NCBI RefSeq assembly: GCF_003334305.1
Contig: NZ_QOWS01000013.1
Reading direction: 5' to 3' (one strand)
Length of the DNA: 64,000 nt
From: Escherichia coli
Lineage (GTDB): Bacteria > Pseudomonadota > Gammaproteobacteria > Enterobacterales > Enterobacteriaceae
Part shown: positions 1 through 64,000 of the stretch, one piece after another
Layout: each line of letters begins with the position of its first letter
How positions within the stretch are numbered: the first letter of the stretch is position 1
Notes under the pieces: generated by a model
Seen by the model: only the letters and a program-made list of their open reading frames with translations
Databases searched by the model: none
What the model was told of the DNA's origin: nothing
Program-made: the position numbers and the translations under genes

Positions 1-108
1 GTAGCGCGGTGGTCCCACCTGACCCCATGCCGAACTCAGAAGTGAAACGCCGTAGCGCCGATGGTAGTGTGGGGTCTCCCCATGCGAGAGTAGGGAACTG
101 CCAGGCAT
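1..108 (+). rRNA. rrfD: 5S rRNA, 3' portion (5' end lies outside window)
   Basis: Sequence matches the E. coli 5S rRNA from about nt 13 to its 3' end (…GGGAACTGCCAGGCAT); followed by tRNA-Thr and a second 5S, as in the distal end of rrnD. Confidence 0.93.
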
Positions 109-120
109 CAAATTTAGCGT

Positions 121-196
121 GCTGATATGGCTCAGTTGGTAGAGCGCACCCTTGGTAAGGGTGAGGTCCCCAGTTCGACTCTGGGTATCAGCACCA
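121..196 (+). tRNA. thrV: tRNA-Thr (anticodon GGU)
   Basis: 76-nt cloverleaf sequence GCTGATATGGCTCAGTTGGTAGAGCGCACCCTTGGTAAGGGTGAGGTCCCCAGTTCGACTCTGGGTATCAGCACCA with encoded CCA end; GGT anticodon in the loop. Confidence 0.95.
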
Positions 197-233
197 CTTT
201 TTAGGTTAAAGTTCGGCAGATTAGAAAAGAATT

Positions 234-353
234 TGTCTGGCGGCAGTAGCGCGGTGGTCCCACCTGACCCCATGCCGAACTCAGAAGTGAAACGCCGTAG
301 CGCCGATGGTAGTGTGGGGTCTCCCCATGCGAGAGTAGGGAACTGCCAGGCAT
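234..353 (+). rRNA. rrfF: 5S rRNA, complete 120 nt
   Basis: Second full-length 5S copy (TGTCTGGCGGCAGTAGCGCGG…CCAGGCAT) directly downstream of tRNA-Thr. Confidence 0.95.
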
Positions 354-364
354 CAAATAAAACG

Positions 365-399
365 AAAGGCTCAGTCGAAAGACTGGGCCTTTCGTTTTA
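365..399 (+). terminator. rrn T1-like rho-independent terminator
   Basis: GC-rich hairpin AGGCTCAGTCGAAAGACTGGGCCT followed by a T-rich tract, immediately 3' of the 5S rRNA. Confidence 0.8.
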
Positions 400-533
400 T
401 CTGTTGTTTGTCGGTGAACGCTCTCCTGAGTAGGACAAATCCGCCGGGAGCGGATTTGAACGTTGCGAAGCAACGGCCCGGAGGGTGGCGGGCAGGACGC
501 CCGCCATAAACTGCCAGACATCAAATCAAGCGA

Positions 534-568
534 AAGGCCATCCGAAAGGATGGCCTTTTTGCTTTTCG
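534..568. terminator. rrn T2-like hairpin terminator, also placed to terminate convergent yhdZ
   Basis: Hairpin AAAGGCCATCCGAAAGGATGGCCTTTTTGCTTTT; A-run on one side and T-run on the other, located between the rrn 3' end and the yhdZ stop. Confidence 0.75.
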
Positions 569-581
569 AACTAACATTCAA

Positions 582-1340
582 TTAATGGATTACCTGCGAT
601 AAAAATGCCCTCGTACGCTCTGATTTAGGATGCGCAAAAAATTCATCAGGTGCAGCTTGTTCCACTATCTCCCCACGATCCATAAAAATTACCCGGTCAG
701 CGACGGTACGTGCAAACCCCATCTCATGTGTTACACACAACATTGTCATACCCGACTGCGCCAGCCCAATCATCGTATCCAGCACCTCTTTCACCATCTC
801 CGGATCGAGCGCCGACGTTGGCTCATCAAACAACATAATTTTCGGCTTCATACACAGCGAACGCGCAATGGCAACGCGTTGCTGCTGACCACCAGAAATT
901 TGTCCGGGAAACTTATGCGCATGTTCGGCAATTCTCACCCGCTCAAGGTAATGCATCGCCAGAGCTTCAGCCTCTTTCTTTGGCATCTTGCGTACCCAAA
1001 TCGGTGCCAGGGTACAGTTCTGTAGAACGGTCAGATGAGGGAAGAGATTGAAATGCTGAAAGACCATTCCCACTTCCTGCCGGACGCGCTCAATATTGCG
1101 GATATCTTCATTAAGTTCGATGCCATCTACCACGATCCGTCCCTGTTGATGTTCTTCCAGATGATTAATACAACGAATGGTTGTCGATTTACCGGAACCT
1201 GAAGGGCCACACAGAACGATCCGTTCTCCCGGTTGCACGGTTAAATTTATATTTTTCAAAACATGGAATTGTCCATACCATTTATTGACGTTTTCCAGCG
1301 TAATCATCGCGTTAGCAGGTTGCAGTAAAATTTGGCTCAT
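582..1340 (-). CDS. yhdZ: Polar amino-acid ABC transporter ATP-binding protein
   Basis: 252-aa ORF with Walker [10 protein letters not shown] and ABC signature [13 protein letters not shown]; last gene of the yhdWXYZ cluster. Confidence 0.93.
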
Positions 1341-1347
1341 AGTGTCC

Positions 1348-2454
1348 TCAATGCGGTGTACGCCCGGTGTTAAAACGTTTTTCCAGATGCTGGCTATAGC
1401 GCGACATGCTGAAACAGAAGATCCAGTAGATCAGCGCGGCGAAAACATACCCTTCCGTCGACATACCCAACCAGGTGGGATCAACGGTTGCCTGCTGAAC
1501 GCTACTGAAAAGATCGAACAACCCGATAATGATCACCAGGCTGGTATCTTTGAAGAGTGCGATGATGGTATTTACCAGCCCAGGAATTACCAGCTTCAAC
1601 GCCTGTGGCAGAATAACCAGCCCCTGAGTTTTCCAGTAACCCAACGCCAGCGACTCTGCCGCTTCATATTGCCCTTTAGGCAGCGCCTGTAATCCGCCTC
1701 GCACGACTTCCGCAACATATGCTGACTGAAACAGGATCACGCCAACCAGCGCGCGGATCAGTTTGTCGATATTGGTGCCTTCTGCCATAAACAAAGGCAG
1801 CATGACCGAAGACATAAACAATACGGTAATCAGCGGTACGCCGCGCCAGAACTCGATAAAAATGACCGATAAGATACGCACAATCGGCATATGGGAGCGG
1901 CGACCTAACGCCAGTAAGATCCCCCACGGTAGCGCCCCCGCAATCCCAACGGATGCAATAATTAAAGTTAGCGTCAGCCCGCCCCATTGCCGGGTTTCAA
2001 CCCGCTCCAGACCAAAAAAACCGCCATACATCAGCCACCAGACAATCAGTGGGTAAATCACCGCCCAGACCGCAATATAGCGACCGCGATGCGGGAGTAT
2101 TTTCCAGAACATTGGTGCGATTGACACAAGGCCAATCAGTAATGCCAGGTTAATTCGCCAGCGTTGGTCGTGTGGGTAAAGTCCATACATAAACTGACCA
2201 AATCGTTCGTGGATGAAGACCCAACAGGCACCGGCTTTTGTGCAGTCGGCACGCGTTGAGCCAACCCAATTAGCCTGCAAAAATGCCCAGTTCAGCAACG
2301 GTGGGATCAGTTCCCACATCAACCATATGCAGCCAATAGTCAGCAGGCTATTGCTCCAGCTGGAGAACAGATTTTTTCGCACCCACACCATCGCGCGGCT
2401 TGAGTTATGGCTCGCTGGGCGCGAGGGCTGAGACAGCAATACTTTTGTCATCAT
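1348..2454 (-). CDS. yhdY: Amino-acid ABC transporter permease
   Basis: 368-aa multi-helix hydrophobic ORF between yhdX and yhdZ; start may be the second Met (MMTK…). Confidence 0.9.
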
Positions 2455-2460
2455 GACTCC

Positions 2461-3642
2461 TTAGCGTTCAACGATCGCGATGCGGCGGTTATAGATATTC
2501 ATCAGCAGCGAGATAGTCAGGCTGATAATCAGATAGACCGACATGGTCATGGCTATCGTCTCGATGGCTTGCCCCGTCTGGTTCAGCACGGTGCCAGCAA
2601 ACAGCGAAACCATATCGGGATAGCCAATAGCGGCGGCAAGAGAGGAGTTTTTGACGATGTTGAGATACTGGCTGGTTAACGGCGGAATAATCACTCGCAG
2701 TGCCTGGGGAATAATGACCTGGCGTAGCGTAACCGGGTTGGGTAATCCCAGTGACCGAGCCGCTTCATGTTGACCATAAGGCACTGCCTGGATCCCAGCG
2801 CGGATAATCTCGGCGATAAATGCAGATGTATAAACCGAAAGTGCCAGCGTTAAGGCTGCCAGTTCAGGAATTAAAACCATCCCGCCGCGGAAGTTAAAGC
2901 CTCGTAGGGCTGGGACATCCCAGTGTAGTGCTGCGCCAAAAAGCCATTGCGCCAGTAAAGGCAAACCAATGATCAACACTGCGGCGATCGGCCAGGTGCG
3001 GCGCAGTTGTCCGGTCTTTATCTGGTATGTTTTATTAAAGCGGAATAGCCCAACAGAAAGGACTATAGCCATAACAACAGCCAGGATAAACGCAATAAAT
3101 CCGTCTCCCAGCTGCGGTGACGGAATATAAAGCCCACGATTGCTCAAAAAGGCCAGATCAAACGCGCTCACAGCCTGGCGTGGTCCGGGCAAATTGCGCA
3201 ACACGGCAAAGTACCAGAAGAAGATTTGCAGCAGCGGGGGAATATTACGGAAGATCTCAATATAAATTGTGGATAGTTTTCGTAGCAGCCAGTTATCCGA
3301 AAGTCTCGCCAGACCGATAAAGAAGCCTAAAACAGAAGCGAACACAATACACAATGCAGAAACCAGTAGCGTATTGAGTAAGCCGACAATAAAAACGCGT
3401 CCGTAGGTGTCGCCCTGCTGGTAATCGATCAAATGCTGGACAATACCGAAGCCAGCGCCGCGATCCAGAAAGGCAAAACCTGAAGTAATGCCACGATTAT
3501 TGAGATTCGTTACAGTGTTGTGAAATAACCAACCAACAATGCCGACAACAGCAACAACGGCAAGGATCTGGAATAACCAGGCGCGAACCGTAGGGTTGGC
3601 AAAAGAGAGTGAGCCTTTAACGGTTGAGCGGCGATGAGACAT
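2461..3642 (-). CDS. yhdX: Amino-acid ABC transporter permease
   Basis: Hydrophobic permease ORF; track ORF (to 3660) trimmed to internal Met MSHRRSTVKG… matching the ~393-aa protein as I recall it. Confidence 0.88.
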   Translation of the reverse strand: MSHRRSTVKGSLSFANPTVRAWLFQILAVVAVVGIVGWLFHNTVTNLNNRGITSGFAFLDRGAGFGIVQHLIDYQQGDTYGRVFIVGLLNTLLVSALCIVFASVLGFFIGLARLSDNWLLRKLSTIYIEIFRNIPPLLQIFFWYFAVLRNLPGPRQAVSAFDLAFLSNRGLYIPSPQLGDGFIAFILAVVMAIVLSVGLFRFNKTYQIKTGQLRRTWPIAAVLIIGLPLLAQWLFGAALHWDVPALRGFNFRGGMVLIPELAALTLALSVYTSAFIAEIIRAGIQAVPYGQHEAARSLGLPNPVTLRQVIIPQALRVIIPPLTSQYLNIVKNSSLAAAIGYPDMVSLFAGTVLNQTGQAIETIAMTMSVYLIISLTISLLMNIYNRRIAIVER

Positions 3643-3709
3643 AGAAACCTCGGAAAGCATAACGCTGAAGAGAGCGCCGCCGTAGCGACGCCCGTTACCT
3701 CACACCGAC

Positions 3710-4735
3710 TTAACGCACGGGCGGCGCGTACTGAATACCGCCGTTATTCCAGAGATTATTTTGCCCACGTTTAATTTTCAGCGGGCTTTCTGAACCTACG
3801 TTACGCTCGAAAATTTCCGAGTAGTTACCCACCTGTTTGATGATGTTATAGGCCCATTTATTATCCAGCTTCAGATCCTTGCCGTAATCGCCTTCTTTAC
3901 CCAGCAGATGTGCCATATCAGGCGTTGCTGGATTAGCCGCTTTTTCATCGACGTTCTGGGAATTGATGCCCATCTCTTCAGCATTCAGCATGGCGAAAAG
4001 CGTCCAGCGTACAATCGAGAACCATTCATCATCGCCACGACGAACTGCCGGCCCAAGCGGTTCTTTAGAGATAACCTCCGGTAAGACAATCCATTCAGCT
4101 GGGTTGCTTAATTTGATGCGCAGGGCATACAGTTGCGACTGATCCGAGGCCAGCGTATCGCAGCGACCAGATTCCAGTGCCTTCGCTGATTCGTCAGAGC
4201 GATCGAAAGTCACCGGTGTGTACTTCATATTGTTTGCCTTGAAATAGTCGGCAACGTTGAGTTCGGTATCAGTACCCGCCTGAATACAGACGGTAGCGCC
4301 ATCCAGTTCTTTCGCGCTTTTTAGCCCCGCTTTATCGTGCGTCAGGAAGCCAATGCCGTCGTAATAAGTGACGCCGGTAAATGCCATTCCCATCCCGGCA
4401 TCGCGAGATGAAGTCCAGGTCGTATTACGGGAGAGCAAATCCACTTCCCCTGACTGTAAAGCGGTGAAGCGTTCTTTTGCTGTGAGTGGGGTATATTTCA
4501 CTTTCGTGTCGTCACCAAATACAGCAGCGGCAACACCACGACAAACATCAACATCAATACCTGAAAACTTACCGTCTGCATCGGCATAAGAGAACCCAGG
4601 TAATCCATCACTGATCCCGCATTGCACAAAACCTTTTTTCTGAACGGCATCAAGCGTCGCGCCAGCATGCGCCTGATTTGCAACGGCAAGCAGCACGCTG
4701 GCGGCAGCCAGTGTGGCTATCATCATCTTTTTCAT
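3710..4735 (-). CDS. yhdW: Periplasmic amino-acid binding protein of ABC transporter
   Basis: 341-aa ORF with N-terminal signal peptide (MKKMMIATLAAASVLLAVANQAHA); first gene of yhdWXYZ. Confidence 0.92.
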   Translation of the reverse strand: MKKMMIATLAAASVLLAVANQAHAGATLDAVQKKGFVQCGISDGLPGFSYADADGKFSGIDVDVCRGVAAAVFGDDTKVKYTPLTAKERFTALQSGEVDLLSRNTTWTSSRDAGMGMAFTGVTYYDGIGFLTHDKAGLKSAKELDGATVCIQAGTDTELNVADYFKANNMKYTPVTFDRSDESAKALESGRCDTLASDQSQLYALRIKLSNPAEWIVLPEVISKEPLGPAVRRGDDEWFSIVRWTLFAMLNAEEMGINSQNVDEKAANPATPDMAHLLGKEGDYGKDLKLDNKWAYNIIKQVGNYSEIFERNVGSESPLKIKRGQNNLWNNGGIQYAPPVR

Positions 4736-5165
4736 AATGCTTCCTGTGAGGCGAAAATTATCGTTATAGGACGTTTGGGAAACGTCTTTTACCTGTCTGT
4801 GGCCATCCTCTTATAAGCAAAAGTAGTGCCAGCTTTTGCGCCCGATTTCGCGTCGCAATAAGCTGAGTGTAGACAGGAAATAATAAAAACAGCGCCCCGC
4901 AATGGTGCGAAAATGAAACATGCGCCACATTTTGGCGCAAAATATTTACGCGTGTTTTACTAAGCAGAATAATGATTGTTAGCGTGAGTATATTTCTGGT
5001 GGGAAGTGTGAAAGTTAAATTGATGCGTTATTTCGAAAGCAGCGAAATAACGCGATATAACATGCTAAATCAGCAGAGAATTAGCCAGCAGAATATAGCA
5101 ATATTTTATCTTATGTAAAGATACTGTATCGTTAAACAGAGCGCGAAACTCCGCGCCCTGTTCAG

Positions 5166-5387
5166 TTATTTCGACAGAGCGATGATCCCCATCGTCAGGC
5201 CAGCAACAGCCGCTGCCCCGCCAGCAATAGCCCCAGCCGTTTCCCAGTTATCCTGAGTCGTGCCTTTCATACAGGTATTGGTGTGAACCAGACGACCCTG
5301 ATCGTCATAAACCGGAACGCAGGGCGAATCGTGAGCACAGCCCGCCAGCAATGCGGTGAGCAATGCCACAGGAATTAATCTTTTCAT
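5166..5387 (-). CDS. yhdV: Small lipoprotein
   Basis: 73-aa ORF with lipobox LLAGC after a signal peptide and a Gly/Ala-rich C-terminus; sits between acrF and yhdW. Confidence 0.85.
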   Translation of the reverse strand: MKRLIPVALLTALLAGCAHDSPCVPVYDDQGRLVHTNTCMKGTTQDNWETAGAIAGGAAAVAGLTMGIIALSK

Positions 5388-5639
5388 GGTGTTACCTCAG
5401 TAATAAACGCTAACGCTTAATAAGTTAACTCTCTTATTAACGAGCTGAATGCCATTTTATCACCGGAGGTTATAAATCTTGCGGAATGAATAATGACAAA
5501 TTATGTGAATTGTAAAAATAGTGAAGGGAGCGGGAACTATAGAAAGCTTTTAAAGAGTGAGCAGAAGAATATCTTATTAATTTTTATGGGTTTCACTGGA
5601 AATAATAAAGGCACCCGAAAGCGCCTTTATGTTTCTGAT

Positions 5640-8600
5640 TTATCCTTTAAAGCAACGGCGGATCACCACAAAGAACACCGGTACGAAGAAGATTGCCAGC
5701 AACGTTGCAGAGACCATTCCTCCCATTACCCCGATACCCACAGCGTTCTGCGCGCCACTGCCGGCACCGTTACTGATAGCTAGCGGTAATACGCCGAGAA
5801 TAAAGGCGAGAGAGGTCATCAGGATAGGACGCAGACGCATACGTACTGCCATCAGTGTCGCTTCAACAACACCTTTACCCTCTTTCTCCATGAGATCTTT
5901 AGCGAACTCAACAATCAAAATAGCGTTTTTGGCCGACAAGCCAATTGTCGTTAGCAAGCCCACCATAAAGTAGACGTCATTTTTTTGATTAAAGAGTGTT
6001 GCCGCCAGTAGCACGCCGACAATCCCTAACGGCACTACCAACATAACCGAGACAGGAATTGACCAGCTTTCATAGAGTGCAGCAAGGCACAGGAAAACAA
6101 CCACAAAGGAAATTGCTACCAGAGCGGGAGCCTGGTTTCCCGATAAGCGTTCCTGATACGACATACCCGTCCAGTCATAACCAATGCCCGCAGGTAATTT
6201 TGACGCAAGGTTTTCCATCAACGCCATGGCATCGCCGGAACTGGTTCCTGGCGCGGCTTCCCCCTGAATCTCCATTGACGGCAGACCGTTGTAGCGTTCC
6301 AGTCGCGGAGAGCCATACACCCAATGTGAAGTGGTAAAGGCCGAGAATGGCACCATTTCGCCGTTGGCGCTGCGGACATAAAGTTTATCGACATCTTCTG
6401 GCAGCATACGGAATTTGGCATCCGCCTGAACATACACCTTTTTCACGCGACCACGGTCGATGAAGTCGTTAACGTAAGTCCCACCCAACGCCGTTGAAAT
6501 GGTCTGATTGATGTCAGAAAGTGAAACACCTAATGCCTGCGCCTTTTCCTGGTCAACTTCCAGTTTAAACTGCGCGGTGTCTTCCAGGCCATTAGGACGC
6601 ACGCTGACTAAGCTGGCAGGATGTTGCGCCGCCATGCCAAGCAACTGGTTACGGGCCTGGGTCAGGGCATCGTGACCCAGCCCAGCCTGATCAATTAACT
6701 CAAAGTCGAAACCCGTTGCCGTGCCCAGTTCAACAATGGCTGGCATATTGAATGGAATGACAAAACCGTCGCGGATCTTGCCCAATTCCATTTTGGCACG
6801 ATGGATTACCGCTTCCGCACTGTTTTCATCACTATTACGCTCTTCCCACGGTTTCAGACTGACGAAGGCCATACCGGCGTTTTGTGCCTGGCCGCTGAAG
6901 CTAAAGCCGTTAACCGTAAAGACACTTTCAACGTTCGCTTTCTCGTTCTTCAGATAGTAATCCGTCACTTGATCCAACACTTTTTGCGTCCGCTCTTGCG
7001 TCGCGCCAGCGGGTAACTGAATCATGGTCAGAAAGACACCCTGATCCTCTTCAGGTAAGAAGGAAGACGGAAGACGTAAAAACAACACCACCATTCCTGC
7101 AACAATCAGCGCATAGATCAGTAAATATCGTCCTGTGGAACCGAGGATTTTGCCGACGCTGTTGGTGTAGTGGTTAACGCTATGATCGAAGGTGGTATTA
7201 AACCAGCCGAAGAAACCACCCTTATTTTCGTGATGCTCAGCTGAGGTGGGTTTGAGCAGTGTTGCACATAACGCAGGGGTAAGAATCAATGCCACCAGAA
7301 CAGAAAGCGCCATTGCCGAAACGATGGTGATAGAGAACTGGCGATAAATTGCCCCAGTAGAACCGCCGAAGAATGCCATCGGAATAAATACCGCTGACAG
7401 CACCATCGCGATACCCACCAGTGCGCCCTGAATTTGCGACATCGATTTTTCCGTCGCTTCTTTTGGCGGGAGCTTATCCTCCATCATCACGCGCTCGACG
7501 TTCTCCACCACCACTATCGCATCATCGACGAGCAGCCCGATGGCAAGCACCATCCCGAACATCGTTAGTGTGTTGATGGAGTAACCAAAAGCGGCGAGGA
7601 TGGCAAACGTCCCTAATAACACCACGGGTACCGCAATGGTGGGGATCAGCGTTGCTCGCATATTCTGCAAGAACAGATACATCACCAGGAACACCAGCAT
7701 AATGGCTTCGAACAGCGTTTTTACCACTTCGTGAATAGAAAGCTGGACGAATGGCGTGGTGTCATAAGGGTAGAGAACCTTCATTCCCTGCGGGAAGAAT
7801 GGCTGTAATTCCGCCAGTTTTGCCTTAATGGCTTTCGCGGTATCGAGAGCATTCGCGCCGGTTGCCAGCTTAATCCCCAGGCCCGCCGCCGGTTTTCCGT
7901 TGATACGAGCGATAACGTTATAGTTTTCACCGCCAAGTTCAACTCGTGCGACATCTTTCAGGCGTACCACCGAGCCGTCACTGTTTACGCGCAGGGTTAC
8001 TTTGCCGAATTCTTCCGGATTTTTTAACCGCGTCTGAGCAATAATTGAGGCGTTCAACTGTTGCCCTGGTAACGCTGGCGTTCCGCCCAACTGTCCGGCA
8101 GCGATCTGATCGTTCTGTGCCTTCAACTGGTTAATCACATCAACCGGTGTCAGTTTATATTTGTTTAGCAGATCGGCGTCCAGCCAGATACGCATCGCAT
8201 ACTGTGCGCCGAAAAGCTGTACGTCACCGACGCCATTCAGACGGCTAAGCGTATCTTTAACGTTAGAGGCCACATAGTCCGAGATATCGTCCTGTGTGGT
8301 GTCTGGGTTATCAGAGACAAAGCCCGCCACCATCAAATAGCTGCTACTGGACTTTTCAACACTGATCCCCTGCTGCTGAACCTCCTGCGGCAGCAACGGC
8401 GTGGCGAGCTGGAGTTTGTTCTGCACCTGCACTTGCGCGATATCAGGATCGGTCCCGGACTGGAAGGTAAGGGTAATTGTCACGCTACCGGCGGAATCGC
8501 TGGTGGAGGACATATACATCAGGTTATCGATACCGTTCATATTCTGTTCGATAACCTGCGTCACCGTATCCTGCACGGTCTGCGCATCAGCGCCCGGATA

Positions 8601-8744
8601 GTTTGCTGAAACAGAAACCGCAGGCGGTGCAATGGTTGGATACTGAGCGACGGGTAATTGTAGGATCGCCAGTGCGCCCGCCATCATCAGAATAATGGCC
8701 AGCACCCATGCAAATATCGGTCGTCGAATAAAAAAGTTTGCCAT
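5640..8744 (-). CDS. acrF: RND multidrug efflux pump, inner-membrane transporter
   Basis: 1034-aa [26 protein letters not shown]… typical AcrB/AcrF RND transporter; downstream of acrE. Confidence 0.96.
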
Positions 8745-8755
8745 GTCAGATTACC

Positions 8756-9913
8756 TTACTTCGATGCAGTATCTGCGGGGGTATCGGTAGTGGCTTTAAC
8801 CTGCTCTCCCGGACGCGCTTTTTGCAGGCTGCTGACAATGACTTGATCGCCAGATTTCAGACCTTCGCTAATCAACCATTTATCGCCAATCGCCTGACTG
8901 GCAACGACAGGGCGCGCTTCCACCTGACTTTTATCGTTAACAATCAGCACGGTTGCATCACCACGCGGTGTGCGGCTAACGCCTTGTTGCGGGATAAGAA
9001 TGGCGTCAGGTTGGACGCCTTCATCAATCCGTGCGCGCACAAACATACCCGGCAAAAGCGTATGTTGCGGGTTAGGGAAGACGGCACGTAGGGTTATGGA
9101 GCCGGTGCTTTCATCAACGGTCACATCAGAGAATTGCAGCGTACCTTTCAGGGGATAGGTTTGACCGTTTTCCATGACCAACTCTACGTTGCTGGTGGCG
9201 TTTTCCTTATGCAAATTTCCTTGCTCTACGGATTGCTTCAGCCTCATAAAATCGTTGCTGGATTGGGTCACATCAACGTAGATAGGATCGAGCTGCTGGA
9301 CAGTCGCCAGTTCAGTCGTTTGCCCATTAGTGACAAGAGCGCCTTCGGTCACGGTCGATTTGCCGATACGTCCGCTAATTGGCGCAGTCACTTTGGTATA
9401 AGCGAGATTGATGCGAGCGCTTTCGACTGTGGCTTTTGCGGCAATCACGGCGGCATCGGCCTGGCGAGCATCAGCAATGGCCTGGTCGTACTCCTGCTGG
9501 CTGATGTATTTCGTACCCACGAGCGGAACGTAACGTTTTACCGTCAAATGCGCGATGGCGGCGGCGGCTTCACTTTTCGCCAGTTCGCCTTTCGCGCTGT
9601 CATAATTTGCCTGATAGGTCGCGGGATCGATCTGGTACAGGGACTGGCCTGCTTGTACATCGCTGCCTTCAGTGAAATTACGATTCAGTACGATCCCGCT
9701 AACCTGTGGGCGAACTTCGGCTATACGGTAAGCATTGGTGCGGCCTGGTAATTCAGTCTTAACTTCTAACGGGGCCGTTTTCACAATATGAACGGTAACC
9801 TGCGGTTCACCGACGTGAGCTTTCTCTTCTCCCTTATCGTTACAACCGGCGATTAAAGCCGCGGAGATCAGAATAAAGGAGGGCAGGAGGAAAAACCTGG
9901 CATGTTTCGTCAT
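8756..9913 (-). CDS. acrE: RND efflux periplasmic adaptor (membrane fusion) lipoprotein
   Basis: 385-aa ORF with lipobox LIAGC; AcrA-like adaptor immediately upstream of acrF. Confidence 0.95.
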   Translation of the reverse strand: MTKHARFFLLPSFILISAALIAGCNDKGEEKAHVGEPQVTVHIVKTAPLEVKTELPGRTNAYRIAEVRPQVSGIVLNRNFTEGSDVQAGQSLYQIDPATYQANYDSAKGELAKSEAAAAIAHLTVKRYVPLVGTKYISQQEYDQAIADARQADAAVIAAKATVESARINLAYTKVTAPISGRIGKSTVTEGALVTNGQTTELATVQQLDPIYVDVTQSSNDFMRLKQSVEQGNLHKENATSNVELVMENGQTYPLKGTLQFSDVTVDESTGSITLRAVFPNPQHTLLPGMFVRARIDEGVQPDAILIPQQGVSRTPRGDATVLIVNDKSQVEARPVVASQAIGDKWLISEGLKSGDQVIVSSLQKARPGEQVKATTDTPADTASK

Positions 9914-10311
9914 TACTATTCCTCAAAAAACCAAAAGCGCGTTATTTACCCAGAAAGGCAACGCGTTAACTCGCAGAAAGAAAAATACAGTTTGCTATCC
10001 TACAAATTATCATTCGTCGATGTAAGGAATAGTTATGAATACTGGCGTCTCAAGGCACATAAACACAAAAAAAGATTAATATTCTACTGTTTTATTTTGA
10101 CGCGGGTTGAAAGAGGCAGAATTAAAACCTCGTAAATTGAAATATATATTCATGTGGCGAATGTATTTTAGGTAAATAATATATATTATTTATTTGACGA
10201 TTTATAGCAACTCAATATTAGCCTCTCGTATAAATACACATTAGGTGATAGATTAACCTTCGCTATTTTCTCACTCTGTGTCGAATATATTTATTTCCTG
10301 AATAATTAATC

Positions 10312-10974
10312 ATGGCAAAAAGAACCAAAGCCGAAGCTCTGAAGACCCGGCAAGAACTGATTGAAACTGCCATCGCCCAGTTTGCGCAGCATGGCGTAAG
10401 CAAGACGACACTCAACGACATTGCCGACGCTGCTAACGTTACGCGTGGCGCTATCTACTGGCACTTCGAAAACAAGACTCAACTGTTTAATGAGATGTGG
10501 TTGCAACAGCCTTCATTGCGGGAGTTAATCCAGGAACACTTGACGGCTGGATTAGAGCATGACCCGTTTCAACAATTGCGTGAAAAATTGATTGTCGGCT
10601 TGCAATATATTGCCAAAATTCCCCGCCAGCAGGCGTTGCTGAAAATCTTATATCACAAATGTGAATTTAATGATGAGATGCTGGCCGAGGGAGTGATACG
10701 CGAAAAGATGGGCTTCAATCCGCAGACTCTCCGCGAAGTATTGCAGGCGTGTCAGCAACAAGGTTGTGTAGCAAATAACCTCGATTTAGATGTTGTGATG
10801 ATTATTATTAATGGTGCCTTCAGCGGAATTGTTCAAAACTGGTTAATGAATATGGCGGGTTATGATCTTTATAAACAAGCCCCCGCTCTGGTCGATAACG
10901 TATTAAGAATGTTCATGCCAGATGAAAACATAACGAAATTAATTCATCAAACGAATGAATTAAGTGTCATGTAA
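10312..10974 (+). CDS. acrS: TetR-family repressor of acrEF/acrAB
   Basis: 220-aa ORF with N-terminal TetR HTH (…TRQELIETAIAQFAQHGVSKTTLNDIADAANVTRGAIYWHF…), divergent from acrE. Confidence 0.94.
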   Translation: MAKRTKAEALKTRQELIETAIAQFAQHGVSKTTLNDIADAANVTRGAIYWHFENKTQLFNEMWLQQPSLRELIQEHLTAGLEHDPFQQLREKLIVGLQYIAKIPRQQALLKILYHKCEFNDEMLAEGVIREKMGFNPQTLREVLQACQQQGCVANNLDLDVVMIIINGAFSGIVQNWLMNMAGYDLYKQAPALVDNVLRMFMPDENITKLIHQTNELSVM

Positions 10975-10976
10975 AT

Positions 10977-11156
10977 TCACATTCTGTCCTGAAAATTCAG
11001 TTCGTCACAGTTAACCAGTTTTAGTGGATTAACTGAGTTCATATTGCGGCATTTGTCTGTTTCTGTTGCCAGCAGTTCAATCCACTGCATCAGTAAAGTA
11101 TCAAACAGAAAAACGAAGACAGCGAAAACGACGAGCCACCAATACTTGCGAATCAT
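10977..11156 (-). CDS. yhdU: Small membrane protein
   Basis: Track ORF trimmed to MIRKYWWLVVFAVFVFLFDTLLMQW… (59 aa) with one TM helix; conserved position between acrS and yhdJ. Confidence 0.75.
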   Translation of the reverse strand: MIRKYWWLVVFAVFVFLFDTLLMQWIELLATETDKCRNMNSVNPLKLVNCDELNFQDRM

Positions 11157-11239
11157 TACCTGAGCCTGTGTATGTTTAACCAAGTCTGGCAGGAAATATA
11201 CACGAAATGAATAATCTGAAAACCAGGCTTACACTTCCT

Positions 11240-12124
11240 TTACTTTGCAATGAGATCGGGGTCAACTTCGCTTAACCGGCTTCGTTTTGACAGGTTGCCG
11301 GTCTTTCTTTTTTTCACTTTCGTCAGTTCTTCCGCAGAGTAATGCGACGCGACATCCAGCCGTCGAAGCCCCATTTTGATGTACTCGCTGTTGATCTCAA
11401 TACCAATGAATTTTCGCCCGCTGGAGACGGCTACGGCACCGGTAGTAAAGCTACCGGCAAACGGGTCGAGAACGATATCGCCTGGGTTGGAAGAGGCGAG
11501 AATAATGCGTTTCAGTAAGGCTTCCGGTTTTTGCGTCGGGTGGTTCTCATATTCATCCATCAAATAACGCACGCGCGGAAAATCCCAGACGTTACCCGGT
11601 ACTTTTTGATGATTGTATGGCTGTGGAGGATTTTTGCGATAATCGATCAACGCGCGCTGCGATCCGGTTTTGGCTTCTACCAGAATAGCATCACCGTTGA
11701 ATGTGTAGTTCTTTGCGTCTTTCACCATCATCAGGATGGGTTCGTACATGGAGCCGTAGTGTTTTTTCGCCTGTACTCCAGAACTGTCATATGACCAGAC
11801 GATGCGACTTTTGATGGTAAAAAGCTTGCGGCACTGGAGATCGATAAAGGGCATGTTTTCCGTGCTGTTCATGATGTACATGCTGCCCTGCTTTTTCAGA
11901 ACGCGGTGGCACTCTGCAATCACTTCAAACAGCCAGTCGATAAACAGATCTTCTTTCCAGGCTTCGATCAGACCATCAAAATTTTTACCGATGTTATATG
12001 GTGGGTCGGCAAAGATCAGATCGACACTTTCGGCGGGGATCTTTTTAAGTTCGGCAAGCGCATCACCGTGAATAATGGTCTTAGCTTCATTACCAAACCG
12101 GGTCGGTTCACATCCTGTTCTCAT
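11240..12124 (-). CDS. yhdJ: DNA adenine (N6) methyltransferase
   Basis: ORF contains the DPPY motif (…VDLIFADPPYNIGK…) characteristic of N6-adenine/N4-cytosine MTases; immediately downstream of fis. Confidence 0.92.
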   Translation of the reverse strand: MRTGCEPTRFGNEAKTIIHGDALAELKKIPAESVDLIFADPPYNIGKNFDGLIEAWKEDLFIDWLFEVIAECHRVLKKQGSMYIMNSTENMPFIDLQCRKLFTIKSRIVWSYDSSGVQAKKHYGSMYEPILMMVKDAKNYTFNGDAILVEAKTGSQRALIDYRKNPPQPYNHQKVPGNVWDFPRVRYLMDEYENHPTQKPEALLKRIILASSNPGDIVLDPFAGSFTTGAVAVSSGRKFIGIEINSEYIKMGLRRLDVASHYSAEELTKVKKRKTGNLSKRSRLSEVDPDLIAK

Positions 12125-12147
12125 GGTCACTCCCTTTGTGACACCTA

Positions 12148-12187
12148 TAAAAAAGGCGCTTCCCCATGCCGAGTAGCGCCTTTTTAA
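12148..12187 (-). terminator. Rho-independent terminator 3' of fis
   Basis: Hairpin AAGGCGCTTCCCCATGCCGAGTAGCGCCTT flanked by A/T runs just 3' of the fis stop. Confidence 0.75.
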
Positions 12188-12209
12188 TCAAGCATTTAGC
12201 TAACCTGAA

Positions 12210-12506
12210 TTAGTTCATGCCGTATTTTTTCAATTTTTTACGCAGCGTACCACGGTTGATGCCCATCATCAGCGCAGCACGGGTCTGGTTACCACGGGTG
12301 TATTGCATCACCATGTCCAACAGGGGCTGTTCTACTTCAGCCAGTACCAGCTCATAGAGGTCATTCACATCCTGACCATTCAGTTGAGCAAAATAGTTCT
12401 TCAGTGCCTGTTTAACCGAGTCACGCAGGGGTTTTTGGGTTACCTGATCCTGAGAGTTAACGGTAGAAACGGTCAGTACGTCAGAATTTACGCGTTGTTC
12501 GAACAT
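12210..12506 (-). CDS. fis: Nucleoid-associated protein Fis
   Basis: 98-aa translation [98 protein letters not shown] is Fis. Confidence 0.99.
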
Positions 12507-12531
12507 AGTTCTGTCAGCTCTTTATTTCTGT

Positions 12532-13497
12532 TTACGCAAAATTTTCGAAGTATGCCTCCAACGCCTCCAGCTGTTCGCTGGCATCCTCAATGGCGTTGAA
12601 TGTGCGCCGAAACTGGTCATTTGGAGCGTGTTCCTGGAGATACCAGGAAACGTGTTTACGTGCAATTCGGTACCCTTTTGCCGGACCATAAAAGTCATGC
12701 AGTTCCCGAACGTGCGCGCAAAGCAAGCGCTTAACCTCTGCCAAAGGCAGCGGGGGCAGCAACTCCCCAGTGTCCAGATAATGCTGGATTTCCCGAAAGA
12801 TCCAGGGTCTTCCCTGAGCTGCGCGGCCTATCATCAGGGCATCCGCCCCTGTATAGTCGAGCACAGCTCTGGCTTTAAGCGGGTCAGTAATGTCGCCATT
12901 CGCGATAACCGGAATGGAAACTTTCTGCTTAACTGCCCGAATACTGTCGTACTCAGCTTCTCCATTGAACAAACAGGCGCGTGTACGGCCATGAATGGTC
13001 AGAGCCTGAATGCCACAGTCTTCAGCCAGTTGGGCAATCTCTTCGCAGTTACGGTGTTCCGGTGCCCAGCCGGTGCGAATCTTCAGGGTAACAGGAACGT
13101 CCACTGCATTGACGACCTCGGTAAGGATCGATTTAACGACATCCGGGTACTGCAAGAGGGCTGAACCTGCGAGCTTGCGATTCACTTTTTTAGCCGGGCA
13201 ACCCATATTGATATCAATAATCTGGGCACCGCTTTCCACGTTAATACGTGCTGCATCTGCCATTTCTTTCGGATCGCTACCAGCAATTTGCACGGTGCGA
13301 ATACCGGGTTCATCAATGTGCACCATCCGTAAACGAGATTTGTCGCTTTCCCAAACCTGTGGGTTAGAAGACATCATCTCGGATACTGTCAATCCGGCTC
13401 CCATCTCGTAGCACAACGTCCGAAAAGGTCTGTCTGTAATGCCAGCCATGGGCGCTGCGATCAGGCGATTTCTGAGCTGATATTGTCCGATGCGCAT
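12532..13497 (-). CDS. dusB: tRNA-dihydrouridine synthase B
   Basis: 321-aa [29 protein letters not shown]… Dus family TIM-barrel; co-transcribed upstream of fis. Confidence 0.96.
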
Positions 13498-13825
13498 GAG
13501 TTAAGAAATGACCATACTGTGACTGCAAGGCGGCGTATATTACGCATTTTTTGCACGAGATGAAAGGCCAAACTTTGACCAATCCTCTGAGATGGATCAA
13601 AGAATTGCATTTAAAATGAGCGTGGTGCGATAATTACTCATAAAAATCATCATATTAGAAAATAGTGACTAAAATTTACACTCAAAGAAATTTGAGTAAG
13701 TTCTCAATTTTTCTTTATGAATGAAAATTTTGGCACGCAAATTTGCGTAAATAACCGGCAAATTTACGTGCCTTTTGTGAGCTTGCTCGCACTTCGCCCC
13801 GCGTCACCCTACGGCGATGCGAAGG

Positions 13826-14707
13826 TTAATTCTTACGACCGGTAATACGGCACCACTCTTCTTTTTCCACGACCGGGTCCAGTGCGAAGCTATCGGCATA
13901 AGCTTCACAAACGCTCTCTGCCTGGCTTGCCAGAATACCGGAAAGGCCCAGCAAACCGCCTGAAACCGGCAGGACGCTGATTAACGGTGCCAGTTCACGT
14001 AATGGGCCTGCAAGGATGTTAGCGACCACCACGTCGGCTTTCATTTCTTCTGGCTGATCTTTCGGTAAGTAGAGTTCCAGACGGTCAGAAACGCCATTAC
14101 GTTCGGCGTTGTCGCGGCTGGCCTGAATCGCCTGCGGATCGATATCAATACCAATGGCTTTTGCTGCACCCAGTTTCAGCGCCGCGATCGCCAGAATGCC
14201 GGAACCACAGCCAAAGTCGATGACTGTTTTACCGGTTAAATCGAGGCTGTCGAGCCATTGCAGGCACAGAGAGGTGGTTGGATGGGTACCCGTACCAAAC
14301 GCCAGCCCTGGATCTAACATCACGTTGACGGCGTTTTCGTCCGGCACATCACGCCAGCTAGGGCAGATCCACAGTCGTTCACCAAAGCGCATCGGGTGGA
14401 AATTATCCATCCATTCGCGCTCCCAGTCTTTATCTTCTAGTTGTTCGATTTTATGCGCGAAGCCTGCGCCGAGCAGCGGATGGTTTTCCAGAATCGCCAC
14501 CACGTCGTTCATATCGGTTTCAGCGTCGAACAGACCAATCACATCGGTGTCGCCCCACAGGCGCGTTTCGCCCGGCAGCGGCTCAAATACTGGCGTATCG
14601 TGGGTATCCTGAAAAGTGATAGAAACGGCACCCGCTTCCATCAGCGCATCGCTAAGATCTTCCGCGTTCGCGCCGGTGGTGTTCAGTTTCAGTTGGATCC
14701 AAGGCAT
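13826..14707 (-). CDS. prmA: Ribosomal protein L11 methyltransferase
   Basis: 293-aa ORF with SAM-binding motif (…[20 protein letters not shown]…); between panF and dusB. Confidence 0.95.
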
Positions 14708-14718
14708 GGCAAAACTCT

Positions 14719-16170
14719 TTATTTATCAGTAGTCAAAACGGTAGCTTGCGGGACGGATGTACCGAAACGGTTTCCGACCAGGAAAGCCAGCAAACTTAGT
14801 AGTAACGAGGGCACAATAGGGTGGAAGCCCAGGTACTGAATATTCAGCGTCGCGAGTACGGCATACAGCACGCCGCCAACGATCATCGCACTTAGCGCGC
14901 CTTTGGCGTTGGCGCGTTCCCAGTAAAGACCCAGCACCAGCGGCCACAGGAAAACGGCTTCCAGCCCACCGAAGGCCAGCAAATTCAGCCAGATGATCAT
15001 TTCTGGCGGCTTCCAGGCGGCAAGCAGCAGCAACGCGCCGAGAACTAACGTAATTACCGCCGACATCCGCTTCAGACGCGTCTCGTTTTGCATTTGATCC
15101 GGACGGATATTCAGATAGAGATCTTTAATGATCGTAGCGGAACTTTGCAGCAGTTGGGCGTTAATTGTCGACATGATCGCAGCCATAGGTGCAGCCAGAA
15201 AGATCCCGGCAGCAAAAGGTGGCAGCACTTTTACCATTAACGTCGGGATCACCAGATCCGGTACGGTGAGATCGGGGATCACTGCACGACCTAACGCTCC
15301 GGCCAGGTGCATACCGAACATCAGGATTGCGACTACAATCGTACCGATGATGATCCCCCGGTGTACTGCTTTGCTGTCTTTATAAGAGATACAGCGCACC
15401 GCAGTATGCGGCAGGCCAATCACGCCAAAGCACACCAGTACCCAGAACGACGTCATAAAGGCAGGCGACAGAATATCGTCAGCGCCTTGTGGCGTAACCA
15501 GTTGCGGATCGATGGTTTGCAAGGTCTGTACTGCGTTGCTTAAGCCGCCAGCGGCATGTACCACGCCAATAAGCAGCACAACGGTGCCAATCAGCATCAC
15601 AAGCCCTTGCATGGTGTCGTTCAGCACGCTGGCGCGAAAGCCACCAAAGGCGGTATATAACGCAATGCTGATACCAAAAATCAGCAGCCCGGTTTCATAA
15701 GGAATACCCGCCGCGGTTTCCAGCAGGCGCGCACCGCCGATAAACTGCACGGTCATCGCACCAACGAACGCAACCAGCAAACTCAAACTCGCCAGCCACA
15801 CCAGAAGACGACTCTGGTAGCGGGCAAACAGCATATCGTTCAGCGTCACTGCATTGTAGCGGCGCGCAAGAATCGCAAACTTCTTGCCGAGAATACCGAG
15901 TGAAAGCCAGACTGCAGGAAGCTGAATCATCGCCAGCAATACCCAGCCCAGGCCGTATTTATAAGCAGCTCCTGGCCCGCCGATAAACGAACTGGCACTG
16001 ATATAGGTCGCGGTGAGCGTCATCGCCAGCACAATACCGCCCATAGAGCGGCTGCCGAGGAAATACTCATTAAGGAAGGTGCCGGTGCTCCGTTTACGCA
16101 TCGCATAAACAGAGATACCGAACACCACCACCAGATAGGCGACCAGCGGTAGAATTACTTCAAGCTGCAT
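14719..16170 (-). CDS. panF: Sodium/pantothenate symporter
   Basis: Polytopic SSS-family transporter ORF; start set at [13 protein letters not shown]… (track ORF two codons longer). Confidence 0.94.
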
Positions 16171-16402
16171 CGTCATCCTCCAGTGGGATATCGCGATAGA
16201 TAAATTTCACCATCGCCCAGCACAGTCCAATAAACAGTAGCGGCGTCAGGATGCAGGCCATCTCAAACCAGCGCGGAAAGCCGGTAAAACCGGGGGCAAC
16301 GCCAGGTAAGTAAGCGGCTACTAACCAAACTGCCAGATACAAAAGGGTCAGCCCCAGCGCCCAGCGCGCCTCTTTATGGGCCTGAACAAAACGAGTGTCC
16401 AT
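16160..16402 (-). CDS. yhdT: Small inner-membrane protein (DUF997)
   Basis: 80-aa two-TM ORF overlapping the panF start, downstream of accC. Confidence 0.85.
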   Translation of the reverse strand: MDTRFVQAHKEARWALGLTLLYLAVWLVAAYLPGVAPGFTGFPRWFEMACILTPLLFIGLCWAMVKFIYRDIPLEDDDAA

Positions 16403-16468
16403 TTTTTGTCCCTGATGGGTGAAGAAAGCGAGGATTGTACCTTATGGGGGTTGTCGATCCCCAGTAAT

Positions 16469-16500
16469 AAAAAAGGCCGGAAAATCCGGCCTTTTGACGC
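16469..16500 (-). terminator. Hairpin terminator/attenuator 3' of accC
   Basis: Hairpin GGCCGGATTTTCCGGCC followed by a T-run when read on the minus strand, just 3' of the accC stop. Confidence 0.6.
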
Positions 16501-16510
16501 TTTTGCAGTC

Positions 16511-17860
16511 TTATTTTTCCTGAAGACCGAGTTTTTTCTCCAGATAGTGGATGTTAGTGCCACCATGCTGGAAGTTCTCGTCATTCATGATGCGGATCTG
16601 CAGATCAACGTTGGTTTTGATACCGTCGATGATCAGCTCCTGCAGCGCATTCTTCATGCGAGCAATCGCCACGTCACGGTTTTCACCGTAGCAAATCAGC
16701 TTACCGATCATTGAGTCATAGTACGGCGGTACGGTGTAGCCCGCGTAGATATGAGACTCCCAACGCACTCCAAAACCGCCAGGTGCGTGGAAACGGGTGA
16801 TTTTGCCTGGGCTTGGCAGGAAGGTGTTCGGATCTTCGGCGTTGATACGACATTCCACCGCATGGCCGCGAACGTGAACTTCTTCTTGCTTGATCGACAG
16901 CGGTTGACCGGCAGCGATACGCAGCTGTTCTTTGATCAGGTCAACGCCGGTGATCATTTCTGTAACCGGGTGTTCTACCTGAATACGGGTGTTCATTTCG
17001 ATGAAATAGAACTCGCCGTTTTCGAACAGGAACTCGAAAGTACCTGCACCGCGATAGCCGATATCAACACACGCTTTAGCACAACGTTCGCCGATGTAGC
17101 GACGCAGTTCCGGTGTAATTCCCGGTGCTGGTGCTTCTTCGACCACTTTCTGGTGACGACGCTGCATAGAGCAGTCACGTTCCGCCAGATAGATAGCGTT
17201 GCCCTGACCGTCAGCCAGTACCTGAATCTCGACGTGGCGAGGATTTTCCAGGTATTTCTCCATGTAAACCATATCGTTATTGAATGCGGCTTTCGCTTCC
17301 GCACGGGTCATGGAGATGGATTGTGCCAGTTCAGCGTCGCCGCGCACTACACGCATACCACGACCGCCGCCGCCGCCGGAGGCTTTGATAATCACCGGAT
17401 AACCTATGCGTTTAGCAATGGCACGGTTTTTATCCATATCGTCGCCCAGCGGGCCGTCAGAACCTGGTACGCAAGGAACGCCCGCTTTTTTCATCGCCGC
17501 GATTGCCGACACTTTGTCACCCATCAGGCGAATAGTGTCTGCTTTCGGGCCAATGAAGATAAAGCCGGAGCGTTCAACCTGCTCGGCAAAGTTGGCGTTC
17601 TCGGAGAGGAAGCCGTAACCCGGATGGATTGCTACTGCGCCGGTGATTTCAGCGGCGCTTATGATTGCCGGGATGTTCAGATAACTTTTTACTGACGGAG
17701 CAGGGCCAATACAGACCGTTTCATCTGCCAGTAATACGTGTTTTAGATCGCGATCCGCGCTGGAGTGCACAGCGACAGTCTTGATGCCCAGTTCTTTACA
17801 GGCACGAAGAATACGCAATGCAATCTCGCCGCGGTTGGCAATAACAATTTTATCCAGCAT
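16511..17860 (-). CDS. accC: Biotin carboxylase subunit of acetyl-CoA carboxylase
   Basis: ATP-grasp biotin carboxylase; start set at [33 protein letters not shown]… (track ORF extended by 13 codons). Confidence 0.97.
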
Positions 17861-17870
17861 GTTCGCCTCG

Positions 17871-18341
17871 TTACTCGATGACGACCAGCGGCTCGTCAAA
17901 TTCTACCGGTTGTCCACTTTCGACCAGAATTGCTTTCACGGTACCGGATTTGTCCGCTTCGATCTGGTTCATCATTTTCATGGCTTCAACGATGCACAGG
18001 GTATCGCCCACGTTGACTTTCTGACCCACTTCGATGAACGCTTTTGCGTCCGGGCTTGGGGTGCGGTAGAAAGTACCAACCATCGGGGAGCGTACGATGT
18101 GACCACTGATTTCCGCTGCTGCTGGCGCTTCCATGGAAGGAACGGTCGCCGGAGCGGCTGCGTTAGATTGAGCTGGCTGCTGCATCATTGGTGCAGCGTA
18201 AGCTTGTTGCATCACAGGGAAACTTGCGGCAGGAGCTGCACGGCTGATGCGTACTGACTCTTCGCCTTCGGAGATTTCCAGTTCGGAGATGCCTGATTCT
18301 TCAACCAGCTCGATCAGTTTTTTAATCTTACGAATATCCAT
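17871..18341 (-). CDS. accB: Biotin carboxyl carrier protein
   Basis: 156-aa ORF with Ala/Pro-rich linker and biotinylation motif [10 protein letters not shown]. Confidence 0.98.
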
Positions 18342-19318
18342 GAGTGGGTTCCGTACTCTTTGTTTAGTGTGATTGTGACAGGCGTTTCACCGCCGTCTGT
18401 AAAGCGTATGCCCCGACAGCTGTATGCATAGCGATAAATTCCAGCAGGCCGGGACGCCGGTCTATTTTGCCCCAGAGTGTCAATGTTAGACTTGACGGAC
18501 ATTGTGCAGCGATCTGCTGCTATCCTCCGGCAAAAAACAAAATATACCTTCGTTGCGCCAATGTCACCTTTTCCGCAGCGCAAAAACTGCGTCAGGGAGG
18601 ACGAGGTCGCACATTATAACGATTTCGTAGCAATTGGCAGCTAAATACTGGTCTTATCAGGGAAGATAATCAACAGCTAACATGTAAATAACCTTCAACA
18701 CCGTGTAATTTGCAACAAGCCGCACAATTCACGAAATTAGCGCCATCATCGACGGAACTTCTTATAACGTAAGGTGAAAAGCTGAAAAGCCAGCCCTGCG
18801 AAGATGAGGGGCTGCAATGAGATAATCTTCACAGACCACAAATAATGTAGGGATGCCAGGATCGCGACAAGATAGACGACATTACGCAGCGGTTGCTGGG
18901 GATTACCCAATTTTCACTGCATCGTCTGGATAGATGTGAATGCTAAAGCACGCAAAATCAACCGACTGACAATTCTCAGCATTAAATAGGTTCGAGTGGT
19001 TAATTTGTAGTCAAATAAAATCAGATTATTCACCCCATGGGACCAGAAATCAGTAACAGGTTAAGCGTAGTGTCGCCCAGGCAAAGCACCATAAACCTAA
19101 CAGGCGACGGAGGCATATCAATAATGGCTGTTTAGAGGAGTATCAATGCGCATCAATTTGTGGTCAGTCGAAATCATGACTTTCCAGTTTGGATGATGTT
19201 GTACAACTTCCTGACCAAGGTGTTCGACGAAAGCTGTCCGGCTAACCGCTTTTCCCGTTAACCGATTGAATAATGATGTCAAAATGAGTTCCCTCTCTTA
19301 TTATTCCTTGCTAAATGG

Positions 19319-20293
19319 TTAGTTAACCTTCACCAGCGTGCGACCCTGGATCTGGTTATTAATGATGGCCTCGGCAAAGTTCGGTGCCTCTGACAGAGAT
19401 ATCTCTTTTGCCGCCTGGGTATAGAATGATTCCGGTAAATCGGCGACCAGTCGCTGCCAGGCTTGTGCGCGGCGTTCTGGTGGCGTCATTACTGAATCCA
19501 CCCCTTGCAAACGGACATTACGCAGAATAAATGGCATGACCGTGGTTGGCAGAGTAAAACCACCCGCCAGACCACAGGCCGCCACGCAGCCGCCGTAATT
19601 CATTTGCGCCAGCACTTTTGCCAGCACTTTGTCGCCAACAGTGTCAATTGCCCCAGCCCAGACTTGTTTTTCCAGAGGACGGGATTCGGCAAACTCATCA
19701 CGAGGGAGAATACGACTGGCACCTAAACTTTTCAGATATTCATGGGTACTTTCGCGACCGGAAACGGCAACGACCTGATAACCCAACTTATGCAGCAGCG
19801 CCACGGCGGTACTGCCGACGCCACCACTGGCACCCGTCACGACAATCTCCCCGTCCTGCGGGCGAACACCGGCATCTTCCAGCGCCATCACACACAGCAT
19901 GGCGGTAAAACCGGCAGTACCGATAATCATTGCTTTACGCGCGTCCAGCCCTTGCGGCATGGCAACCAGCCAGTCACCTTTCACTCGCGCCTGCTCCGCC
20001 AGCCCACCCCAGTGGTTTTCACCAACGCCCCAGCCAGTGAGTAACACCTCCTGACCGGCATGAAAACGCGGATCTTCGCTGGTGCGTACAGTTCCGGCAA
20101 AATCGATCCCAGGAATCATCGGAAAATTACGGATGATTTTTCCCTTACCGGTAATCGCCAGCGCATCTTTATAGTTCAGGCTCGACCAGTGAACATCAAC
20201 CGTGACATCGCCCTCCGGCAGGCGACTTTCGTCAAGTGTCTGTACCGATGCGAGAGTTTTGCCGTCCTGCTGTTCTAAAAGTAACGCCTGCAT
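19319..20293 (-). CDS. acuI: Acrylyl-CoA reductase / zinc-independent MDR-family oxidoreductase
   Basis: 324-aa ORF, medium-chain dehydrogenase/reductase fold with NAD(P)-binding glycine motif (VVTGASGGVGS); conserved position between accB and csrD (formerly yhdH). Confidence 0.92.
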   Translation of the reverse strand: MQALLLEQQDGKTLASVQTLDESRLPEGDVTVDVHWSSLNYKDALAITGKGKIIRNFPMIPGIDFAGTVRTSEDPRFHAGQEVLLTGWGVGENHWGGLAEQARVKGDWLVAMPQGLDARKAMIIGTAGFTAMLCVMALEDAGVRPQDGEIVVTGASGGVGSTAVALLHKLGYQVVAVSGRESTHEYLKSLGASRILPRDEFAESRPLEKQVWAGAIDTVGDKVLAKVLAQMNYGGCVAACGLAGGFTLPTTVMPFILRNVRLQGVDSVMTPPERRAQAWQRLVADLPESFYTQAAKEISLSEAPNFAEAIINNQIQGRTLVKVN

Positions 20294-20444
20294 AAGTGGT
20301 CCTCATGTGCATGATGGATTGGAAAATAATTTCTGAAGACTATACTCGCTAATGGAAAAGCAAAGCCGATGAAGCGCAATAAATTGCGAGATAAATCTGA
20401 TTTGCTAGTATGCCCGCTTCCTCACTATCGGAGTTAACACAAGG

Positions 20445-22385
20445 ATGAGATTAACGACGAAATTTTCGGCCTTTGTTACGCTGCTCACCGGGTTAACAAT
20501 TTTTGTGACTTTGCTGGGCTGTTCGCTAAGTTTCTACAACGCAATTCAGTATAAGTTTAGTCATCGCGTTCAGGCGGTGGCGACGGCGATTGATACCCAC
20601 CTTGTGTCGAATGACTTCAGCACATTAAGGCCACAAATTACCGAATTAATGATGTCGGCAGATATCGTTCGTGTAGACCTGCTCCATGGTGATAAACAGG
20701 TTTATACCCTGGCCAGAAATGGTAGTTATCGTCCGGTTGGCTCCAGCGATCTGTTTCGCGAACTGAGTGTTCCGTTGATAAAGCATCCGGGGATGTCGCT
20801 GCGTCTGGTTTATCAGGATCCGATGGGCAACTATTTCCATTCTTTAATGACTACCGCGCCGCTCACGGGGGCGATTGGCTTTATCATTGTTATGCTCTTT
20901 CTGGCGGTACGCTGGTTACAACGGCAACTTGCCGGGCAAGAATTGCTGGAAACCCGGGCTACTCGTATCTTAAACGGTGAGCGTGGCTCTAATGTGTTGG
21001 GAACCATCTATGAATGGCCGCCCAGAACCAGCAGTGCGCTAGATACGCTGCTTCGTGAAATTCAGAACGCACGCGAACAACACAGCCGTCTTGATACGCT
21101 GATCCGCTCTTATGCCGCCCAGGACGTGAAAACCGGCCTCAATAACCGACTCTTTTTCGATAATCAGTTAGCAACGTTACTGGAAGATCAGGAGAAAGTA
21201 GGTACCCACGGGATCGTGATGATGATTCGTCTGCCGGATTTCAATATGTTGAGCGATACTTGGGGGCACAGCCAGGTTGAAGAACAGTTCTTCACTCTGA
21301 CGAATCTGCTGTCGACATTTATGATGCGCTACCCTGGCGCACTGCTGGCGCGTTACCACCGCAGTGATTTTGCTGCGCTGTTACCGCACCGGACGTTAAA
21401 AGAGGCAGAGAGCATCGCCGGTCAGTTAATCAAAGCCGTCGATACCTTGCCGAACAATAAAATGCTCGATCGCGACGATATGATCCACATTGGTATCTGC
21501 GCCTGGCGTAGTGGTCAGGATACCGAGCAGGTAATGGAACATGCAGAGTCTGCCACGCGTAATGCGGGATTGCAGGGCGGCAATAGCTGGGCTATTTACG
21601 ATGACTCGTTGCCTGAAAAAGGACGCGGTAATGTTCGCTGGCGTACGCTTATCGAGCAAATGCTCAGTCGCGGCGGCCCGCGCCTTTATCAAAAACCGGC
21701 GGTTACTCGCGAAGGTCAGGTTCATCATCGCGAACTCATGTGCCGCATCTTCGATGGTAATGAAGAGGTTAGCTCGGCGGAGTATATGCCGATGGTCTTG
21801 CAGTTTGGCTTATCGGAAGAGTATGACCGTCTGCAAATCAGCCGTCTTATTCCACTATTGCGTTACTGGCCAGAGGAAAATCTGGCGATTCAGGTTACCG
21901 TTGAGTCGCTGATTCGCCCGCGTTTTCAGCGTTGGCTGCGCGATACGTTAATGCAATGTGAAAAATCACAACGAAAACGCATAATTATTGAACTTGCAGA
22001 GGCCGATGTAGGTCAACATATCAGTCGTTTACAACCTGTTATTCGTTTAGTGAATGCTTTAGGGGTACGGGTAGCCGTCAACCAGGCTGGTTTGACGCTG
22101 GTAAGCACCAGTTGGATCAAAGAACTTAATGTTGAGTTACTCAAGCTCCATCCGGGGCTGGTCAGAAACATTGAGAAGCGAACGGAGAACCAGCTGCTGG
22201 TTCAAAGCCTGGTGGAAGCCTGCTCCGGGACCAGCACCCAAGTTTACGCCACCGGTGTGCGTTCGCGAAGCGAGTGGCAGACCCTGATTCAGCGCGGTGT
22301 TACAGGCGGGCAAGGGGATTTTTTCGCGTCCTCACAGCCACTTGATACTAACGTGAAAAAATATTCACAAAGATACTCGGTTTAA
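20445..22385 (+). CDS. csrD: CsrB/CsrC decay factor with degenerate GGDEF and EAL domains
   Basis: 646-aa ORF with N-terminal TM segments, HRSDF in place of GGDEF and ELM in place of EAL. Confidence 0.93.
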   Translation: MRLTTKFSAFVTLLTGLTIFVTLLGCSLSFYNAIQYKFSHRVQAVATAIDTHLVSNDFSTLRPQITELMMSADIVRVDLLHGDKQVYTLARNGSYRPVGSSDLFRELSVPLIKHPGMSLRLVYQDPMGNYFHSLMTTAPLTGAIGFIIVMLFLAVRWLQRQLAGQELLETRATRILNGERGSNVLGTIYEWPPRTSSALDTLLREIQNAREQHSRLDTLIRSYAAQDVKTGLNNRLFFDNQLATLLEDQEKVGTHGIVMMIRLPDFNMLSDTWGHSQVEEQFFTLTNLLSTFMMRYPGALLARYHRSDFAALLPHRTLKEAESIAGQLIKAVDTLPNNKMLDRDDMIHIGICAWRSGQDTEQVMEHAESATRNAGLQGGNSWAIYDDSLPEKGRGNVRWRTLIEQMLSRGGPRLYQKPAVTREGQVHHRELMCRIFDGNEEVSSAEYMPMVLQFGLSEEYDRLQISRLIPLLRYWPEENLAIQVTVESLIRPRFQRWLRDTLMQCEKSQRKRIIIELAEADVGQHISRLQPVIRLVNALGVRVAVNQAGLTLVSTSWIKELNVELLKLHPGLVRNIEKRTENQLLVQSLVEACSGTSTQVYATGVRSRSEWQTLIQRGVTGGQGDFFASSQPLDTNVKKYSQRYSV

Positions 22386-22563
22386 CCTGCCGTTTAATCT
22401 GTTTTCACGTAGAATAACGCGCGCTGCGTCTCATGGGAGTGTGCTTGTCTGCTCGCCAGATTGTTGCAGCACATATGCAGATGAATGACCTTACGCGGTT
22501 GCAAACAGGCGAGGAATGCTGCTGATGCATTTAGCCTTTCTGGACTCAGGCAGAGATTTGTAA

Positions 22564-23733
<1,170 letters not shown>

Positions 23734-23798
23734 TCGGATGCAGGCAGGGGAAATGTCTGTTTACCCTGCCTGGTCTGATACGAGAATACGCATAACTT

Positions 23799-25390
<1,592 letters not shown>

Positions 25391-25398
25391 AGGTTTCT

Positions 25399-25992
25399 AT
25401 GACTTCTCTGTATTTAGCTTCCGGTTCTCCGCGTCGTCAGGAGTTACTTGCGCAACTTGGCGTGACCTTTGAACGTATTGTTACGGGCATTGAGGAGCAG
25501 CGTCAGCCGCAGGAGAGCGCGCAGCAGTATGTTGTGCGTCTGGCGCGCGAGAAAGCACAGGCGGGTGTCGCGCAAACGGCGCAGGATCTCCCGGTGCTGG
25601 GTGCGGATACTATCGTTATCCTGAATGGAGAAGTGCTGGAGAAACCGCGCGACGCAGAGCATGCGGCGCAGATGTTGCGCAAATTATCGGGTCAGACCCA
25701 TCAGGTGATGACGGCAGTGGCGTTGGCCGACAGCCAGCACATTCTCGATTGCCTGGTGGTCACCGATGTGACTTTCAGAACGTTAACAGACGAAGACATC
25801 GCGGGCTATGTCGCCAGCGGTGAACCGTTAGATAAAGCAGGTGCATACGGTATTCAGGGGCTGGGTGGCTGTTTTGTCAGGAAGATAAATGGCAGCTATC
25901 ACGCCGTAGTCGGCTTACCGCTGGTTGAAACGTATGAATTATTAAGTAATTTTAACGCACTGCGTGAGAAAAGGGATAAACATGACGGCTGA
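25399..25992 (+). CDS. yhdE: Maf-family nucleoside triphosphate pyrophosphatase
   Basis: 197-aa [28 protein letters not shown]… Maf signature. Confidence 0.95.
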
Positions 25993-27451
25993 ATTGTTAG
26001 TAAACGTAACGCCTTCGGAAACGCGAGTGGCGTATATTGATGGCGGTATTCTGCAGGAAATTCATATTGAACGTGAGGCGCGACGCGGAATAGTAGGCAA
26101 TATCTACAAGGGTCGTGTAAGTCGTGTACTTCCGGGTATGCAGGCGGCTTTTGTAGATATTGGGCTGGATAAAGCCGCGTTTCTTCATGCATCCGATATC
26201 ATGCCGCACACCGAATGTGTGGCGGGTGAAGAACAAAAGCAATTCACGGTGCGCGACATCTCGGAACTGGTTCGTCAGGGGCAAGATCTGATGGTGCAGG
26301 TGGTGAAAGATCCGCTTGGCACTAAAGGTGCGCGCCTGACCACCGATATCACGCTGCCTTCTCGCTATCTGGTGTTTATGCCAGGGGCTTCTCACGTTGG
26401 GGTTTCCCAACGTATTGAAAGCGAATCAGAACGTGAACGCCTGAAAAAAGTGGTCGCAGAGTATTGCGACGAGCAGGGCGGGTTTATCATCCGTACCGCA
26501 GCGGAAGGGGTTGGCGAGGCTGAACTGGCCTCCGATGCCGCTTATCTGAAACGCGTCTGGACCAAAGTTATGGAGCGTAAAAAACGCCCGCAGACCCGTT
26601 ATCAGCTGTACGGCGAACTGGCGCTGGCGCAGCGTGTTCTGCGTGATTTCGCCGACGCCGAACTGGACCGCATTCGCGTTGACTCACGCCTGACTTACGA
26701 AGCATTGCTGGAGTTTACCTCGGAGTACATTCCCGAGATGACCAGCAAGCTGGAGCATTACACCGGACGCCAGCCGATTTTCGATCTCTTTGATGTCGAA
26801 AACGAAATCCAGCGAGCGCTGGAACGCAAAGTAGAACTGAAATCCGGTGGTTATCTGATTATCGACCAGACCGAAGCGATGACCACCGTGGACATCAATA
26901 CCGGAGCGTTTGTCGGTCATCGCAATCTGGACGACACCATTTTCAATACCAATATTGAAGCGACGCAGGCTATCGCTCGCCAGTTACGGTTGCGTAATCT
27001 GGGTGGGATTATCATTATTGATTTCATCGATATGAATAATGAAGATCACCGCCGCCGCGTGCTGCACTCGCTGGAGCAGGCGTTGAGCAAAGACCGGGTG
27101 AAAACCAGCGTTAATGGTTTTTCGGCGCTGGGGCTGGTGGAGATGACGCGTAAACGCACCCGCGAAAGCATTGAGCACGTACTGTGTAACGAATGCCCAA
27201 CCTGCCACGGTCGCGGAACGGTGAAAACCGTGGAAACGGTATGCTATGAAATCATGCGCGAGATTGTTCGTGTCCACCATGCTTACGACTCCGACCGTTT
27301 CCTGGTCTATGCTTCTCCGGCAGTAGCTGAAGCCTTGAAAGGCGAAGAGTCACACTCGCTGGCGGAAGTGGAAATTTTCGTTGGTAAACAGGTTAAAGTA
27401 CAAATTGAACCGCTCTATAACCAGGAGCAGTTTGACGTCGTAATGATGTAA
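25982..27451 (+). CDS. rng: Ribonuclease G
   Basis: RNase E/G catalytic-domain homologue; start set at [22 protein letters not shown]… (489 aa), overlapping the yhdE 3' end. Confidence 0.96.
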
Positions 27452-27518
27452 ACAGATGCTGGGCCGCCATCCGGCAAAGGGTTTTTGAGTCACATTTTTA
27501 GCAGACAAGGAGTGACGG

Positions 27519-30500
27519 GTGAGGCGATTGCCGGGGATTTTACTGCTTACTGGAGCCGCGCTCGTTGTGATCGCTGCCCTGCTGGTTAGCGGCCTGCGTA
27601 TTGCTTTACCGCATCTTGACGCCTGGCGTCCGGAAATCCTCAACAAAATAGAATCCGCGACTGGCATGCCGGTAGAAGCCAGTCAGCTCTCAGCCAGCTG
27701 GCAGAATTTTGGCCCGACGCTTGAAGCGCACGACATCCGTGCAGAACTAAAAGATGGCGGCGAAGTTTCGGTTAAACGCGTTACTCTGGCGCTGGATGTC
27801 TGGCAAAGCCTGTTACATATGCGCTGGCAGTTTCGTGATCTCACTTTCTGGCAGCTGCGCTTTCGAACCAACACTCCTATCACCAGCGGTGGTAGCGATG
27901 ACAGTCTGGAAGCCAGTCACATCAGCGATCTGTTTCTTCGTCAATTTGACCATTTCGATCTCCGCGACAGTGAAGTCAGTTTCCTGACGCCATCCGGTCT
28001 GCGCGCCGAGCTGGCGATCCCACAACTCACCTGGCTGAACGATCCACGTCGACACCGTGCGGAAGGTCTGGTAAGCCTCTCCAGCCTTACCGGACAGCAT
28101 GGCGTGATGCAGGTGCGCATGGATTTGCGCGATGATGAGGGGTTGTTAAGCAATGGTCGCGTCTGGCTCCAGGCGGATGACATCGACCTGAAGCCGTGGC
28201 TCGGTAAATGGATGCAGGACAATATTGCGCTGGAAACGGCACAGTTCTCCCTTGAAGGCTGGATGACGATCGACAAAGGCGATGTAACCGGCGGTGACGT
28301 CTGGCTGAAACAGGGCGGTGCCAGCTGGTTGGGCGAGAAGGAAACGCATACGCTGTCGGTGGATAATCTGACCGCGCATATTACGCGTGAAAATCCGGGC
28401 TGGCAGTTCTCTATTCCCGATACACGGATCACGATGGACGGTAAACCCTGGCCGAGCGGAGCATTGACGCTGGCCTGGATACCGGAACAGGACGTTGGCG
28501 GCAAAGACAATAAACGCAGTGACGAACTCCGGATTCGCGCCAGTAATCTGGAGCTGGCAGGCCTGGAGGGCATACGCCCGCTGGCCGCGAAACTTTCACC
28601 TGCACTGGGTGATGTTTGGCGCTCCACACAACCGAGCGGCAAGATTAACACTCTGGCGCTGGATATCCCGCTTCAGGCGGCAGACAATACCCGTTTTCAG
28701 GCATCGTGGAGCGATCTGGCCTGGAAGCAATGGAAATTATTACCGGGTGCGGAACACTTCTCCGGGACGCTTTCCGGCAGCGTTGAAAATGGTTTGCTTA
28801 CCGCGTCGATGAAGCAGGCAAAGATGCCTTACGAAACGGTATTCCGTGCGCCACTGGAAATCGCCGACGGCCAGGCAACTATAAGCTGGCTGAACAATGA
28901 CAAAGGTTTCCAGCTGGATGGGCGTAATATTGACGTTAAAGCCAAAGCCGTCCATGCGCGCGGCGGTTTTCGTTACCTGCAACCTGCTAACGATGAACCC
29001 TGGCTGGGTATTCTGGCTGGCATCAGTACCGATGATGGTTCACAAGCCTGGCGCTATTTCCCGGAAAACTTGATGGGTAAAGACCTGGTTGATTACTTAA
29101 GTGGCGCGATTCAGGGCGGTGAAGCGGATAACGCGACGCTGGTTTATGGTGGCAATCCGCAACTCTTCCCCTATAAACACAACGAAGGTCAGTTTGAAGT
29201 GCTGGTGCCGCTGCGCAACGCGAAGTTTGCCTTCCAGCCGGACTGGCCTGCATTAACTAACCTTGATATTGAACTGGACTTTATTAACGACGGTTTATGG
29301 ATGAAAACCGATGGCGTTAATCTGGGCGGCGTGCGCGCGAGTAATCTCACCGCAGTGATCCCTGACTACTCAAAAGAAAAACTGCTGATTGACGCTGACA
29401 TTAAAGGTCCGGGTAAAGCCGTAGGCCCTTACTTTGATGAGACACCGCTGAAAGATTCTCTGGGTGCGACCCTGCAAGAACTCCAGCTCGACGGCGATGT
29501 GAATGCTCGCTTACATCTTGATATCCCGCTGAACGGCGAACTGGTAACCGCGAAAGGTGAAGTGACGCTGCGTAATAACAGTCTGTTTATCAAACCACTC
29601 GACAGCACCCTGAAAAATTTGAGCGGTAAATTCAGCTTTATCAATGGCGATCTGCAAAGTGAACCACTGACAGCAAGCTGGTTTAATCAGCCGTTGAACG
29701 TGGATTTTTCCACCAAAGAAGGGGCAAAAGCCTACCAGGTTGCGGTGAATCTCAACGGTAACTGGCAACCGGCGAAAACCAGCGTTCTGCCTGAAGCGGT
29801 GAACGAAGCATTGAGTGGCAGCGTGGCGTGGGATGGTAAAGTGGGCATTGATCTGCCTTATCATGCTGGCGCGACCTATAACGTAGAGATGAACGGCGAT
29901 CTGAATAATGTGAGTAGTCACTTACCTTCACCGTTAGCCAAACCTGCGGGTGAACCACTAGCGGTAAACGTTAAGGTTGATGGCAATCTCAACAGCTTTG
30001 AATTAACCGGACAGGCTGGTGCGGATAACCATTTCAATAGCCGCTGGTTGCTTGGTCAAAAGCTGACGCTCGATCGTGCTATTTGGGCGGCAGACAGTAA
30101 AACGCTCCCGCCGTTGCCGGAACAAAGTGGCGTTGAACTCAATATGCCGCCGATGAATGGTGCCGAGTGGCTGGCCCTGTTCCAGAAAGGCGCTGCGGAG
30201 AGTGTCGGTGGTGCAGCGAGTTTCCCACAACACATAACGTTACGTACGCCTATGTTGTCACTGGGAAATCAGCAATGGAATAACCTGAGTATTGTTTCGC
30301 AACCGACGGCAAATGGCACCCTGGTTGAGGCGCAAGGGCGTGAAATCAACGCCACGCTAGCGATGCGTAATAACGCGCCGTGGCTGGCGAATATCAAATA
30401 TCTTTATTACAACCCGAGCGTGGCGAAAACTCGTGGTGATTCAACGCCGTCATCACCTTTCCCGACAACGGAGCGCATTAACTTCCGTGGCTGGCCGGAC

Positions 30501-31319
30501 GCACAAATACGATGCACAGAGTGCTGGTTCTGGGGGCAAAAATTCGGTCGCATTGACAGTGATATCACCATTTCTGGCGATACGTTAACGCTGACCAATG
30601 GACTGATTGATACTGGTTTCTCGCGGCTTACTGCCGATGGTGAATGGGTTAATAATCCGGAGAATGAACGTACCTCGCTGAAAGGAAAACTGCGCGGGCA
30701 GAAAATTGATGCCGCCGCAGAATTTTTTGGTGTCACGACGCCCATACGCCAGTCGTCATTTAATGTGGATTACGATTTACACTGGCGCAAAGCACCCTGG
30801 CAACCAGATGAGGCGACGTTGAATGGCATCATTCATACTCAACTGGGTAAAGGCGAAATTACCGAAATCAATACCGGACATGCCGGGCAATTGCTGCGCT
30901 TATTGAGCGTTGATGCCCTGATGCGTAAGCTGCGTTTTGATTTCAGAGACACTTTTGGCGAAGGGTTCTATTTTGACTCCATTCGCAGCACCGCGTGGAT
31001 TAAAGACGGCGTTATGCACACCGACGACACGCTGGTGGATGGCCTGGAGGCGGATATCGCCATGAAAGGGTCGGTAAATCTGGTACGTCGCGACCTGAAT
31101 ATGGAAGCGGTTGTCGCACCAGAGATTTCTGCGACGGTGGGCGTGGCTGCGGCTTTTGCGGTTAACCCCATTGTTGGCGCGGCAGTGTTTGCCGCCAGTA
31201 AAGTGCTGGGGCCGCTGTGGAGCAAAGTCTCCATTTTGCGCTATCACATTTCGGGTCCGCTGGACGATCCGCAAATCAACGAAGTGTTGCGCCAACCGCG
31301 TAAAGAAAAAGCGCAATGA
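27519..31319 (+). CDS. yhdP: AsmA-like large envelope protein (phospholipid transport)
   Basis: 1266-aa ORF with N-terminal TM anchor; size and position match yhdP. Confidence 0.94.
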   Translation: MRRLPGILLLTGAALVVIAALLVSGLRIALPHLDAWRPEILNKIESATGMPVEASQLSASWQNFGPTLEAHDIRAELKDGGEVSVKRVTLALDVWQSLLHMRWQFRDLTFWQLRFRTNTPITSGGSDDSLEASHISDLFLRQFDHFDLRDSEVSFLTPSGLRAELAIPQLTWLNDPRRHRAEGLVSLSSLTGQHGVMQVRMDLRDDEGLLSNGRVWLQADDIDLKPWLGKWMQDNIALETAQFSLEGWMTIDKGDVTGGDVWLKQGGASWLGEKETHTLSVDNLTAHITRENPGWQFSIPDTRITMDGKPWPSGALTLAWIPEQDVGGKDNKRSDELRIRASNLELAGLEGIRPLAAKLSPALGDVWRSTQPSGKINTLALDIPLQAADNTRFQASWSDLAWKQWKLLPGAEHFSGTLSGSVENGLLTASMKQAKMPYETVFRAPLEIADGQATISWLNNDKGFQLDGRNIDVKAKAVHARGGFRYLQPANDEPWLGILAGISTDDGSQAWRYFPENLMGKDLVDYLSGAIQGGEADNATLVYGGNPQLFPYKHNEGQFEVLVPLRNAKFAFQPDWPALTNLDIELDFINDGLWMKTDGVNLGGVRASNLTAVIPDYSKEKLLIDADIKGPGKAVGPYFDETPLKDSLGATLQELQLDGDVNARLHLDIPLNGELVTAKGEVTLRNNSLFIKPLDSTLKNLSGKFSFINGDLQSEPLTASWFNQPLNVDFSTKEGAKAYQVAVNLNGNWQPAKTSVLPEAVNEALSGSVAWDGKVGIDLPYHAGATYNVEMNGDLNNVSSHLPSPLAKPAGEPLAVNVKVDGNLNSFELTGQAGADNHFNSRWLLGQKLTLDRAIWAADSKTLPPLPEQSGVELNMPPMNGAEWLALFQKGAAESVGGAASFPQHITLRTPMLSLGNQQWNNLSIVSQPTANGTLVEAQGREINATLAMRNNAPWLANIKYLYYNPSVAKTRGDSTPSSPFPTTERINFRGWPDAQIRCTECWFWGQKFGRIDSDITISGDTLTLTNGLIDTGFSRLTADGEWVNNPENERTSLKGKLRGQKIDAAAEFFGVTTPIRQSSFNVDYDLHWRKAPWQPDEATLNGIIHTQLGKGEITEINTGHAGQLLRLLSVDALMRKLRFDFRDTFGEGFYFDSIRSTAWIKDGVMHTDDTLVDGLEADIAMKGSVNLVRRDLNMEAVVAPEISATVGVAAAFAVNPIVGAAVFAASKVLGPLWSKVSILRYHISGPLDDPQINEVLRQPRKEKAQ

Positions 31320-31392
31320 TTTGACGAGGGCGCGTAATTGCCCCAATCTCATATGATAATCGTTGCCAAAGGCCAACGAGCCGGAACATAAC

Positions 31393-31430
31393 TGTAGGCC
31401 GGATAGGGCGTTCACGCCGCATCCGGCAGC
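31393..31430. repeat. REP (repetitive extragenic palindromic) element
   Basis: GTAGGCCGGATAGGGCGTTCACGCCGCATCCGGCA is the reverse complement of the canonical REP motif GCCGGATGCGGCGTGAACGCCTTATCCGGCCTAC; lies between yhdP and tldD. Confidence 0.85.
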
Positions 31431-31459
31431 CGTAAAAAATCCTCTACTGCAGTAACTAA

Positions 31460-32920
<1,461 letters not shown>

Positions 32921-32970
32921 TAATTTCATTATTTTCAGAAGGATAATTAATCTTTCTACGTGCACGAACG

Positions 32971-33008
32971 GTCCCCTCGCTCCTCTGGGGTTAGGGTGAG
33001 GGGAACCC
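32971..33008. repeat. GC-rich hairpin intergenic repeat (copy 1 of 2 in window)
   Basis: TCCCCTCGCTCCTCTGGGGTTAGGGTGAGGGGAA; 7-bp stem TCCCCTC/GAGGGGA shared with a second copy at ~50818. Confidence 0.6.
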
Positions 33009-33047
33009 GTTGGCACAGGTTTGTAGAACGTAACAGTACAATATGAA

Positions 33048-33977
33048 TTACTTCTCTTTCCCGCGCCCGTGCATCTCCTGAAACAATTTACCGACCTCAA
33101 CAAAATAATCCGTCAGCGAGTTGATCACGACCTGTACCTTCAGCGGCAGCTTATCTTTTTCGGTATATAACGCATAAACCGGGCGTGGATCTGACTGGTA
33201 ACGTGGTAGCAGGATCTCCAGCTCCCCGCGATTGATCTCGTTGATCACCCACATCAGCGGCACGTAGGCGATCCCAGCGCCTGCAGTCAGCCAGCGCACC
33301 AGCGTCATCGGATCATTAGTCACAAATCTCCCCTGCGGGATCAGGCGAGTCGAGATCCCTTCCGGTGCGATCAGTTCAAATTCATTGTCGGGCCGCACGC
33401 TGTATTCAAGCCATGAATGGCTACTTAAATCGGCGGGTTTTTCCGGTATGCCGTATTGTGTGAGATAGCTTTTTGCGGCGCACACCACCATTGGCATCGC
33501 GCCCAGACGGCGGGAAAACAGGCTGGAATCCTGCAACGCGCCGACGCGGATCACCACATCCAGACCGTCGGCAATCAGGTCGGGGGCAGGAATTCCGGTA
33601 ACCAGATTGACGCTCAAACCTGGGTATTCTTTCAGCATTTTTGCTGTCAGCCCGGCGAGAACATTTTGTGCCATAGTTGAAGAACAGCCAATGCGCAGCG
33701 TCCCGATGGGGGTGTTATTGAAGGCATACAGTTGCTCATGAACATCCTGCACTTCATGAAGCATACGACGGCAGCCCTGGTAGTAAATTCTACCGGCTTC
33801 GGTCAGGCCAATGCTGCGTGTGCTACGGTTTAACAGCTTTACCTGCAACTCATCTTCCAGTTTTGACACCGTCTGACTGATGGACGAAACGCTCATCTGT
33901 AGCTGTCTGGCGGCGGCGGTAAAAGAGCCAAATTCAACTACTTTGGCAAACACCGACATGCGTTTTAGTCGTTCCAT
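33048..33977 (-). CDS. aaeR: LysR-family transcriptional activator of aaeXAB
   Basis: 309-aa ORF with N-terminal LysR HTH; divergent from aaeX. Confidence 0.94.
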   Translation of the reverse strand: MERLKRMSVFAKVVEFGSFTAAARQLQMSVSSISQTVSKLEDELQVKLLNRSTRSIGLTEAGRIYYQGCRRMLHEVQDVHEQLYAFNNTPIGTLRIGCSSTMAQNVLAGLTAKMLKEYPGLSVNLVTGIPAPDLIADGLDVVIRVGALQDSSLFSRRLGAMPMVVCAAKSYLTQYGIPEKPADLSSHSWLEYSVRPDNEFELIAPEGISTRLIPQGRFVTNDPMTLVRWLTAGAGIAYVPLMWVINEINRGELEILLPRYQSDPRPVYALYTEKDKLPLKVQVVINSLTDYFVEVGKLFQEMHGRGKEK

Positions 33978-34159
33978 TATTCACTCTGACTTAAAAGTGA
34001 TTTAGATCACATAATATAGATAACAGCATAACAGTTACGCTAATATATTAAATATCAATCTACAGCAATGTTGCTCTCGCCCGGCTTTCCATGCCCTTCT
34101 CTGCGGCGACAGATGCTGAAAATAATAACGCCTGCTCTCTCTTTACAACCAAGGTCAAC

Positions 34160-34363
34160 ATGAGTCTGTTTCCCGTTATCGTGGTGTTTGGGCTGTCCTT
34201 CCCACCGATATTTTTTGAATTGCTTTTATCACTGGCGATTTTCTGGCTGGTGCGCCGGGTACTTGTGCCAACAGGTATCTACGACTTTGTCTGGCATCCG
34301 GCGTTGTTCAACACCGCGCTCTATTGCTGCTTGTTTTATTTGATATCGCGACTGTTCGTTTGA
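34160..34363 (+). CDS. aaeX: Small membrane protein AaeX
   Basis: Start set at [33 protein letters not shown]… (67 aa); the track ORF is extended upstream. Confidence 0.88.
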
Positions 34364-34370
34364 GGTTGAA

Positions 34371-35303
34371 GTGAAAACACTAATAAGAAAATTCTCCCGT
34401 ACGGCCATCACGGTCGTATTAGTCATTCTGGCCTTCATCGCAATTTTTAATGCCTGGGTCTATTACACCGAATCCCCCTGGACGCGTGACGCGCGCTTTA
34501 GCGCTGACGTCGTTGCGATCGCGCCGGACGTTTCTGGACTCATTACCCAGGTGAATGTTCATGATAACCAGCTGGTGAAAAAAGGACAGATACTGTTCAC
34601 CATCGACCAGCCGCGCTATCAAAAGGCGCTTGAGGAAGCGCAAGCCGATGTTGCTTATTATCAGGTACTGGCACAGGAGAAACGCCAGGAGGCCGGACGT
34701 CGTAACCGTCTCGGTGTGCAGGCGATGTCTCGCGAAGAGATCGACCAGGCTAACAACGTACTACAAACGGTTCTGCATCAGTTAGCGAAAGCGCAGGCGA
34801 CCCGCGATCTGGCAAAACTGGATCTTGAACGCACGGTGATCCGCGCGCCAGCAGATGGCTGGGTGACCAACCTCAACGTCTATACCGGTGAGTTTATTAC
34901 TCGAGGATCAACGGCGGTTGCGCTGGTGAAACAGAACTCCTTCTATGTACTGGCCTATATGGAAGAAACTAAGCTGGAAGGGGTGCGTCCGGGGTATCGT
35001 GCAGAGATCACGCCGCTTGGCAGTAACAAAGTGCTGAAAGGGACTGTTGATAGTGTTGCCGCAGGGGTCACCAACGCCAGCAGCACGCGTGACGACAAAG
35101 GGATGGCGACTATAGACTCTAACCTTGAATGGGTGCGTCTTGCGCAACGTGTTCCGGTTCGTATTCGTCTCGACAACCAGCAAGAGAACATCTGGCCTGC
35201 GGGCACCACTGCTACAGTGGTGGTCACTGGCAAACAAGATCGCGACGAAAGCCAGGATTCGTTCTTCCGTAAAATGGCCCATCGCCTGCGTGAGTTTGGT
35301 TAA
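34371..35303 (+). CDS. aaeA: Aromatic carboxylic acid efflux pump, membrane fusion subunit
   Basis: 310-aa HlyD-family adaptor with N-terminal TM anchor. Confidence 0.95.
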
Positions 35304-35308
35304 TCACG

Positions 35309-37276
35309 ATGGGTATTTTCTCCATTGCTAACCAACATATTCGCTTTGCGGTAAAACTGGCGACCGCCATTGTACTGGCGCTGTTTGTTGGCTTTCACTT
35401 CCAGCTGGAAACGCCACGCTGGGCGGTACTGACAGCGGCGATTGTTGCCGCCGGTCCGGCCTTTGCTGCGGGAGGTGAACCGTATTCTGGCGCTATTCGT
35501 TATCGTGGCTTTTTGCGCATCATCGGCACATTTATTGGCTGTATTGCCGGACTGGTGATCATCATTGCGATGATCCGCGCACCATTATTGATGATTCTGG
35601 TGTGCTGTATCTGGGCCGGTTTTTGTACCTGGATATCCTCGCTGGTACGAATAGAAAACTCGTACGCGTGGGGGCTGGCCGGTTATACCGCGCTGATCAT
35701 TGTGATCACCATTCAGCCGGAACCATTGCTTACGCCGCAGTTTGCCGTCGAACGTTGTAGCGAGATCGTTATCGGTATTGTGTGTGCGATTATGGCGGAT
35801 TTGCTCTTTTCTCCGCGATCGATCAAACAAGAAGTGGATCGAGAGCTGGAAAGTTTGCTGGTCGCGCAATATCAATTAATGCAACTCTGTATCAAGCATG
35901 GCGATGGTGAAGTTGTCGATAAAGCCTGGGGCGACCTGGTGCGACGCACCACGGCGCTACAAGGCATGCGCAGCAACCTGAATATGGAATCTTCCCGCTG
36001 GGCGCGGGCCAATCGACGTTTAAAAGCGATCAATACGCTATCGCTGACGCTGATTACCCAATCCTGCGAAACTTATCTTATTCAGAATACGCGCCCGGAA
36101 TTGATCACTGATACTTTCCGCGAATTTTTTGACACGCCGGTAGAAACCGCGCAGGACGTCCACAAGCAGCTCAAACGCCTGCGGAGAGTTATCGCCTGGA
36201 CCGGGAAACGGGAAACGCCTGTCACCATTTATAGCTGGGTCGCGGCGGCAACGCGTTATCAGCTTCTCAAGCGCGGCGTTATCAGTAACACAAAAATCAA
36301 CGCCACCGAAGAAGAGATCCTGCAAGGCGAACCGGAAGTCAAAGTAGAGTCAGCCGAACGTCATCATGCGATGGTTAACTTCTGGCGAACCACACTTTCC
36401 TGCATTCTGGGCACGCTTTTCTGGCTGTGGACGGGCTGGACTTCCGGCAGTGGTGCAATGGTGATGATTGCGGTAGTGACGTCACTGGCAATGCGTTTGC
36501 CGAATCCACGCATGGTGGCGATCGACTTTATCTACGGGACGCTGGCCGCGCTGCCGTTAGGGCTGCTCTACTTTTTGGTGATTATCCCTAATACCCAACA
36601 GAGCATGTTGCTGCTGTGTATTAGCCTGGCAGTGCTGGGATTCTTCCTCGGAATAGAAGTACAGAAACGGCGACTGGGCTCGATGGGGGCGCTGGCCAGC
36701 ACCATAAATATTATCGTGCTGGATAACCCGATGACTTTCCATTTCAGTCAGTTTCTCGACAGCGCATTAGGGCAAATCGTCGGCTGTGTGCTCGCGTTCA
36801 CCGTTATTTTGCTGGTGCGGGATAAATCGCGCGACAGGACTGGACGTGTACTGCTTAATCAGTTTGTTTCTGCCGCTGTTTCCGCGATGACTACCAATGT
36901 GGCACGTCGTAAAGAGAACCACCTCCCGGCACTTTATCAGCAGCTGTTTTTGCTGATGAATAAGTTCCCAGGGGATTTGCCGAAATTTCGCCTGGCGCTG
37001 ACGATGATTATCGCGCACCAGCGCCTGCGTGATGCGCCGATCCCGGTTAACGAGGATTTATCGGCGTTTCACCGACAAATGCGCCGCACAGCAGACCATG
37101 TGATATCTGCCCGTAGCGATGATAAACGTCGTCGGTACTTTGGTCAGTTGCTGGAAGAACTGGAAATCTACCAGGAAAAGCTACGCATCTGGCAAGCGCC
37201 ACCGCAGGTGACGGAACCGGTTCATCGGCTGGCGGGGATGCTCCATAAGTATCAACATGCGTTGACCGATAGTTAA
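35309..37276 (+). CDS. aaeB: Aromatic carboxylic acid (p-hydroxybenzoate) efflux pump subunit
   Basis: 655-aa polytopic membrane ORF following aaeA. Confidence 0.95.
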
Positions 37277-37367
37277 GTCAAAACCGACGCCAAAAGCGTC
37301 GGTTTTTTCATGGCTATACTTAGCGATGAACGGCAGAACTCGCCGCGAAACGTGACGGTGGCAACAG

Positions 37368-37640
37368 ATGAATATTTATACCTTTGATTTTGATGAGATT
37401 GAGAGTCAGGAGGATTTTTATCGCGACTTCAGCCAAGCCTTTGGTCTGGCGAAAGATAAGGTACGCGATCTCGACTCACTATGGGATGTGTTAATGAACG
37501 ATGTCCTGCCGCTACCACTTGAGATTGAATTTGTTCATCTGGGAGAGAAAACGCGTCGCCGTTTTGGCGCGTTAATATTGCTGTTTGATGAGGCAGAGGA
37601 AGAGCTGGAAGGGCATTTGCGTTTTAATGTTCGTCATTAG
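37368..37640 (+). CDS. yhcO: Barstar-like (ribonuclease inhibitor family) protein
   Basis: 90-aa acidic [30 protein letters not shown]…; barstar-family fold assignment from memory. Confidence 0.85.
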
Positions 37641-37643
37641 CGC

Positions 37644-37668
37644 AAAAAAAAGCCCCCGAACCGGGGGC
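37644..37668. terminator. Bidirectional hairpin terminator between convergent yhcO and yhcN
   Basis: AAAAAAAAGCCCCCGAACCGGGGGC with flanking A/T tracts. Confidence 0.7.
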
Positions 37669-37695
37669 AATATCGTCGGACAAGACGATGAGGGT

Positions 37696-37959
37696 TTATT
37701 TGTACAGTTCAGCCGTAGCGTGCCAGGTGTCACCGCTACGAGCTTCAGTAATCTGGTAGGCCGTTGCGCCTTTCTCTTCCGCTTTTTTGTTCAGCATTTC
37801 ACGTATATCCATTGGCGAAGACGCCACACCACTTACGGATACGGTCCCGATTGCTTCACGGTTTTGTGCTTGTGCAGCATCAATGGAGTCGGCAGCGAAT
37901 GCACCGAAAGAGAGAACAGAAAGTACGCTTAATGCAGCAACAGTGGTTTTGATTTTCAT
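37696..37959 (-). CDS. yhcN: Periplasmic stress-induced protein (DUF1471/YhcN family)
   Basis: 87-aa ORF with signal peptide MKIKTTVAALSVLSVLSFGAFA. Confidence 0.9.
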   Translation of the reverse strand: MKIKTTVAALSVLSVLSFGAFAADSIDAAQAQNREAIGTVSVSGVASSPMDIREMLNKKAEEKGATAYQITEARSGDTWHATAELYK

Positions 37960-38323
37960 GATTTTTACCTCGACATAATCTTTTTGCTGGGTCTTTGTTT
38001 CGTGACCCTTATCACAAAATCAAGTATACACTAATTATTGAACTAATTAATACCACGCTAACTGTTTCTGTTGATACTAAGTGTTAAAAATGTGAATGTT
38101 AATAACAAAAAAGAATTAAAAATACGGTTATTTATCGTTAATTCTAGTGTTTTCAATTAGATAATGAATTTTGCATAATGTGCTTTTTTTACCTTATGTA
38201 TTCATTGTGTGAATGACATGTCGCAGTAAAACGCACTATTCGTTAAATGTATCGCAGGAGAAAGCAGGGGGTTGAGAGGGATAAGCAACATTTTCCCCGC
38301 CGCCAGAAGCGACGGGGCAGAGA

Positions 38324-38797
<474 letters not shown>

Positions 38798-38821
38798 TCA
38801 CCCGATATGGTGGTTGATACA

Positions 38822-64000: not shown

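Follow-up and report, generated by a model that had tools for sequence, protein, structure and literature searches.

The second terminator of the Escherichia coli rrnD operon, T2, probably serves as an asymmetric two-way terminator, closing rrnD on one strand and the convergent yhdWXYZ operon on the other. The hairpin folds stably on both strands, is homologous to the T2 hairpins of other rrn operons and has RNA 3' ends mapped at it on both strands. That polymerases arriving from yhdZ are released there, as opposed to their RNA alone being protected, we infer with somewhat better than even confidence. An earlier note on this DNA had proposed that a single structure ends both the rrn and the yhdZ transcripts and had named the mapping of 3' ends on both strands as the check. 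Such mapping has been published for K-12 MG1655, in which the sequence is identical here, and it gives the predicted result, with the 3' ends of both transcripts lying at T2 (Adams et al., 2021; Bar et al., 2023). Neither of the outcomes that the note had set against its proposal, yhdZ transcripts ending elsewhere or reading through into rrn antisense, is seen among the published K-12 ends.

The distal end of rrnD and its T2 hairpin

The window, by which we mean the whole 64,000-nt stretch of E. coli DNA that was analysed, starts at the distal end of the rrnD operon (Table 1). In the RefSeq annotation of an identical strain the plus strand carries 16S, tRNA-Ile, tRNA-Ala, 23S, 5S, tRNA-Thr and 5S genes, and the minus strand carries yhdZ, yhdY, yhdX and a yhdW-like gene, convergent on rrnD. 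With window positions 340-700 as query, AREA_497 matched at 100% identity and K-12 derivatives at 99.4%. K-12 MG1655 and the window share the same sequence over positions 431 to at least 597, and K-12 coordinates were obtained as 3423776 minus the window position, a conversion that was checked at 353 (the mature 3' end of rrfF, K-12 3423423) and at 582 (K-12 3423194). The stop codon of yhdZ occupies 582-584 on the minus strand.

Table 1. Features at the rrnD-yhdZ junction, in window coordinates
Feature	Position	Strand	Basis or remarks
5S rRNA gene, partial	1-106	+	rrnD
tRNA-Thr gene	121-193	+	rrnD
rrfF, second 5S rRNA gene, last gene of rrnD	236-353	+	Rfam 5S_rRNA, 89 bits at 236-351; RefSeq annotation
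T1, first rrnD terminator hairpin, near-palindromic, T-rich tails on both strands	357-400	+	Folding, scan, K-12 alignment
T1-T2 spacer, TLR-family element rrF, encodes the RrF small RNA	401-532	+	K-12 rrnA/B/D alignment; PMC8144298
30-nt direct repeat of the 5S 3' end and trailer	509-538 (vs 341-370)	+	90% identical
T2 hairpin, shared structure	533-558 (arms 533-543/548-558)	both	Folding, consensus scan, alignment with K-12 rrn operons
rrn-strand U-tract TTTTTGCTTTTC	556-567	+	Mapped RNA 3' ends 564, 567
yhdZ-strand tail TTTCGCTTGATTTGA, interrupted U-tract	521-535	-	Mapped RNA 3' ends 532, 531, 530
yhdZ 3' UTR, about 50-53 nt	530-581	-	53 nt in Bar et al. Supp. Data 4
yhdZ, ATP-binding subunit, last gene of yhdWXYZ (amino-acid ABC transporter)	582-1340	-	ORF list, RefSeq

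T2 lies 180 nt downstream of the last rrnD 5S gene and has an 11-bp stem with 6 G-C pairs and a loop that reads GAAA on the plus strand and UUUC on the minus strand. Its core of 8 G/C-rich pairs (GGCCATCC/GGATGGCC) folds alone at -19.0 kcal/mol on the plus strand and at -18.1 kcal/mol on the minus strand, the reverse hairpin thus being nearly as stable. In its sequence context the corresponding values are -24.9 kcal/mol (z = -6.0, 56-nt context) and -25.6 kcal/mol (z = -4.4), and no shuffle of the context was equally stable on either strand. A consensus scan found T2 to be terminator-like on both strands. A search of the window for the 30-mer AAAGGCCATCCGAAAGGATGGCCTTTTTGC gave a single match, at 533-562, against 0 matches in 100 shuffles. 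Searched against Rfam, the T2 hairpin and the spacer gave no family at gathering score, the spacer showing a weak sub-threshold match to RtT (440-483, 17 bits).

The hairpin that the earlier note placed at 534-568 is real and its stated end, 568, includes the second T run, but the string that it quoted starts at 533 and its first coordinate is off by one. Its description of this hairpin as the second rrn terminator is upheld by T1, which precedes it. The distance of 14 nt to the yhdZ stop codon given there fits only if counting begins where the T run stops; the gap measures 13 nt from 568, 19 nt from the last base of the 30-mer and 23 nt from the stem. Of the A/T runs reported on both sides, that on the 3' side stands, reading TTTTTGCTTTT (T5GCT4), but the 5' side has AAA only (533-535), preceded by AAGCG. 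T2 does not have the symmetric A-tract and T-tract flanks of the classic bidirectional terminators.

All seven rrn operons of K-12 were aligned at their distal ends and compared. In rrnA, rrnB and rrnD, T1 is followed by a spacer of ~132 nt and then by T2 with its invariant stem; in rrnG the T2 hairpin stands directly after 5S, and rrnC, rrnE and rrnH end in unrelated hairpins. The T2 copies of rrnB and rrnA share with that of rrnD an identical 8-bp G/C stem, the tail TTTTTGC, the position after T1 and a ~132-nt TLR spacer, and a preceding repeat of the 5S 3' end. They differ from it in the loop (TGAC there, GAAA at rrnD) and in the 5' flank (GCAGAAGG there, GCGAAAGG at rrnD). The rrnG terminator has the same hairpin and tail as rrnD T2; unlike rrnD in the window, it follows 5S without T1 or spacer and is the first and sole terminator of its operon. 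The stem match extends to Citrobacter and Superficieibacter. Both the stem sequence and the placement downstream of T1, the TLR spacer and the repeated 5S end identify the 533-558 hairpin as rrnD's version of T2, the classic second Rho-independent rrn terminator. The T1-T2 dual cassette of rrnB is used in many expression vectors.

Of the four K-12 operons with this hairpin, rrnA (mobB, beyond a REP element) and rrnD (yhdZ) face a convergent gene downstream, and rrnB (murB) and rrnG (kgtP) a co-directional one, so that rrnD is the only one of these operons at which the hairpin is directly abutted by a convergent gene. The idea that the hairpin evolved for yhdZ was rejected, since the rrn module is present in four K-12 operons regardless of the orientation of the neighbour; its A-rich 5' flank, a copy of the 5S trailer, also counts against this idea. 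Stem covariation was considered as structural evidence and set aside as uninformative, because the stem is invariant in all copies and the loop alone varies.

T1 folds at -35.4 kcal/mol (z = -9.3) on the plus strand and at -33.0 kcal/mol on the minus strand. The rrnD T1 of the window is identical to the rrnB T1 of K-12, and this identity across operons suggests that gene conversion between them may have taken place. Relative to K-12 rrnD T1 it shows a compensatory pair, G364-C393 (A-T in K-12), and A378 in place of G in the loop; the same rrnB/rrnD co-variation in T1 has been described by Cambray et al. (2013). The dual terminators of rrnA, rrnB and rrnD enclose spacers that are TLR-family elements for the small RNAs RrA, RrB and RrF, which arise from T1 read-through (Stenum et al., 2021, PMC8144298). 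The direct repeat at 509-538 provides the A-rich 5' flank and the first stem bases of T2. A plus-strand RNA terminus (K-12 3423260/61(-), window ~515-517) lies at this 5S-like repeat, AACUGCCAG (Bar et al., 2023, PMC10687069), and fits an RrF 3' end that is processed like the 3' end of 5S. The 3' flank of T1 (386-415) and the 5' flank of T2 (510-539) are 77% complementary over 30 nt, because of the direct repeat together with the T1 palindrome. In read-through transcripts these flanks could form an alternative pairing that brackets RrF.

RNA 3' ends and tails on the two strands

In the data of Bar et al. (2023, PMC10687069), whose sequence-column register was verified against the thrL row, the value R is 1 minus read-through and compares read starts within ±3 nt of an end with those in the next 67 nt. 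On the rrn strand these authors list 3' ends at K-12 3423212/3423209(-), window 564/567, with R ~0.97, and annotate them as rrfF-yhdZ intergenic with a hairpin drawn. The ends lie at +9 and +12 past the G/C stem, inside the U-tract. Tails were scored with the TransTermHP function, the formula and the cut-off of -2.5 being taken from PMC1852404. The rrn-strand tail of T2, UUUUUGCUUUU, scores -5.09, in about the top 0.1% of 15-mers in the window. A stable G/C stem, a U-tract and in vivo ends inside that U-tract thus come together on this strand, and T2 is here, to all appearance, a strong intrinsic terminator, with factor-independent release argued by analogy with rrnB. The efficiencies of rrnB T1 and T2 are ~87% and ~100% (Orosz, 1991, as cited in PMC8144298), and the rrnB T2 stem is identical to that of rrnD.

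T2 ends the RrF precursor. It should back up T1 and take the polymerases that read through it, with most rrn transcription stopping at T1. In the mechanism that we propose, about 1 in 8 polymerases would, by analogy with rrnB, read through T1 into the rrF spacer and would be released within the tail 9-12 nt past the stem. This release would close the rrnD operon and set the 3' end of the precursor.

On the opposite strand a 'primary' yhdZ 3' end was mapped to K-12 3423244(+), window 532, with the sequence ...GGAUGGCCUUUC (Adams et al., 2021, PMC7815308, Supp. file 1, M63 0.4). It was called in one of the three conditions at low read counts and was absent from the two LB samples. 'Primary yhdZ' ends were also listed at 3423245/3423246(+), with R of 0.61, 0.67 or 1.0 depending on the dataset (Bar et al., 2023, PMC10687069, Supp. 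Data 2-4), values at which read starts are few over the following 67 nt. Taken together the ends (532-530) lie 4-6 nt past the G/C stem and 1-3 nt past the stem as extended by A-U pairs. T2 is thus flanked by convergent units whose ends, 564/567 on the plus strand and 530-532 on the minus strand, overlap across it by ~38 nt (window 530-567). It follows from this overlap that the yhdZ 3' UTR and the tail of the rrnD read-through transcript or RrF precursor are perfectly complementary.

The yhdZ-strand tail of T2, UUUCGCUUGAUUU, scores -3.83 against the cut-off of -2.5, a score matched by ~1.5% of 15-mers in the window, and is interrupted by CGC at positions 4-6. The tails of T1 score -4.31 forward and -4.38 in reverse. 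Hairpin and terminator scans found no separate yhdZ terminator in the 23 nt between the stop codon and the T2 stem, and the possibility that E. coli yhdZ has a terminator of its own was rejected, there being no terminator-like structure in its 3' UTR besides T2. The reverse of T2 is a plausible, if sub-optimal, candidate for an intrinsic terminator. A search of the literature found no in vitro or reporter measurement of T2 in the yhdZ orientation, a full-text search with the T2 hairpin sequence gave no match, and the yhdZ terminator receives incidental mention only, yhdZ being absent from the TERMITe supplements.

Two further observations concern transcription within the transporter operon. 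A transcription start is listed inside yhdZ at K-12 3423129, window 647 on the minus strand (Bar et al., 2023, Supp. Data 4), and the 53-nt 3' UTR of yhdZ has more read starts per nucleotide than the coding region, being an outlier in one of three libraries of the same study. This hints at a short RNA of ~117 nt on the minus strand, from window ~647 to ~530 (K-12 3423129-3423246), ending at reverse T2; inspection by eye upstream of 647 found no convincing sigma-70 -10 element. It might be imagined that pairing or collision with rrn read-through, by this RNA or by the mRNA of yhdZ, couples transporter expression to the rate of rRNA synthesis, an idea to which we give very little credence. A Rho-termination region is also recorded antisense to yhdW, at window ~4658 on the plus strand (K-12 3419118, minus strand; Adams et al., 2021, Supp. 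file 2), which implies an antisense transcript running in the rrn direction inside yhdWXYZ.

Release or protection on the yhdZ strand

Ends at +4 to +6 fit termination followed by slight trimming and fit also the class of protective hairpins; 3' ends seen at steady state on this strand do not distinguish termination from trimming back to the hairpin. T2 might then be a terminator for rrnD alone and, on the yhdZ strand, no more than a barrier to 3' exonucleases, with release taking place further on and PNPase or RNase II trimming the RNA back, a reading that we consider rather unlikely. Release would in that case come at reverse T1, or through Rho acting on the antisense RNA of the spacer, which is untranslated, or when polymerases from yhdZ and rrn collide head-on. 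Collision-driven termination between convergent genes has been proposed by the Liu laboratory. The ends lie nearer to the G/C stem than the usual 7-9 nt, and the tail is interrupted and weaker than both the plus-strand tail and the yhdZ terminators of other genera, all of which would suit a barrier. So would the quality of reverse T1, the better terminator by its tail and by its stability (-26.5 kcal/mol), and the trimming of Rho-dependent transcripts back to a protective hairpin, which is described by Dar and Sorek (2018, PMC6061677). The yhdZ side of T2 resembles the stem-loops of that class, as outlined there, in being a stable hairpin without a clean U-tract and with the 3' end immediately after it, but differs in that its tail is still U-rich (5 of the first 8 bases) and that the lists of Adams et al. 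(2021) gave no evidence of Rho dependence. In their bicyclomycin data, obtained in LB where the operon is weakly expressed, no Rho-termination region is listed downstream of yhdZ on the K-12 plus strand. Nor do Bar et al. (2023) list a K-12 plus-strand end at reverse T1, although this is weak evidence since rRNA-proximal sites may have been filtered. The scarcity of read starts over the 67 nt that follow T2 (R 0.61-1.0) argues against release further on, as does the tail itself, which still passes standard terminator criteria, and the ST131-type allele described below has no T1 that could act as the real terminator.

It might also be supposed that T2 has no role for yhdZ at all, that yhdWXYZ mostly reads through into antisense rrn and that the mapped ends are minor decay intermediates. 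The low expression of yhdWXYZ, the fact that Adams et al. called the end under a single condition out of three and the presence of the hairpin independently of the orientation of the downstream gene are compatible with this. However, two independent laboratories report the same dominant 'primary' yhdZ end in several datasets, with R up to 1.0, and we regard this reading as very improbable.

We therefore return to termination at T2 on both strands as the favoured reading. Transcription leaving yhdZ would enter the T2 palindrome 23 nt past the stop codon, where the reverse hairpin (loop UUUC, -18 kcal/mol) followed by its interrupted U-rich tail would stop a substantial fraction of polymerases. 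The yhdZ mRNA would then end 4-6 nt past the stem, probably after the trimming of a few nucleotides, and any polymerase that escaped would meet reverse T1, with its good U-tract, before transcribing antisense 5S.

Alleles, relatives and known parallels

The arrangement seen in the window, with T1, rrF and T2, is present in 3245 of 5426 complete E. coli genomes (~60%). In the remaining ~40% the match, which overlaps the 5S gene, starts at window 509. An ST131 strain illustrates this second arrangement (L009, 690-795), rrfF being followed directly by T2 with 62 bp from 5S to the yhdZ stop codon, and T2 alone is likewise found in clone D i14 and others. This ST131/B2-type allele has the same hairpin and tail as the window but, unlike it, neither T1 nor spacer. 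It is missing exactly one 168-bp repeat unit (window 341-508, comprising T1 and most of the rrF spacer), as would be expected from recombination between the repeats. T2 is thus, as far as can be predicted, the sole rrnD and yhdZ terminator in ~40% of complete E. coli genomes, and T2-only strains would have no RrF small RNA encoded at rrnD. Natural variants of the tails also occur. In O157 Xuzhou21 the substitution T559A leaves UUUAUGC as the rrn-strand sequence (tail -4.21), and in the ST131 strain A528G changes the yhdZ strand to CGCCUGA (tail -3.65). Each variant weakens one tail, and the stem is unchanged in both.

The 3' flanks of yhdZ homologues were inspected in species-representative genomes with YhdZ. 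Three isolates of Enterobacter share the convergence of yhdZ on 5S, and there the gene has a canonical terminator of its own, a hairpin followed by T6-7 at ~10-60 nt past the stop codon, beyond which rrn has another terminator. The order in Citrobacter werkmanii and Superficieibacter electus is a REP-like hairpin that lacks a U-tract, then a T2-type hairpin and then 5S. The yhdZ homologues of Yersinia, Pseudomonas and Vibrio have canonical terminators of their own. The tails of these dedicated terminators, in Enterobacter, Yersinia, Pseudomonas and Vibrio, score from -5.2 to -5.8. Going by these flanks alone, the use of one shared hairpin is a trait of E. coli, Citrobacter and Superficieibacter and not a general one. 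The E. coli condition, with the rrn hairpin alone after yhdZ, fits T2 having taken over yhdZ termination.

T2 itself, two-way terminators between convergent genes and both of the mapped ends are already known biology. Schollmeier in 1985 reportedly described a bidirectional intrinsic terminator between the convergent tetA and orfL genes of Tn10, and a 2019 SEnd-seq study by Ju et al. is said to contain a catalogue of bidirectional terminator sites. Like these and like the bidirectional predictions of TransTermHP, T2 is one palindromic hairpin between convergent units, with 3' ends on both strands that overlap. It departs from the classic cases, which have symmetric A- and T-tracts, in the short, interrupted tract of its yhdZ side, and also in that one partner is no mRNA but the read-through tail of the most transcribed operon class of the cell.

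As a natural two-way terminator with a strong face towards rrn and an imperfect one towards yhdZ, T2 could help to calibrate terminator models, and its behaviour in the reverse orientation may be relevant to users of rrn T1-T2 cassettes. Within E. coli, the two natural alleles, T1 with rrF and T2 as against T2 alone, offer a comparison for the prevention of antisense transcription into 5S, and beyond that the main value of the finding lies in correct annotation.

Follow-up and report, generated by a model that had tools for sequence, protein, structure and literature searches.

Organisation of the acrS-acrEF locus

The spacer described here lies between two divergently transcribed genes of the multidrug efflux locus acrS-acrEF, within a 64-kb window (the whole stretch of Escherichia coli DNA that was analysed). 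Its limits are set by the list of open reading frames and their start codons: the acrE start codon occupies minus-strand positions 9913-9911 and acrS begins with its ATG at 10312 on the plus strand, leaving exactly 398 bp (9914-10311) between them. On one side lie acrE (8756-9913, minus strand), which encodes the 385-aa periplasmic adaptor of the AcrEF-TolC pump, and acrF (5640-8744, minus strand), which encodes the 1034-aa RND permease; on the other side lies acrS, also referred to as envR (10312-10974, plus strand), encoding a TetR-family repressor of 220 aa. All three genes are intact, and acrF is free of the 45-nt insertion of the O157 type (described in PMC10202319). Among the NCBIfam families, AcrS matches the equivalog NF007430 (acrEF/envCD operon regulator) with 433.7 bits against a cut-off of 274, whereas AcrE and AcrF are assigned to the AcrA-like RND adaptor family and the AcrB-like RND permease family, respectively. 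A 1.1-kb stretch around the spacer was found by megablast in 5,376 of 5,426 complete E. coli genomes, annotated as acrE and acrS, and identical DNA carries these same gene names in RefSeq. Since the open reading frames, the NCBIfam identities and the RefSeq annotation agree, 9914-10311 is the acrE-acrS spacer, flanked in divergent orientation by acrE (followed by acrF) and the TetR-family gene acrS. The K-12 envR(acrS)-acrEF region (b3264/b3265; NC_000913.3 3413466-3413863) is the same locus, from which the window differs by allelic substitutions only, and the neighbouring genes yhdU, yhdJ, fis and dusB are common to both.

A Shine-Dalgarno sequence for acrE, GAGGAA, is located at 9919-9924 on the minus strand, 5 nt 5' of the ATG; it is conserved, and reads AAGGAA in Citrobacter. 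The curated K-12 record holds no annotated feature in the spacer, and a scan of 9500-11300 placed no Rfam family in it. A sub-threshold Rfam match to Bcj14, a Burkholderia sRNA family (39 bits, below the gathering score of 59, E = 6.5e-5), sits at 9627-9814 on the minus strand, within the acrE coding sequence, and most likely reflects a family model that overlaps an RND-adaptor gene rather than an sRNA.

Base composition of the spacer

An earlier note on this DNA had described the spacer as about 400 bp long, very AT-rich and containing many A/T tracts, and all three statements hold. The GC content of its 398 bp is 31.4%, compared with 51.5% for the 64-kb window; the GC minimum of the entire 64 kb for stretches of this length falls at 9912-10309, and only 0.02% of such stretches are as low. 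The 260 bp proximal to acrS (10052-10311) have a GC content of 28%. Elsewhere in the window, stretches nearly as AT-rich (32-35% GC) are found at 37897-38294, 48560-48957 and 61622-62019. The spacer includes 18 runs of A or T of at least 6 nt and nine A/T homopolymers of at least 4 nt, although the number of tracts matches, and does not exceed, what the composition predicts (7.1 +/- 2.3 in shuffled sequences). Helical phasing of the tracts was not detected, A/T triplets in the spacer showing no 10-11-bp periodicity, and the repeats in the spacer are short AT-rich inverted or direct ones that are typical for the composition, none of them conserved.

Silencing by H-NS and activation by insertion sequences

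AcrEF serves as the main back-up of the multidrug pump AcrAB-TolC: once activated, it restores resistance in cells whose AcrB has been lost or inhibited, a point that bears on efflux-inhibitor strategies. In wild-type K-12, acrEF is hardly expressed, and deletion of hns raises its expression (Nishino and Yamaguchi 2004, as cited in PMC4462101, PMC6599122 and PMC10202319); the silencing has been attributed to H-NS in these three papers as well as in PMC9780535. According to papers citing the original work (PMC4462101, PMC6599122), IS1 or IS2 upstream of acrEF activates the operon in acrB mutants. The reports of IS activation named in such accounts concern acrB-defective or drug-selected mutants (Kobayashi 2001, Jellen-Ritter and Kern 2001, Olliver 2005), and the Salmonella acrEF operon is described there as likewise activated, by IS1 or IS10. 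In evolved acrB-deleted strains (PMC9783932), the activating changes comprise IS1 at -138, IS2 at -86 or -90 with duplication of GTAGG, IS5 at -163 and -94, and the single-nucleotide changes T>G at -92 and G>A at -86; as reported in the same paper, earlier work traced the effect of the IS chiefly to promoters within the element and not to relief of silencing. The natural conditions of AcrEF expression are acknowledged to be an open question in PMC4462101.

The earlier note, which held acrEF to be normally silent and to be activated by IS insertions in resistant mutants, is in line with this literature (PMC4462101, PMC6599122, PMC9783932), with a qualification regarding the silence: genomic SELEX with K-12 identified a site for H-NS and a site for the RpoD (sigma-70) holoenzyme in the spacer, both in vitro (Shimada et al., PMC3946193). 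H-NS had been named in that note only as a check, not as the silencing mechanism. Because RNA polymerase binds the spacer in vitro (PMC3946193), the spacer is not promoter-less, and because H-NS binds it too, the silence stems from repression in addition to weak signals. The SELEX-chip method cannot place or orient a promoter inside the 398 bp (PMC3946193).

When compared with H-NS-silenced control regions as a class, the spacer has an A+T content far above background but neither a nucleation motif nor phased A-tracts. For the motif TCGATAAATT, which we take to be the high-affinity H-NS nucleation 10-mer, no match with up to two mismatches was obtained in 9914-10311. A nucleation motif or phased A-tract curvature is typical of H-NS-silenced promoters, not obligatory. 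As both are absent here, the assignment of H-NS binding rests on composition together with the published SELEX and genetic work. Searches of published supplements returned no in-vivo H-NS ChIP or transcription start site data for the spacer.

An uninterrupted allele and its variation within E. coli

In 5,215 of 5,426 complete E. coli genomes, the spacer is matched by a single block that spans at least 80% of the query. The full-length matches listed, a sample of 59 taken across the whole ranking of about 5,200 genomes, all span 398 bp and are 93-100% identical. The window spacer aligns without gaps to K-12, CFT073 and O157:H7, and its identity to K-12 is 97.7% over the same 398 bp, with nine substitutions, mostly central (10043-10196). 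The published activation sites are identical to those of K-12 save for two substitutions within the IS1 target CTGGCGTCT (10042-10050), which is present once and without an insert, as is the IS2 target at 9999-10003. The window is hence not a member of the IS-activated class, in which IS1, IS2, IS5 or IS10 lies between acrS and acrE, and the earlier view that the locus is free of IS elements and in its native state is confirmed by colinearity with the species-wide allele and by the empty IS targets. As none of the known activating changes is present, the window has the wild-type, silent state of the locus. This is the common allele, silent and IS-free, of a well-studied control region, and nothing unexpected follows for the window from carrying it. 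More generally, the spacer can be read for whether the back-up pump of a strain is silent, as here, or pre-activated.

Within E. coli, the spacer diverges by 2.3-6.8%, as against 1.3-5.0% for third codon positions of the flanking genes. Substitutions concentrate in the central 100 bp (10094-10196). The B2 allele (CFT073) is 6.8% divergent, and no length change occurs among the 59 full-length matches listed.

A candidate core promoter for acrE

A promoter scan returned no sigma-70-like site on the acrE (minus) strand. In a rough position weight matrix (PWM) scan with frequencies from classical compilations, the best minus-strand score was 9.4, compared with 18.3 for the consensus and about 10.1 for lacP1, and 86% of composition-matched simulated sequences reach at least this value. 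The best score being at chance level, the earlier statement that acrE has no strong consensus promoter stands, nor did the scans detect the strong constitutive promoter that the earlier note had named as evidence against its reading.

Sequence conservation was more informative. Orthologous loci were collected by scanning species-representative genomes with a degenerate YWHFENK pattern, which proved less specific than expected, and the alignment comprises E. albertii, a divergent E. coli, five Citrobacter and Pseudocitrobacter (at least eight Enterobacteriaceae, Salmonella not among them). The orthologous spacers are 376-413 bp long and have a GC content of 30-35%, in loci of 46-52% GC, and between genera no more than 46-59% of the spacer is identical to the window. 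The longest stretches of conservation are two blocks, which in acrE sense read TATTCCTTACATCGA (15 nt, 10031-10017) and ATAATTTGTAGGATAGC (17 nt, 10010-9994), the latter conserved in at least eight of nine lineages from four genera; between the blocks the bases vary, and no gap occurs in any of the species aligned. The 17-nt block contains TAGGAT (9997-10002, minus strand), a putative acrE -10 hexamer, and the 15-nt block contains CTTACA (10021-10026, minus strand), a putative -35 hexamer, so that CTTACA-18-TAGGAT spans 10026-9997 with a spacing of 18 bp. In the rough PWM scan it scores 6.6 and is surpassed by several sites of the spacer that are not conserved.

The published lesions can be placed on this map. 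The G>A change at -86 corresponds to position 9999 and converts TAGGAT to TAGAAT, raising the rough PWM score from 6.6 to 8.8; the GTAGG duplicated by IS2 is 10003-9999, inside the -10 block; and the IS1 target at 10042-10050 is located 15 bp upstream of the -35 hexamer, with the laboratory insertion site at -138 within 1 bp of it. Because the blocks are conserved, their 18-bp spacing is free of gaps and the published lesions fall on or just upstream of them, we infer that CTTACA-18-TAGGAT is a weak, conserved acrE core promoter. Transcription would then start near 9990, and the leader, about 77 nt in length, would have GAGGAA at its end. This promoter model offers no obvious explanation for the T>G up-mutation at -92, as position 10005 corresponds to -15 when counted from the hexamer. 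To the known region, the present analysis contributes the map of conserved blocks, which makes sense of the published activation sites, and a small survey of naturally occurring IS variants.

Natural insertions and deletions

A split spacer is present in about 16-20 of the 5,426 genomes, and four IS1 cases and one partial deletion were identified among these. In AR436 (NZ_CP029111.1; IS1 at 1952-2719 of locus L001) and AR_0374 (NZ_CP027126.1), a 768-bp IS1 is bounded by a 9-bp duplication of 10042-10050, within 1 bp of the laboratory hotspot; IS1 at this activation hotspot was seen in these two of the 5,426 complete genomes, both AR-labelled. Because IS1 occupies the site seen in laboratory-evolved acrB-deleted mutants, the AcrEF pump may be pre-activated in AR436 and AR_0374. 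IS1 is further found at 9968-9976 in XJ55, at 10151-10159 in RM9088 and at 9904-9912, on the acrE start codon, in AVS0247. The left end of IS1 faces acrE in all of the spacer insertions and the opposite orientation occurs in none, a bias that is not significant as there are only four independent events. At the IS1 junctions of AR436, XJ55 and RM9088, a hybrid promoter was looked for and no site of consensus quality was found (TTGGCA-17-TATTCA scores 5.9). Judged from sequence only, shifting the upstream AT-rich DNA away from acrE would explain activation as well as a promoter brought in by the IS.

Other variants affect the genes on either side. In acrE, 13KWH46 carries IS1 with a duplication of 9713-9721 and AR_0114 carries IS903B with junctions at 9710/9722; two different elements have thus entered at nearly the same point (9710-9722), which may be a hotspot or a coincidence. 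An IS lies inside acrS in PK6 and Z1323HEC0393. An IS1-flanked deletion of acrEF ends at 10251 in 035152 (locus L005, IS1 at 3233-4000), and a further IS1-flanked acrEF deletion defines the EC26 group (L133, IS1 at 3501-4268). The latter comprises at least nine genomes including EC26 (hits H101-H110), in which IS1 abuts a truncated acrS with the junction at 10351 and acrEF and part of yhdW are gone; the deletion in 035152 is independent of it and similar in form. As acrEF is deleted there, some clinical lineages no longer have the back-up pump. Most of the spacer is missing from about 145-195 of the 5,426 genomes.

Other sequence elements in the spacer

The best sigma-70 match in the spacer, TTAAAA-17-TATATT, is on the plus strand (10122-10150), and the best PWM match on the minus strand, a weak one, is TTGAGT-19-AATAAT (10185-10215), 271 nt from the acrE ATG. 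These hexamer pairs, the top-ranked sites of their strands in the present PWM scan, are those predicted in PMC3946193 as the envR and acrE promoters, respectively, and neither is conserved outside E. coli. A candidate acrS extended -10 element, TGaTAGATT, is located at 10246-10254 (plus strand), with GTGATA-ATT conserved in Escherichia and Citrobacter; together (10225-10254), the conserved CTCGTATAAATA upstream of it (10225-10236) and GTGATAGATT could form an extended -10 promoter for acrS with a leader of about 50 nt.

A marbox-like element, AAGGCACATAAACACAAAAA (10052-10071, plus strand), which is backward relative to acrE and a candidate only, was put forward in 2008 as a backward class-I marbox (PMC2453137), acrEF not being an accepted member of the mar regulon in the same paper. 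The GCAC and CAAA cores of the element are retained in the different genera.

The 24-bp AcrR/EnvR operator, verified in the K-12 acrA-acrR spacer, is absent from the acrS-acrE spacer at up to three mismatches; the best ungapped match has 14 of 24 positions, which 81% of shuffled sequences reach, and local alignment of the acrS-acrE and acrR-acrA spacers gives only a weak, gapped match of 25 nt. A degenerate look-alike of the operator, ATATATTCATGTGGCGAATGTAT (10144-10166, plus strand), is not a full palindrome. Its right part alone, (G/A)TGAAT(G/A)TAT at 10157-10166, is conserved across genera, and its would-be left arm coincides with the part of the spacer that is most variable within E. coli. 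Compared with regions controlled through TetR-type operators, the spacer thus lacks a palindromic operator for the adjacent repressor and contains only the half-site-like GTGAATGTAT, which one substitution relative to K-12 turns into GCGAATGTAT in the window. No FNR box (TTGAT-N4-ATCAA) was found in the spacer at up to two mismatches.

A model for acrEF silence and its alternatives

We regard it as very likely that the spacer is a native control region shared by acrEF and acrS, which is kept silent by the combination of a weak, conserved acrE promoter and H-NS acting on AT-rich DNA. The identity of the locus, its composition, the absence of IS elements, the conserved blocks and the mapping of lesions onto them were computed here; H-NS dependence, binding of RNA polymerase and H-NS in vitro, and IS activation are taken from the literature; and the roles of the blocks as acrE -35 and -10 elements and the position of the transcription start are our interpretation. 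In such a model, the weak sigma-70 core (-35 CTTACA at 10026-10021, 18 bp, -10 TAGGAT at 10002-9997) would drive acrE, and the roughly 260 bp of 28%-GC DNA upstream of it would carry the acrS promoter or promoters and bind H-NS. Poor hexamers and coating by H-NS would keep acrEF, and acrS too, essentially silent in laboratory conditions, and escape might be achieved by an IS that enters a short way upstream of the core promoter (IS1 at 10042-10050), by an IS within it (IS2 at 9999-10003, IS5 nearby) or by a better -10 hexamer (G>A at 9999).

The acrE promoter could instead be the distal TTGAGT-19-AATAAT (10215-10185), with a leader of about 260 nt and the proximal blocks binding another factor. 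Its hexamers, besides forming the top sigma-70 match of the minus strand, are the pair put forward in PMC3946193, where RNA polymerase bound the spacer in vitro, although SELEX-chip gives neither position nor direction within the 398 bp. We nevertheless consider this arrangement unlikely: the score of 9.4 is at chance level, the hexamers are 19 bp apart, conservation of the site does not extend to E. albertii, Citrobacter or Pseudocitrobacter, and all the published activating IS elements (-86 to -163) would sever it from acrE, yet expression rises. A different division of labour, in which silence is due mainly to AcrS bound at a local operator, as with AcrR at acrAB, and AT-richness and H-NS are secondary, is suggested by the classic divergent layout of TetR regulator and RND operon, by the conservation across genera of the half-operator-like GTGAATGTAT at 10157-10166 and by the listing of acrEF as EnvR-repressed (PMC2453137). 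It appears quite improbable in view of the poor operator match, no better than that of most shuffled sequences, the variability of the left arm within E. coli and the altered half-site GCGAATGTAT of the window. Moreover, EnvR/AcrS predominantly represses acrAB, not acrEF, and envR is itself unexpressed through H-NS silencing (PMC9780535), and natural isolates with an IS-disrupted acrS exist.

Least expected of all is that the AT-richness results from drift in relaxed non-coding DNA and that acrEF is silent simply because its promoter is weak. The spacer does diverge about as much as third codon positions do, its A/T tracts are unphased and as numerous as the composition predicts, and no H-NS motif is present in it. 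Drift fits poorly, however, with a GC content held at 30-35% and a length held near 400 bp in four genera while most of the sequence has turned over, with the position of the spacer as the lowest-GC stretch of 64 kb, and with the constant 398 bp of all 59 listed full-length matches even though substitutions reach 6.8%, and the published derepression upon hns deletion and the SELEX binding point to function; we therefore hold it to be very unlikely. Three short elements are kept across the four genera within AT-rich DNA that otherwise changes fast, namely the putative core promoter with its fixed 18-bp spacing, the marbox-like GCAC-N7-CAAA 25 bp upstream of the -35 hexamer, and the operator-like GTGAATGTAT. 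From their conservation one may speculate, as a possibility to which we give modest weight, that acrEF has a genuine physiological induction, in which an activator of the MarA/SoxS/Rob/RamA type would counter H-NS at a class-I promoter, with cross-talk of AcrS and AcrR at the half-operator. If so, IS insertions would merely short-circuit a natural route of acrEF induction.

Comparison with related control regions

A paralogous locus is acrR-acrAB, which like acrS-acrEF consists of a TetR-family repressor gene placed divergently beside an adaptor and permease operon of the RND type, has a marbox-like element upstream of the pump promoter and shares the motif GAATGTAT with the acrS-acrE spacer; EnvR also binds the acrAB operator (PMC9780535). 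In contrast to the 398-bp acrS-acrE spacer, which is without a palindrome, the acrR-acrA spacer is 141 bp long and contains a perfect 24-bp palindromic operator. The acrS-acrE spacer is also far more AT-rich, and acrEF is silent whereas acrAB is constitutive.

Similarities extend to operons of other function. The bgl operon is likewise an H-NS-silenced cryptic operon of E. coli that has AT-rich control DNA and a weak promoter and can be activated by IS elements. The fucAO operon is another H-NS-silenced one; like acrEF it combines AT-rich control DNA with a weak promoter, is silent in wild-type cells and becomes active when IS1, IS2 or IS5 inserts near the promoter (PMC11894529). At acrEF, activation may proceed through an IS-borne or hybrid promoter or through relief of silencing, and the IS1 junction of AR436 is without a consensus hybrid promoter.

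Between E. coli and Citrobacter or Pseudocitrobacter, AcrS is 62-67% identical and AcrE 83-89%, the regulator thus evolving much faster. The YWHFENK motif is widespread in TetR regulators adjoining RND adaptor genes, in Pseudomonas, Paraburkholderia and others, and loci of this type usually have shorter spacers, of about 180-460 bp.

Follow-up and report, generated by a model that had tools for sequence, protein, structure and literature searches.

What does the spacer between prmA and dusB contain, and how much of it belongs to the promoter of the fis operon? We addressed this question in a window of 64,000 nucleotides of Escherichia coli DNA (the whole stretch that was analyzed), in which a preliminary description had read about 330 bp upstream of dusB as the dusB-fis promoter region. 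The open reading frames (ORFs) and the K-12 annotation gave exact coordinates, and the interval 13498-13825 proved to be the entire prmA-dusB spacer, 328 bp exactly. The upstream gene is prmA, which encodes the ribosomal protein L11 methyltransferase (13826-14707, minus strand, stop codon at 13826-13828 on the same strand), as identified from its ORF and from the RefSeq annotation of identical loci in K-12 and other E. coli. The first gene of the operon is dusB (12532-13497, minus strand, with its ATG at 13497-13495), and fis comes after it (12210-12506, minus strand); both were assigned from their ORFs together with the K-12 annotation. The ORF list then gives yhdJ (11240-12130, minus strand). 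The order prmA, dusB, fis, yhdJ, with all genes on the minus strand, matches the annotation of K-12 MG1655.

The alignment with K-12 MG1655 contained a single mismatch over the full length of the spacer, a G/A difference at about 13755, which falls in the loop of a hairpin in the distal part of the spacer. Additionally, a 701-bp query spanning 13498-13825 matched 5,426 of 5,426 complete E. coli genomes, many at 100% identity, and the features annotated under these matches were prmA and dusB. With a single base changed relative to K-12 and a match in every one of the 5,426 genomes, this spacer is the very DNA used in the characterization of fis P. We therefore regard 13498-13825, read on the minus strand, as almost certainly the DNA that controls the dusB-fis operon of E. 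coli: it is fis P itself, which is already known, and not just a relative of fis P, and no observation contradicted this identification of the locus. The alignment to the footprinted fis P region that the preliminary description had proposed as a check thus bore out its reading of the locus, while the minus-strand orientation of all the genes, which it had left unstated, has to be added. An Rfam search of 13300-14000 at a permissive threshold returned chance-level matches to eukaryotic miRNAs and snoRNAs only, at no more than 26 bits against thresholds of 48-80.

We took the position of the start site from the literature. The distance from the prmA stop codon to the primary fis start site has been given as 296 bp (Cameron et al. 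2013, PMC3865300), which places +1 at the C at 13529 on the minus strand, eight nucleotides after the sequence TAATAT. This hexamer (13537-13542, minus strand) reads as the -10 element and lies inside a core that is invariant across species among the matches listed. A poor -35 element, TTTCAT (13560-13565, minus strand), stands 17 bp upstream of it, and a GC-rich discriminator, ACGCCGC (13530-13536, minus strand), fills the interval between the -10 element and +1. This discriminator has been described as the determinant of stringent, growth-phase and supercoiling control (PMC3865300, PMC4751926). A generic sigma-70 scan of both strands over 13300-14000 reported no promoter-like site, and its silence at fis P fits the poor -35 element. 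Downstream of the start, the dusB leader comprises 32 nt (13498-13529, minus strand), includes Fis site I and is predicted to be unstructured, with a folding energy of 0 kcal/mol. No obvious Shine-Dalgarno sequence was seen in this leader upstream of the dusB ATG. The -10 hexamer itself sits in a small inverted repeat, GCGTA-ATA-TACGC (13533-13545). Two "terminators" called by a generic scan coincided with this repeat and with the palindrome of Fis site II, GGTCAAAGTTTGGCC, and were set aside as false positives, since the symmetry of promoter and operator produces such calls.

The preliminary description had spoken of multiple Fis autoregulatory sites, and a scan of the spacer with consensus strings quoted from published papers (GnnYAnnnnnTRnnC or GNNNAWWWWWTNNNC) found them readily. 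Matches with at most one mismatch were centered at -145, -103, -85, -44 and -20. These five matches in 328 bp compare with a mean of 0.48 in dinucleotide shuffles, about a 10-fold excess that was equalled in 0 of 500 shuffles, and with 0.18 per 328 bp over the whole 64-kb window. The 15-mer at -145, GTGTAAATTTTAGTC (13667-13681), is a perfect match to GNNYAWWWWWTRNNC, whereas those at -103, GAGTAATTATCGCAC (13625-13639), at -85, GCTCATTTTAAATGC (13607-13621), and at -44, GGTCAAAGTTTGGCC (13566-13580), carry one mismatch each. The last of these adjoins the -35 element and is the candidate for Fis site II; the candidate for Fis site I, GGTCATTTCTTAACT (13499-13513, centered at +24), has two mismatches. 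Weaker Fis-like 15-mers centered at -223 and -235, each of which deviates once from the relaxed consensus and twice from the strict consensus, overlap the distal hairpin.

Published work places FIS-I and FIS-II on either side of the fis start site and assigns autorepression to them (Cameron et al. 2013, PMC3865300). Our matches at +24 and -44 have the same arrangement around the start, which identifies them as the putative autoregulatory sites I and II. Judged from its sequence and position, the candidate site II at -44 is the presumptive main autorepression site. Pratt and colleagues, in 1997, reportedly gave the Fis sites as +26 and -42 and the center of the IHF footprint as -114. Offsets of about 2 nt for Fis and about 8 nt for IHF relative to those positions are expected from a different assignment of +1 and from a consensus that occupies one half of the IHF footprint. 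Single matches in the spacer are presumably Fis sites III-VI and the mapped CRP sites, with a numbering that may be about 2 nt off.

The same consensus scan, run for IHF with WATCAANNNNTTR as quoted from published papers, found a candidate core, AATCATCATATTA, at 13645-13657. It lies on the plus strand, antisense to dusB, is centered at -122 and agrees with the consensus at 12 of 13 positions, with one mismatch; an A-tract is located on its promoter-proximal side. IHF matches with at most one mismatch numbered three in the 328 bp against 0.83 in shuffled sequence, and 27 of 500 shuffles reached three, so that the enrichment is marginal by itself. The preliminary claim of IHF sites is supported by the core at 13645-13657, whose position is conserved across genera. 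IHF is an activator of fis (PMC4751926, PMC3865300).

CRP has been reported as a direct regulator of E. coli fis (PMC3865300), and CRP-like sequences were enriched in the spacer, with three matches of at most two mismatches against 0.13 in shuffled sequence and 0 of 500 shuffles reaching three. The best candidate is a palindrome, TGTGAGCTTGCTCGCA (13776-13791, centered at -254.5), that deviates at one position from TGTGA-N6-TCACA and is one of four CRP-like matches with at most one mismatch in the 64 kb. Its half-sites are kept among Escherichia while the 6-bp spacer varies. Two weak matches, TTTGAGTAAGTTCTCA (13691-13706, centered at -169.5) and TTTGATCCATCTCAGA (13586-13601, centered at -64.5), have two mismatches each and resemble the consensus only. 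We also observed that the palindrome at 13776-13791 sits between two hairpins downstream of prmA.

The base composition of the spacer had been described as AT-rich with repeated A-tracts, and this holds in part. The spacer is 61% AT, which places it in the top 3.4% of 328-bp segments of the 64 kb, but the AT-richness is confined to 13530-13772 (66% AT), and the prmA-proximal 53 bp (13773-13825) are GC-rich, with 38% AT. We counted nine A or T runs with a length of at least four, approximately three times the average of the 64-kb window. Dinucleotide shuffles of the spacer yielded 7.7 ± 1.8 such runs and reached nine or more in 167 of 500 cases; therefore, the number of A-tracts follows from composition. 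As the AA/TT periodicity at 10-10.5 bp was weak as well, we rejected an A-tract excess with helical phasing as a feature of this DNA.

The conservation of these elements was assessed from an exact 18-mer, TGCGTAATATACGCCGCC (-17 to +1), that was searched in one genome per species and returned at least 120 loci. Among the matches listed were Enterobacteriaceae, Erwiniaceae and unexpectedly many Aeromonas, and a dusB ortholog begins about 50 nt downstream in 115 of the 120 matches listed, with fis next wherever the fetched DNA reaches. When spacers of comparable length from 52 species were aligned, the matches listed shared a conserved block from -53 to +33, within which positions -17 to +1 are conserved by construction, as the same bases served as the search pattern. 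Upstream of -53, the IHF core was the only conserved island in this alignment among the matches listed. An alignment-free test gave the same answer. Among the matches listed, a Fis match centered exactly at -44 was found in 92 of 92 Enterobacterales and 16 of 16 Aeromonas, that is, in 108 of 108 species, and an IHF consensus exactly at -122 on the antisense strand in 60 of 92 Enterobacterales. The Fis match at the -145 position occurred in 28 of 92 Enterobacterales, and the Fis-like matches at -85, -103 and -223/-235 were essentially confined by position to Escherichia, again among the matches listed; the one at -85 is conserved within that genus. This map agrees with the published identity of E. 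coli and Salmonella around the start and their divergence upstream of -49 (PMC3865300). Overall, the core promoter and the autorepression architecture appear, from these sequences, to be conserved across two orders, Enterobacterales and that of Aeromonas.

The Aeromonas loci (L017, L018, L061 and others) deserve separate mention. They carry a 24-nt block, AAAAAATGCGTAATATACGCCGCC (-23 to +1), that is identical to that of E. coli, despite protein identities to E. coli of about 66% for DusB and about 71% for Fis. A 15-mer with the Fis consensus, GCTCAAATACTAACC, occupies the same -44 position in Aeromonas; the corresponding part of the window is 13529-13580. We also noticed, at loci such as L007, L011, L028, L058, L098 and L059, that the prmA-dusB spacer is bimodal in length in Enterobacterales among the matches listed, with a short class of approximately 290-440 bp (Escherichia, Citrobacter, Pantoea and others) and a long class of approximately 1,080-1,290 bp (Enterobacter, Lelliottia, Atlantibacter, Mixta and others).

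The distal third of the spacer has a different character. The preliminary description had offered GCACGCAAATTTGCGTAAAT as an example of degenerate inverted repeats compatible with Fis and IHF sites. This sequence (13733-13752) covers the left arm and some of the loop of a longer inverted repeat, whose 15-nt arms at 13732-13746 and 13758-13772 are complementary at 14 of 15 positions. The inverted repeat is real, but it is not a conserved Fis or IHF site, and we reassign it to a hairpin downstream of prmA. On both strands, the element (13732-13772) is predicted to fold into a hairpin of 41 nt, in which arms of 15 bp enclose a loop of 11 nt; it occupies -203 to -243 relative to fis P, which is 54-94 nt beyond the prmA stop codon. 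On the minus strand, which is the prmA-sense strand, its folding energy is -26.3 kcal/mol (z = -5.3, with 0 of 200 shuffles as good), and on the plus strand it is -23.3 kcal/mol (z = -3.4), with TTTTGTG directly after the stem. Escherichia relatives keep the hairpin at -21 to -24 kcal/mol. Within the genus, we found no compensatory changes in it, only loop changes or single uncompensated stem mismatches, and in other genera the element could not be aligned in the 52-species comparison. Closer to prmA, a GC-rich stem-loop in the 3′ UTR, right after the stop codon (13797-13824, minus strand), is part of the minimum-free-energy fold of a 116-nt segment (-42.8 kcal/mol, z = -4.5). No U-tract follows this stem-loop, and its sequence varies within Escherichia.

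Natural terminators have been reported to flank the fis operon (Gerganova et al. 2015). Similar to intrinsic and bidirectional terminators, the 41-nt hairpin is a stable stem-loop after a stop codon, with an A-run before it on the prmA-sense strand and TTTTGTG after it on the plus strand. Unlike intrinsic terminators, it has a stem that is AT-rich in the middle, an 11-nt loop and a prmA-sense U-run that does not touch the stem: in the tail, AAAAUUUUC, AAAA separates the two. A generic terminator scan called the hairpin on neither strand, and the TERMITe supplements gave no hit. Among the entries listed in one Term-seq dataset (Adams 2021), no 3′ end fell between K-12 positions 3,405,373 and 3,410,852 and none was assigned to prmA, which is a weak negative. 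On balance, we take the 41-nt hairpin to be most likely a prmA terminator or insulator, which may work in both directions. Elsewhere in the operon, the same dataset records RNA 3′ ends inside dusB, at K-12 positions 3,410,852, 3,410,997, 3,411,124 and 3,411,166 (approximately 12610-12925 of the window, minus strand). One of them lies 105 nt upstream of fis and was classed as an upstream-ORF 3′ end. These dusB-internal ends may bear on the post-transcriptional control of fis.

The mechanism of fis P has been established in the literature, with Fis autorepression, IHF stimulation, CRP modulation and control by ppGpp/DksA and supercoiling through the discriminator (PMC3865300, PMC4751926), and the elements described above can be placed in it as follows. 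Sigma-70 RNA polymerase would start at the C at 13529 from the poor -35 TTTCAT, the -10 TAATAT and the GC-rich discriminator. The discriminator and, according to the literature, the start with CTP would confer dependence on negative supercoiling and sensitivity to ppGpp/DksA and growth phase. Fis would repress its own synthesis from two sites around the start, site II (-44, adjoining the -35 element) and site I (+24), and IHF at the conserved core 13645-13657 would bend the AT-rich upstream DNA and stimulate transcription. The additional upstream Fis-like and CRP-like sites may modulate fis P in Escherichia. Functionally, the part of the spacer nearest prmA, its distal third (13732-13825), would belong to prmA, with the GC-rich stem-loop and the 41-nt hairpin most likely ending or insulating prmA transcription, and on the opposite strand the hairpin may stop transcripts that leave the fis upstream region.

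A different account would have the spacer harbor several promoters, upstream tandem ones as well as a divergent one, coupled through supercoiling and RNA polymerase occupancy, with the AT-rich upstream DNA acting mainly as a polymerase-binding or topological-switch module and not as a scaffold for Fis and IHF. Cameron et al. 2013 (PMC3865300) cite at least five start sites reported in the E. coli fis region, and the same work describes a second Salmonella fis start at -216 (PMC3865300); moreover, the plus-strand hairpin followed by TTTTGTG would suit a transcript heading toward prmA. However, the conserved start is chiefly responsible for fis expression (PMC3865300), and a later paper describes a single dusB-fis promoter. 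The silence of the sigma-70 scan on either strand of 13300-14000 and the poor conservation upstream of -53, save for the IHF core, among the matches listed, also speak against several promoters, and we consider this account unlikely. A mechanically called ORF of 78 amino acids with a TTG start (13364-13600, minus strand) overlaps the dusB start in a different frame. In favor of a real small overlapping gene, the frame stays open for 78 codons in E. coli, and E. albertii resembles it in this respect. However, its TTG lies 71 nt upstream of +1, in the stretch of the fis P core promoter and Fis site II, so that the start codon is absent from the fis P transcript. Furthermore, the ORF is out of the dusB frame and carries no annotation in K-12, its frame is open for anywhere from 13 to 113 codons in other species, and the promoter and dusB explain the conservation beneath it. 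The preliminary view that it is probably not real can be put more strongly, as a gene at this position is extremely improbable. Another mechanical ORF, of 42 amino acids on the plus strand (13717-13845), runs through the hairpin and reaches the 3′ end of prmA; the K-12 annotation lacks it, and we found no evidence in its support.

For the repeat at 13732-13772, the alternative to a terminator or insulator is a protein-binding module of fis P, either as the Fis site farthest from the start or as two palindromic operators, GCAAATTTGC and GCAAATTTAC, with a spacing of 21 bp. Each arm is indeed palindromic, the two copies are separated by 21 bp or two helical turns, and the Fis-like 15-mers centered at -223 and -235 lie within the repeat. 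Ball and colleagues, in 1992, reportedly placed a sixth Fis site far upstream, at about -220, which counts in favor of protein binding here. On the other hand, over 200 bp separate the repeat from the start site, other Enterobacterales seldom have Fis matches in this interval (at most 0.07 per species per 10-nt bin among the matches listed), and a very low folding energy on both strands is unneeded for a Fis site. Additionally, the shortest Salmonella construct, truncated at -49, was still repressed by Fis (PMC3865300), which argues against a distal Fis module. We consider protein binding at the repeat possible but doubtful, and the hairpin reading and the distal Fis-site reading are compatible with each other. 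A broader proposal joins the hairpin, as two palindromes spaced by 21 bp, with the CRP palindrome, making 13732-13791 a previously uncharacterized bidirectional terminator or insulator that is possibly CRP-responsive. This is speculative and, in our estimate, quite improbable; if it were true, the module would keep the supercoiling-sensitive fis promoter apart from both prmA read-through and divergent transcripts that arise upstream. For the repeat itself, a terminator or insulator of prmA stays our preferred reading.

The region is well studied, and our analysis brings nothing new to its biology beyond small additions. One is the conservation map, in which, among the matches listed, deep conservation is limited to the core promoter, Fis site II and the IHF core. 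Another is the common -10/discriminator block together with the -44 Fis match in Aeromonas, and a third is the reassignment of the repeat to the hairpin downstream of prmA. For annotation, correct recognition of the region fixes the strand and adds no gene at 13364-13600.

Compared with known systems, the locus corresponds most directly to fis P of E. coli K-12 (dusBp), with which it shares the gene context, the -10 element, the discriminator, the start site, the flanking Fis matches and the upstream IHF core; the G/A at about 13755 is the sole difference in the spacer. In Salmonella Typhimurium, whose fis promoter region comprises Pfis-1 and Pfis-2, the region of the primary start is identical to that of E. 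coli, FIS-I and FIS-II are conserved, the autorepression is the same (Cameron 2013, PMC3865300), and divergence from E. coli is found only upstream of -49 (PMC3865300). However, the Salmonella spacer measures 628 bp, with more than 300 bp of extra DNA, has no CRP-consensus site and includes the second start at -216, which is anaerobically induced (PMC3865300). In contrast to this longer spacer, the arrangement in the E. coli window is of the ancestral type, with 296 bp. Similar to stringently controlled promoters, fis P is sensitive, according to the literature, to growth phase, ppGpp/DksA and supercoiling (PMC3865300, PMC4751926). In sequence, it also resembles them in its GC-rich discriminator, its poor -35 element and the Fis sites in its AT-rich upstream region. 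The rRNA P1 promoters are activated by Fis bound upstream, and their transcripts begin with a purine. At fis P, in contrast, the Fis site at -44 adjoins the -35 element and represses (PMC3865300), and the deduced start is a C.

Follow-up and report, generated by a model that had tools for sequence, protein, structure and literature searches.

Do overlapping start and stop codons link the translation of neighbouring Escherichia coli genes, or are they neutral by-products of compact operons? We addressed this question for a 64,000-nucleotide stretch of E. coli DNA (the window), for which an initial annotation made from the sequence had listed five such overlaps and suggested translational coupling. 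The RefSeq/PGAP annotation was mapped onto the window (positions 14000 to 18000 are 100% identical to E. coli chromosomes), and the bases of each junction were read directly. All five overlaps are present where they had been placed: yhdT/panF (11 nt), mreC/mreD (1 nt), yhdE/rng (11 nt), nanE/nanK (4 nt) and nanK/nanQ, the latter gene also named yhcH (4 nt). NCBIfam and PGAP agree that each junction lies between two real genes on the same strand, and all nine encoded proteins score above the cut-offs of NCBIfam equivalog or subfamily models, with matches that begin at profile positions 1 to 4. The downstream start lies no later than the final base of the upstream stop codon for panF, mreD, rng and nanK, and also for nanQ if the annotated first ATG is used. 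The five junctions are almost certainly real overlaps that use the annotated start codons.

No further overlapping pair was found among the annotated same-strand genes of the window. The window has 39 pairs of neighbours on the same strand, of which 5 overlap (13%). Likewise 5 of the 39 have a spacing between -8 and +6, a band that contains 707 of 2,987 pairs (24%) in the E. coli K-12 genome (PMC10666635). Overlaps are thus no commoner in the window than across the genome, and for these 39 pairs an enrichment versus K-12 was not found. The junctions are routine bacterial operon architecture without a special element. All five are already catalogued for K-12 with the same spacings (nanK/yhcH -4, nanE/nanK -4, yhdE/rng -11, mreC/mreD -1, yhdT/panF -11; PMC10666635); the window comes from a different E. 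coli strain and nothing differs.

The gene yhdT (16160..16402, minus strand) encodes a small membrane protein of 80 amino acids (YhdT/DUF997), which matches NCBIfam NF007918 from end to end, and ends with the stop TGA at 16162-16160. It is followed by panF (14719..16170, minus strand) for the sodium/pantothenate symporter of 483 amino acids, of which residues 4-471 match positions 2-469 of the 471 in TIGR02119. The annotated panF start is the ATG at 16170-16168. The overlap ATGCAGCTTGA (16160..16170, minus strand) serves as the last 11 bases of yhdT and, with the reading frame shifted by one base, as the first 11 of panF; the supplement of PMC10666635 gives this spacing as -11 in K-12. A second in-frame ATG is located two codons upstream (16174..16176, minus strand) and would lengthen the overlap to 17 nt. 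The predicted range of about 11 to 17 nt is accordingly correct, and the interval given for it, 16160-16176, is exactly the maximal overlap. The upstream ATG directly adjoins the Shine-Dalgarno (SD) motif GGAGG with a spacer of 0 nt, and it is ATG in 28 of 35 species, ATA in six and ACG in one. It is probably not the main start. The annotated ATG is kept in 35 of 35 Enterobacteriaceae, as is the spacing of -11, and the bases within the overlap vary among species despite this constant spacing. In the downstream direction no in-frame panF start is present before codon 13.

The panF SD (16177..16181, minus strand) lies within the yhdT codons for Leu-Glu-Asp and is separated by 6 nt from the ATG at 16170. 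Its duplex with the anti-SD has an energy of -9.3 kcal/mol, which places it in the top 0.14% of intragenic 20-mers. The Glu codon that forms the motif is GAG in 31 of 31 distinct sequences; adjacent synonymous sites vary.

At the second junction, mreC (23799..24902, plus strand) and mreD (24902..25390, plus strand) share a single base at 24902 in the sequence TAGTG (24900..24904, plus strand). The GTG start of mreD is kept in 42 of 42 Enterobacteriaceae, and no in-frame start follows before codon 20. The spacing is -1 in 33 of 41 species and 0 (TAAGTG) in eight species of the Citrobacter freundii group, owing to one-base indels. The mreD SD GGAGG (24891..24895, plus strand; -10.8 kcal/mol, top 0.07%) is located inside the mreC 3' end and is retained though the mreC tail upstream of it diverges strongly between genera. 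MreC/MreD is the one pair marked as a protein complex in PMC10666635; the other four are marked as not forming one.

The third junction joins yhdE (25399..25992, plus strand; stop TGA 25990-25992) to rng (25982..27451, plus strand; start ATG 25982-25984), which overlap in ATGACGGCTGA (25982..25992, plus strand). The rng start ATG is invariant in 43 of 43 species. The spacing is -11 in 38 of 44 species, +2 in five Klebsiella species that carry one-base indels, and +36 in Enterobacter sp. EA-1; the latter has indels that resemble frameshifts at several junctions, and its assembly was left out as unreliable. An SD-like AAGGG (25971..25975, plus strand) precedes the start by 6 nt and is weak (-5.1 kcal/mol, 13th percentile of the intragenic background). 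An alternative in-frame GTG six codons upstream (25964..25966, plus strand) would add the residues MRKGIN and extend the overlap to 29 nt. This codon has no SD (-0.1 kcal/mol) and is GTG in 31 of 43 species, GCG in seven and an in-frame TGA in five Klebsiella species, and is thus lost in 12 of 43. A further candidate start, TTG, is present at 25994. A longer form of RNase G beginning with MRKGIN was reportedly described in 2003. An 'extended form of RNase G' is mentioned indirectly as an experimental construct. As the main native product, an MRKGIN-extended RNase G is opposed both by conservation and by the N-terminomics table. An N-terminal peptide, Ribo-RET and INRI-seq in the supplement of PMC13245402 confirm the annotated start, and no peptide of an extended form is found among the N-terminomics entries listed there.

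The remaining two junctions follow one another in the nan operon, with nanE at 52460..53149, nanK at 53146..54021 and nanQ at 54018..54482 (all plus strand). The nanE stop and the nanK start form ATGA (53146..53149, plus strand), as had been proposed for a site near 53146. This ATGA is kept in all five other enterobacterial loci in which nanE lies upstream. The DIGGT kinase motif of NanK begins at residue 7, and no in-frame start was found within 30 codons downstream. A TTG at 53107 and a GTG at 53113 are additional candidate starts of nanK. The nanK SD, AAGGCGGTG, ranks within the top 1% of the intragenic background.

The nanK stop TGA (54019-54021) is straddled by three tandem in-frame nanQ ATGs (54018, 54021 and 54024; 54018..54026, plus strand), which result in a nanK/nanQ spacing of -4, -1 or +2. 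With the annotated ATG at 54018 the junction is again a 4-nt ATGA, at the place proposed for nanK/yhcH. The statement that the start codon chosen sets the overlap is correct for the two junctions for which it was made, yhdT/panF and yhdE/rng; a third ambiguous case, nanQ, had been missed. The nanQ SD GGGAG (54006-54010, plus strand) precedes the ATG at 54018 by 7 nt. In eight of eight sequences compared, an ATG is located exactly 7 nt past GGGAG, and the nanK/nanQ spacing floats among relatives between -4, -1 and +2.

All five upstream genes thus contain SD motifs: GGAGG for panF and mreD, GGGAG for nanQ, the motif given above for nanK, and the weak AAGGG for rng. The motifs of panF, mreD and nanQ are conserved. 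Ranking the anti-SD duplex energy against random intragenic 20-mers placed the embedded SDs of panF, mreD, nanK and nanQ in the top 0.07-1%, and that of rng at the 13th percentile. Stable local RNA structure was not found at any of the five starts when 106-nt windows were compared with dinucleotide shuffles (z of -0.11, +0.62, +1.01, -0.69 and -0.20). Bases of the ribosome binding sites (RBSs) are unpaired with a mean probability of 0.34-0.54, similar to those in the rest of each 106-nt window.

This architecture makes translational coupling at the five junctions plausible. The downstream RBS, with its SD 6-7 nt before the start, is contained in the final codons of the gene upstream, and downstream translation very probably begins at the annotated start. 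A ribosome that ends the upstream gene would terminate within a few bases of this start; its 30S subunit could be held there by SD/anti-SD pairing and re-initiate. The same SD would also be open to fresh ribosomes. Since re-initiation and fresh loading would both contribute, the output of the two genes would be partly linked. We consider it likely that all five are operon junctions of this same kind, with annotated starts, embedded SDs and output partly linked through both routes.

A search of the literature found no published coupling experiment on any of the five pairs. Five native E. coli pairs with a spacing of -4 have been tested (hyfHI, astDB, ydbH/ynbE, menDH and bioBF), of which four showed coupling; an influence of the SD was seen in four of the five (Huber et al., 2019; PMC6728339). 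The junctions nanE/nanK and nanK/nanQ share with hyfHI, astDB, ydbH/ynbE as well as menDH both the ATGA and an SD inside the upstream gene. The mreC/mreD junction differs from these pairs and has the second commonest architecture, -1; spacings of -4 and -1 are the commonest in E. coli (PMC10666635). Unlike the tested pairs, yhdT/panF and yhdE/rng have a longer overlap of -11. Huber et al. (2023) predicted re-initiation for spacings between -8 and +10 (PMC10666635); mreC/mreD (-1), nanE/nanK (-4) and nanK/nanQ (-4) fall inside this range and the two -11 pairs outside it. In a systematic study coupling efficiency was alike from -4 to +3 and dropped as overlaps exceeded -4, which fits the floating spacing of nanK/nanQ (-4/-1/+2) and mreC/mreD (-1/0). 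A material contribution of re-initiation seems rather probable where the spacing is -4 or -1. For the two -11 pairs it may also occur, and there we lean slightly against it.

The alternative that survives best is that no functional coupling exists: downstream genes would be translated by fresh SD-bound ribosomes only, and the overlaps would be neutral products of drifting stops and starts in compact operons. In favour of this, four junctions have strong SDs at the canonical spacing of 6-7 nt and the local structure is not unusually stable, so that fresh ribosomes could load unaided; the overlaps are not enriched in the window; and bioBF, although a native -4 pair, is initiated de novo (PMC6728339). 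The rng start is active in cell-free INRI-seq (PMC13245402) on an isolated template that extends just 30 nt upstream and from which yhdE is not translated, so coupling is not obligatory at yhdE/rng. Furthermore, the spacing drifts among relatives (-4, -1, 0 and +2), and the overlap is lost at yhdE/rng in Klebsiella (+2) and at mreC/mreD in the C. freundii group (0), which suggests that the overlap itself is not essential there. Yet these two spacings, like every drifted one, remain inside the narrow range of efficient coupling. The yhdT/panF spacing is constant while the overlap bases vary, the weak rng SD would make it more likely that rng relies in vivo on ribosomes from upstream, and most of the native -4 pairs tested were coupled. 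Taken together, a complete lack of coupling appears somewhat unlikely.

Coupling might also operate by RNA unfolding, in which a base-paired downstream RBS is opened only by translation of the upstream gene. This mode is recognised for atpHA and rplJL (PMC6728339) and is one of two models in a 2025 review. Our five pairs resemble atpHA and rplJL in being co-directional operon neighbours with the downstream RBS in or next to the upstream gene. They differ from them in that no stable local structure masks the five RBSs: the local 106-nt folds match their shuffles (z between -0.7 and +1.0) and the RBSs are no more paired than their surroundings, which makes unfolding an improbable explanation, in contrast to the re-initiation with additional fresh loading that we prefer.

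Least probable is that the overlaps are annotation artefacts, with true starts downstream or upstream or two N-terminal forms made from rng or panF: candidate codons exist (panF ATG 16176; rng GTG 25964 and TTG 25994; nanK TTG 53107 and GTG 53113; nanQ ATG 54021 and 54024), an extended RNase G has served as a construct in experiments, and N-terminomics shows closely spaced alternative starts to be common in E. coli, but the rng peptide maps to the annotated ATG, the rng GTG and the panF ATG (lost in 7 of 35) are poorly conserved, upstream alternatives have no SDs of their own, downstream starts would remove conserved N-terminal segments of panF, mreD and nanK, and the uncertain choice among the nanQ ATGs leaves the spacing at -4 to +2 in each case. 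The rng GTG at 25964 and the panF ATG at 16176 are neither conserved as second in-frame starts nor provided with an RBS of their own, and for rng no extended-form peptide is among the entries listed. The gene names and b-numbers of panF, yhdT, mreD, nanK and yhcH have no entry among the N-terminomics and INRI-seq supplement rows listed; these encode membrane proteins or are uninduced genes. The caution that mapped starts might remove the overlaps is answered in favour of the annotated starts, by conservation for panF, mreD and rng and by peptide, Ribo-RET and INRI-seq for rng, and the overlaps stand.

The overlaps confirm the soundness of the annotated panF, rng, mreD, nanK and nanQ starts and have small import beyond annotation. 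In practice, indels in yhdT, mreC, yhdE, nanE or nanK disturb the RBS and the initial codons of the gene that follows, a caveat for knockout phenotypes of overlapping genes that has already been invoked for yhdT/panF. Like deletion of panF, deletion of yhdT is synthetically lethal with every pantothenate-biosynthesis gene, which the authors attribute to panF disruption.

Whether the invariant yhdT/panF junction marks a functional partnership of the two proteins is a question of modest interest. Small membrane-protein genes are also located directly upstream of other sodium/solute symporters. YhdT could be an obligate small partner of PanF, as a subunit or assembly factor, with the -11 overlap and the constrained SD coupling synthesis and co-insertion of both membrane proteins. 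This reading is compatible with a spacing that does not change in any of the 35 species while the overlap bases do, with the overlap of the gene pair across 134 genomes (PMC10666635) and with the yhdT deletion phenotype described above; we hold it to be speculative and rather unlikely. Hundreds of genomes contain overlaps between the genes for YhdT and PanF, MreC and MreD, and Maf and RNase G (PMC10666635). The values given there, which we read as a central value and its spread, are -7.05, -11 and -4 for YhdT@PanF (134 genomes), -4, -4 and -1 for MreC@MreD (496 genomes) and -4, -4 and +34 for Maf@CafA (413 genomes).

The arrangement of panF in the +1 frame, with the yhdT stop UGA and an SD upstream, raised the idea of a programmed +1 frameshift that fuses YhdT to PanF. 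This was rejected from the sequence: re-pairing of the last sense codon GCU is not possible on CUU, the codon of the +1 frame, and 11 nt separate it from the SD, versus about 3 nt between SD and shift codon at the prfB frameshift site. A consensus scan for a promoter between accC and yhdT gave no match. The scan for terminators identified a terminator-like hairpin with a T-run after accC and upstream of yhdT (16471..16495, minus strand), by pattern match only, which suggests that yhdT-panF is transcribed apart from accBC.

The five gene overlaps claimed by the initial annotation are all present at its positions, as read directly in the sequence. On the minus strand, yhdT ends with TGA (16162-16160) and panF starts with ATG (16170-16168), 11 nt being shared (ATGCAGCTTGA); an alternative ATG at 16176-16174 would extend the overlap to 17 nt, and the interval singled out earlier (16160-16176) is exactly this maximal overlap. 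The other four are on the plus strand. mreC and mreD share 1 nt (TAGTG; the TAG ends at 24902, where the GTG begins), and there is no alternative start. yhdE, a Maf family gene, ends with a TGA at 25992, and rng, the gene for RNase G, starts with ATG at 25982, giving 11 shared nt (ATGACGGCTGA); the alternative GTG at 25964 would give a 29 nt overlap and add MRKGIN to the protein. nanE/nanK (TGA ending at 53149, ATG at 53146, no plausible alternative) and nanK/nanQ (yhcH; TGA ending at 54021, ATG at 54018) each share the 4 nt ATGA, and the nanQ alternatives ATG 54021 and ATG 54024 correspond to spacings of -1 and +2 (negative values are overlaps).

No further same-strand overlaps were found among the annotated pairs in the window, and at the other operon junctions the genes are separated by a short +5 to +15 nt. 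Overlap occurs in five of the 39 neighbouring pairs on the same strand. Spacings from -8 to +6 also occur in 5/39 pairs (13%), compared with 707 of 2,987 pairs (24%) genome-wide in E. coli K-12 (PMC10666635); the overlap count is not above chance. The junctions are identical to those that Huber et al. (2023) list for K-12 in their supplementary tables: nanK/yhcH -4, nanE/nanK -4, yhdE/rng -11, mreC/mreD -1 (marked as complex) and yhdT/panF -11. Since all five were already tabulated, the overlaps are known and ordinary. The cross-genome table of the same study lists three distances per pair, which we take as central value and spread: -7.05, -11 and -4 nt for YhdT@PanF (134 genomes), -4, -4 and -1 nt for MreC@MreD (496 genomes), and -4, -4 and +34 nt for Maf@RNase G (413 genomes).

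The downstream genes start at codons that are led by a Shine-Dalgarno (SD) motif and set within the upstream genes. SD strength was calculated as the pairing energy of the 20 nt before the annotated start with the 16S rRNA 3′ terminus, and the background as the share that reached this energy or a lower one in a set of 2,950 random intragenic 20-mers. The duplex is strongest for mreD (-10.8 kcal/mol; background share 0.07%), followed by panF (-9.3; 0.14%), nanK (-8.4; 0.9%), nanQ (-8.2; 1.0%) and rng (-5.1; 13%). No comparable anti-SD pairing was found before rng GTG 25964 or nanK TTG 53107.

Starts further downstream are contradicted for rng by an N-terminal peptide: in the available part of a 2026 E. 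coli N-terminomics table (PMC13245402), the RNase G peptide is assigned to the annotated ATG, in an identical surrounding sequence and with additional support from Ribo-RET and INRI-seq. The starts of yhdE and mreC are also confirmed there; for panF, yhdT, mreD, nanK and yhcH no entries are listed in the available parts of this table or of the INRI-seq supplement. For panF, mreD, nanK and nanQ, conservation makes downstream starts unlikely. The first downstream in-frame candidates are not reached before codon 13 in panF and codon 20 in mreD, and nanK has none within 30 codons, its DIGGT kinase motif being at residue 7. Where such alternatives exist, they would cost conserved N-terminal segments. 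NCBIfam alignments of nine proteins with annotated starts begin at profile positions 1-4, an agreement that is partly circular where models were built from enterobacterial sequences.

Upstream starts were compared across 49 loci from Enterobacteriaceae, each taken with 10 kb on either side of csrD, a span that covers three junctions; genes were placed by tblastn before the junctions were compared. Locus L051 (Enterobacter sp. EA-1, CP025776.1, labelled as a complete genome) was left out of the counts. It carries frameshift-like indels at several junctions and inside genes (panF, yhdE and mreD regions), which suggests an error-prone assembly. The annotated panF ATG and the -11 spacing are both kept in 35/35 species; the upstream ATG (16176) occurs in 28 of the 35, the codon being ATA in six and ACG in one. 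In E. coli GGAGG directly adjoins this upstream ATG without a spacer, and the annotated ATG is 6 nt downstream of GGAGG. The annotated rng ATG is likewise retained (43/43); where E. coli has the upstream GTG, seven species have GCG and five Klebsiella (L033, L036, L037, L044, L049; junction region corresponding to window 25964-25992) have an in-frame TGA as a result of a one-base insertion, which also shifts the yhdE stop upstream (TAA) and turns the -11 overlap into a +2 gap. The annotated codons are thus very probably the starts used, and the dependence on start choice raised by the initial annotation for yhdT/panF and yhdE/rng is settled by conservation and the rng peptide.

The mreD GTG is kept in 42/42, with GGAGG or GGGGG retained 6-7 nt upstream, and the preceding mreC tail is barely alignable between genera. 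In eight Citrobacter freundii-group species (L011, L013, L015, L017, L018, L041, L045, L047), insertion of a single base in the region corresponding to window 24895-24904 changes the spacing to 0 (TAAGTG) and the SD-to-GTG spacer to 7 nt instead of 6.

yhdT/panF is the only invariant junction of the five. The Glu codon of yhdT in the panF SD is GAG throughout the 31 distinct sequences, and nearby synonymous sites vary (ATT/ATC 19:12, four Pro codons, GAC/GAT 20:5), which indicates selection on the embedded SD. The unchanging junction, this synonymous constraint and the deep synteny of the pair would fit a role of YhdT as functional partner of PanF with deliberately linked synthesis, a tentative and rather doubtful suggestion. 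A genetic-interaction study mentions the overlap and found that yhdT deletion acted like panF deletion, which its authors put down to disrupted panF.

The nan junctions were compared using loci of seven NanK homologues (77-92% identity). The nanE/nanK ATGA is retained in all five loci with nanE upstream. At nanK/nanQ, three tandem in-frame ATGs span the nanK stop in the window (54018-54026; 54006-54026 with the SD), and two or three do so in every relative. In 8/8 enterobacterial sequences (the window and L052-L058, around position 2870) one ATG is exactly 7 nt past a conserved GGGAG. The spacing of this ATG is -4 in Escherichia, -1 in Kluyvera, a K. oxytoca-labelled contig, C. amalonaticus and C. 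koseri, and +2 in a C. portucalensis-like contig and a Salmonella Saintpaul locus, which points to the SD-to-start distance as the conserved quantity, the stop-to-start distance floating within -4 to +2. In the latter two loci (L053, L054) nanK follows nanT after 80-96 nt without nanE, and GGCGGTG..ATGACC still precedes nanK (positions about 1900-2010); this resembles a leftover of the 3′ end of nanE that may have been kept as nanK ribosome-binding site. One entry of the homologue search (P0099), predicted from a 2-kb contig, is a 364-aa protein that combines a ROK kinase domain with a YhcH domain. It is called as a NanK-NanQ fusion, most likely because the frame shifts or the sequence is in error at the ATGA junction.

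The initial annotation had the operon architecture right, and the translational coupling it proposed is plausible at the five junctions. Coupling by RNA unfolding is not supported locally, since unusually stable structure was found at none of them (z -0.69 to +1.01; unpaired probability of the ribosome-binding sites 0.34-0.54). In termination-reinitiation, a ribosome terminating at the upstream stop would cover the downstream start; the small subunit, held by the SD after release, could move back 1-8 nt to bring the start codon into the P site, and fresh ribosomes could load at that SD as well. Published work supports coupling at short overlaps and more weakly at -11: the commonest E. coli spacings are -4 and -1, native -4 pairs were coupled in 4/5 cases, with SD removal lowering re-initiation in 4/5, and efficiency was flat between -4 and +3; in one systematic study longer overlaps gave less coupling, and the predictive re-initiation range of -8 to +10 leaves out -11. 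Coupling is not obligatory for rng, whose start is marked as detected by INRI-seq (PMC13245402 table). As these templates contain only 30 nt upstream and lack upstream translation, independent initiation at rng is possible.

Annotation was transferred to window coordinates, coding sequence by coding sequence, from the RefSeq record of one identical strain; all mapped genes have a start codon, a terminal stop and no internal stop. Several complete E. coli chromosomes match the 4 kb around yhdT/panF with 100% identity, and a search of 5,426 E. coli genomes found this stretch in all of them. Genes follow in the order yhdWXYZ, acrEF, acrS, fis-dusB, prmA-panF-yhdT, accBC, acuI, csrD, mreBCD-yhdE-rng, yhdP, tldD, aaeRXAB, argR, mdh, degSQ, zapGE, rplM-rpsI, sspAB, dcuC, nanRATEK-nanQ, gltDB, yhcC. 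In the otherwise identical reference NZ_CP019250.1, acrE is split by an IS1 insertion (8944-9713 of the reference locus); in the window it is an intact 385-aa reading frame (8756-9913). Directly between nanQ and gltD the window carries a transposase gene (54558-55359), followed at the corresponding position of the reference-strain annotation by a truncated DUF1016 (yhcG-like) gene. K-12 carries additional genes in this interval, which suggests a strain-specific rearrangement. A further start-site choice concerns gltB on the minus strand, annotated from 61434 (1,486 aa), with a frame that reaches ATG 61542 (1,522 aa).

Follow-up and report, generated by a model that had tools for sequence, protein, structure and literature searches.

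The 977-bp gap between acuI and accB of Escherichia coli is very probably a composite of decayed genes and one functional regulatory region, the latter consisting of the accBC promoter and a long leader. Its length is accounted for by known features and not by a hidden small RNA gene: two pseudogenes of the curated K-12 annotation, yrdE and yrdF, together with the accBC leader explain the spacer, and no new gene is needed. The locus is ordinary and already annotated, with a modest evolutionary footnote. Judged by its conservation across species, the accBC promoter is the promoter of an old aroQ-accBC operon, and the leader appears to be the leftover of a lost aroQ gene. All positions given below refer to the window, i.e., the entire analysed stretch of 64,000 nucleotides (contig NZ_QOWS01000013.1 of assembly GCF_003334305.1), unless K-12 coordinates are indicated.

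Extent and variation of the acuI-accB gap

The gap is flanked by acuI (yhdH; 19319-20293) and accB (17871-18341), both on the minus strand. A first-pass annotation of this DNA had described the spacer from the acuI stop (19319) to the accB start (18341) as ~1 kb in length and as unusually long, and both statements hold, the exact length being 977 bp: across the surrounding 41 kb (±20 kb) of a strain with a 100% identical gap, the intergenic regions next in size measure 434, 430, and 398 bp, so that the gap exceeds the next one more than twofold. The spacer had further been called free of open reading frames (ORFs). This is correct insofar as the longest ORF in the gap comprises 89 aa and none is intact, but it overlooks two gene remnants. 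The 89-aa ORF itself (18314-18583, minus strand) runs across the accB start and does not represent a gene, in line with its earlier classification as spurious. The gap was found in all 5426 complete E. coli genomes (5426/5426). Since PGAP leaves the region blank in most of them, similar flags will come up again.

Sequence variation divides the gap into two parts, and this contrast is directly observed, as are the homology and synteny described below. Among eight E. coli strains, the 404 bp upstream of accB (18342-18745) are nearly invariant with three variable sites, whereas 18746-19318 varies at 8-13% of sites, compared with 2-5% in the flanking genes. Broken down by feature, the proportion of variable sites in these strains amounts to 0.7% for the promoter and leader, 1.9% for accB, 4.7% for accC, and 4.0% for acuI, while yrdE (12.7%) and yrdF (8.4%) reach two to three times the values of the flanking genes and form the most variable stretch of the locus. 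Approximately 573 of the 977 bp (18746-19318, ~60%) are made up of the two remnants, termed yrdE' and yrdF' here, and of a 36-bp spacer (19283..19318, minus strand) that extends from the acuI stop to the TTG start of yrdF' and carries one variable site among the eight strains.

Remnants of a DUF1444-domain gene and of msrQ

The yrdF' pseudogene (19140..19282, minus strand; b4697) corresponds exactly to NC_000913.3 3404495-3404637 and comprises the first 48 codons, beginning with the TTG start, of a DUF1444-domain gene. Forty-six of its 48 residues are identical in WP_000838307.1, the 276-aa product of the intact gene in E. coli HS. The intact version, designated DUF1444 domain-containing protein by PGAP, occurs in 12% of the E. 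coli genomes (670 of 5426) as well as in E. albertii.

The adjoining yrdE' pseudogene (18746..19139, minus strand; b4646) likewise maps exactly to its K-12 counterpart (NC_000913.3 3404638-3405031) and is a relic of msrQ (yedZ), the gene for the heme-binding membrane subunit of the MsrPQ methionine sulfoxide reductase. The homology spans residues ~68-199, and yrdE' holds the slot that msrQ occupies beside aroQ-accB in other Enterobacterales. In tblastn searches, identity to K-12 MsrQ was 82% over residues 68-95 and 68% over residues 101-193 (E=2.6e-38). The first 67 msrQ codons are absent, a frameshift is located at ~19037-19052 and an in-frame TGA at 18914-18916, while the original stop codon is kept at 18746-18748. 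A 54-aa ORF of yrdE' (18746-18910) matches positions 142-193 of the 212 positions of the NCBIfam model NF003831 (MsrQ; E=2.4e-10) with 40.3 bits, a score below the 130-bit full-length cut-off because the 54-aa query is a fragment. No intact frame of full MsrQ length (~199-211 aa) is present. On account of the missing N-terminus, the frameshift, and the TGA, yrdE' is considered a pseudogene and not a functional MsrQ member. PGAP annotates a pseudogene at this position in JJ1886, HS, and GPEC1209 under the names “sulfoxide reductase heme-binding subunit YedZ” or “cytochrome b family protein,” and in JJ1886 an additional 1-bp deletion frameshifts the 54-aa MsrQ fragment. Both yrdE and yrdF are called pseudogenes in the literature (PMC7648144), and yrdE::kan has been employed as a linked marker at a neutral site. 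Relative to K-12, the window strain carries two substitutions in yrdF and 15 in yrdE; its pseudogenes have the same features as those of K-12 MG1655 with no material difference. Taken together, the 573 bp appear to be non-functional and to drift at a roughly neutral rate.

In contrast to the functional msrPQ genes of E. coli at the hiuH locus, yrdE' is truncated, frameshifted, interrupted by a stop codon, and fast-evolving, and it lacks msrP. A tblastn search of the gap for MsrP similarity found none (best E=1.6), and no msrP adjoins yrdE', whereas msrP is located directly upstream of msrQ in 45 other loci. At the DNA level, yrdE' is 77% identical to K-12 msrQ compared with 66-67% to the accB-linked msrQ genes of other genera; the K-12 MsrQ protein is 85% identical to the accB-linked MsrQ of Citrobacter. 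The junction between the two remnants would be the product of a deletion, present in most E. coli, that removed the stretch from codon 49 of the DUF1444 gene to approximately codon 67 of msrQ and thereby fused yrdF' to the msrQ relic. A duplication junction in K-12 MsrQ was considered as well and discarded: its unique C-terminal tail (LRSLFNRL...) is similar to the DUF1444 N-terminus, 16 of 24 nt being identical over eight codons, and the local DNA alignment is no better than those of shuffled sequences.

Ancestral gene order

An analysis of 80 gammaproteobacterial accB loci revealed that the order msrP-msrQ-aroQ-accB is the rule in Enterobacterales, and an intact msrP-msrQ pair occupies this site in, among others, Citrobacter, Enterobacter, Serratia, and Yersinia. 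Adjoining aroQ and accB genes were also identified in Vibrio, Aeromonas, and Pasteurellaceae. Comparison of these loci yields acuI-msrP-msrQ-aroQ-accB-accC as the reconstructed order in the Enterobacterales ancestor, in which the aroQ-accBC unit would have been transcribed from a single promoter ~110 nt upstream of aroQ. In the Escherichia lineage, the working msrPQ pair is now found at the hiuH locus and the copy at the ancestral site would have decayed: msrP would have disappeared, and msrQ persists as yrdE' alone. A DUF1444 gene adjoins acuI. The locus thereby offers a worked case of gene relocation, with msrPQ functional at the hiuH locus and the ancestral-site copy caught in mid-decay, and two different deletion alleles at the decaying msrPQ site still segregate in E. 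coli.

The second loss concerns aroQ, which has disappeared from Escherichia, Citrobacter, Superficieibacter, and Phytobacter. In E. coli, AroD, a type I enzyme, takes the place of the type II 3-dehydroquinate dehydratase AroQ. The nearly invariant part of the gap (18342-18745) is collinear with the spacer between msrQ and aroQ, with the 5'UTR and ATG of aroQ, and with the aroQ 3' end. According to this comparison, the leftover aroQ promoter, 5'UTR, start codon, and last 15 codons would now act as the accBC promoter and a leader of ~265 nt, with the accB ribosome-binding site situated in the old aroQ-accB spacer.

The accBC promoter

The expectation of the first-pass annotation that the gap holds the accBC promoter and leader is supported. 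A promoter scan identified a sigma-70-like site matching 10 of 12 consensus positions, with the -35 element CTGCCA at 18635-18640, a 16-nt spacer, and the -10 element TATAAT at 18613-18618. This site lies in a block (18607..18680, minus strand) that is conserved from E. coli to Yersinia and is assigned to the ancestral aroQ-accBC operon and now to accBC. The sequence GATTATCTTCCCTGATAAGACCAGTATTTAGCTGCCAATTGCTACGAAATCGTTATAATG of this block recurs almost unchanged in Enterobacter, Citrobacter, and Pseudescherichia and can be recognised in Yersinia, and the block is kept in 45 Enterobacterales loci; in Vibrio, Aeromonas, and others, a GCTGC...TATAAT motif lies equally far from aroQ. Among the eight E. 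coli strains, the block contains one variable site. Upstream of the -35 element, it includes the putative operator CTGATAAGACCAGTA (18645-18659), whose CTGGTC half resembles the FadR operator consensus.

RNA polymerase would initiate ~7 nt downstream of the TATAAT element, which places the predicted transcription start at ~18605-18608 and the leader length at ~265 nt. A long accBC leader was reportedly described already in the 1990s. Li and Cronan are said to have noted in 1993 that the leader mRNA is unusually long and contains an internal ORF, and their work reportedly placed the accBC start “about 300 bp upstream,” compared with the ~265 nt predicted here. The leader of that description would correspond to window positions 18342 to ~18606 and would include the ORF that begins at the relic aroQ ATG discussed below.

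An apparent aroQ relic in the leader

In the aroQ-accB-accC operon of other Gammaproteobacteria, which has a 5'UTR of ~105 nt, the promoter, 5'UTR, start codon, 3' end, and spacer are collinear with E. coli 18342-18680. E. coli differs from this operon in two respects: ~370 nt of the aroQ reading frame have degenerated or been deleted, and the Shine-Dalgarno sequence has mutated from GGAG to GCAG. Therefore, the transcript carries a non-coding leader of ~265 nt in place of a first cistron, and the unusual length of the leader and its ORF are explained by its descent from an upstream aroQ cistron.

Three segments follow the ancestral 5'UTR on the minus strand. The first (18412..18502) comprises the aroQ start relic (ATG at 18500-18502) and a degenerate stretch; it was assigned by DNA collinearity and contains one variable site among eight strains. 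Collinearity with Enterobacter, Pseudescherichia, and Yersinia runs through the aroQ ATG (CACAATGTCCGTCAAG compared with CACAATGGCGGACAAG), and the first relic codons read MSVKSNI compared with MADKFHI of aroQ, while the stretch 18412-18502 aligns poorly with Citrobacter. The second segment (18364..18411), detected by tblastn against the gap, contains the last 15 aroQ codons and the TAA stop codon (18364-18366), is invariant among the eight strains, and matches Enterobacter AroQ at 14 of 15 codons (E=4e-6). The third is the 22-nt aroQ-accB spacer (18342..18363), which holds the accB ribosome-binding region ACAAAGAGTACGGAACCCACTC, is conserved to Enterobacter and recognisable in Yersinia, and likewise shows no variable site among the eight strains. 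Over 89 nt running into accB, E. coli and Enterobacter DNA are 95.5% identical.

Every examined lineage that lacks aroQ has the same C-terminal aroQ relic. With a profile built from 64 AroQ sequences, the result was E=0.03 for E. coli, where the match covers 14 residues only, and E=0.001-0.002 for Phytobacter and Superficieibacter; in E. albertii, the match is not significant (E=3) because an in-frame stop codon shortens the motif. An intermediate state is found in Phytobacter L024, which keeps the Shine-Dalgarno sequence as well as 17 N-terminal and 46 C-terminal aroQ codons. AroQ similarity was also sought in the middle of the leader (18412-18500), where chance-level matches (TLTL..., FIxxH) were the only result, and none is claimed. 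As the protein signal is short and the middle is blank, the reading as a relic rests mainly on DNA collinearity and synteny. The middle part is lineage-specific, yet it hardly varies among E. coli strains; a newly gained function may be the reason, or linkage to accB may keep its diversity low. A literature text search for aroQ together with accB returned nothing relevant, and an aroQ origin of the leader was not among its results.

The relic ATG now opens a 62-codon ORF that extends across the accB start to a stop codon at 18314-18316. This leader ORF (ATG 18502), the 54-aa MsrQ fragment (18746-18910), and a 54-aa yrdF ORF (19118-19282) all exist as reading frames and could be taken for functional small proteins; PGAP labels the yrdF ORF a hypothetical protein in one strain, and the leader ORF is the one reportedly noted by Li and Cronan. 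Such a function is, however, extremely improbable for any of the three. Both remnants are among the highly variable sequences described above, the MsrQ fragment is frameshifted in JJ1886, and the leader ORF lacks the aroQ Shine-Dalgarno sequence and ends after ~10 codons in Citrobacter. Validated small proteins are part of the K-12 reference, and it has none in the interval from yrdE to accB.

Small RNA candidates

The length of the spacer had also been proposed to leave room for an unannotated small RNA. This proposal is not supported: the remnants and the 36-bp spacer occupy ~573 of the 977 bp, no Rfam match reached its gathering threshold, and a scan of the gap for intrinsic terminators found none. 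Among the 3' ends listed in published E. coli Term-seq data, two fall within the gap on this strand, both of them weak, at 18950 and at 18404 (K-12 position 3405373), the latter inside the C-terminal aroQ relic. Both ends are represented by ~800-1000 reads and show no Rho dependence, and the one that was scored reached 2.1 as an intrinsic terminator, where the cut-off is 3.

At a permissive E-value, the Rfam search of 17800-19800 yielded nothing beyond a spurious snoRNA match and a sub-threshold match to Ysr190 (RF02764) at 18539-18638, which scored 25.3 bits (E=0.39) against a gathering score of 66. Ysr190, which is reported to be expressed in Yersinia ruckeri, scores 96-131 bits in Yersinia and 77.5 bits in Serratia, and below the threshold in Enterobacter and Citrobacter. 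Matches to this family lie on the aroQ-accB strand, 33-35 nt ahead of the aroQ ATG, and the E. coli match lies 36 nt upstream of the relic ATG. In Yersinia and Serratia, Ysr190 takes in the -10 box together with the 5'UTR immediately before aroQ, and the E. coli match spans the same block; as it begins inside the promoter, it overlaps the -10 box. Unlike family members, the E. coli match remains below the threshold and has no discrete 3' end among the listed Term-seq ends.

The Ysr190 match and the weak Term-seq ends could be taken to indicate an independent trans-acting small RNA, either as a Ysr190 homologue or as a transcript of the yrdE/yrdF part. Such a gene is very unlikely, given that the match lies far below the gathering score, is situated on the accB strand, and is contiguous with the mRNA. 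In addition, the terminator scan found no terminator-like site, the two weak ends have the low read numbers and terminator score given above, the yrdE/yrdF part is the most variable of the locus, and the curated K-12 annotation contains no RNA gene here. The conserved element belongs to the accBC mRNA and not to an independent gene, and the earlier suggestion of a regulatory structure in the gap stands for the leader only, in which the first ~80 nt contain a hairpin with compensatory changes in Enterobacteriaceae and which is part of the nearly invariant 404 bp.

Conserved elements in the 5' part of the leader

Positions 18503..18606 (minus strand), with which the leader begins, represent the ancestral aroQ 5'UTR of ~103 nt, as judged from an alignment of 45 Enterobacterales; in 58 loci, the length of this 5'UTR ranges from 96 to 117 nt. 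The alignment contains an invariant GUGACA (18562-18567), a likewise invariant UAUUUU block, and a U-rich tract (18532-18546). The hairpin CGCAGUUUUUGCGCUGCG (18574-18591) was defined by structure counts in Enterobacteriaceae. It is nested, with a covarying inner helix and an invariant outer helix that never covaries, and it is followed by UAUAUUUUGUUUUUU, where both the terminator scan and the listed Term-seq 3' ends are blank. In the hairpin, 87-89% of alignment cells are paired, and covariation amounts to 0.24-0.30 compared with 0.15-0.16 in shuffled alignments (reached by 0 of 500), with the structure derived from the same sequences. All seven pairs of the inner helix (7/7) are changed on both sides among 26 sequences in a model-based alignment, one alignment being fitted to the tested structure. 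Controls slid along the sequence reach 26-59% paired cells compared with 89% for the hairpin. Within E. coli, a JJ1886 SNP at 18579 converts a U·G pair into a U-A pair and keeps the pairing.

Autoregulation by AccB and activation of accBC by FadR have been stated repeatedly (PMC3896788; PMC11602165; a 2026 bioRxiv preprint), the mechanism of AccB autoregulation is not known according to the literature, and overproduction of OmrA leads to a decrease in accBC mRNA. It is probable that the conserved hairpin and blocks modulate mRNA stability or expression. As an addition to the reading of the gap as gene remnants plus the accBC regulatory region, it is possible, if tentative, that 18503-18606 constitutes a cis-regulatory RNA, i.e., an attenuator or a protein- or sRNA-binding leader, which controls aroQ-accBC or accBC, for example in AccB autoregulation, growth rate control, or the response to OmrA. 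The invariant blocks across Enterobacterales, the compensatory changes in seven hairpin pairs, the SNP that preserves pairing, and the low variability of the leader are consistent with this proposal, as is the Yersinia and Serratia homologue Ysr190, in whose consensus U residues come after a long hairpin. However, RNAalifold found no consensus structure in 45 diverse leaders, as the MAFFT alignment does not keep the variable hairpin in register, and a weak consensus of -3.7 kcal/mol in 18 Enterobacteriaceae. The fold of the entire leader is not distinct from shuffles (z = -1.18), and z-scores for the 5' fold, followed beyond Enterobacteriaceae, are mixed over 58 loci (mean -1.2, 30 of 58 below -1). 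The lack of covariation in the outer helix, the lack of a predicted terminator, and the lack of an E. coli Term-seq 3' end at the U tract among the ends listed also argue against this proposal, as does the origin of the tested structure.

A more far-reaching version is rather doubtful: that the segment is an undescribed, Enterobacterales-wide cis-regulatory leader RNA, inherited from the aroQ-accBC operon, orthologous in position to Ysr190, and a target for AccB, growth rate, or OmrA, with the rest of the leader conserved by a function gained after the loss of aroQ. For studies of accBC regulation by AccB, FadR, growth rate, or OmrA, the comparison distinguishes ~100 nt of leader that are anciently conserved from ~160 nt that are lineage-specific.

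Content and conservation of the acuI-accB gap

The gene order csrD (20445-22385, + strand), acuI/yhdH (19319-20293, - strand), accB (17871-18341, - strand) and accC (16511-17860, - strand) is that of the E. coli chromosome. The gap between acuI and accB extends from 18342 to 19318, as the first-pass annotation had placed it, and its 977 bp are indeed exceptional, the next spacers in the surrounding 41 kb measuring 434, 430 and 398 bp. No intact ORF of more than 89 aa lies within it. It is not devoid of gene-like sequence: PGAP annotates a pseudogene here in some strains, and the curated reference NC_000913.3 lists yrdF and yrdE. Every one of the 5426 complete E. coli genomes searched has the gap, with 97-100% identity in nearly all and 100% identity in strain AMSCJX02. 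It is real as an observation and ordinary in content, about 60% being annotated pseudogene debris and the remainder the known accBC promoter and leader. What is new is evolutionary: promoter and leader both go back to an aroQ-accBC operon, and by position the E. coli leader corresponds to the Yersinia RNA family Ysr190. Unrelated to the gap, the end of an rRNA operon (23S, 5S, tRNA-Thr, second 5S) occupies about 1-3700 at the start of the window, as annotated in a strain with an identical gap (L087).

Gene remnants and the probable relocation of msrPQ

The upstream 573 bp of the gap are gene remnants. Converted by window = 18341 + (3405436 - K-12 coordinate), the yrdF pseudogene (b4697, K-12 3404495-3404637) corresponds to 19140-19282 and yrdE (b4646, K-12 3404638-3405031) to 18746-19139. 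The yrdF remnant (yrdF') preserves the opening 48 codons of a gene whose 276-aa product, named DUF1444 domain-containing protein by PGAP, is still encoded intact by E. coli HS and E. albertii. The yrdE remnant (yrdE') derives from msrQ, which encodes the heme-binding membrane subunit of MsrPQ: translated searches (tblastn) align 19136-19053 with residues 68-95 of K-12 MsrQ (82% identity) and 19036-18758 with residues 101-193 (68% identity), and a 54-aa ORF (18749-18910, - strand) matches positions 142-193 of 212 in the MsrQ model NF003831 (E=2.4e-10). The remnant is broken by a frameshift between the two segments and by an in-frame TGA at 18914-18916. PGAP names the pseudogene “sulfoxide reductase heme-binding subunit YedZ” or “cytochrome b family protein,” and in one strain also annotates a 54-aa hypothetical protein inside the gap. 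No trace of MsrP was detected in the gap. Among eight diverse strains, 12.7% of sites vary in yrdE' and 8.4% in yrdF', the corresponding figures being 4.0-4.7% for acuI and accC and 1.9% for accB; JJ1886 carries an additional 1-bp deletion in the remnants. In the literature, both genes are regarded as pseudogenes and yrdE::kan serves as a neutral linked marker.

Two alleles of the gap exist (window 19039-19145; L002:3198-4060; L005:2308-3123). The short one, present in the window and in K-12, carries yrdF', while the long one combines an intact 276-aa DUF1444 gene with a shorter msrQ relic and occurs in E. albertii and in 670 of the 5426 complete E. coli genomes. No single deletion would turn one allele into the other: the relic starts at residue ~118 in the long allele and at ~68 in the short one, and since it is shorter in the long allele, the two represent independent deletions from a fuller ancestor. 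One long allele, in strain 23AR0998, contains an inserted IS1A (NZ_CM132249.1 515251-516862).

An AccB scan with one genome per species returned 80 loci, in which acuI-msrP-msrQ-aroQ-accB-accC is the rule for Enterobacterales and aroQ-accB-accC is retained in Vibrio, Aeromonas, Pasteurellaceae and others. Solely Escherichia, Citrobacter, Superficieibacter and Phytobacter lack aroQ (type II 3-dehydroquinate dehydratase), and Escherichia alone lacks msrP and has msrQ reduced to a relic. Functional E. coli msrPQ is located at the hprRS-hiuH locus (L086:1979-3619), whereas other Enterobacterales carry it beside aroQ-accB. The MsrQ of this locus is 85% identical to the accB-linked MsrQ of Citrobacter, a value close to that for Citrobacter versus Enterobacter (83%). 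The DNA of yrdE' is closer to K-12 msrQ (77% identity) than to accB-linked msrQ of other genera (66-67%), which suggests relocation by duplication with subsequent loss of the original copy. On these comparisons, the simplest reading would be that msrPQ was duplicated or relocated within the Escherichia lineage and that the copy at the ancestral site then decayed. K-12 MsrQ also bears a unique 18-aa C-terminal tail straight after the conserved RYKK (L086:3560-3619), whose start, LRSLFNRL, resembles the DUF1444/yrdF N-terminus (L-T/K-SLFNRL), TTG codon included, with 16 of 24 nt identical at 19259-19282. This likeness could mark a duplication junction from the msrPQ move; local DNA alignment of the msrQ 3' end with 19259-19282 was no better than shuffles.

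aroQ remains and the accBC promoter

The 404 bp adjoining accB are, judging from DNA alignments, the old front and back ends of aroQ. Window 18759-18492 is collinear with the Enterobacter msrQ end, msrQ-aroQ spacer and aroQ 5'UTR, into the aroQ ATG; overall identity is 74%, and the promoter block at 18607-18680 is nearly the same in both. Over 18410-18322, identity to the final 47 nt of aroQ, the spacer and the accB start is 95.5%. The relic ATG (18500-18502) reads CACAATGTCCGTCAAG in E. coli and CACAATGGCGGACAAG in Pseudescherichia and Yersinia. Of the 15 codons that close aroQ (18367-18411), 14 match Enterobacter AroQ, and the TAA stop is retained, while ~370 nt of intervening aroQ are lost or unrecognisable. 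The same C-terminal relic is present in all aroQ-less lineages examined, shortened by a stop in E. albertii, and Phytobacter, where 17 codons are left at the N-terminal end and 46 at the C-terminal end, represents an intermediate. Where aroQ had the Shine-Dalgarno GGAG, E. coli and E. albertii now read GCAG and Citrobacter GAAG. The accBC leader is reportedly unusually long and contains an ORF, for which the aroQ remains account; a literature search found no paper tying this leader to aroQ.

The first-pass presumption that the gap houses the accBC promoter and leader is supported by the sole strong predicted sigma-70-like site (CTGCCA, 16-nt spacer, TATAAT; 18640-18613; score 10/12), situated in the conserved block upstream of accB. 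Enterobacteriaceae share this block almost unchanged, and it can still be recognised in Yersinia, Serratia, Photorhabdus and Hafnia. A GCTGC...TATAAT motif occurs at equal distance from aroQ in Vibrio and Aeromonas, and ..TTGCTGC..N..TATAAT with a ~105-nt 5'UTR at constant spacing is shared by Vibrio, Aeromonas, Photobacterium, Grimontia, Oceanisphaera and Aliiglaciecola (L063, L069, L072-L075, L077, L079, L083, L084; about 115 nt upstream of aroQ). Aliiglaciecola additionally has the TAAGACCAGTATTT block found upstream of the E. coli -35. The 5'UTR to the aroQ ATG would measure 96-117 nt across 58 loci and ~103 nt in E. coli, and the accBC leader consequently ~265 nt (~18606 to 18342). Leader and promoter together show three variable sites per 404 bp in eight strains. 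The mid-leader (18412-18500) is specific to the lineage, its alignment being poor even with Citrobacter; in eight E. coli strains it has one variable site in 89 nt, where ~11 would be expected at the yrdE' rate. A recently gained function, or else linkage to accB, could explain this near-invariance.

Predicted RNA structure in the accBC leader

Apart from a spurious snoRNA hit, Rfam yielded only a sub-threshold match, to Ysr190 (RF02764), at 18539-18638 (25.3 bits, threshold 66). Hits of 77-131 bits to Ysr190 in Yersinia and Serratia are situated directly upstream of aroQ and overlap the -10 box; from this position, the family is the aroQ-accBC leader. The E. coli accBC leader is its positional counterpart but scores below threshold.

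It had been suggested that the gap leaves room for a small RNA or regulatory structure. A discrete small RNA or attenuator is disfavored by the whole-leader fold (z = -1.18) and by the lack of any predicted intrinsic terminator. Among the 3' ends listed from Term-seq (Adams et al., 2021), two weak ones map to the accB strand of the gap and none to the leader U tract. One, at 18404 (K-12 3405373; Rho score 0.93, intrinsic score 2.1), falls 63 nt upstream of accB within the aroQ C-terminal relic; the other, at 18950 (K-12 3404827), lies inside yrdE', which implies that some transcripts from acuI run on across the pseudogenes.

The suggestion of a regulatory structure is partly supported, by a conserved, putative 5' hairpin with covariation. 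GUGACA and UAUUUU blocks are invariant in an alignment of 45 leaders; consensus folding gave no structure on the wide leader alignment and a weak one on a narrower alignment. A hand-drawn three-helix structure has 87% of cells paired (18 sequences) and, after covariance-model realignment, 89% (26 sequences) versus 26-59% in slid controls, with a covariation of 0.30 versus 0.15 in shuffles (attained by 0 of 500; 26 sequences), figures biased in its favor as it was drawn from the same sequences and the second alignment was fitted to it. The outer helix never varies, the inner hairpin (18574-18591) shows both-side changes at seven of seven pairs, and a SNP at 18579 within E. coli converts a U·G pair to U-A. 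A regulatory role of this hairpin region is plausible, since AccB is subject to autoregulation without a known mechanism and accBC mRNA drops upon OmrA overproduction.

Follow-up and report, generated by a model that had tools for sequence, protein, structure and literature searches.

The csrD gene of Escherichia coli encodes a protein in which a GGDEF domain is followed by an EAL domain, with the signature motifs of both replaced, and the question raised by this locus is whether such a protein would still make, hydrolyse or respond to c-di-GMP, or whether its two domains have been turned to another use. The gene lies in a 64,000-nucleotide stretch of E. coli DNA, referred to here as the window. 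From the translation, the initial annotation had read HRSDF where a diguanylate cyclase would have GGDEF and ELM where a phosphodiesterase would have EAL, and had taken the protein for a catalytically inactive one that targets RNA for decay and takes no part in c-di-GMP metabolism.

The csrD gene and its surroundings

The gene and the domains of its product, which were delimited by searches against Pfam, are as follows.

20445..22385, plus strand: csrD (RNase E specificity factor CsrD, formerly yhdA), an ORF of 1941 nt encoding 646 aa plus stop
20544..20834, plus strand: GAPES4 periplasmic sensor domain, aa 34-130 (Pfam PF17157, E = 8.3e-36)
21114..21584, plus strand: degenerate GGDEF domain, aa 224-380 (Pfam PF00990, E = 6.7e-33, and alignments)
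21651..22328, plus strand: degenerate EAL domain, aa 403-628 (Pfam PF00563, E = 1.4e-37)

Two hydrophobic segments flank the GAPES4 domain and are followed by the GGDEF and then the EAL domain, and the resulting order, GAPES4-GGDEF-EAL, is that expected of the CsrD architecture. The original assignment of the gene as csrD was borne out by three lines of evidence. The DNA of the ORF matches the annotated csrD of several complete E. coli genomes with 100% identity, and a genome search returned a match of at least 95% identity in all 5426 of the 5426 complete E. coli genomes. Against the NCBIfam equivalog NF008281 (cut-off, 663), the protein reaches 975.6 bits, with residues 2-633 aligned to positions 1-632 of the 633 in the model. 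Finally, the synteny is that of K-12, with the divergent acuI (yhdH) upstream and mreB-mreC-mreD-yhdE-rng downstream. CsrD of K-12 MG1655 (YhdA, b3252) is the product of the same gene, with 646 aa, the same neighbours and the same HRSDF and ELM motifs; 16 of the 1941 nt differ between the two genes, and the sole difference between the proteins is a polymorphism at residue 60 (Thr here, Val in K-12), the codon of which (20622-20624) falls inside the poorly conserved periplasmic GAPES4 domain.

Several features of the neighbouring DNA were recorded in passing. The mreB ORF (22615-23733, plus strand) was given a TTG start at 22615 by the ORF program (372 aa), whereas the annotated start is at 22690 (347 aa); with the latter, the csrD-mreB intergenic region is 304 bp. 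Further downstream, 3.6 kb from csrD and in the same orientation, lies rng (25982-27451, plus strand), the gene for RNase G, an enzyme with sequence similarity to RNase E. The proximity of csrD and rng is probably coincidental, because no interaction of CsrD with RNase G, or with RNase III, was found in two-hybrid experiments (PMC13232886). On the other side of csrD, the interval of approximately 980 bp between accB and acuI (18342-19318) is without an annotated gene in E. coli CFSAN061769, and its K-12 counterpart holds the pseudogenes yrdF and yrdE. The acrE gene (8756-9913, minus strand) is intact in the window, its only stop being the terminal one, while the annotation of the otherwise near-identical CFSAN061769 gives it as a pseudogene interrupted by an internal stop. 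The first base of the window apparently falls within a 5S rRNA gene at the distal end of an rRNA operon, as judged from the sequence of positions 1-600 and the 5S - tRNA-Thr - 5S layout annotated in CFSAN061769, with tRNA-Thr (GGT) at 121-196; over the first ~600 nt the register differs from that of CFSAN061769, and the 386 mismatches counted in the first kb arise from this offset.

Fate of the active-site residues

The positions in CsrD that correspond to the catalytic and metal-binding motifs of active enzymes were located by two independent routes, HMMER pairwise alignment and a MAFFT alignment of the CsrD domains with DgcZ, DosC, DosP and PdeH, which were taken from the K-12 genome and are annotated there as diguanylate cyclases or c-di-GMP phosphodiesterases, together with MorA, RmcA and LapD. 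The replaced segments are listed below.

21228..21245, plus strand: RLPDFN, aa 262-267, where active cyclases have the metal-binding segment DxDxFK (alignment columns)
21357..21371, plus strand: HRSDF, aa 305-309, at the position of the active-site (A-site) motif GG(D/E)EF (HMMER and MAFFT alignments)
21732..21746, plus strand: ELMCR, aa 430-434, in place of EALxR, with E430 and R434 kept and Leu replaced by M432 (alignments)
21891..21893, plus strand: Q483, aligned with the Asn that serves as a metal ligand in active EAL domains (alignment columns)
22080..22097, plus strand: NQAGLT, aa 546-551, in place of DDFGTG, both Asp being lost (N546, Q547; alignments)
22251..22262, plus strand: TGVR, aa 603-606, where active enzymes have EGVE, with neither catalytic Glu left (T603, R606; alignments)

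In the HMMER alignments, the CsrD segment ARYHRSDFAALLP lies over ARMGGDEFTLLLP of MorA (4rnh) and ARLGGDEFIILLP of RmcA (5m3c), such that 'aryHRSDFaallp' pairs with 'armGGDEFtlllp' and 'arlGGDEFiillp', respectively; for the second motif, 'HRELMCRI' lies over 'GAEALLRW' of MorA (4rnh) and 'GAEALVRW' of RmcA (5m3c). The MAFFT columns agree: H305-R306-S307-D308-F309 occupies G-G-(D/E)-E-F, sharing its columns with GGEEF of DgcZ and GGDEF of DosC, MorA and RmcA, and E430-L431-M432-C433-R434 occupies E-A-L-x-R. Alignment with active GGDEF and EAL enzymes, proposed at the outset as the check on the reading of HRSDF and ELM, thus upheld it at aa 305-309 and 430-432, and misassignment of the motif positions was seen in neither the HMMER nor the MAFFT alignments. 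With E-values far beyond chance, the match of the motifs is one of domain homology and not a random string match. HRSDF occurs once in the protein, and a string search of full-length CsrD returned no GGDEF, GGEEF, EAL or DDFG. A further ELM at aa 67-69 was rejected as the counterpart of EAL because it belongs not to the EAL domain but to the periplasmic GAPES4 domain. The span first assigned to the two motifs, 21356-21740, ends exactly at the last base of ELM (aa 430-432; 21732-21740) and starts one base early, on the last base of the Tyr304 codon.

The changes extend well beyond the two signature motifs. Within the DxDxFK segment of the GGDEF domain, the MAFFT columns place R262 at the first Asp, P264 at the second and N267 at the Lys, and the guanine-contacting Asn is replaced by S270, while the Asp that follows it is kept as D271. 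Many cyclases, though not all, carry an inhibitory site (I-site), RxxD, upstream of the A-site. In CsrD the corresponding columns read M294/R295...A299, with RYPG (295-298) as the nearest string and no RxxD visible in them, in a register that is uncertain because CsrD has an insertion of two residues not shared by the active enzymes. In the EAL domain, besides the losses listed above, KID has become KLH, with Asp replaced by H569. The residues retained in this domain are E430, R434, the two Glu of ExxE (E516 and E519), the catalytic K567, and Q623, the Gln of the QG pair.

This inventory can be compared with a published table in which the residues of YhdA from E. coli CFT073 are given as 'NSDHERHRSDF / ELM R / ... 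/ EVEENKTQ' against a consensus of 'KNDHDRGG(D/E)EF / EALR / ... / ENEEDKEQ' (PMC3484386). The two agree except for a shift of one column at the Asn, where the table has V484 and not Q483; the Asn is lost either way (PMC3484386).

Enzyme, receptor or neither

The region of csrD running from the GGDEF active-site loop to the EAL signature accordingly belongs to domains that keep the signatures of their folds but no longer have the residues on which synthesis or hydrolysis of c-di-GMP depends, and since these are lost from both domains, CsrD is almost certainly no c-di-GMP enzyme; no observation of the analysis speaks against this. The literature takes the same position: YhdA/CsrD has been listed with HRSDF/ELM and called enzymatically inactive (PMC3484386), and CsrD has been described as being without critical catalytic residues and as apparently neither synthesizing, hydrolysing nor responding to c-di-GMP (PMC5027483). 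The residue losses and these reports together support the initial description of the protein as catalytically inactive.

A protein unable to turn c-di-GMP over may nevertheless bind it, and the degenerate EAL domain could be supposed to serve as a receptor, as do those of LapD, FimX and CsrD of Erwinia amylovora, with c-di-GMP tuning the decay of CsrB and CsrC, two small RNAs (sRNAs). Among solved structures, LapD (3pjw, E = 1.7e-32), a receptor of c-di-GMP, is indeed the closest by sequence and FimX the next, and LapD is also the second-best NCBIfam model for CsrD; the score against the LapD equivalog is, however, 167 bits against a cut-off of 1020. LapD of Pseudomonas fluorescens and FimX share with CsrD a membrane-anchored or multidomain layout and a tandem of dead GGDEF and EAL domains, and the retained residues of the CsrD EAL domain lie in its pocket. 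In LapD, which binds c-di-GMP, ExLxR nonetheless has its Leu and Arg, the Asn is present, KID has its Asp, and E(R/G)VE (as ERVE) has its two Glu, whereas CsrD has M432 for the Leu, Q483, H569, and T603 and R606 at the respective positions. The outputs differ as well, being control of a periplasmic protease by LapD and sRNA decay by CsrD.

The more telling comparison is with E. amylovora CsrD, an orthologue with the same GAPES4-GGDEF-EAL architecture, a likewise degenerate GGDEF motif (FRSDF) and the same role in RNase E-dependent decay of CsrB (PMC9276943). This protein binds c-di-GMP through its EAL motif, which reads EIL and includes Leu435, with a Kd of ~4 uM; the replacement L435M, which mimics the ELM of E. 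coli, abolished binding, and His-tagged CsrD of E. coli K-12 failed to bind c-di-GMP in pull-downs (PMC9276943). The central Leu of ExLxR is Met432 in the CsrD studied here (ELMCR), and CsrD apparently mediates no response to c-di-GMP (PMC5027483). A LapD-like receptor was therefore rejected in view of the pattern of residues and of the failure to bind published for K-12 CsrD (PMC9276943), and regulation of CsrB and CsrC decay by c-di-GMP bound to the EAL domain is regarded as very improbable. A receptor role for this particular CsrD is unlikely because the K-12 protein, from which it differs only at residue 60, does not bind the nucleotide. The EAL domain may still hold a residual ligand pocket, which is conceivable because E430, R434, E516, E519, K567 and Q623 are kept.

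How far the ELM motif itself argues for inactivity is a separate matter. PdeH, as YhjH, is among the experimentally verified active phosphodiesterases (PMC3484386), and the MAFFT columns place its E48-L49-L50 at EAL, without the Arg. In the K-12 segment retrieved for comparison, pdeH (8421-9188, minus strand) reads ELLTV at the EALxR columns and has Ala for the Asp of KID. The change of A to L is thus found in an active enzyme also, and among the enzymes compared only that of L to M is specific to CsrD. Because active PdeH carries ELL in the same columns, ELM in place of EAL is, taken alone, weak evidence of inactivity; a dead EAL domain is better shown by the loss of the Asn, of both Asp of DDFGTG and of both Glu of EGVE. 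The general point of method is that a variant signature motif does not prove inactivity and that all the residues for metal binding and catalysis need to be checked.

That one of the CsrD domains keeps weak activity as a non-canonical cyclase or phosphodiesterase might be argued from the example of PdeH and from the clear retention of both folds in the Pfam matches, but with GG(D/E)EF deprived of its two Gly and its first acidic residue, the upstream metal-binding Asp turned into R262, the five EAL-domain residues just named replaced and the protein published as enzymatically inactive (PMC3484386; PMC5027483), the chance of this is negligible. Purified CsrD has reportedly been found to convert neither GTP to c-di-GMP nor c-di-GMP to pGpG (PMC5027483).

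Conservation was assessed in 117 sequences, consisting of the query and 116 full-length homologues drawn from the best 120 matches listed, all at least 78% identical and belonging to Escherichia, Citrobacter, Salmonella, Enterobacter, Lelliottia and Intestinirhabdus, so that the figures hold for the Enterobacteriaceae only. Among these matches listed, HRSDF is present in 115 of the 117, the exceptions being one HLSDF and one HRSDY, and ELMCR in 113, the remaining four having ELLCR. ELAE and KLH show no variation across the 117 listed sequences, and the DDFGTG position reads TQAGLT or NQAGLT, with DD in 0/117. Invariant columns make up 46% of the alignment of the 117 listed sequences overall, 48% of the GGDEF domain, 54% of the EAL domain and 15% of GAPES4, the least conserved of the domains. 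Given these motif counts and fractions of invariant columns, the degenerate motifs appear, in what is a shallow sample, to be constrained at least as much as the remainder of the cytoplasmic module. In a published comparison of the wider Enterobacterales, conservation of HRSDF is confined to its Ser and Asp, and the Leu position of ExLxR is occupied by L, M or F (PMC12910134). The carriers of ELLCR are Citrobacter sp. RHB25-C09, C. tructae and metagenome sequences. Because the central Leu needed for binding in the Erwinia study is present in them, the ELLCR orthologues might be c-di-GMP-responsive variants inside the Enterobacteriaceae.

CsrD in the turnover of CsrB and CsrC

CsrD is needed for the RNase E-dependent decay of CsrB and CsrC (PMC5027483; PMC3484386; PMC12910134), and this published work on the K-12 protein sustains the remaining part of the initial reading, that the role of CsrD lies in targeting RNA for decay. 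CsrD is not itself a nuclease; it overcomes the protection afforded by CsrA, and the decay requires both RNase E and PNPase (PMC5027483). Unphosphorylated EIIA-Glc binds the EAL domain of CsrD, and decay is activated when glucose is available (PMC5027483). In two-hybrid experiments, CsrD interacted with constructs of RNase E in which residues 499-597, with the membrane-targeting sequence among them, were present (PMC13232886), and its degenerate GGDEF domain was found to contact the GGDEF domain of DgcT (PMC5635695).

In the published picture, then, CsrD is a protein of the inner membrane without which RNase E does not begin the decay of CsrB and CsrC, the sRNAs that sequester CsrA; residues 499-597, with which it makes contact in two-hybrid experiments, form the membrane-proximal region of RNase E, and the EIIA-Glc that activates it is the unphosphorylated form present when glucose is available. 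On this view the degenerate GGDEF-EAL module would have been re-used for interaction with proteins, and possibly with RNA, and for allostery.

Apart from CsrD, the only protein known to commit particular sRNAs to a programmed decay that RNase E carries out is RapZ, the adaptor that brings GlmZ to the enzyme (PMC13232886), and the two differ in several respects. RapZ has an unrelated fold, is specific in the binding of its sRNA and makes contact with RNase E at the catalytic domain, whereas CsrD needs RNase E residues 499-597 and its binding of RNA in vitro is non-specific (PMC13232886; PMC5027483). Because binding of CsrD to CsrB in vitro was non-specific and cleavage by RNase E was not stimulated (PMC5027483), the mechanism implied by the term 'specificity factor' is incomplete, with a factor or a step missing. 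One candidate for what is missing is suggested by the near-invariance of HRSDF and ELMCR in the Enterobacteriaceae and the retention of the EAL pocket residues: the old active-site pockets could have been re-used to bind a partner other than c-di-GMP, whether another nucleotide, an RNA element within the CsrA-CsrB complex, or the surface at which EIIA-Glc or RNase E makes contact. This idea is speculative and, on balance, doubtful; if true, it would supply the missing molecular step through which CsrB becomes exposed to RNase E by the action of CsrD.

For a gene as well studied as csrD of E. coli, both the observation of the altered motifs and its interpretation are already established knowledge. 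The value of the finding beyond correct annotation is small, the ligand of the pocket and the exposure of CsrB being matters that concern CsrD generally. As annotation, it keeps csrD out of the genome's tally of enzymes that make or break c-di-GMP, and it marks the gene as encoding a regulator of CsrB and CsrC turnover in the Csr carbon-storage network.

Follow-up and report, generated by a model that had tools for sequence, protein, structure and literature searches.

The window analysed here, a stretch of 64,000 nucleotides of Escherichia coli DNA, carries at positions 31394-31428, in the spacer between yhdP and tldD, a singleton REP of class Y, for which we propose with high confidence that it represents the minimal allele of a locus expanded to a BIME-2 array in other strains. 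All the testable defining features of a Y-type REP were found in this element. The cataloguing of E. coli REPs goes back decades, and the element is genuine but ordinary, already known in kind; the gain is one of annotation certainty, namely its class (Y), its limits (31394-31428), its GTAG-first reading on the sense strand, and the absence of a BIME in this strain. A REP had been noticed at this place in a sequence-only reading of the same DNA, and that observation is confirmed and its interpretation supported, with refinements concerning the wording of the orientation, the lack of a partner, the polymorphism of the locus and the array-specific nature of the gyrase evidence.

Identity and structure of the element

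The features of the locus are listed below in window coordinates, each with its strand and the basis of its assignment.

27519-31319, + strand: yhdP (AsmA2 domain protein), the upstream gene, ORF of 1266 aa with its stop at 31317-31319 (RefSeq annotation)
31363-31377, + strand: possible vestige of an inverted partner, TTGCC..AAAGGCCAAC against TGCC[..]AGGCCTAC (MAFFT)
31378-31393, + strand: left linker GAGCCGGAACATAACT, homologous to the Z-to-Y linker AAACGGAACATAACC of the K-12 array (alignment)
31394-31428, + strand: Y-type REP (palindromic unit), GTAG-first, GTAGGCCGGATAGGGCGTTCACGCCGCATCCGGCA, 35 nt
31394-31397, + strand: conserved GTAG, foot of the palindrome (sequence read)
31398-31404, + strand: 5' arm of the outer stem, GCCGGAT, pairing with ATCCGGC at 31421-31427 (RNA and DNA folds)
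31405-31406, + strand: stem mismatch, AG against GC at 31419-31420 (folds, consensus and covariance model)
31407-31418, + strand: inner stem GGCG/CGCC with the TTCA loop at 31411-31414 (RNA and DNA folds)
31421-31427, + strand: 3' arm of the outer stem, ATCCGGC (RNA and DNA folds)
31429-31433, + strand: right linker GCCGT, equal to the 5 nt between Y and Z in the K-12 array (sequence comparison)
31475-32920, + strand: tldD (metalloprotease), the downstream gene, ORF of 481 aa with its ATG at 31475 (RefSeq annotation)

The gene names were taken from the RefSeq annotation beneath 100%-identical matches. The yhdP-tldD spacer is 155 bp long, and the REP starts 74 nt past the yhdP stop and leaves 46 nt between its end and the tldD ATG; in context it reads ...aacataacT, then GTAGGCCGGATAGGGCGTTCACGCCGCATCCGGCA, then Gccgtaaaaaatcc. 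The extragenic placement characteristic of REPs is thus found, the element lying between the yhdP stop (31319) and the tldD start (31475), and both the ORFs and the RefSeq annotation agree with the earlier description of a single, extragenic REP between these two genes. The limits then given, 31393-31430, do contain the 35-mer but exceed it by one base at the left end and by two at the right.

For the classification we employed 12 reference REPs, consisting of the seven copies at this locus in K-12 MG1655, copies flanking rayT in the K-12 'REPtron', which had served as substrates in the characterisation of TnpA_REP, and copies from a second E. coli strain. The REP at 31394-31428 is identical at 34 of 35 positions to the consensus derived from this set, GTAGGCCGGATAAGGCGTTCACGCCGCATCCGGCA, and a blastn-short comparison with the Y consensus gave the same 34/35 with an E value of 3.6e-13. 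The sole departure is a change of A13 to G (base 31406), which leaves the mismatch positions unpaired; the same change is common to the outer Y copies at yhdP-tldD of K-12 and to IAI39, and is absent in E. albertii. The element carries G8, G15, a 4-nt loop and a length of 35 nt, all specific to Y, the Z traits being T8, A15 and a longer loop, so that comparison with the consensus classes, as proposed in the sequence-only reading, assigns it to Y and not to Z. Against the published K-12 Y REP, GTAGGacgGATAAGgCGttCACGcCGCATCcGGCA (Nunvar et al. 2010, PMC2817692, Table 1), 33 of 35 positions are identical, and one of the two differences falls at a position marked by those authors as variable. A covariance model built from known REPs scored the element at 59.6 bits (E 1.5e-13). 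Together with the GTAG foot and the imperfect hairpin, these scores bear out the designation as a canonical REP.

A 43-nt query centred on the element detected at least 40 similar places in each of the 5,426 complete E. coli genomes (5,426/5,426); the 64-kb window holds one copy, as judged by the covariance model. The element therefore belongs to a high-copy dispersed repeat. The feature table of NC_000913.3 lists no REP features, and the arms of the REP are too short and too interrupted for it to appear in the 25 longest pairs given by a generic inverted-repeat finder.

The predicted fold of the element consists of 7-bp and 4-bp stems separated by a 2x2 internal mismatch and closed by the TTCA loop. 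As RNA the hairpin has a free energy of -22.8 kcal/mol (z -3.64), and none of 200 shuffled sequences was equally stable; as single-stranded DNA the values are -12.2 kcal/mol for the + strand and -11.2 kcal/mol for the - strand. Binding and cleavage by TnpA_REP in vitro need a 5' GTAG and the stem mismatch (Ton-Hoang et al., PMC3333891), and both are found in the element. The + strand, which is the sense strand for both yhdP and tldD, reads the REP GTAG-first, and GTAG-first corresponds to the 'REP', not the 'iREP', orientation in the RAYT literature (PMC3333891). The 'reverse orientation' previously ascribed to the element depends on convention, being correct in the older Bachellier convention but not in that of the RAYT literature.

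The whole 64 kb was scanned, with filters off, using the covariance model built from the 12 reference REPs. After the element itself, the best match was its own site read on the other strand (11 bits), and the remaining hits in the 64 kb did not exceed 9.4 bits (E>2). The model recovered all seven K-12 copies at 56-59 bits, as may be expected of a model built partly from them, and it gave scores of 27-62 bits to independent copies in E. albertii, other Escherichia, Citrobacter and Salmonella. The results of blastn-short, a two-arm scan and a regular-expression search agree on one REP in the 64 kb. The view that this is the only clear REP in the window therefore holds, with nothing else above noise in the model. 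A search for a partner, which had also been suggested, detected no intact inverted REP nearby in this strain.

Two other candidates in the window were rejected. Two stretches that match the consensus in part, 62346-62357 and 62473-62484, are separated by 127 nt within a coding ORF and are due to chance. A REP-like hairpin at 41360-41399, which on the - strand reads TGCTGATGCG...GCATCAGGCTTAC, has GTAA for GTAG and a 17-nt loop and falls below noise in the covariance model; its neighbours are the ORFs 40229-41296 and 41386-42795, each on the - strand, and it runs into the end of the upstream one. We take these ORFs to be degS and degQ, and the spacer accordingly to be that of degQ-degS.

Alleles of the yhdP-tldD spacer in E. 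coli

A 401-bp query spanning the spacer gave matches in all 5,426 complete E. coli genomes, from which a systematic sample of 60 was taken in even steps down the match ranking. The alleles in this sample were as follows.

Single REP: match span 401 bp, 38 of 60 genomes (about 63%)
5 REPs: span +183 bp, 2 of 60 genomes
7 REPs: span +274 bp, 18 of 60 genomes
9 REPs (a BL21 derivative): span +365 bp, 1 of 60 genomes
IS1397 insertion (IAI39): match interrupted, 1 of 60 genomes

Arrays of 5, 7 or 9 alternating Y and Z2 REPs were thus present in 21 of the sampled genomes (about 35%). The K-12 repeat unit was matched at 99% identity or higher in 1,720 records, a number that fits the presence of an array in about a third of the genomes. 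The K-12 spacer is 429 bp long, versus 155 bp in the window, and is arranged as Y-Z-Y-Z-Y-Z-Y (four Y and three Z2), repeating about every 91 bp; GCCGT links Y to Z, and AAACGGAACATAACC links Z to Y. The Z units of this array resemble the z2 units beside rayT, the longer Z flanking rayT being termed z2 in the literature (PMC3333891, PMC2817692), and the K-12 array is therefore of the BIME-2 type. Two or more alternating REPs with short linkers, the arrangement that defines a BIME, were found at the same locus in K-12 (7 REPs), L002 (7) and L016 (5), and not in the window, where the covariance model detects one REP.

One of these arrays, L002 (NZ_CP148573.1, 695-1003), is a chimeric allele, in which flanks 100% identical to those of the window enclose an array of 7 REPs. 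At its last junction the tail of a Z unit is fused to a left flank of the window type at AGGCC (...CTTATCAGGCC|AACGAGCCGGAACATAACTGTAGG). This junction points to a recombination event that joined a Z REP to the AGGCCAAC motif on the left of the singleton.

In IAI39 the loop of the orthologous REP is occupied by IS1397, a member of the IS3 family with a programmed frameshift (L003, 2715-4152), and the insertion has a GTT duplication on its flanks, matching window positions 31410-31412. IS1397 targets the REPs of E. coli specifically (Tobes & Pareja 2006, PMC1525189), and its presence in the orthologous loop is natural, independent evidence of recognition as a REP. The IAI39-type junction occurs in at most 5 of 5,426 genomes. 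In many other genomes, IS1397 ends adjoin a similar Y half-REP at other loci. Both the copy-number polymorphism of REPs between strains and their targeting by IS1397 have been described (PMC3333891, PMC1525189), and there is nothing new in kind. Single REP, arrays of 5-9 copies and IS1397 insertion together show in one small natural locus how REPs change, and the site may offer a test bed for the proposed role of a REP as terminator or stabiliser.

Origin of the singleton and its possible roles

A DNA-pattern scan of one genome per species identified 114 loci with a tldD start, for 107 of which the yhdP-tldD spacer could be measured. Most of the 107 spacers are 72-88 bp long and REP-free, as in Klebsiella, Enterobacter, Kosakonia, Buttiauxella, Erwinia and several Citrobacter. 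In E. albertii and two other Escherichia species the spacer measures 148-155 bp and contains one Y REP, placed as in the window, which indicates that the singleton predates E. coli. In C. youngae, C. portucalensis and C. koseri (L022, L064, L094), REP pairs occur at a second point of the spacer, inside CTTCTACCGCAGT^AACTAA. Unrelated MITE-like inserts of 120-240 bp were observed in the same spacer in Klebsiella, Raoultella, Cedecea and Citrobacter JGM124 (L008, L029, L051, L073, L102), and the yhdP-tldD spacer is an insertion hotspot in other genera.

A separate observation concerns the sequence right after the yhdP stop (31320-31350), where the pattern TTTGACG-N9-(A/T)ATT(G/A)CCnCAnnCT(C) is invariant or nearly so in 43 distinct enterobacterial yhdP-tldD spacers, from Escherichia to Erwinia, while the nine nucleotides inside it vary freely. 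A conserved hairpin at this place was rejected, RNAalifold giving no consensus pairs for the pattern, and the sigma-70 scan detected no promoter there. The segment has the look of a signal conserved at the DNA level, possibly a protein site or an unusual promoter for tldD.

The first alternative to a functional element is that the singleton is a neutral relic, the surviving half of an old REP pair (BIME or REPIN), which would be immobile and without measurable effect on yhdP or tldD, and would persist through drift, with occasional re-expansion by recombination. This account is quite plausible, and several observations point in its direction. An inverted REP, a linker and a REP are present at the equivalent place in S. 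enterica arizonae, C. werkmanii and C. braakii, and MAFFT aligns window positions 31363-31377 with the inverted REP of these three. The left flank retains TTGCC..AGGCCAAC and a linker like that of the K-12 array; as a whole (31363-31393, TTGCC-AAAGGCCAAC-GAGCCGGAACATAACT) it resembles a partner REP deleted in its centre and followed by the array linker. REP doublets are moreover considered to be the mobile unit in the REPIN model, singlets being argued to be defunct, immobile remnants of doublets (PMC3116915). On the other side, the similarity of the whole left flank to the K-12 unit, reached by 2 of 2,000 shuffles, arises mostly through the linker, and this likeness could stem from the array copying the flank; the putative relic alone is statistically weak against K-12 (48/2000 shuffles) and not significant against Citrobacter or Salmonella, and the REP covariance model did not detect 31363-31377. 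Across Escherichia species the REP has hardly mutated (34/35), which suggests conservation or homogenisation. As judged from the sequence, the left flank may possibly be a decayed partner REP.

With respect to a role in expression, both yhdP and tldD lie on the + strand, and a scan of the spacer between them detected neither a sigma-70-like promoter nor a hairpin-plus-T-run terminator, so that the REP is probably transcribed within a yhdP-tldD read-through RNA. Our literature search found no transcript data on the yhdP-tldD junction, and the roles considered here are drawn by analogy from other loci. REP325 has been described as a partly Rho-dependent attenuator and a stabiliser of upstream mRNA, and tandem gene pairs with a REP show a higher ratio of upstream to downstream expression, with a median log ratio of 0.96 versus -0.09 for controls (bioRxiv 10.64898/2026.03.23.713779). 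These values refer to whole REP elements, many of them with multiple hairpins, and are accompanied by a large variance between loci and no general effect on half-life (bioRxiv 10.64898/2026.03.23.713779). REP RNAs are also known as stable structured decay intermediates, for the clearance of which poly(A) polymerase is needed (PMC5389530). By the same analogy, the RNA hairpin of the yhdP-tldD element would form a barrier to 3'->5' exonucleases, giving modest protection to the yhdP mRNA, and would act as a weak, partly Rho-dependent attenuator of read-through into tldD. The hairpin may then modestly favour the expression of yhdP over that of tldD, a view to which we lean tentatively, while the absence of any measurable effect on expression is a serious possibility in its own right.

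As DNA, the REP is a candidate binding site for RayT/TnpA_REP where the genome carries that gene, and it may serve as a landing pad for IS1397 and as a recombination seed for both gain and loss of the array. No RayT homologue was detected in the 64-kb window (tblastn best E 0.57). Among the complete E. coli genomes, rayT was detectable by megablast in 3,575 of 5,426, and REP copies numbered at least 40 in all 5,426. The GC skew of the window is slightly positive (+0.016), a weak hint that the GTAG-first strand serves as the lagging-strand template, the single-stranded DNA acted on by the TnpA_REP enzyme family.

A more far-reaching proposal is that the REP copy number at yhdP-tldD works as a heritable, coding-neutral dial, which sets the yhdP:tldD expression ratio together with the presence of a strong, transcription-independent gyrase site. 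We consider this proposal unlikely; if it were true, lineages would differ in outer-membrane phospholipid transport, TldD protease dosage or local supercoiling purely through the repeat.

It is rather improbable that the main role of the singleton is that of a binding and cleavage site for DNA gyrase organising local supercoiling, as in the K-12 allele. In the data of Sutormin et al. (PMC6379681), whose text draws attention to this locus, the tldD-yhdP BIME-2 of K-12 has 35 ciprofloxacin-induced cleavage sites, among the highest numbers of all BIME-2, and gyrase prefers y-type REPs. These counts, however, belong to an array of 307 bp with 7 REPs, and of the five BIME-2 entries of 21-33 bp considered from the same table, four have no cleavage site and one has a single site. 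The gyrase site mentioned in the sequence-only reading is accordingly documented at yhdP-tldD for the 307-bp array of K-12 (PMC6379681), but not for the single REP. Caution is needed here, as properties of the K-12 array such as multiple gyrase cuts and a hairpin ladder should not be assumed for the one-REP allele.

There is very little to recommend a Rho-independent terminator of yhdP: the hairpin is GC-rich and lies 74 nt past the yhdP stop, but the U-run that should accompany it in an intrinsic terminator is missing, the following bases being GCCGTAAAAAATCC / GCCGTAAAAAA, the scan of the spacer found no terminator, and the sequence is a dispersed repeat and not a locus-specific hairpin. A chance palindrome or a small-RNA gene like naRNA4 has next to no probability, since an E value near 1e-13 and the presence of 40 or more copies in each genome exclude chance, and the sole Rfam match in the spacer, to the REP-derived naRNA4 (RF02564), reaches 36.7 bits against a gathering score of 59.5, falling below the threshold because that family, itself a Z2+Y REP pair from REP325, has two hairpins and the element only one.

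Comparison with known systems

The element resembles the situation described by the REPIN model in being a singleton with a possible eroded left partner, related genera having a doublet at this position; the definition of REPINs comes from Pseudomonas, and the evidence for a former partner of the element is weak. It is like REP325/naRNA4 (yjdM-yjdN) in that a REP hairpin is located between co-oriented genes, and it is from there that the proposed role as stabiliser of the upstream mRNA and leaky terminator is borrowed, but unlike REP325, which has 12 hairpins, it has one.

The element also has parallels in the Y REPs at rayT in the K-12 'REPtron', with which it shares the GTAG foot, the length of 35 nt, G8, the TTCA loop, the 7-bp and 4-bp stems, the 2x2 mismatch and the extragenic location, 33 of 35 positions being identical to the REPtron copy GTAGGACGGATAAGGCGTTCACGCCGCATCCGGCA. 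Unlike those copies, it carries the change of A13 to G at a normally conserved position and has no adjacent partner. The site itself has already been named in the literature as the tldD-yhdP BIME-2 (PMC6379681). The element differs from the BIME-2 of K-12 in having one REP, no Z2 units and no periodicity of about 91 bp in the window, but chromosomal site and outer flanks are shared, and the Y copies at the ends of the K-12 array are nearly identical to it.

Follow-up and report, generated by a model that had tools for sequence, protein, structure and literature searches.

A contracted Box C copy downstream of tldD and a probable Box C remnant between nanA and nanT in Escherichia coli

Gene context of the two hairpins

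The stretch of DNA that was analysed (the window; 64,000 nt) is E. coli chromosome, and the 601 bp surrounding the first of the two sites described here are 100% identical to many E. coli strains. A GC-rich hairpin had been annotated at 32971-33008, downstream of tldD, together with a second copy at 50818-50852 having the same outer arms. Both were found again, and the gene context given for them, the tldD-aaeR and nanA-nanT intergenic regions, agrees with ours. At the first location (site 1), the 34-mer TCCCCTCGCTCCTCTGGGGTTAGGGTGAGGGGAA occupies positions 32972-33005, between the convergent genes tldD and aaeR, and the + strand is predicted to fold into a strong hairpin of -32.8 kcal/mol (z -3.3). 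The second location (site 2) reads TTTCCCCTCGCTCGCCCCTACCGGGTGAGGGGAAA and is placed 4 nt 3' of the nanA stop codon and 70 nt 5' of the nanT ATG. Its predicted stem has 14 bp (50818-50831 with 50839-50852), including two G.U pairs, and closes a 7-nt loop, CCCCTAC. The predicted energies at site 2 differ between strands, at -32.3 kcal/mol (z -5.1) for the sense strand and -19.1 kcal/mol (z -1.0) for the antisense strand. The coordinates of the features are collected in Table 1.

Table 1. Genes and repeat features at the two sites, in window coordinates
Feature	Position	Strand	Basis
tldD	31475..32920	+	
Site 1: Box C element, type A, with TTA linker and conserved flanks; contracted two-hexamer allele	32963..33007	+	profile-match envelope
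Site 1: C-rich block CCCCTCGCTCC, 5' arm	32973..32983	+	sequence; predicted pairing to 32994-33003
Site 1: remnant of first G block with TTA linker (GGGG TTA)	32987..32993	+	alignment A1, 11 E. coli alleles
Site 1: distal G block GGGTGAGGGG, 3' arm	32994..33003	+	sequence and predicted fold
aaeR	33048..33977	-	
nanA	49920..50813	+	
Site 2: nanA-nanT hairpin, probable collapsed type-B Box C remnant	50818..50852	+	sequence and predicted fold
nanT	50923 (true ATG)	+	

A scan of positions 30000-53000 against Rfam gave a single REP-related match, at 31397-31441 (+), between yhdP and tldD. This match, to naRNA4 (RF02564), is below threshold (36.7 bits, the gathering score being 59.5; E=0.0025) and is probably an ordinary REP element.

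The tldD-aaeR element and its alleles

Box C is a GC-rich, non-coding intergenic repeat of E. coli, ∼50 bp long, which has been described since the 1990s. Its copy number in K-12 is given in the literature as 22-32: the older surveys (Bergler; Bachellier) list 32 copies of 56 bp, and the supplementary data of Petrillo et al. 2008 (PMC2267715) contain 22. The canonical element has the form CCCCTCGCCCC-loop-GGGGAGAGGG-TTA or CCG-GGGTGAGGGG, that is, a C-rich block and two G-rich blocks, and its G-rich half amounts to a GGGTNA hexamer repeated three times in tandem. The founding Box C was sought downstream of fabI in K-12 and was absent there; the published founding copy lies on the opposite side, between fabI and ycjD (Table 1 of Kaplan et al. 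2016, PMC5100583).

The same repeat has been named several times. It was described as the PIT element by Hoyne and Maher in 2000 and as TM_ECO, an intrastrand purine-motif triplex, by Holder et al. 2015 (PMC4666352), who state that the TM_ECO motif is the former BoxC/PIT element. Kaplan et al. (PMC5100583) then presented HPG1/HPG2, a G-quadruplex-hairpin-duplex switch whose motif has four G tracts 3' of a C-rich region, and reported no connection to any known motif. Their Table 1 gives the same positions as the BoxC/TM_ECO list, which Holder et al. (PMC4666352) had published a year earlier. Thus, Box C, PIT, TM_ECO and HPG are one element under four names. Rfam holds no family matching the element, either in the window or at six loci of other taxa, and a literature search for functional work after 2016 on Box C or intrastrand triplex motifs gave nothing relevant.

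Site 1 can be placed in this family through its K-12 orthologue (L001, 2496-2530), which reads CACGAACGGTCCCCTCGCCCCTTTGGGGTGAGGGTTAGGGTGAGGGGAACC in the K-12 tldD-aaeR spacer. The orthologue is the exact reverse complement of eco:13_BoxC in the Petrillo list (PMC2267715), is TM_ECO no. 14 of Holder et al. (K-12 3390529-3390494; PMC4666352), and is HPGQ 37 of Kaplan et al. (aaeR/tldD, midpoint 3390505; PMC5100583). An nhmmer profile was built in leave-one-out fashion from 21 published Box C copies, the K-12 orthologue being omitted. Site 1 matched the profile with E=2.2e-9, over model positions 2-50 of 51 and with one 6-column deletion. By its sequence, then, site 1 is a Box C element in shortened form. 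The initial annotation had named box C as a possible family for both hairpins; this holds for site 1, and for site 2, whose profile match is weak, the assignment is only probable, with support from synteny (see below). It had also proposed a dispersed family of small repeats. A 47-nt query covering site 1 found a median of 12 places per genome by BLAST in 5,426 complete E. coli genomes, and the repeat family related to site 1 is therefore dispersed. The tldD-aaeR element itself was already known: at least three catalogues list it, each under another name, and that it is unstable between strains has been published as well.

The allele in this strain is 6 bp shorter than that of K-12, lacking the hexamer TGAGGG, one of the three GGGTNA units. 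In an alignment of 11 E. coli alleles (A1), the site forms a series with three, two or one such hexamers. All three are present in K-12, in an O157:H16 strain and in strain 138; two (-6 bp) in the window, BL21(DE3) and DA61218; and one (-12 bp) in Z247. The full, -6 and -12 alleles all segregate among the 5,426 E. coli genomes, where counts in rough identity bands were ∼2032 full, ∼2539 window-like and ∼571 shortest. The two-unit form, rather than the K-12 form, thus appears to be the commonest class at this site in E. coli.

The strict three-block pattern of Holder et al. (PMC4666352), CCCTCNCCC-N3-6-GGGNGAGGG-N3-GGGNGAGGG, matches the K-12 orthologue of site 1 and has no match in the 64-kb window, so that both window copies are degenerate derivatives, a category that Holder et al. 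themselves described. The shortening affects the predicted structure. With quadruplex folding allowed, the DNA fold of lowest predicted energy for the K-12 allele, which has four G tracts, is a quadruplex. Three G tracts are left in the window allele of site 1 and two in site 2; for neither was a quadruplex-containing fold predicted, neither contains a canonical quadruplex motif, and the window allele of site 1 is predicted to fold as a hairpin only. With one hexamer missing, site 1 is left with a plain hairpin of the C block with the distal G block, and the quadruplex or triplex potential, which depends on four G tracts or on a third block, is lost. Replication slippage between the GGG repeats could account for the hexamer loss. 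In agreement with this, Holder et al. 2015 (PMC4666352) describe the TM_ECO loci as hypervariable between strains of E. coli, 63 loci being variable, with degenerate motifs or deletions which leave a stable stem-loop as a frequent outcome.

A separate type of change was seen at this locus in a derivative of E. coli O127:H6 E2348/69 (L010; NZ_LT903847.1). Similarity to the window ends at positions 493-505 of that locus (window ∼32992), directly after GGGTT within the tldD-aaeR Box C, and an IS4-like ISEc13 transposase gene begins ∼12 bp past the break. This is a single anecdote of an IS within a Box C copy.

Origin of the nanA-nanT hairpin

Taken together, it is very probable that both hairpins belong to the Box C family, site 1 being the catalogued copy minus a hexamer and site 2 most likely a type-B copy of greater age. 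None of the three K-12 catalogues (Petrillo 2008, Holder 2015 and Kaplan 2016) lists site 2, and its match to the Box C profile is partial (nhmmer, E=0.03). It nonetheless has the C block, the CCG linker and the GGGTGAGGGG of a type-B unit, and is flanked, as such units are, by T-rich sequence on the 5' side and A-rich sequence on the 3' side.

Orthologous nanA-nanT spacers of other genera were obtained via NanA homologues. In Pseudocitrobacter faecalis the spacer contains a full Box C doublet, an inverted type A unit together with a type B unit, the type A unit fitting the strict three-block pattern. The junctions of this doublet are as in E. coli, with TGAGTT on the left and AAACGCATC...TTCATACCAAAGCG on the right. 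The Kluyvera spacer carries a degenerate Box C-like hairpin with the same junctions, and the spacers of Salmonella and Klebsiella aerogenes have no such hairpin or Box C. In Yokenella, Citrobacter, Enterobacter, Superficieibacter and Trabulsiella, REP-type (GCCGGATG-like) palindromes follow the nanA stop codon (L133, L135, L138-L141). Since different repeat families occupy this spacer in different genera, it is a hot spot for palindromic repeats, a recurrent site at which they land or are retained. The full doublet in Pseudocitrobacter, the degenerate copy in Kluyvera and the absence from Salmonella indicate that site 2 is probably a Box C remnant, of type B, collapsed and fixed. The Box C carriers at this spacer are not obviously closest relatives, and both independent insertions into a hot spot and common descent fit the distribution. 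The E. coli hairpin would have arisen from an older type-B copy which lost its middle G block, similar to the loss at site 1, and then became fixed in the species.

The near-invariance of site 2 within E. coli and the stability of its sense strand would also fit an RNA element under selection in the nan operon, which would stabilise the intercistronic RNA or slow down ribosomes that terminate at nanA. We give this reading a low, though appreciable, probability; the hairpin would then be either a Box C look-alike that evolved independently or a Box C remnant that was later recruited. In 5371 of 5409 E. coli genomes the identity of site 2 is at least 99%, in contrast to the high polymorphism of site 1; the two G.U pairs favour the transcribed strand, as seen in the predicted energies; the hairpin begins 4 nt after the nanA stop codon; and the Box C profile score is weak. 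However, an independent look-alike is hard to reconcile with the 23 nt of termini and the type-B flanks that site 2 has in common with Box C, and with the full and degenerate Box C elements at identical junctions in Pseudocitrobacter and Kluyvera. Box C copies of the common 'mismatch' form, moreover, have such a G.U asymmetry by their nature. Because Salmonella and K. aerogenes lack the hairpin and five other genera have REP elements in its place, it is not conserved across nan operons, which also argues against selection for a role in that operon. A literature search for a described nanA-nanT hairpin gave nothing relevant.

The interpretation of both hairpins as Box C is strengthened by their direct comparison. 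Sites 1 and 2 have TCCCCTCGCTC (11 nt) and GGGTGAGGGGAA (12 nt) in common, with identical order and strand, in agreement with the common outer arms first noticed. The pattern CCCCTCGCTC-N8-20-GGGTGAGGGG has two matches in the 64 kb, which are sites 1 and 2, against an expectation of 0.00 from 100 shuffles. It is consequently very improbable that the two are unrelated, coincidental hairpins of terminator type, even though each is a GC-rich stem-loop just 3' of a gene, and site 1 is in any case the exact orthologue of a catalogued repeat. A terminator-like character, which the initial annotation had entertained, was not borne out: a T run is absent 3' of either stem on both strands, no terminator-like site was predicted on either strand in 32850-33120 or 50750-50960, and published assays detected no terminator activity for the Box C family. 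Still less probable is that both sites are palindromic units of the REP/BIME type, which no other intergenic repeat of E. coli exceeds in abundance. In favour of this reading, both are intergenic GC-rich palindromes, REP elements occur in the nanA-nanT spacer of other genera, and a weak match to a REP-derived Rfam family lies elsewhere in the window. Neither sequence, however, contains the REP core of the GCCGGATG type, no Rfam family matched at either site, and it was the Box C profile that matched instead.

One further candidate in the window, a match to the Box C profile at 42633-42652 (E=1.7), was rejected, as it consists only of a GGGGAGAGGGG run without other Box C features.

Further downstream in the nanA-nanT spacer, a second, small hairpin, GTGGGCATCGCCCAC, lies at 50892-50906, a few nucleotides upstream of GGGAGA (50910-50915), the Shine-Dalgarno sequence of nanT. 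The surrounding stretch, 50877-50920 (TTCATACCAAAGCG...GCCCACCGCGGGAGACTCAC), is conserved in E. coli, Pseudocitrobacter, Kluyvera, Klebsiella aerogenes, Superficieibacter and a Citrobacter MAG, and Salmonella conserves its 3' part. The closing pair of the hairpin is G-C in E. coli, A-T in Salmonella and G-T in K. aerogenes. This hairpin may serve nanT as a conserved element in translation or processing.

Function, wider distribution and relation to known repeats

The work of Maher's group, as far as it is cited in Holder et al. (PMC4666352), found no promoter or terminator activity of these elements and no effect on RNA polymerase; the elements blocked DNA polymerase in vitro only, and in vivo DMS footprinting gave no stable triplex. 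Holder et al. also found no orientation bias relative to genes. Among the copies in Table 1 of Kaplan et al. (PMC5100583) that lie between co-directional genes, ∼6 are sense and ∼8 antisense, and a strand-specific RNA function of the whole Box C family is therefore unsupported. We infer that Box C is probably a dispersed repeat that is essentially selfish or neutral. The unusual single-strand structures of intact copies would make their loci unstable, and the copies in the window, decayed to plain hairpins, would act, if at all, as stable stem-loops only. REPs, where studied, are exonuclease barriers in mRNA. Stem-loops in the tldD 3' UTR and in the nanA-nanT intercistronic RNA could, by analogy, slow 3'-to-5' exonucleases as REP hairpins do, and the two hairpins may in this way stabilise the tldD and nanA-nanT mRNAs.

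We also searched for the arms of the element more widely, using the pattern CCCCTCGC-N8-30-GGGTGAGGGG on a set of 100,044 species genomes. At least 120 loci were found, with no enterobacterium among the matches listed. Nearly all of the matches listed show the full three-block architecture, although the pattern leaves the interior free. They include Pseudomonas sp. dw_612, Devosia, Bradyrhizobium, Hyphomonadaceae, Hyphomicrobiales, Methylobacillus, Mitsuaria and Bordetella, as well as Gemmataceae and Pirellulaceae (Planctomycetes), a Thermodesulfobacteriota MAG, a Lachnospiraceae MAG and others. For Pseudomonas sp. dw_612 at least 21 copies are listed, and their 5' flank, CTCGGTCAGT, is identical to that of E. 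coli Box C copies. Many of the copies among the matches listed form inverted doublets whose spacing is fixed within a genome, at 86-89 nt in Pseudomonas sp. dw_612 and 47 nt in a Hyphomonadaceae MAG. Inspection of the Pseudomonas doublets showed no clear target-site duplication, and where long terminal inverted repeats were sought, the inverted repeat reached only ∼5-8 nt past the Box C units.

These doublets, and the many copies of the three-block design across phyla, raise the idea that three-block repeats of the Box C type are bacteria-wide non-autonomous mobile elements, with the inverted doublet as transposition unit as in REPINs and with a putative mobilising enzyme. To our knowledge, no transposase is associated with Box C, and we hold this idea to be rather unlikely. 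Holder et al. (PMC4666352) likewise reported no tie to mobile elements. If it were true, singletons and collapsed hairpins like both sites in the window would be decay products of mobile inverted doublets. The survey of Holder et al. (PMC4666352) comprised 3610 copies, from 262 proteobacterial genomes, with the element absent from Salmonella; the matches outside the proteobacteria, several of which are MAGs, modestly extend it. Copy numbers differ strongly between species, with 143 in Enterobacter asburiae and none in Salmonella.

Two of the genomes have arrangements of their own. In Pseudomonas sp. dw_612 (L030-L049) the Box C core lies within a composite repeat of ∼190-210 nt, made up of an inverted type-B-like unit, a conserved spacer of ∼75-88 nt (…CCTGAGTTCGACTCGATATTTCAGGTCGATGTAGCTC…CTCGGTCAGT) and a type-A unit; at one locus (L037, 296-707) four units form an array with 87-88 nt spacing. 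The composite repeat, tested on one locus (L030), has no Rfam family match. The Gemmataceae MAG PMV_8.19_sub (L089-L131) accounts for 43 of the 120 loci listed, and a three-block variant, CCCCTCGCCCC-loop-GGGGAGAGGGG-YYG-GGGGTGAGGGG, occurs in these loci in more than 50 copies.

The hairpin finding that led to this analysis is correct but ordinary, as the element was already known, and its significance beyond correct annotation is small. Three small additions to what is published can be made: the three length alleles at tldD-aaeR form a clean hexamer-loss series (three, two and one GGGTNA units); the nanA-nanT hairpin, missing from the three K-12 lists, is probably a collapsed type-B copy; and the four names in the literature stand for one element.

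Compared with the Box C list of Petrillo et al. 2008 (PMC2267715), site 1 still has its C block and its distal G block, the TTA linker and the conserved flank on either side, and it differs from the K-12 entry by the missing GGGTNA hexamer and by two substitutions. Site 2 departs further from that list, lacking the whole middle block and carrying a 4-nt duplication in the C arm. With respect to TM_ECO, in which the tldD-aaeR copy is no. 14, the published hypervariability and collapsed hairpins (PMC4666352) agree with both sites; the copies in the window have two blocks, however, and the intrastrand triplex cannot form. The HPG1/HPG2 motif, to which the aaeR-tldD copy contributes as HPGQ 37, has four G tracts as published, more than remain at either site. 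REP/BIME elements and REPIN doublets resemble Box C in being short, GC-rich, multi-copy intergenic palindromes, often arranged as inverted doublets, and in the kind of spacer that they occupy, but REP/BIME is a different sequence family.

Follow-up and report, generated by a model that had tools for sequence, protein, structure and literature searches.

Escherichia coli yhcO, a barstar-family gene probably orphaned by loss of its barnase partner

In a 64,000-nucleotide stretch of the Escherichia coli chromosome (GCF_003334305.1 NZ_QOWS01000013.1; hereafter, the window), the barstar-family gene yhcO stands alone behind aaeB with no ribonuclease gene beside it. Comparison with related loci indicates that this orphan state very probably arose by loss of a barnase gene at the aaeB locus. 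The fuller account, in which barnase loss is joined to a YhcO that is still functional and has changed its specificity, is moderately probable when taken as a package.

The yhcO coding sequence runs from ATG to TAA at positions 37,368–37,640 of the plus strand and specifies 90 amino acids plus stop. Its product is acidic, with 21 Asp and Glu against 10 Lys and Arg and a pI of 4.48, so the ORF coordinates and composition bear out the 90-residue acidic protein of the preliminary description. RefSeq names this ORF 'yhcO: barstar family protein', and the coding sequence occurs once in each of 5,426 complete E. coli genomes among 5,426 searched (≥90% identity, ≥80% coverage). The intact frame, the annotation and the presence in all genomes together mark yhcO as a gene and not a chance ORF. 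A 1.5-kb region around it is 100% identical in several E. coli chromosomes, with the same aaeB and yhcN flanks, and the window is core E. coli chromosome throughout, from the rrnD end to arcB. Positions 1–350 of the window hold the tail of the rRNA operon, in the order 5S rRNA, tRNA-Thr, second 5S rRNA (rrnD end; RefSeq, identical strain).

The locus lies between aaeXAB and yhcN-argR-mdh. Upstream is aaeB (35,309–37,276, plus strand), which encodes an efflux pump subunit and serves as the synteny anchor; downstream and convergent is yhcN (37,696–37,959, minus strand), annotated as a YdgH/BhsA-like stress protein. Both neighbours are those that had been named from sequence, and the further claim that no barnase-like toxin adjoins yhcO holds as well: the annotated gene list of the whole window contains no barnase-type RNase, and barnase, used as a phmmer query on the window's ORFs in all six frames, matched none of them. 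Two other window genes, rng (RNase G) and yhcG (a PDDEXK nuclease), were considered as partners and rejected, as they belong to unrelated families and lie many genes off. Behind yhcO, most Enterobacteriaceae apart from E. coli have a tandem pair of yhcN-like genes of the YdgH/BhsA family (L006–L014, L030, L085), and E. coli has one such gene.

YhcO has a single Pfam match, PF01337 Barstar (E = 1.2e-9; residues 1–81 against model positions 1–85 of 96). PDB entry 2CX6, 'hypothetical protein YhcO', is identical to the window protein save at one residue (A24 in the window, T24 in the deposit), and the Salmonella entry 5F4C, deposited as 'Ribonuclease inhibitor barstar', matches it with E = 1.3e-44. 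The Pfam match and the two structures confirm the barstar-family resemblance suggested earlier, and YhcO shows the barstar alpha/beta fold, a three-stranded parallel sheet against helices. Classical barstar chains detect YhcO marginally by phmmer (E = 0.06–1). The acidic DxxxD pair of helix 2 (barstar D35 and D39, flanking W38) is present as D36, W39 and D40; 31 diverse homologues, aligned without a motif pattern, all have D36 and D40, with at least 90% conservation of W39. Relative to Bacillus amyloliquefaciens barstar (PDB 1BRS, 1A19; PF01337), to which it is about 20% identical, YhcO has D30, K31, V32, D34 and S37 in place of Y29, Y30, G31, N33 and A36, one extra residue after helix 2, and no adjoining RNase gene. 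The Salmonella Typhimurium orthologue in 5F4C shows no difference of substance from YhcO, although Salmonella enterica usually has T for S at position 37; its deposited name was given by homology, and we found no record of a tested activity for it.

Scans of YhcO against NCBIfam, PADLOC and PHROGs returned no family, and thus showed no link to a defence system or a phage. We also rejected YhcO as a type II toxin-antitoxin antitoxin: Barstar is its sole Pfam hit, with no DNA-binding domain detected and no PADLOC match, and the enzyme that was its ancestral partner carries a signal peptide and is exported. Among metagenomic relatives, three ORFs of 137 residues (P0029, P0031, P0032) combine YhcO in the first 80 residues with a precomputed LytTR (PF04397) hit and are probably frameshift or assembly artefacts. 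A further protein of 255 residues (P0213) has a barstar-like domain at its C-terminus only, at residues 173–251.

The 91-bp region between aaeB and yhcO (37,277–37,367) is where related genera carry a succinate-semialdehyde dehydrogenase (SSADH) gene, a barnase gene or both. At 37,283–37,308 on the plus strand the sequence contains an intrinsic terminator of aaeB, ACCGACGC-CAAAA-GCGTCGGT followed by T6, which is kept in E. coli, Salmonella and Klebsiella and sets yhcO apart from the aaeXAB operon. Just beyond it, at 37,314–37,322 (plus strand), lies CTATACTTA, which we take to fit the sigma-S extended −10 consensus. This element is the probable yhcO promoter. It was identified by eye and by conservation across species, being kept in E. 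coli, Salmonella and Klebsiella though the rest of the spacer is divergent; a sigma-70 promoter scan upstream of yhcO called no promoter. A weak Shine-Dalgarno-like GGTGG may be read from the sequence 6 nt before the ATG (37,357–37,361, plus strand). On the far side of the gene, between the convergent yhcO and yhcN, a terminator scan and the sequence itself place a GC-rich hairpin, GCCCCCGAACCGGGGGC (37,652–37,668), which has a clean T-run on the minus strand and is probably bidirectional.

The promoter-like element reaches beyond the orphan genes. A CTATACT element follows aaeB in nearly all aaeB-linked loci regardless of the next gene, and is common to E. coli and the barnase-barstar loci of Enterobacterales, a pattern that suggests that the cluster behind aaeB was ancestrally served, as a whole, by a single stress-responsive promoter. 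From family to family (L004–L066), a sigma-S-type −10 of the form GCTATACT(T/G) was seen after aaeB, with SSADH, barnase or yhcO as the next gene. Published transcriptomics describes yhcO as RpoS-dependent (PMC2907692), induced as growth gives way to stationary phase (PMC2241611) and acid-induced (PMC2270276). LldR activates yhcO, whose function literature up to 2023 lists as unknown (PMC10272880). The weak LldR box given for yhcO in that paper (cttTcGcCaGACCAaag, 8/14) corresponds to ctttggtctggcgaaag on the other strand at window positions 37,438–37,458, and falls inside the yhcO coding sequence, not in the promoter region.

The relatives of YhcO reveal what the locus looks like with a partner. 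An exhaustive HMMER search of 1.84 billion representatives returned 111 relatives, of which 30 full-length proteins were aligned with barstar; this alignment was used to retrieve 80 loci from a collection with one genome per species, by the pattern [FKY][GV]x[ND]LD[AS]LWD. Six-frame ORFs of the loci were then searched by phmmer with Bacillus barnase, the query having been checked against PDB 1A2P. In 66 of the 80 loci the gene directly before the inhibitor, in the same orientation, is a barnase homologue (E = 1e-13 to 1e-42; intact copies, at most 1e-33), which usually ends 0–5 nt ahead of the barstar start. The paired genera include Yersinia (with Y. pestis), Serratia, Xenorhabdus, Photorhabdus, Proteus and Providencia, as well as Hafnia, Edwardsiella, Pantoea, Arsenophonus and Regiella, and the pair also occurs in some Bacteroidota and Leptotrichiaceae MAGs. 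The Serratia copy is a Pfam PF00545 Ribonuclease. Across the 66 barnases, K27, D54, N58, R59, E73, R83, R87, H102 and Y103 are retained in 64–65, the copies without the full catalytic set are evident pseudogenes, and 62 have a hydrophobic, signal-like N-terminus. Judged by these features, the paired barnases are active-looking, exported enzymes, each with a cytoplasmic inhibitor that is predicted to be translationally coupled to it.

By synteny, after aaeB or after tldD, yhcO is orthologous to the inhibitor genes of the Enterobacterales barnase-barstar operons, such as those of Serratia marcescens (L016, 3534–4300) and Yersinia pestis (L029). YhcO is 47–54% identical to these paired barstars, and the C-terminal half, RRFGA(L/I)(I/V)LLF(D/E)..., is nearly identical in both. 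The two differ in that the paired inhibitors have a secreted-type barnase 0–5 nt upstream and an F-G-x-N loop, whereas yhcO stands alone and has K-V-x-D. A literature search for characterised operons of this kind in Enterobacterales found no experimental account. Three of the loci deserve a remark of their own. In Y. pestis NCTC5923 (L029, 1815–3313) the SSADH gene between aaeB and barnase is probably a pseudogene, broken into two ORF fragments that overlap, while the barnase-barstar pair downstream of it appears intact from its sequence. The locus filed as 'Enterobacter cancerogenus' M004 (L050) is almost identical to that of Pantoea sp. alder81 (L070), flanking aaeA-like gene included, and the record may be a mislabelled Pantoea. 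In S. marcescens (L016, 5061–5754), two small overlapping ORFs downstream of barnase-barstar and yjgA resemble, by eye, a HigB/HigA-like toxin-antitoxin pair.

We compared orphan and paired inhibitors in an alignment of 82 proteins. The paired group (n = 68) comprised the 66 barnase-linked proteins, Bacillus barstar and the protein of Hafnia psychrotolerans, which has a barnase remnant only. All 68 carry [FY]-G-x-N-L-D-A-L-W-D. All orphans carry K-V-x-[DN]-L-D-S-L-W-D and one extra residue after helix 2, near position 44; accordingly, the window protein reads K31-V32-R33-D34 with S37 and lacks [FY]-G-x-N. Only three columns are at least 90% conserved within both groups yet different between them, namely YhcO 31, 32 and 37 (barstar Y30, G31 and A36), and position 34 (N33, invariant in the paired proteins) and the insertion also differ between groups. 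Every one of these distinguishing sites falls in the segment equivalent to the barnase-contact segment of barstar. YhcO residues 28–45, encoded at 37,449–37,502 (plus strand), correspond by alignment to barstar's barnase-binding loop and helix 2, where barstar contacts barnase in the 1BRS complex; the role of the barstar segment in that contact was reportedly mapped by Schreiber-Fersht mutagenesis, and YhcO D40 is the equivalent of barstar D39, the strongest hot spot. The retrieval pattern partly imposes the invariance inside the motif, but the perfect match of motif type to the presence or absence of barnase is not imposed by it.

A pattern-free sample of 89 cluster representatives from the orphan clade gave a finer picture. 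D36, W39, E75, E77–79 and E81 are each found in all 89, and V32 in 87. Position 34 is D in 79 and N in 8. K31 is kept in 66, the rest being R, N, S, Q, T or E and never an aromatic, and position 37 is S in 56, T in 26 and A in 7; K31 and S37 are hence less fixed than the 14 orphan loci had suggested. The orphan loop is generally a polar or basic residue, then V or I, any residue, and D or N, and positions 29, 30, 33 and 41–46 vary freely. D40 is D in 66 representatives and E in 21, so that about one lineage in four has a hot spot relaxed to Glu. Overall, the alignments show a contact loop that has been remodelled and partly relaxed around a strongly constrained Val 32, D36/W39 core and acidic helix-4 stretch. 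YhcO may by this measure have lost barnase binding, although its D36, W39, E75 and, mostly, D40 are also what would be expected of a still-functional barnase inhibitor.

The order of genes behind aaeB falls into four architectures that make a deletion series. The longest, aaeB > SSADH > barnase > barstar, occurs in eight Yersinia species, Ewingella, Rouxiella, Chimaeribacter, Edaphovirga and others; Serratia has aaeB > barnase > barstar; Enterobacter, Lelliottia, Kosakonia, Citrobacter amalonaticus and Erwinia mallotivora have aaeB > SSADH > barstar > yhcN > argR > mdh; and E. coli, Salmonella and Klebsiella oxytoca have aaeB > barstar > yhcN > argR. Two further contexts, fetched through exact protein identity with no motif pattern, fit the series: a protein with a Q-V-type loop lies in aaeB > aldehyde dehydrogenase > barstar > yhcN (two copies) > argR without an RNase, and one with an F-S-x-N-type loop lies in yhdP > tldD > PF00545 RNase > barstar > DarP > pmbA. 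A hidden nuclease was considered for the 1.5 kb that separate aaeB from yhcO in Enterobacter, Lelliottia, Kosakonia and Citrobacter amalonaticus and was rejected, since this insert is a succinate-semialdehyde dehydrogenase. In a neighbour-joining tree over about 90 columns, the orphan proteins are monophyletic in 199 of 200 bootstraps (150 of 200 without the interface columns) and are placed beside the aaeB-linked paired barstars, to which the window protein has a mean identity of 51%, against 40% to the other paired ones. The parsimonious reading is a single barnase loss in the ancestor of the Enterobacteriaceae-type clade.

Traces of the lost gene were sought by tblastn with the 66 barnases in the 700 bp upstream of every orphan gene. 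Enterobacteriaceae, including the 91-bp spacer of E. coli, gave no barnase remnant; the sole remnant was in Hafnia psychrotolerans (L046, about 3612–4000), where a decaying barnase has kept its signal-peptide region and last 30 residues and lost the catalytic core. The barstar at this locus keeps the ancestral FGANLDALWD motif. In Edwardsiella ictaluri (L065, 3774–3995) the barnase is truncated to about 73 residues, and in an Arsenophonus endosymbiont (L037, 3496–3994) it is split in two frames; the neighbouring barstar ORF is intact in both, and each of these host-restricted bacteria appears to have lost the RNase half independently. Together, the remnants and truncations in these three lineages indicate that the toxin half has been lost repeatedly with the inhibitor kept. 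Erwinia mallotivora (L012) has an orphan arrangement of the Enterobacteriaceae type (aaeB > SSADH > yhcO > yhcN, twice > argR > mdh), and other Erwiniaceae (Pantoea, Winslowiella, Mixta, Erwinia endophytica) have barnase-barstar pairs at other places; horizontal transfer or an earlier loss could account for the E. mallotivora arrangement.

The median pairwise Nei-Gojobori dN/dS is 0.15 within the orphan clade (range 0.04–0.27), with 0.04–0.05 inside Escherichia. Paired barstars have medians of 0.07 in Yersinia, 0.09 in Serratia and 0.16 in Xenorhabdus/Photorhabdus; dS is saturated in many between-genus pairs, so that all these figures are rough. yhcO is under long-term purifying selection and is not decaying.

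Two readings of the orphan state compete with barnase loss followed by retained function, and we consider both very unlikely. The direction of change could be the reverse, with a lone barstar-like gene after aaeB as the ancestral state and a barnase inserted in front of it in Yersiniaceae and others. Synteny alone does not give the direction. Tight pairs, however, are spread over Morganellaceae, Hafniaceae, Yersiniaceae, Erwiniaceae, Budviciaceae, Bacteroidota and Leptotrichiaceae, and paired barstars share [FY]G-x-NLDALWD with Bacillus barstar while the orphan motif is limited to one nested clade; this wide distribution and the motif held in common with Bacillus make loss the parsimonious direction. 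The independent barnase decay in H. psychrotolerans, E. ictaluri and the Arsenophonus endosymbiont likewise speaks against gain. Alternatively, yhcO could be a functionless relic, left over from the barnase deletion and with no present role. Its cognate RNase is gone, we found no published yhcO phenotype or partner in the literature, and the drifted loop and the replacement of the hot-spot Asp by Glu in 21 of 89 lineages would suit a gene released from its task. Against this, the ORF is intact in every Enterobacteriaceae genus sampled as well as in all the E. coli genomes, the dN/dS range is like that of barstars with a partner, V32, D36, W39 and the E75–E81 stretch are essentially invariant, and the promoter element is conserved and transcription regulated. 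The timing argues the same way: the recent loss in H. psychrotolerans shows remnants and Enterobacteriaceae show none, so the loss there is of long standing, and by now a gene without use would have decayed.

If YhcO has a function, its target may be foreign or the cell's own. Orphan immunity genes are typically strain-variable and reside in toxin or immunity islands. On the foreign-target reading, which we regard as rather unlikely, YhcO would give orphan immunity against barnase-family or BECR-fold RNase toxins injected through T6SS/Rhs, CDI or similar routes. It keeps the barstar fold and the DxxxD signature of the family, and Proteus, Providencia, Hafnia, Serratia and Yersinia, which share its habitat, do encode barnases; the near-loop positions 29, 30, 33 and 41–46 vary between genera, as an arms race might give. 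Imm-Barstar is tied specifically to barnase-like toxin domains, some of them in T6SS/RHS-delivered polymorphic toxins of gamma-proteobacteria, and is also listed with Ntox21 (Zhang et al. 2012, PMC3482391). YhcO resembles the orphan immunity proteins of polymorphic-toxin systems (CDI, Rhs/T6SS and colicin loci) in being an immunity-type protein without its toxin and in its DxxxD pair. It differs from them in its locus: yhcO is a single-copy core gene of low dN/dS in a housekeeping neighbourhood, it is neither strain-variable nor part of an island, and its orphan state goes back to deletion of the adjacent barnase at a vertically inherited locus in the Enterobacteriaceae ancestor and not to gain of a stray cassette. 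The enterobacterial barnases of the retrieved loci have signal peptides and no delivery domains, and so would not enter the cytoplasm of another cell. Moreover, the aromatic residue at barstar position 30, G31 and N33, invariant in barnase-linked barstars, are all replaced in YhcO.

Searches for a toxin that YhcO might meet point in the same direction. In a distant-mode blastn search of E. coli genomes with the Serratia barnase-barstar operon, only the 3' part of yhcO was matched, and eight concatenated enterobacterial barnase catalytic domains matched nothing in the 5,426 E. coli genomes; these blastn searches (nine enterobacterial barnase queries) reach to about 65–70% identity, and divergent toxin domains could escape them. 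The genome search for barnase-like domains called for at the outset was hence negative within that reach, and no cognate toxin with a delivery domain was found within it. By tblastn, barnase homologues occur on Bacillus and Clostridium plasmids, but Enterobacteriaceae plasmids and a set of about 50,000 phage genomes gave none. Bacterial expression hosts are killed by active Bacillus barnase, and to produce the enzyme in E. coli, barstar had to be expressed alongside it (PMC8625414); this implies that, in the laboratory, chromosomal yhcO does not protect to any practical degree. The lethality may stem from weak expression of yhcO during growth, from a lost affinity, or from both. We lean towards a new endogenous partner over protection against foreign RNases. 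The specific proposal that YhcO is a domesticated former immunity protein, recruited into the sigma-S general stress regulon and with a loop rebuilt for a new endogenous, basic nucleic-acid-binding target, is tentative; the candidate targets include a different RNase and a BECR-fold toxin from a resident toxin-antitoxin system.

The explanation that we favour runs as follows. An ancestral barnase-barstar pair would have stood just downstream of aaeB, with yhcO as its surviving inhibitor half. The barnase gene would have been deleted once, in the ancestor of the Enterobacteriaceae-type clade, and the inhibitor gene became, or stayed, a monocistronic core gene behind the sigma-S-type −10 element. 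Its loop segment has been rebuilt, from an aromatic residue to Lys or another polar one, Gly to Val, Asn to Asp and Ala to Ser or Thr, with one residue added. YhcO, small and acidic, would still bind its target stoichiometrically and, in the manner of barstar, plug or decoy a basic surface used for nucleic-acid binding, presumably in stationary-phase or stressed cells; that target would no longer be the ancestral co-encoded barnase.

RefSeq, Pfam and the PDB already list the gene yhcO, its family and its structure, and the gene's orphan status is visible in genome browsers. Our search of the literature on yhcO, on barstar as orphan immunity and on barnase/barstar in Yersinia and Serratia returned no functional study and no description of an enterobacterial operon; we did not find in the searched literature the operon at the aaeB locus, the deletion series or the way in which the contact loop has been remodelled in the orphan clade, and these three are a modest addition. 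In E. coli K-12, yhcO is an uncharacterised 'y-gene' despite two crystal structures, and orthology to the inhibitor of the Yersinia and Serratia operons turns its vague annotation into a testable question: is the ancestral enzyme still bound, or some other stationary-phase target? The locus also offers a natural example of asymmetric loss from a toxin-inhibitor pair, in which the toxin can go first, apparently several independent times. If the domestication proposal is true, YhcO would document how an RNase inhibitor can be exapted once its toxin has been lost.
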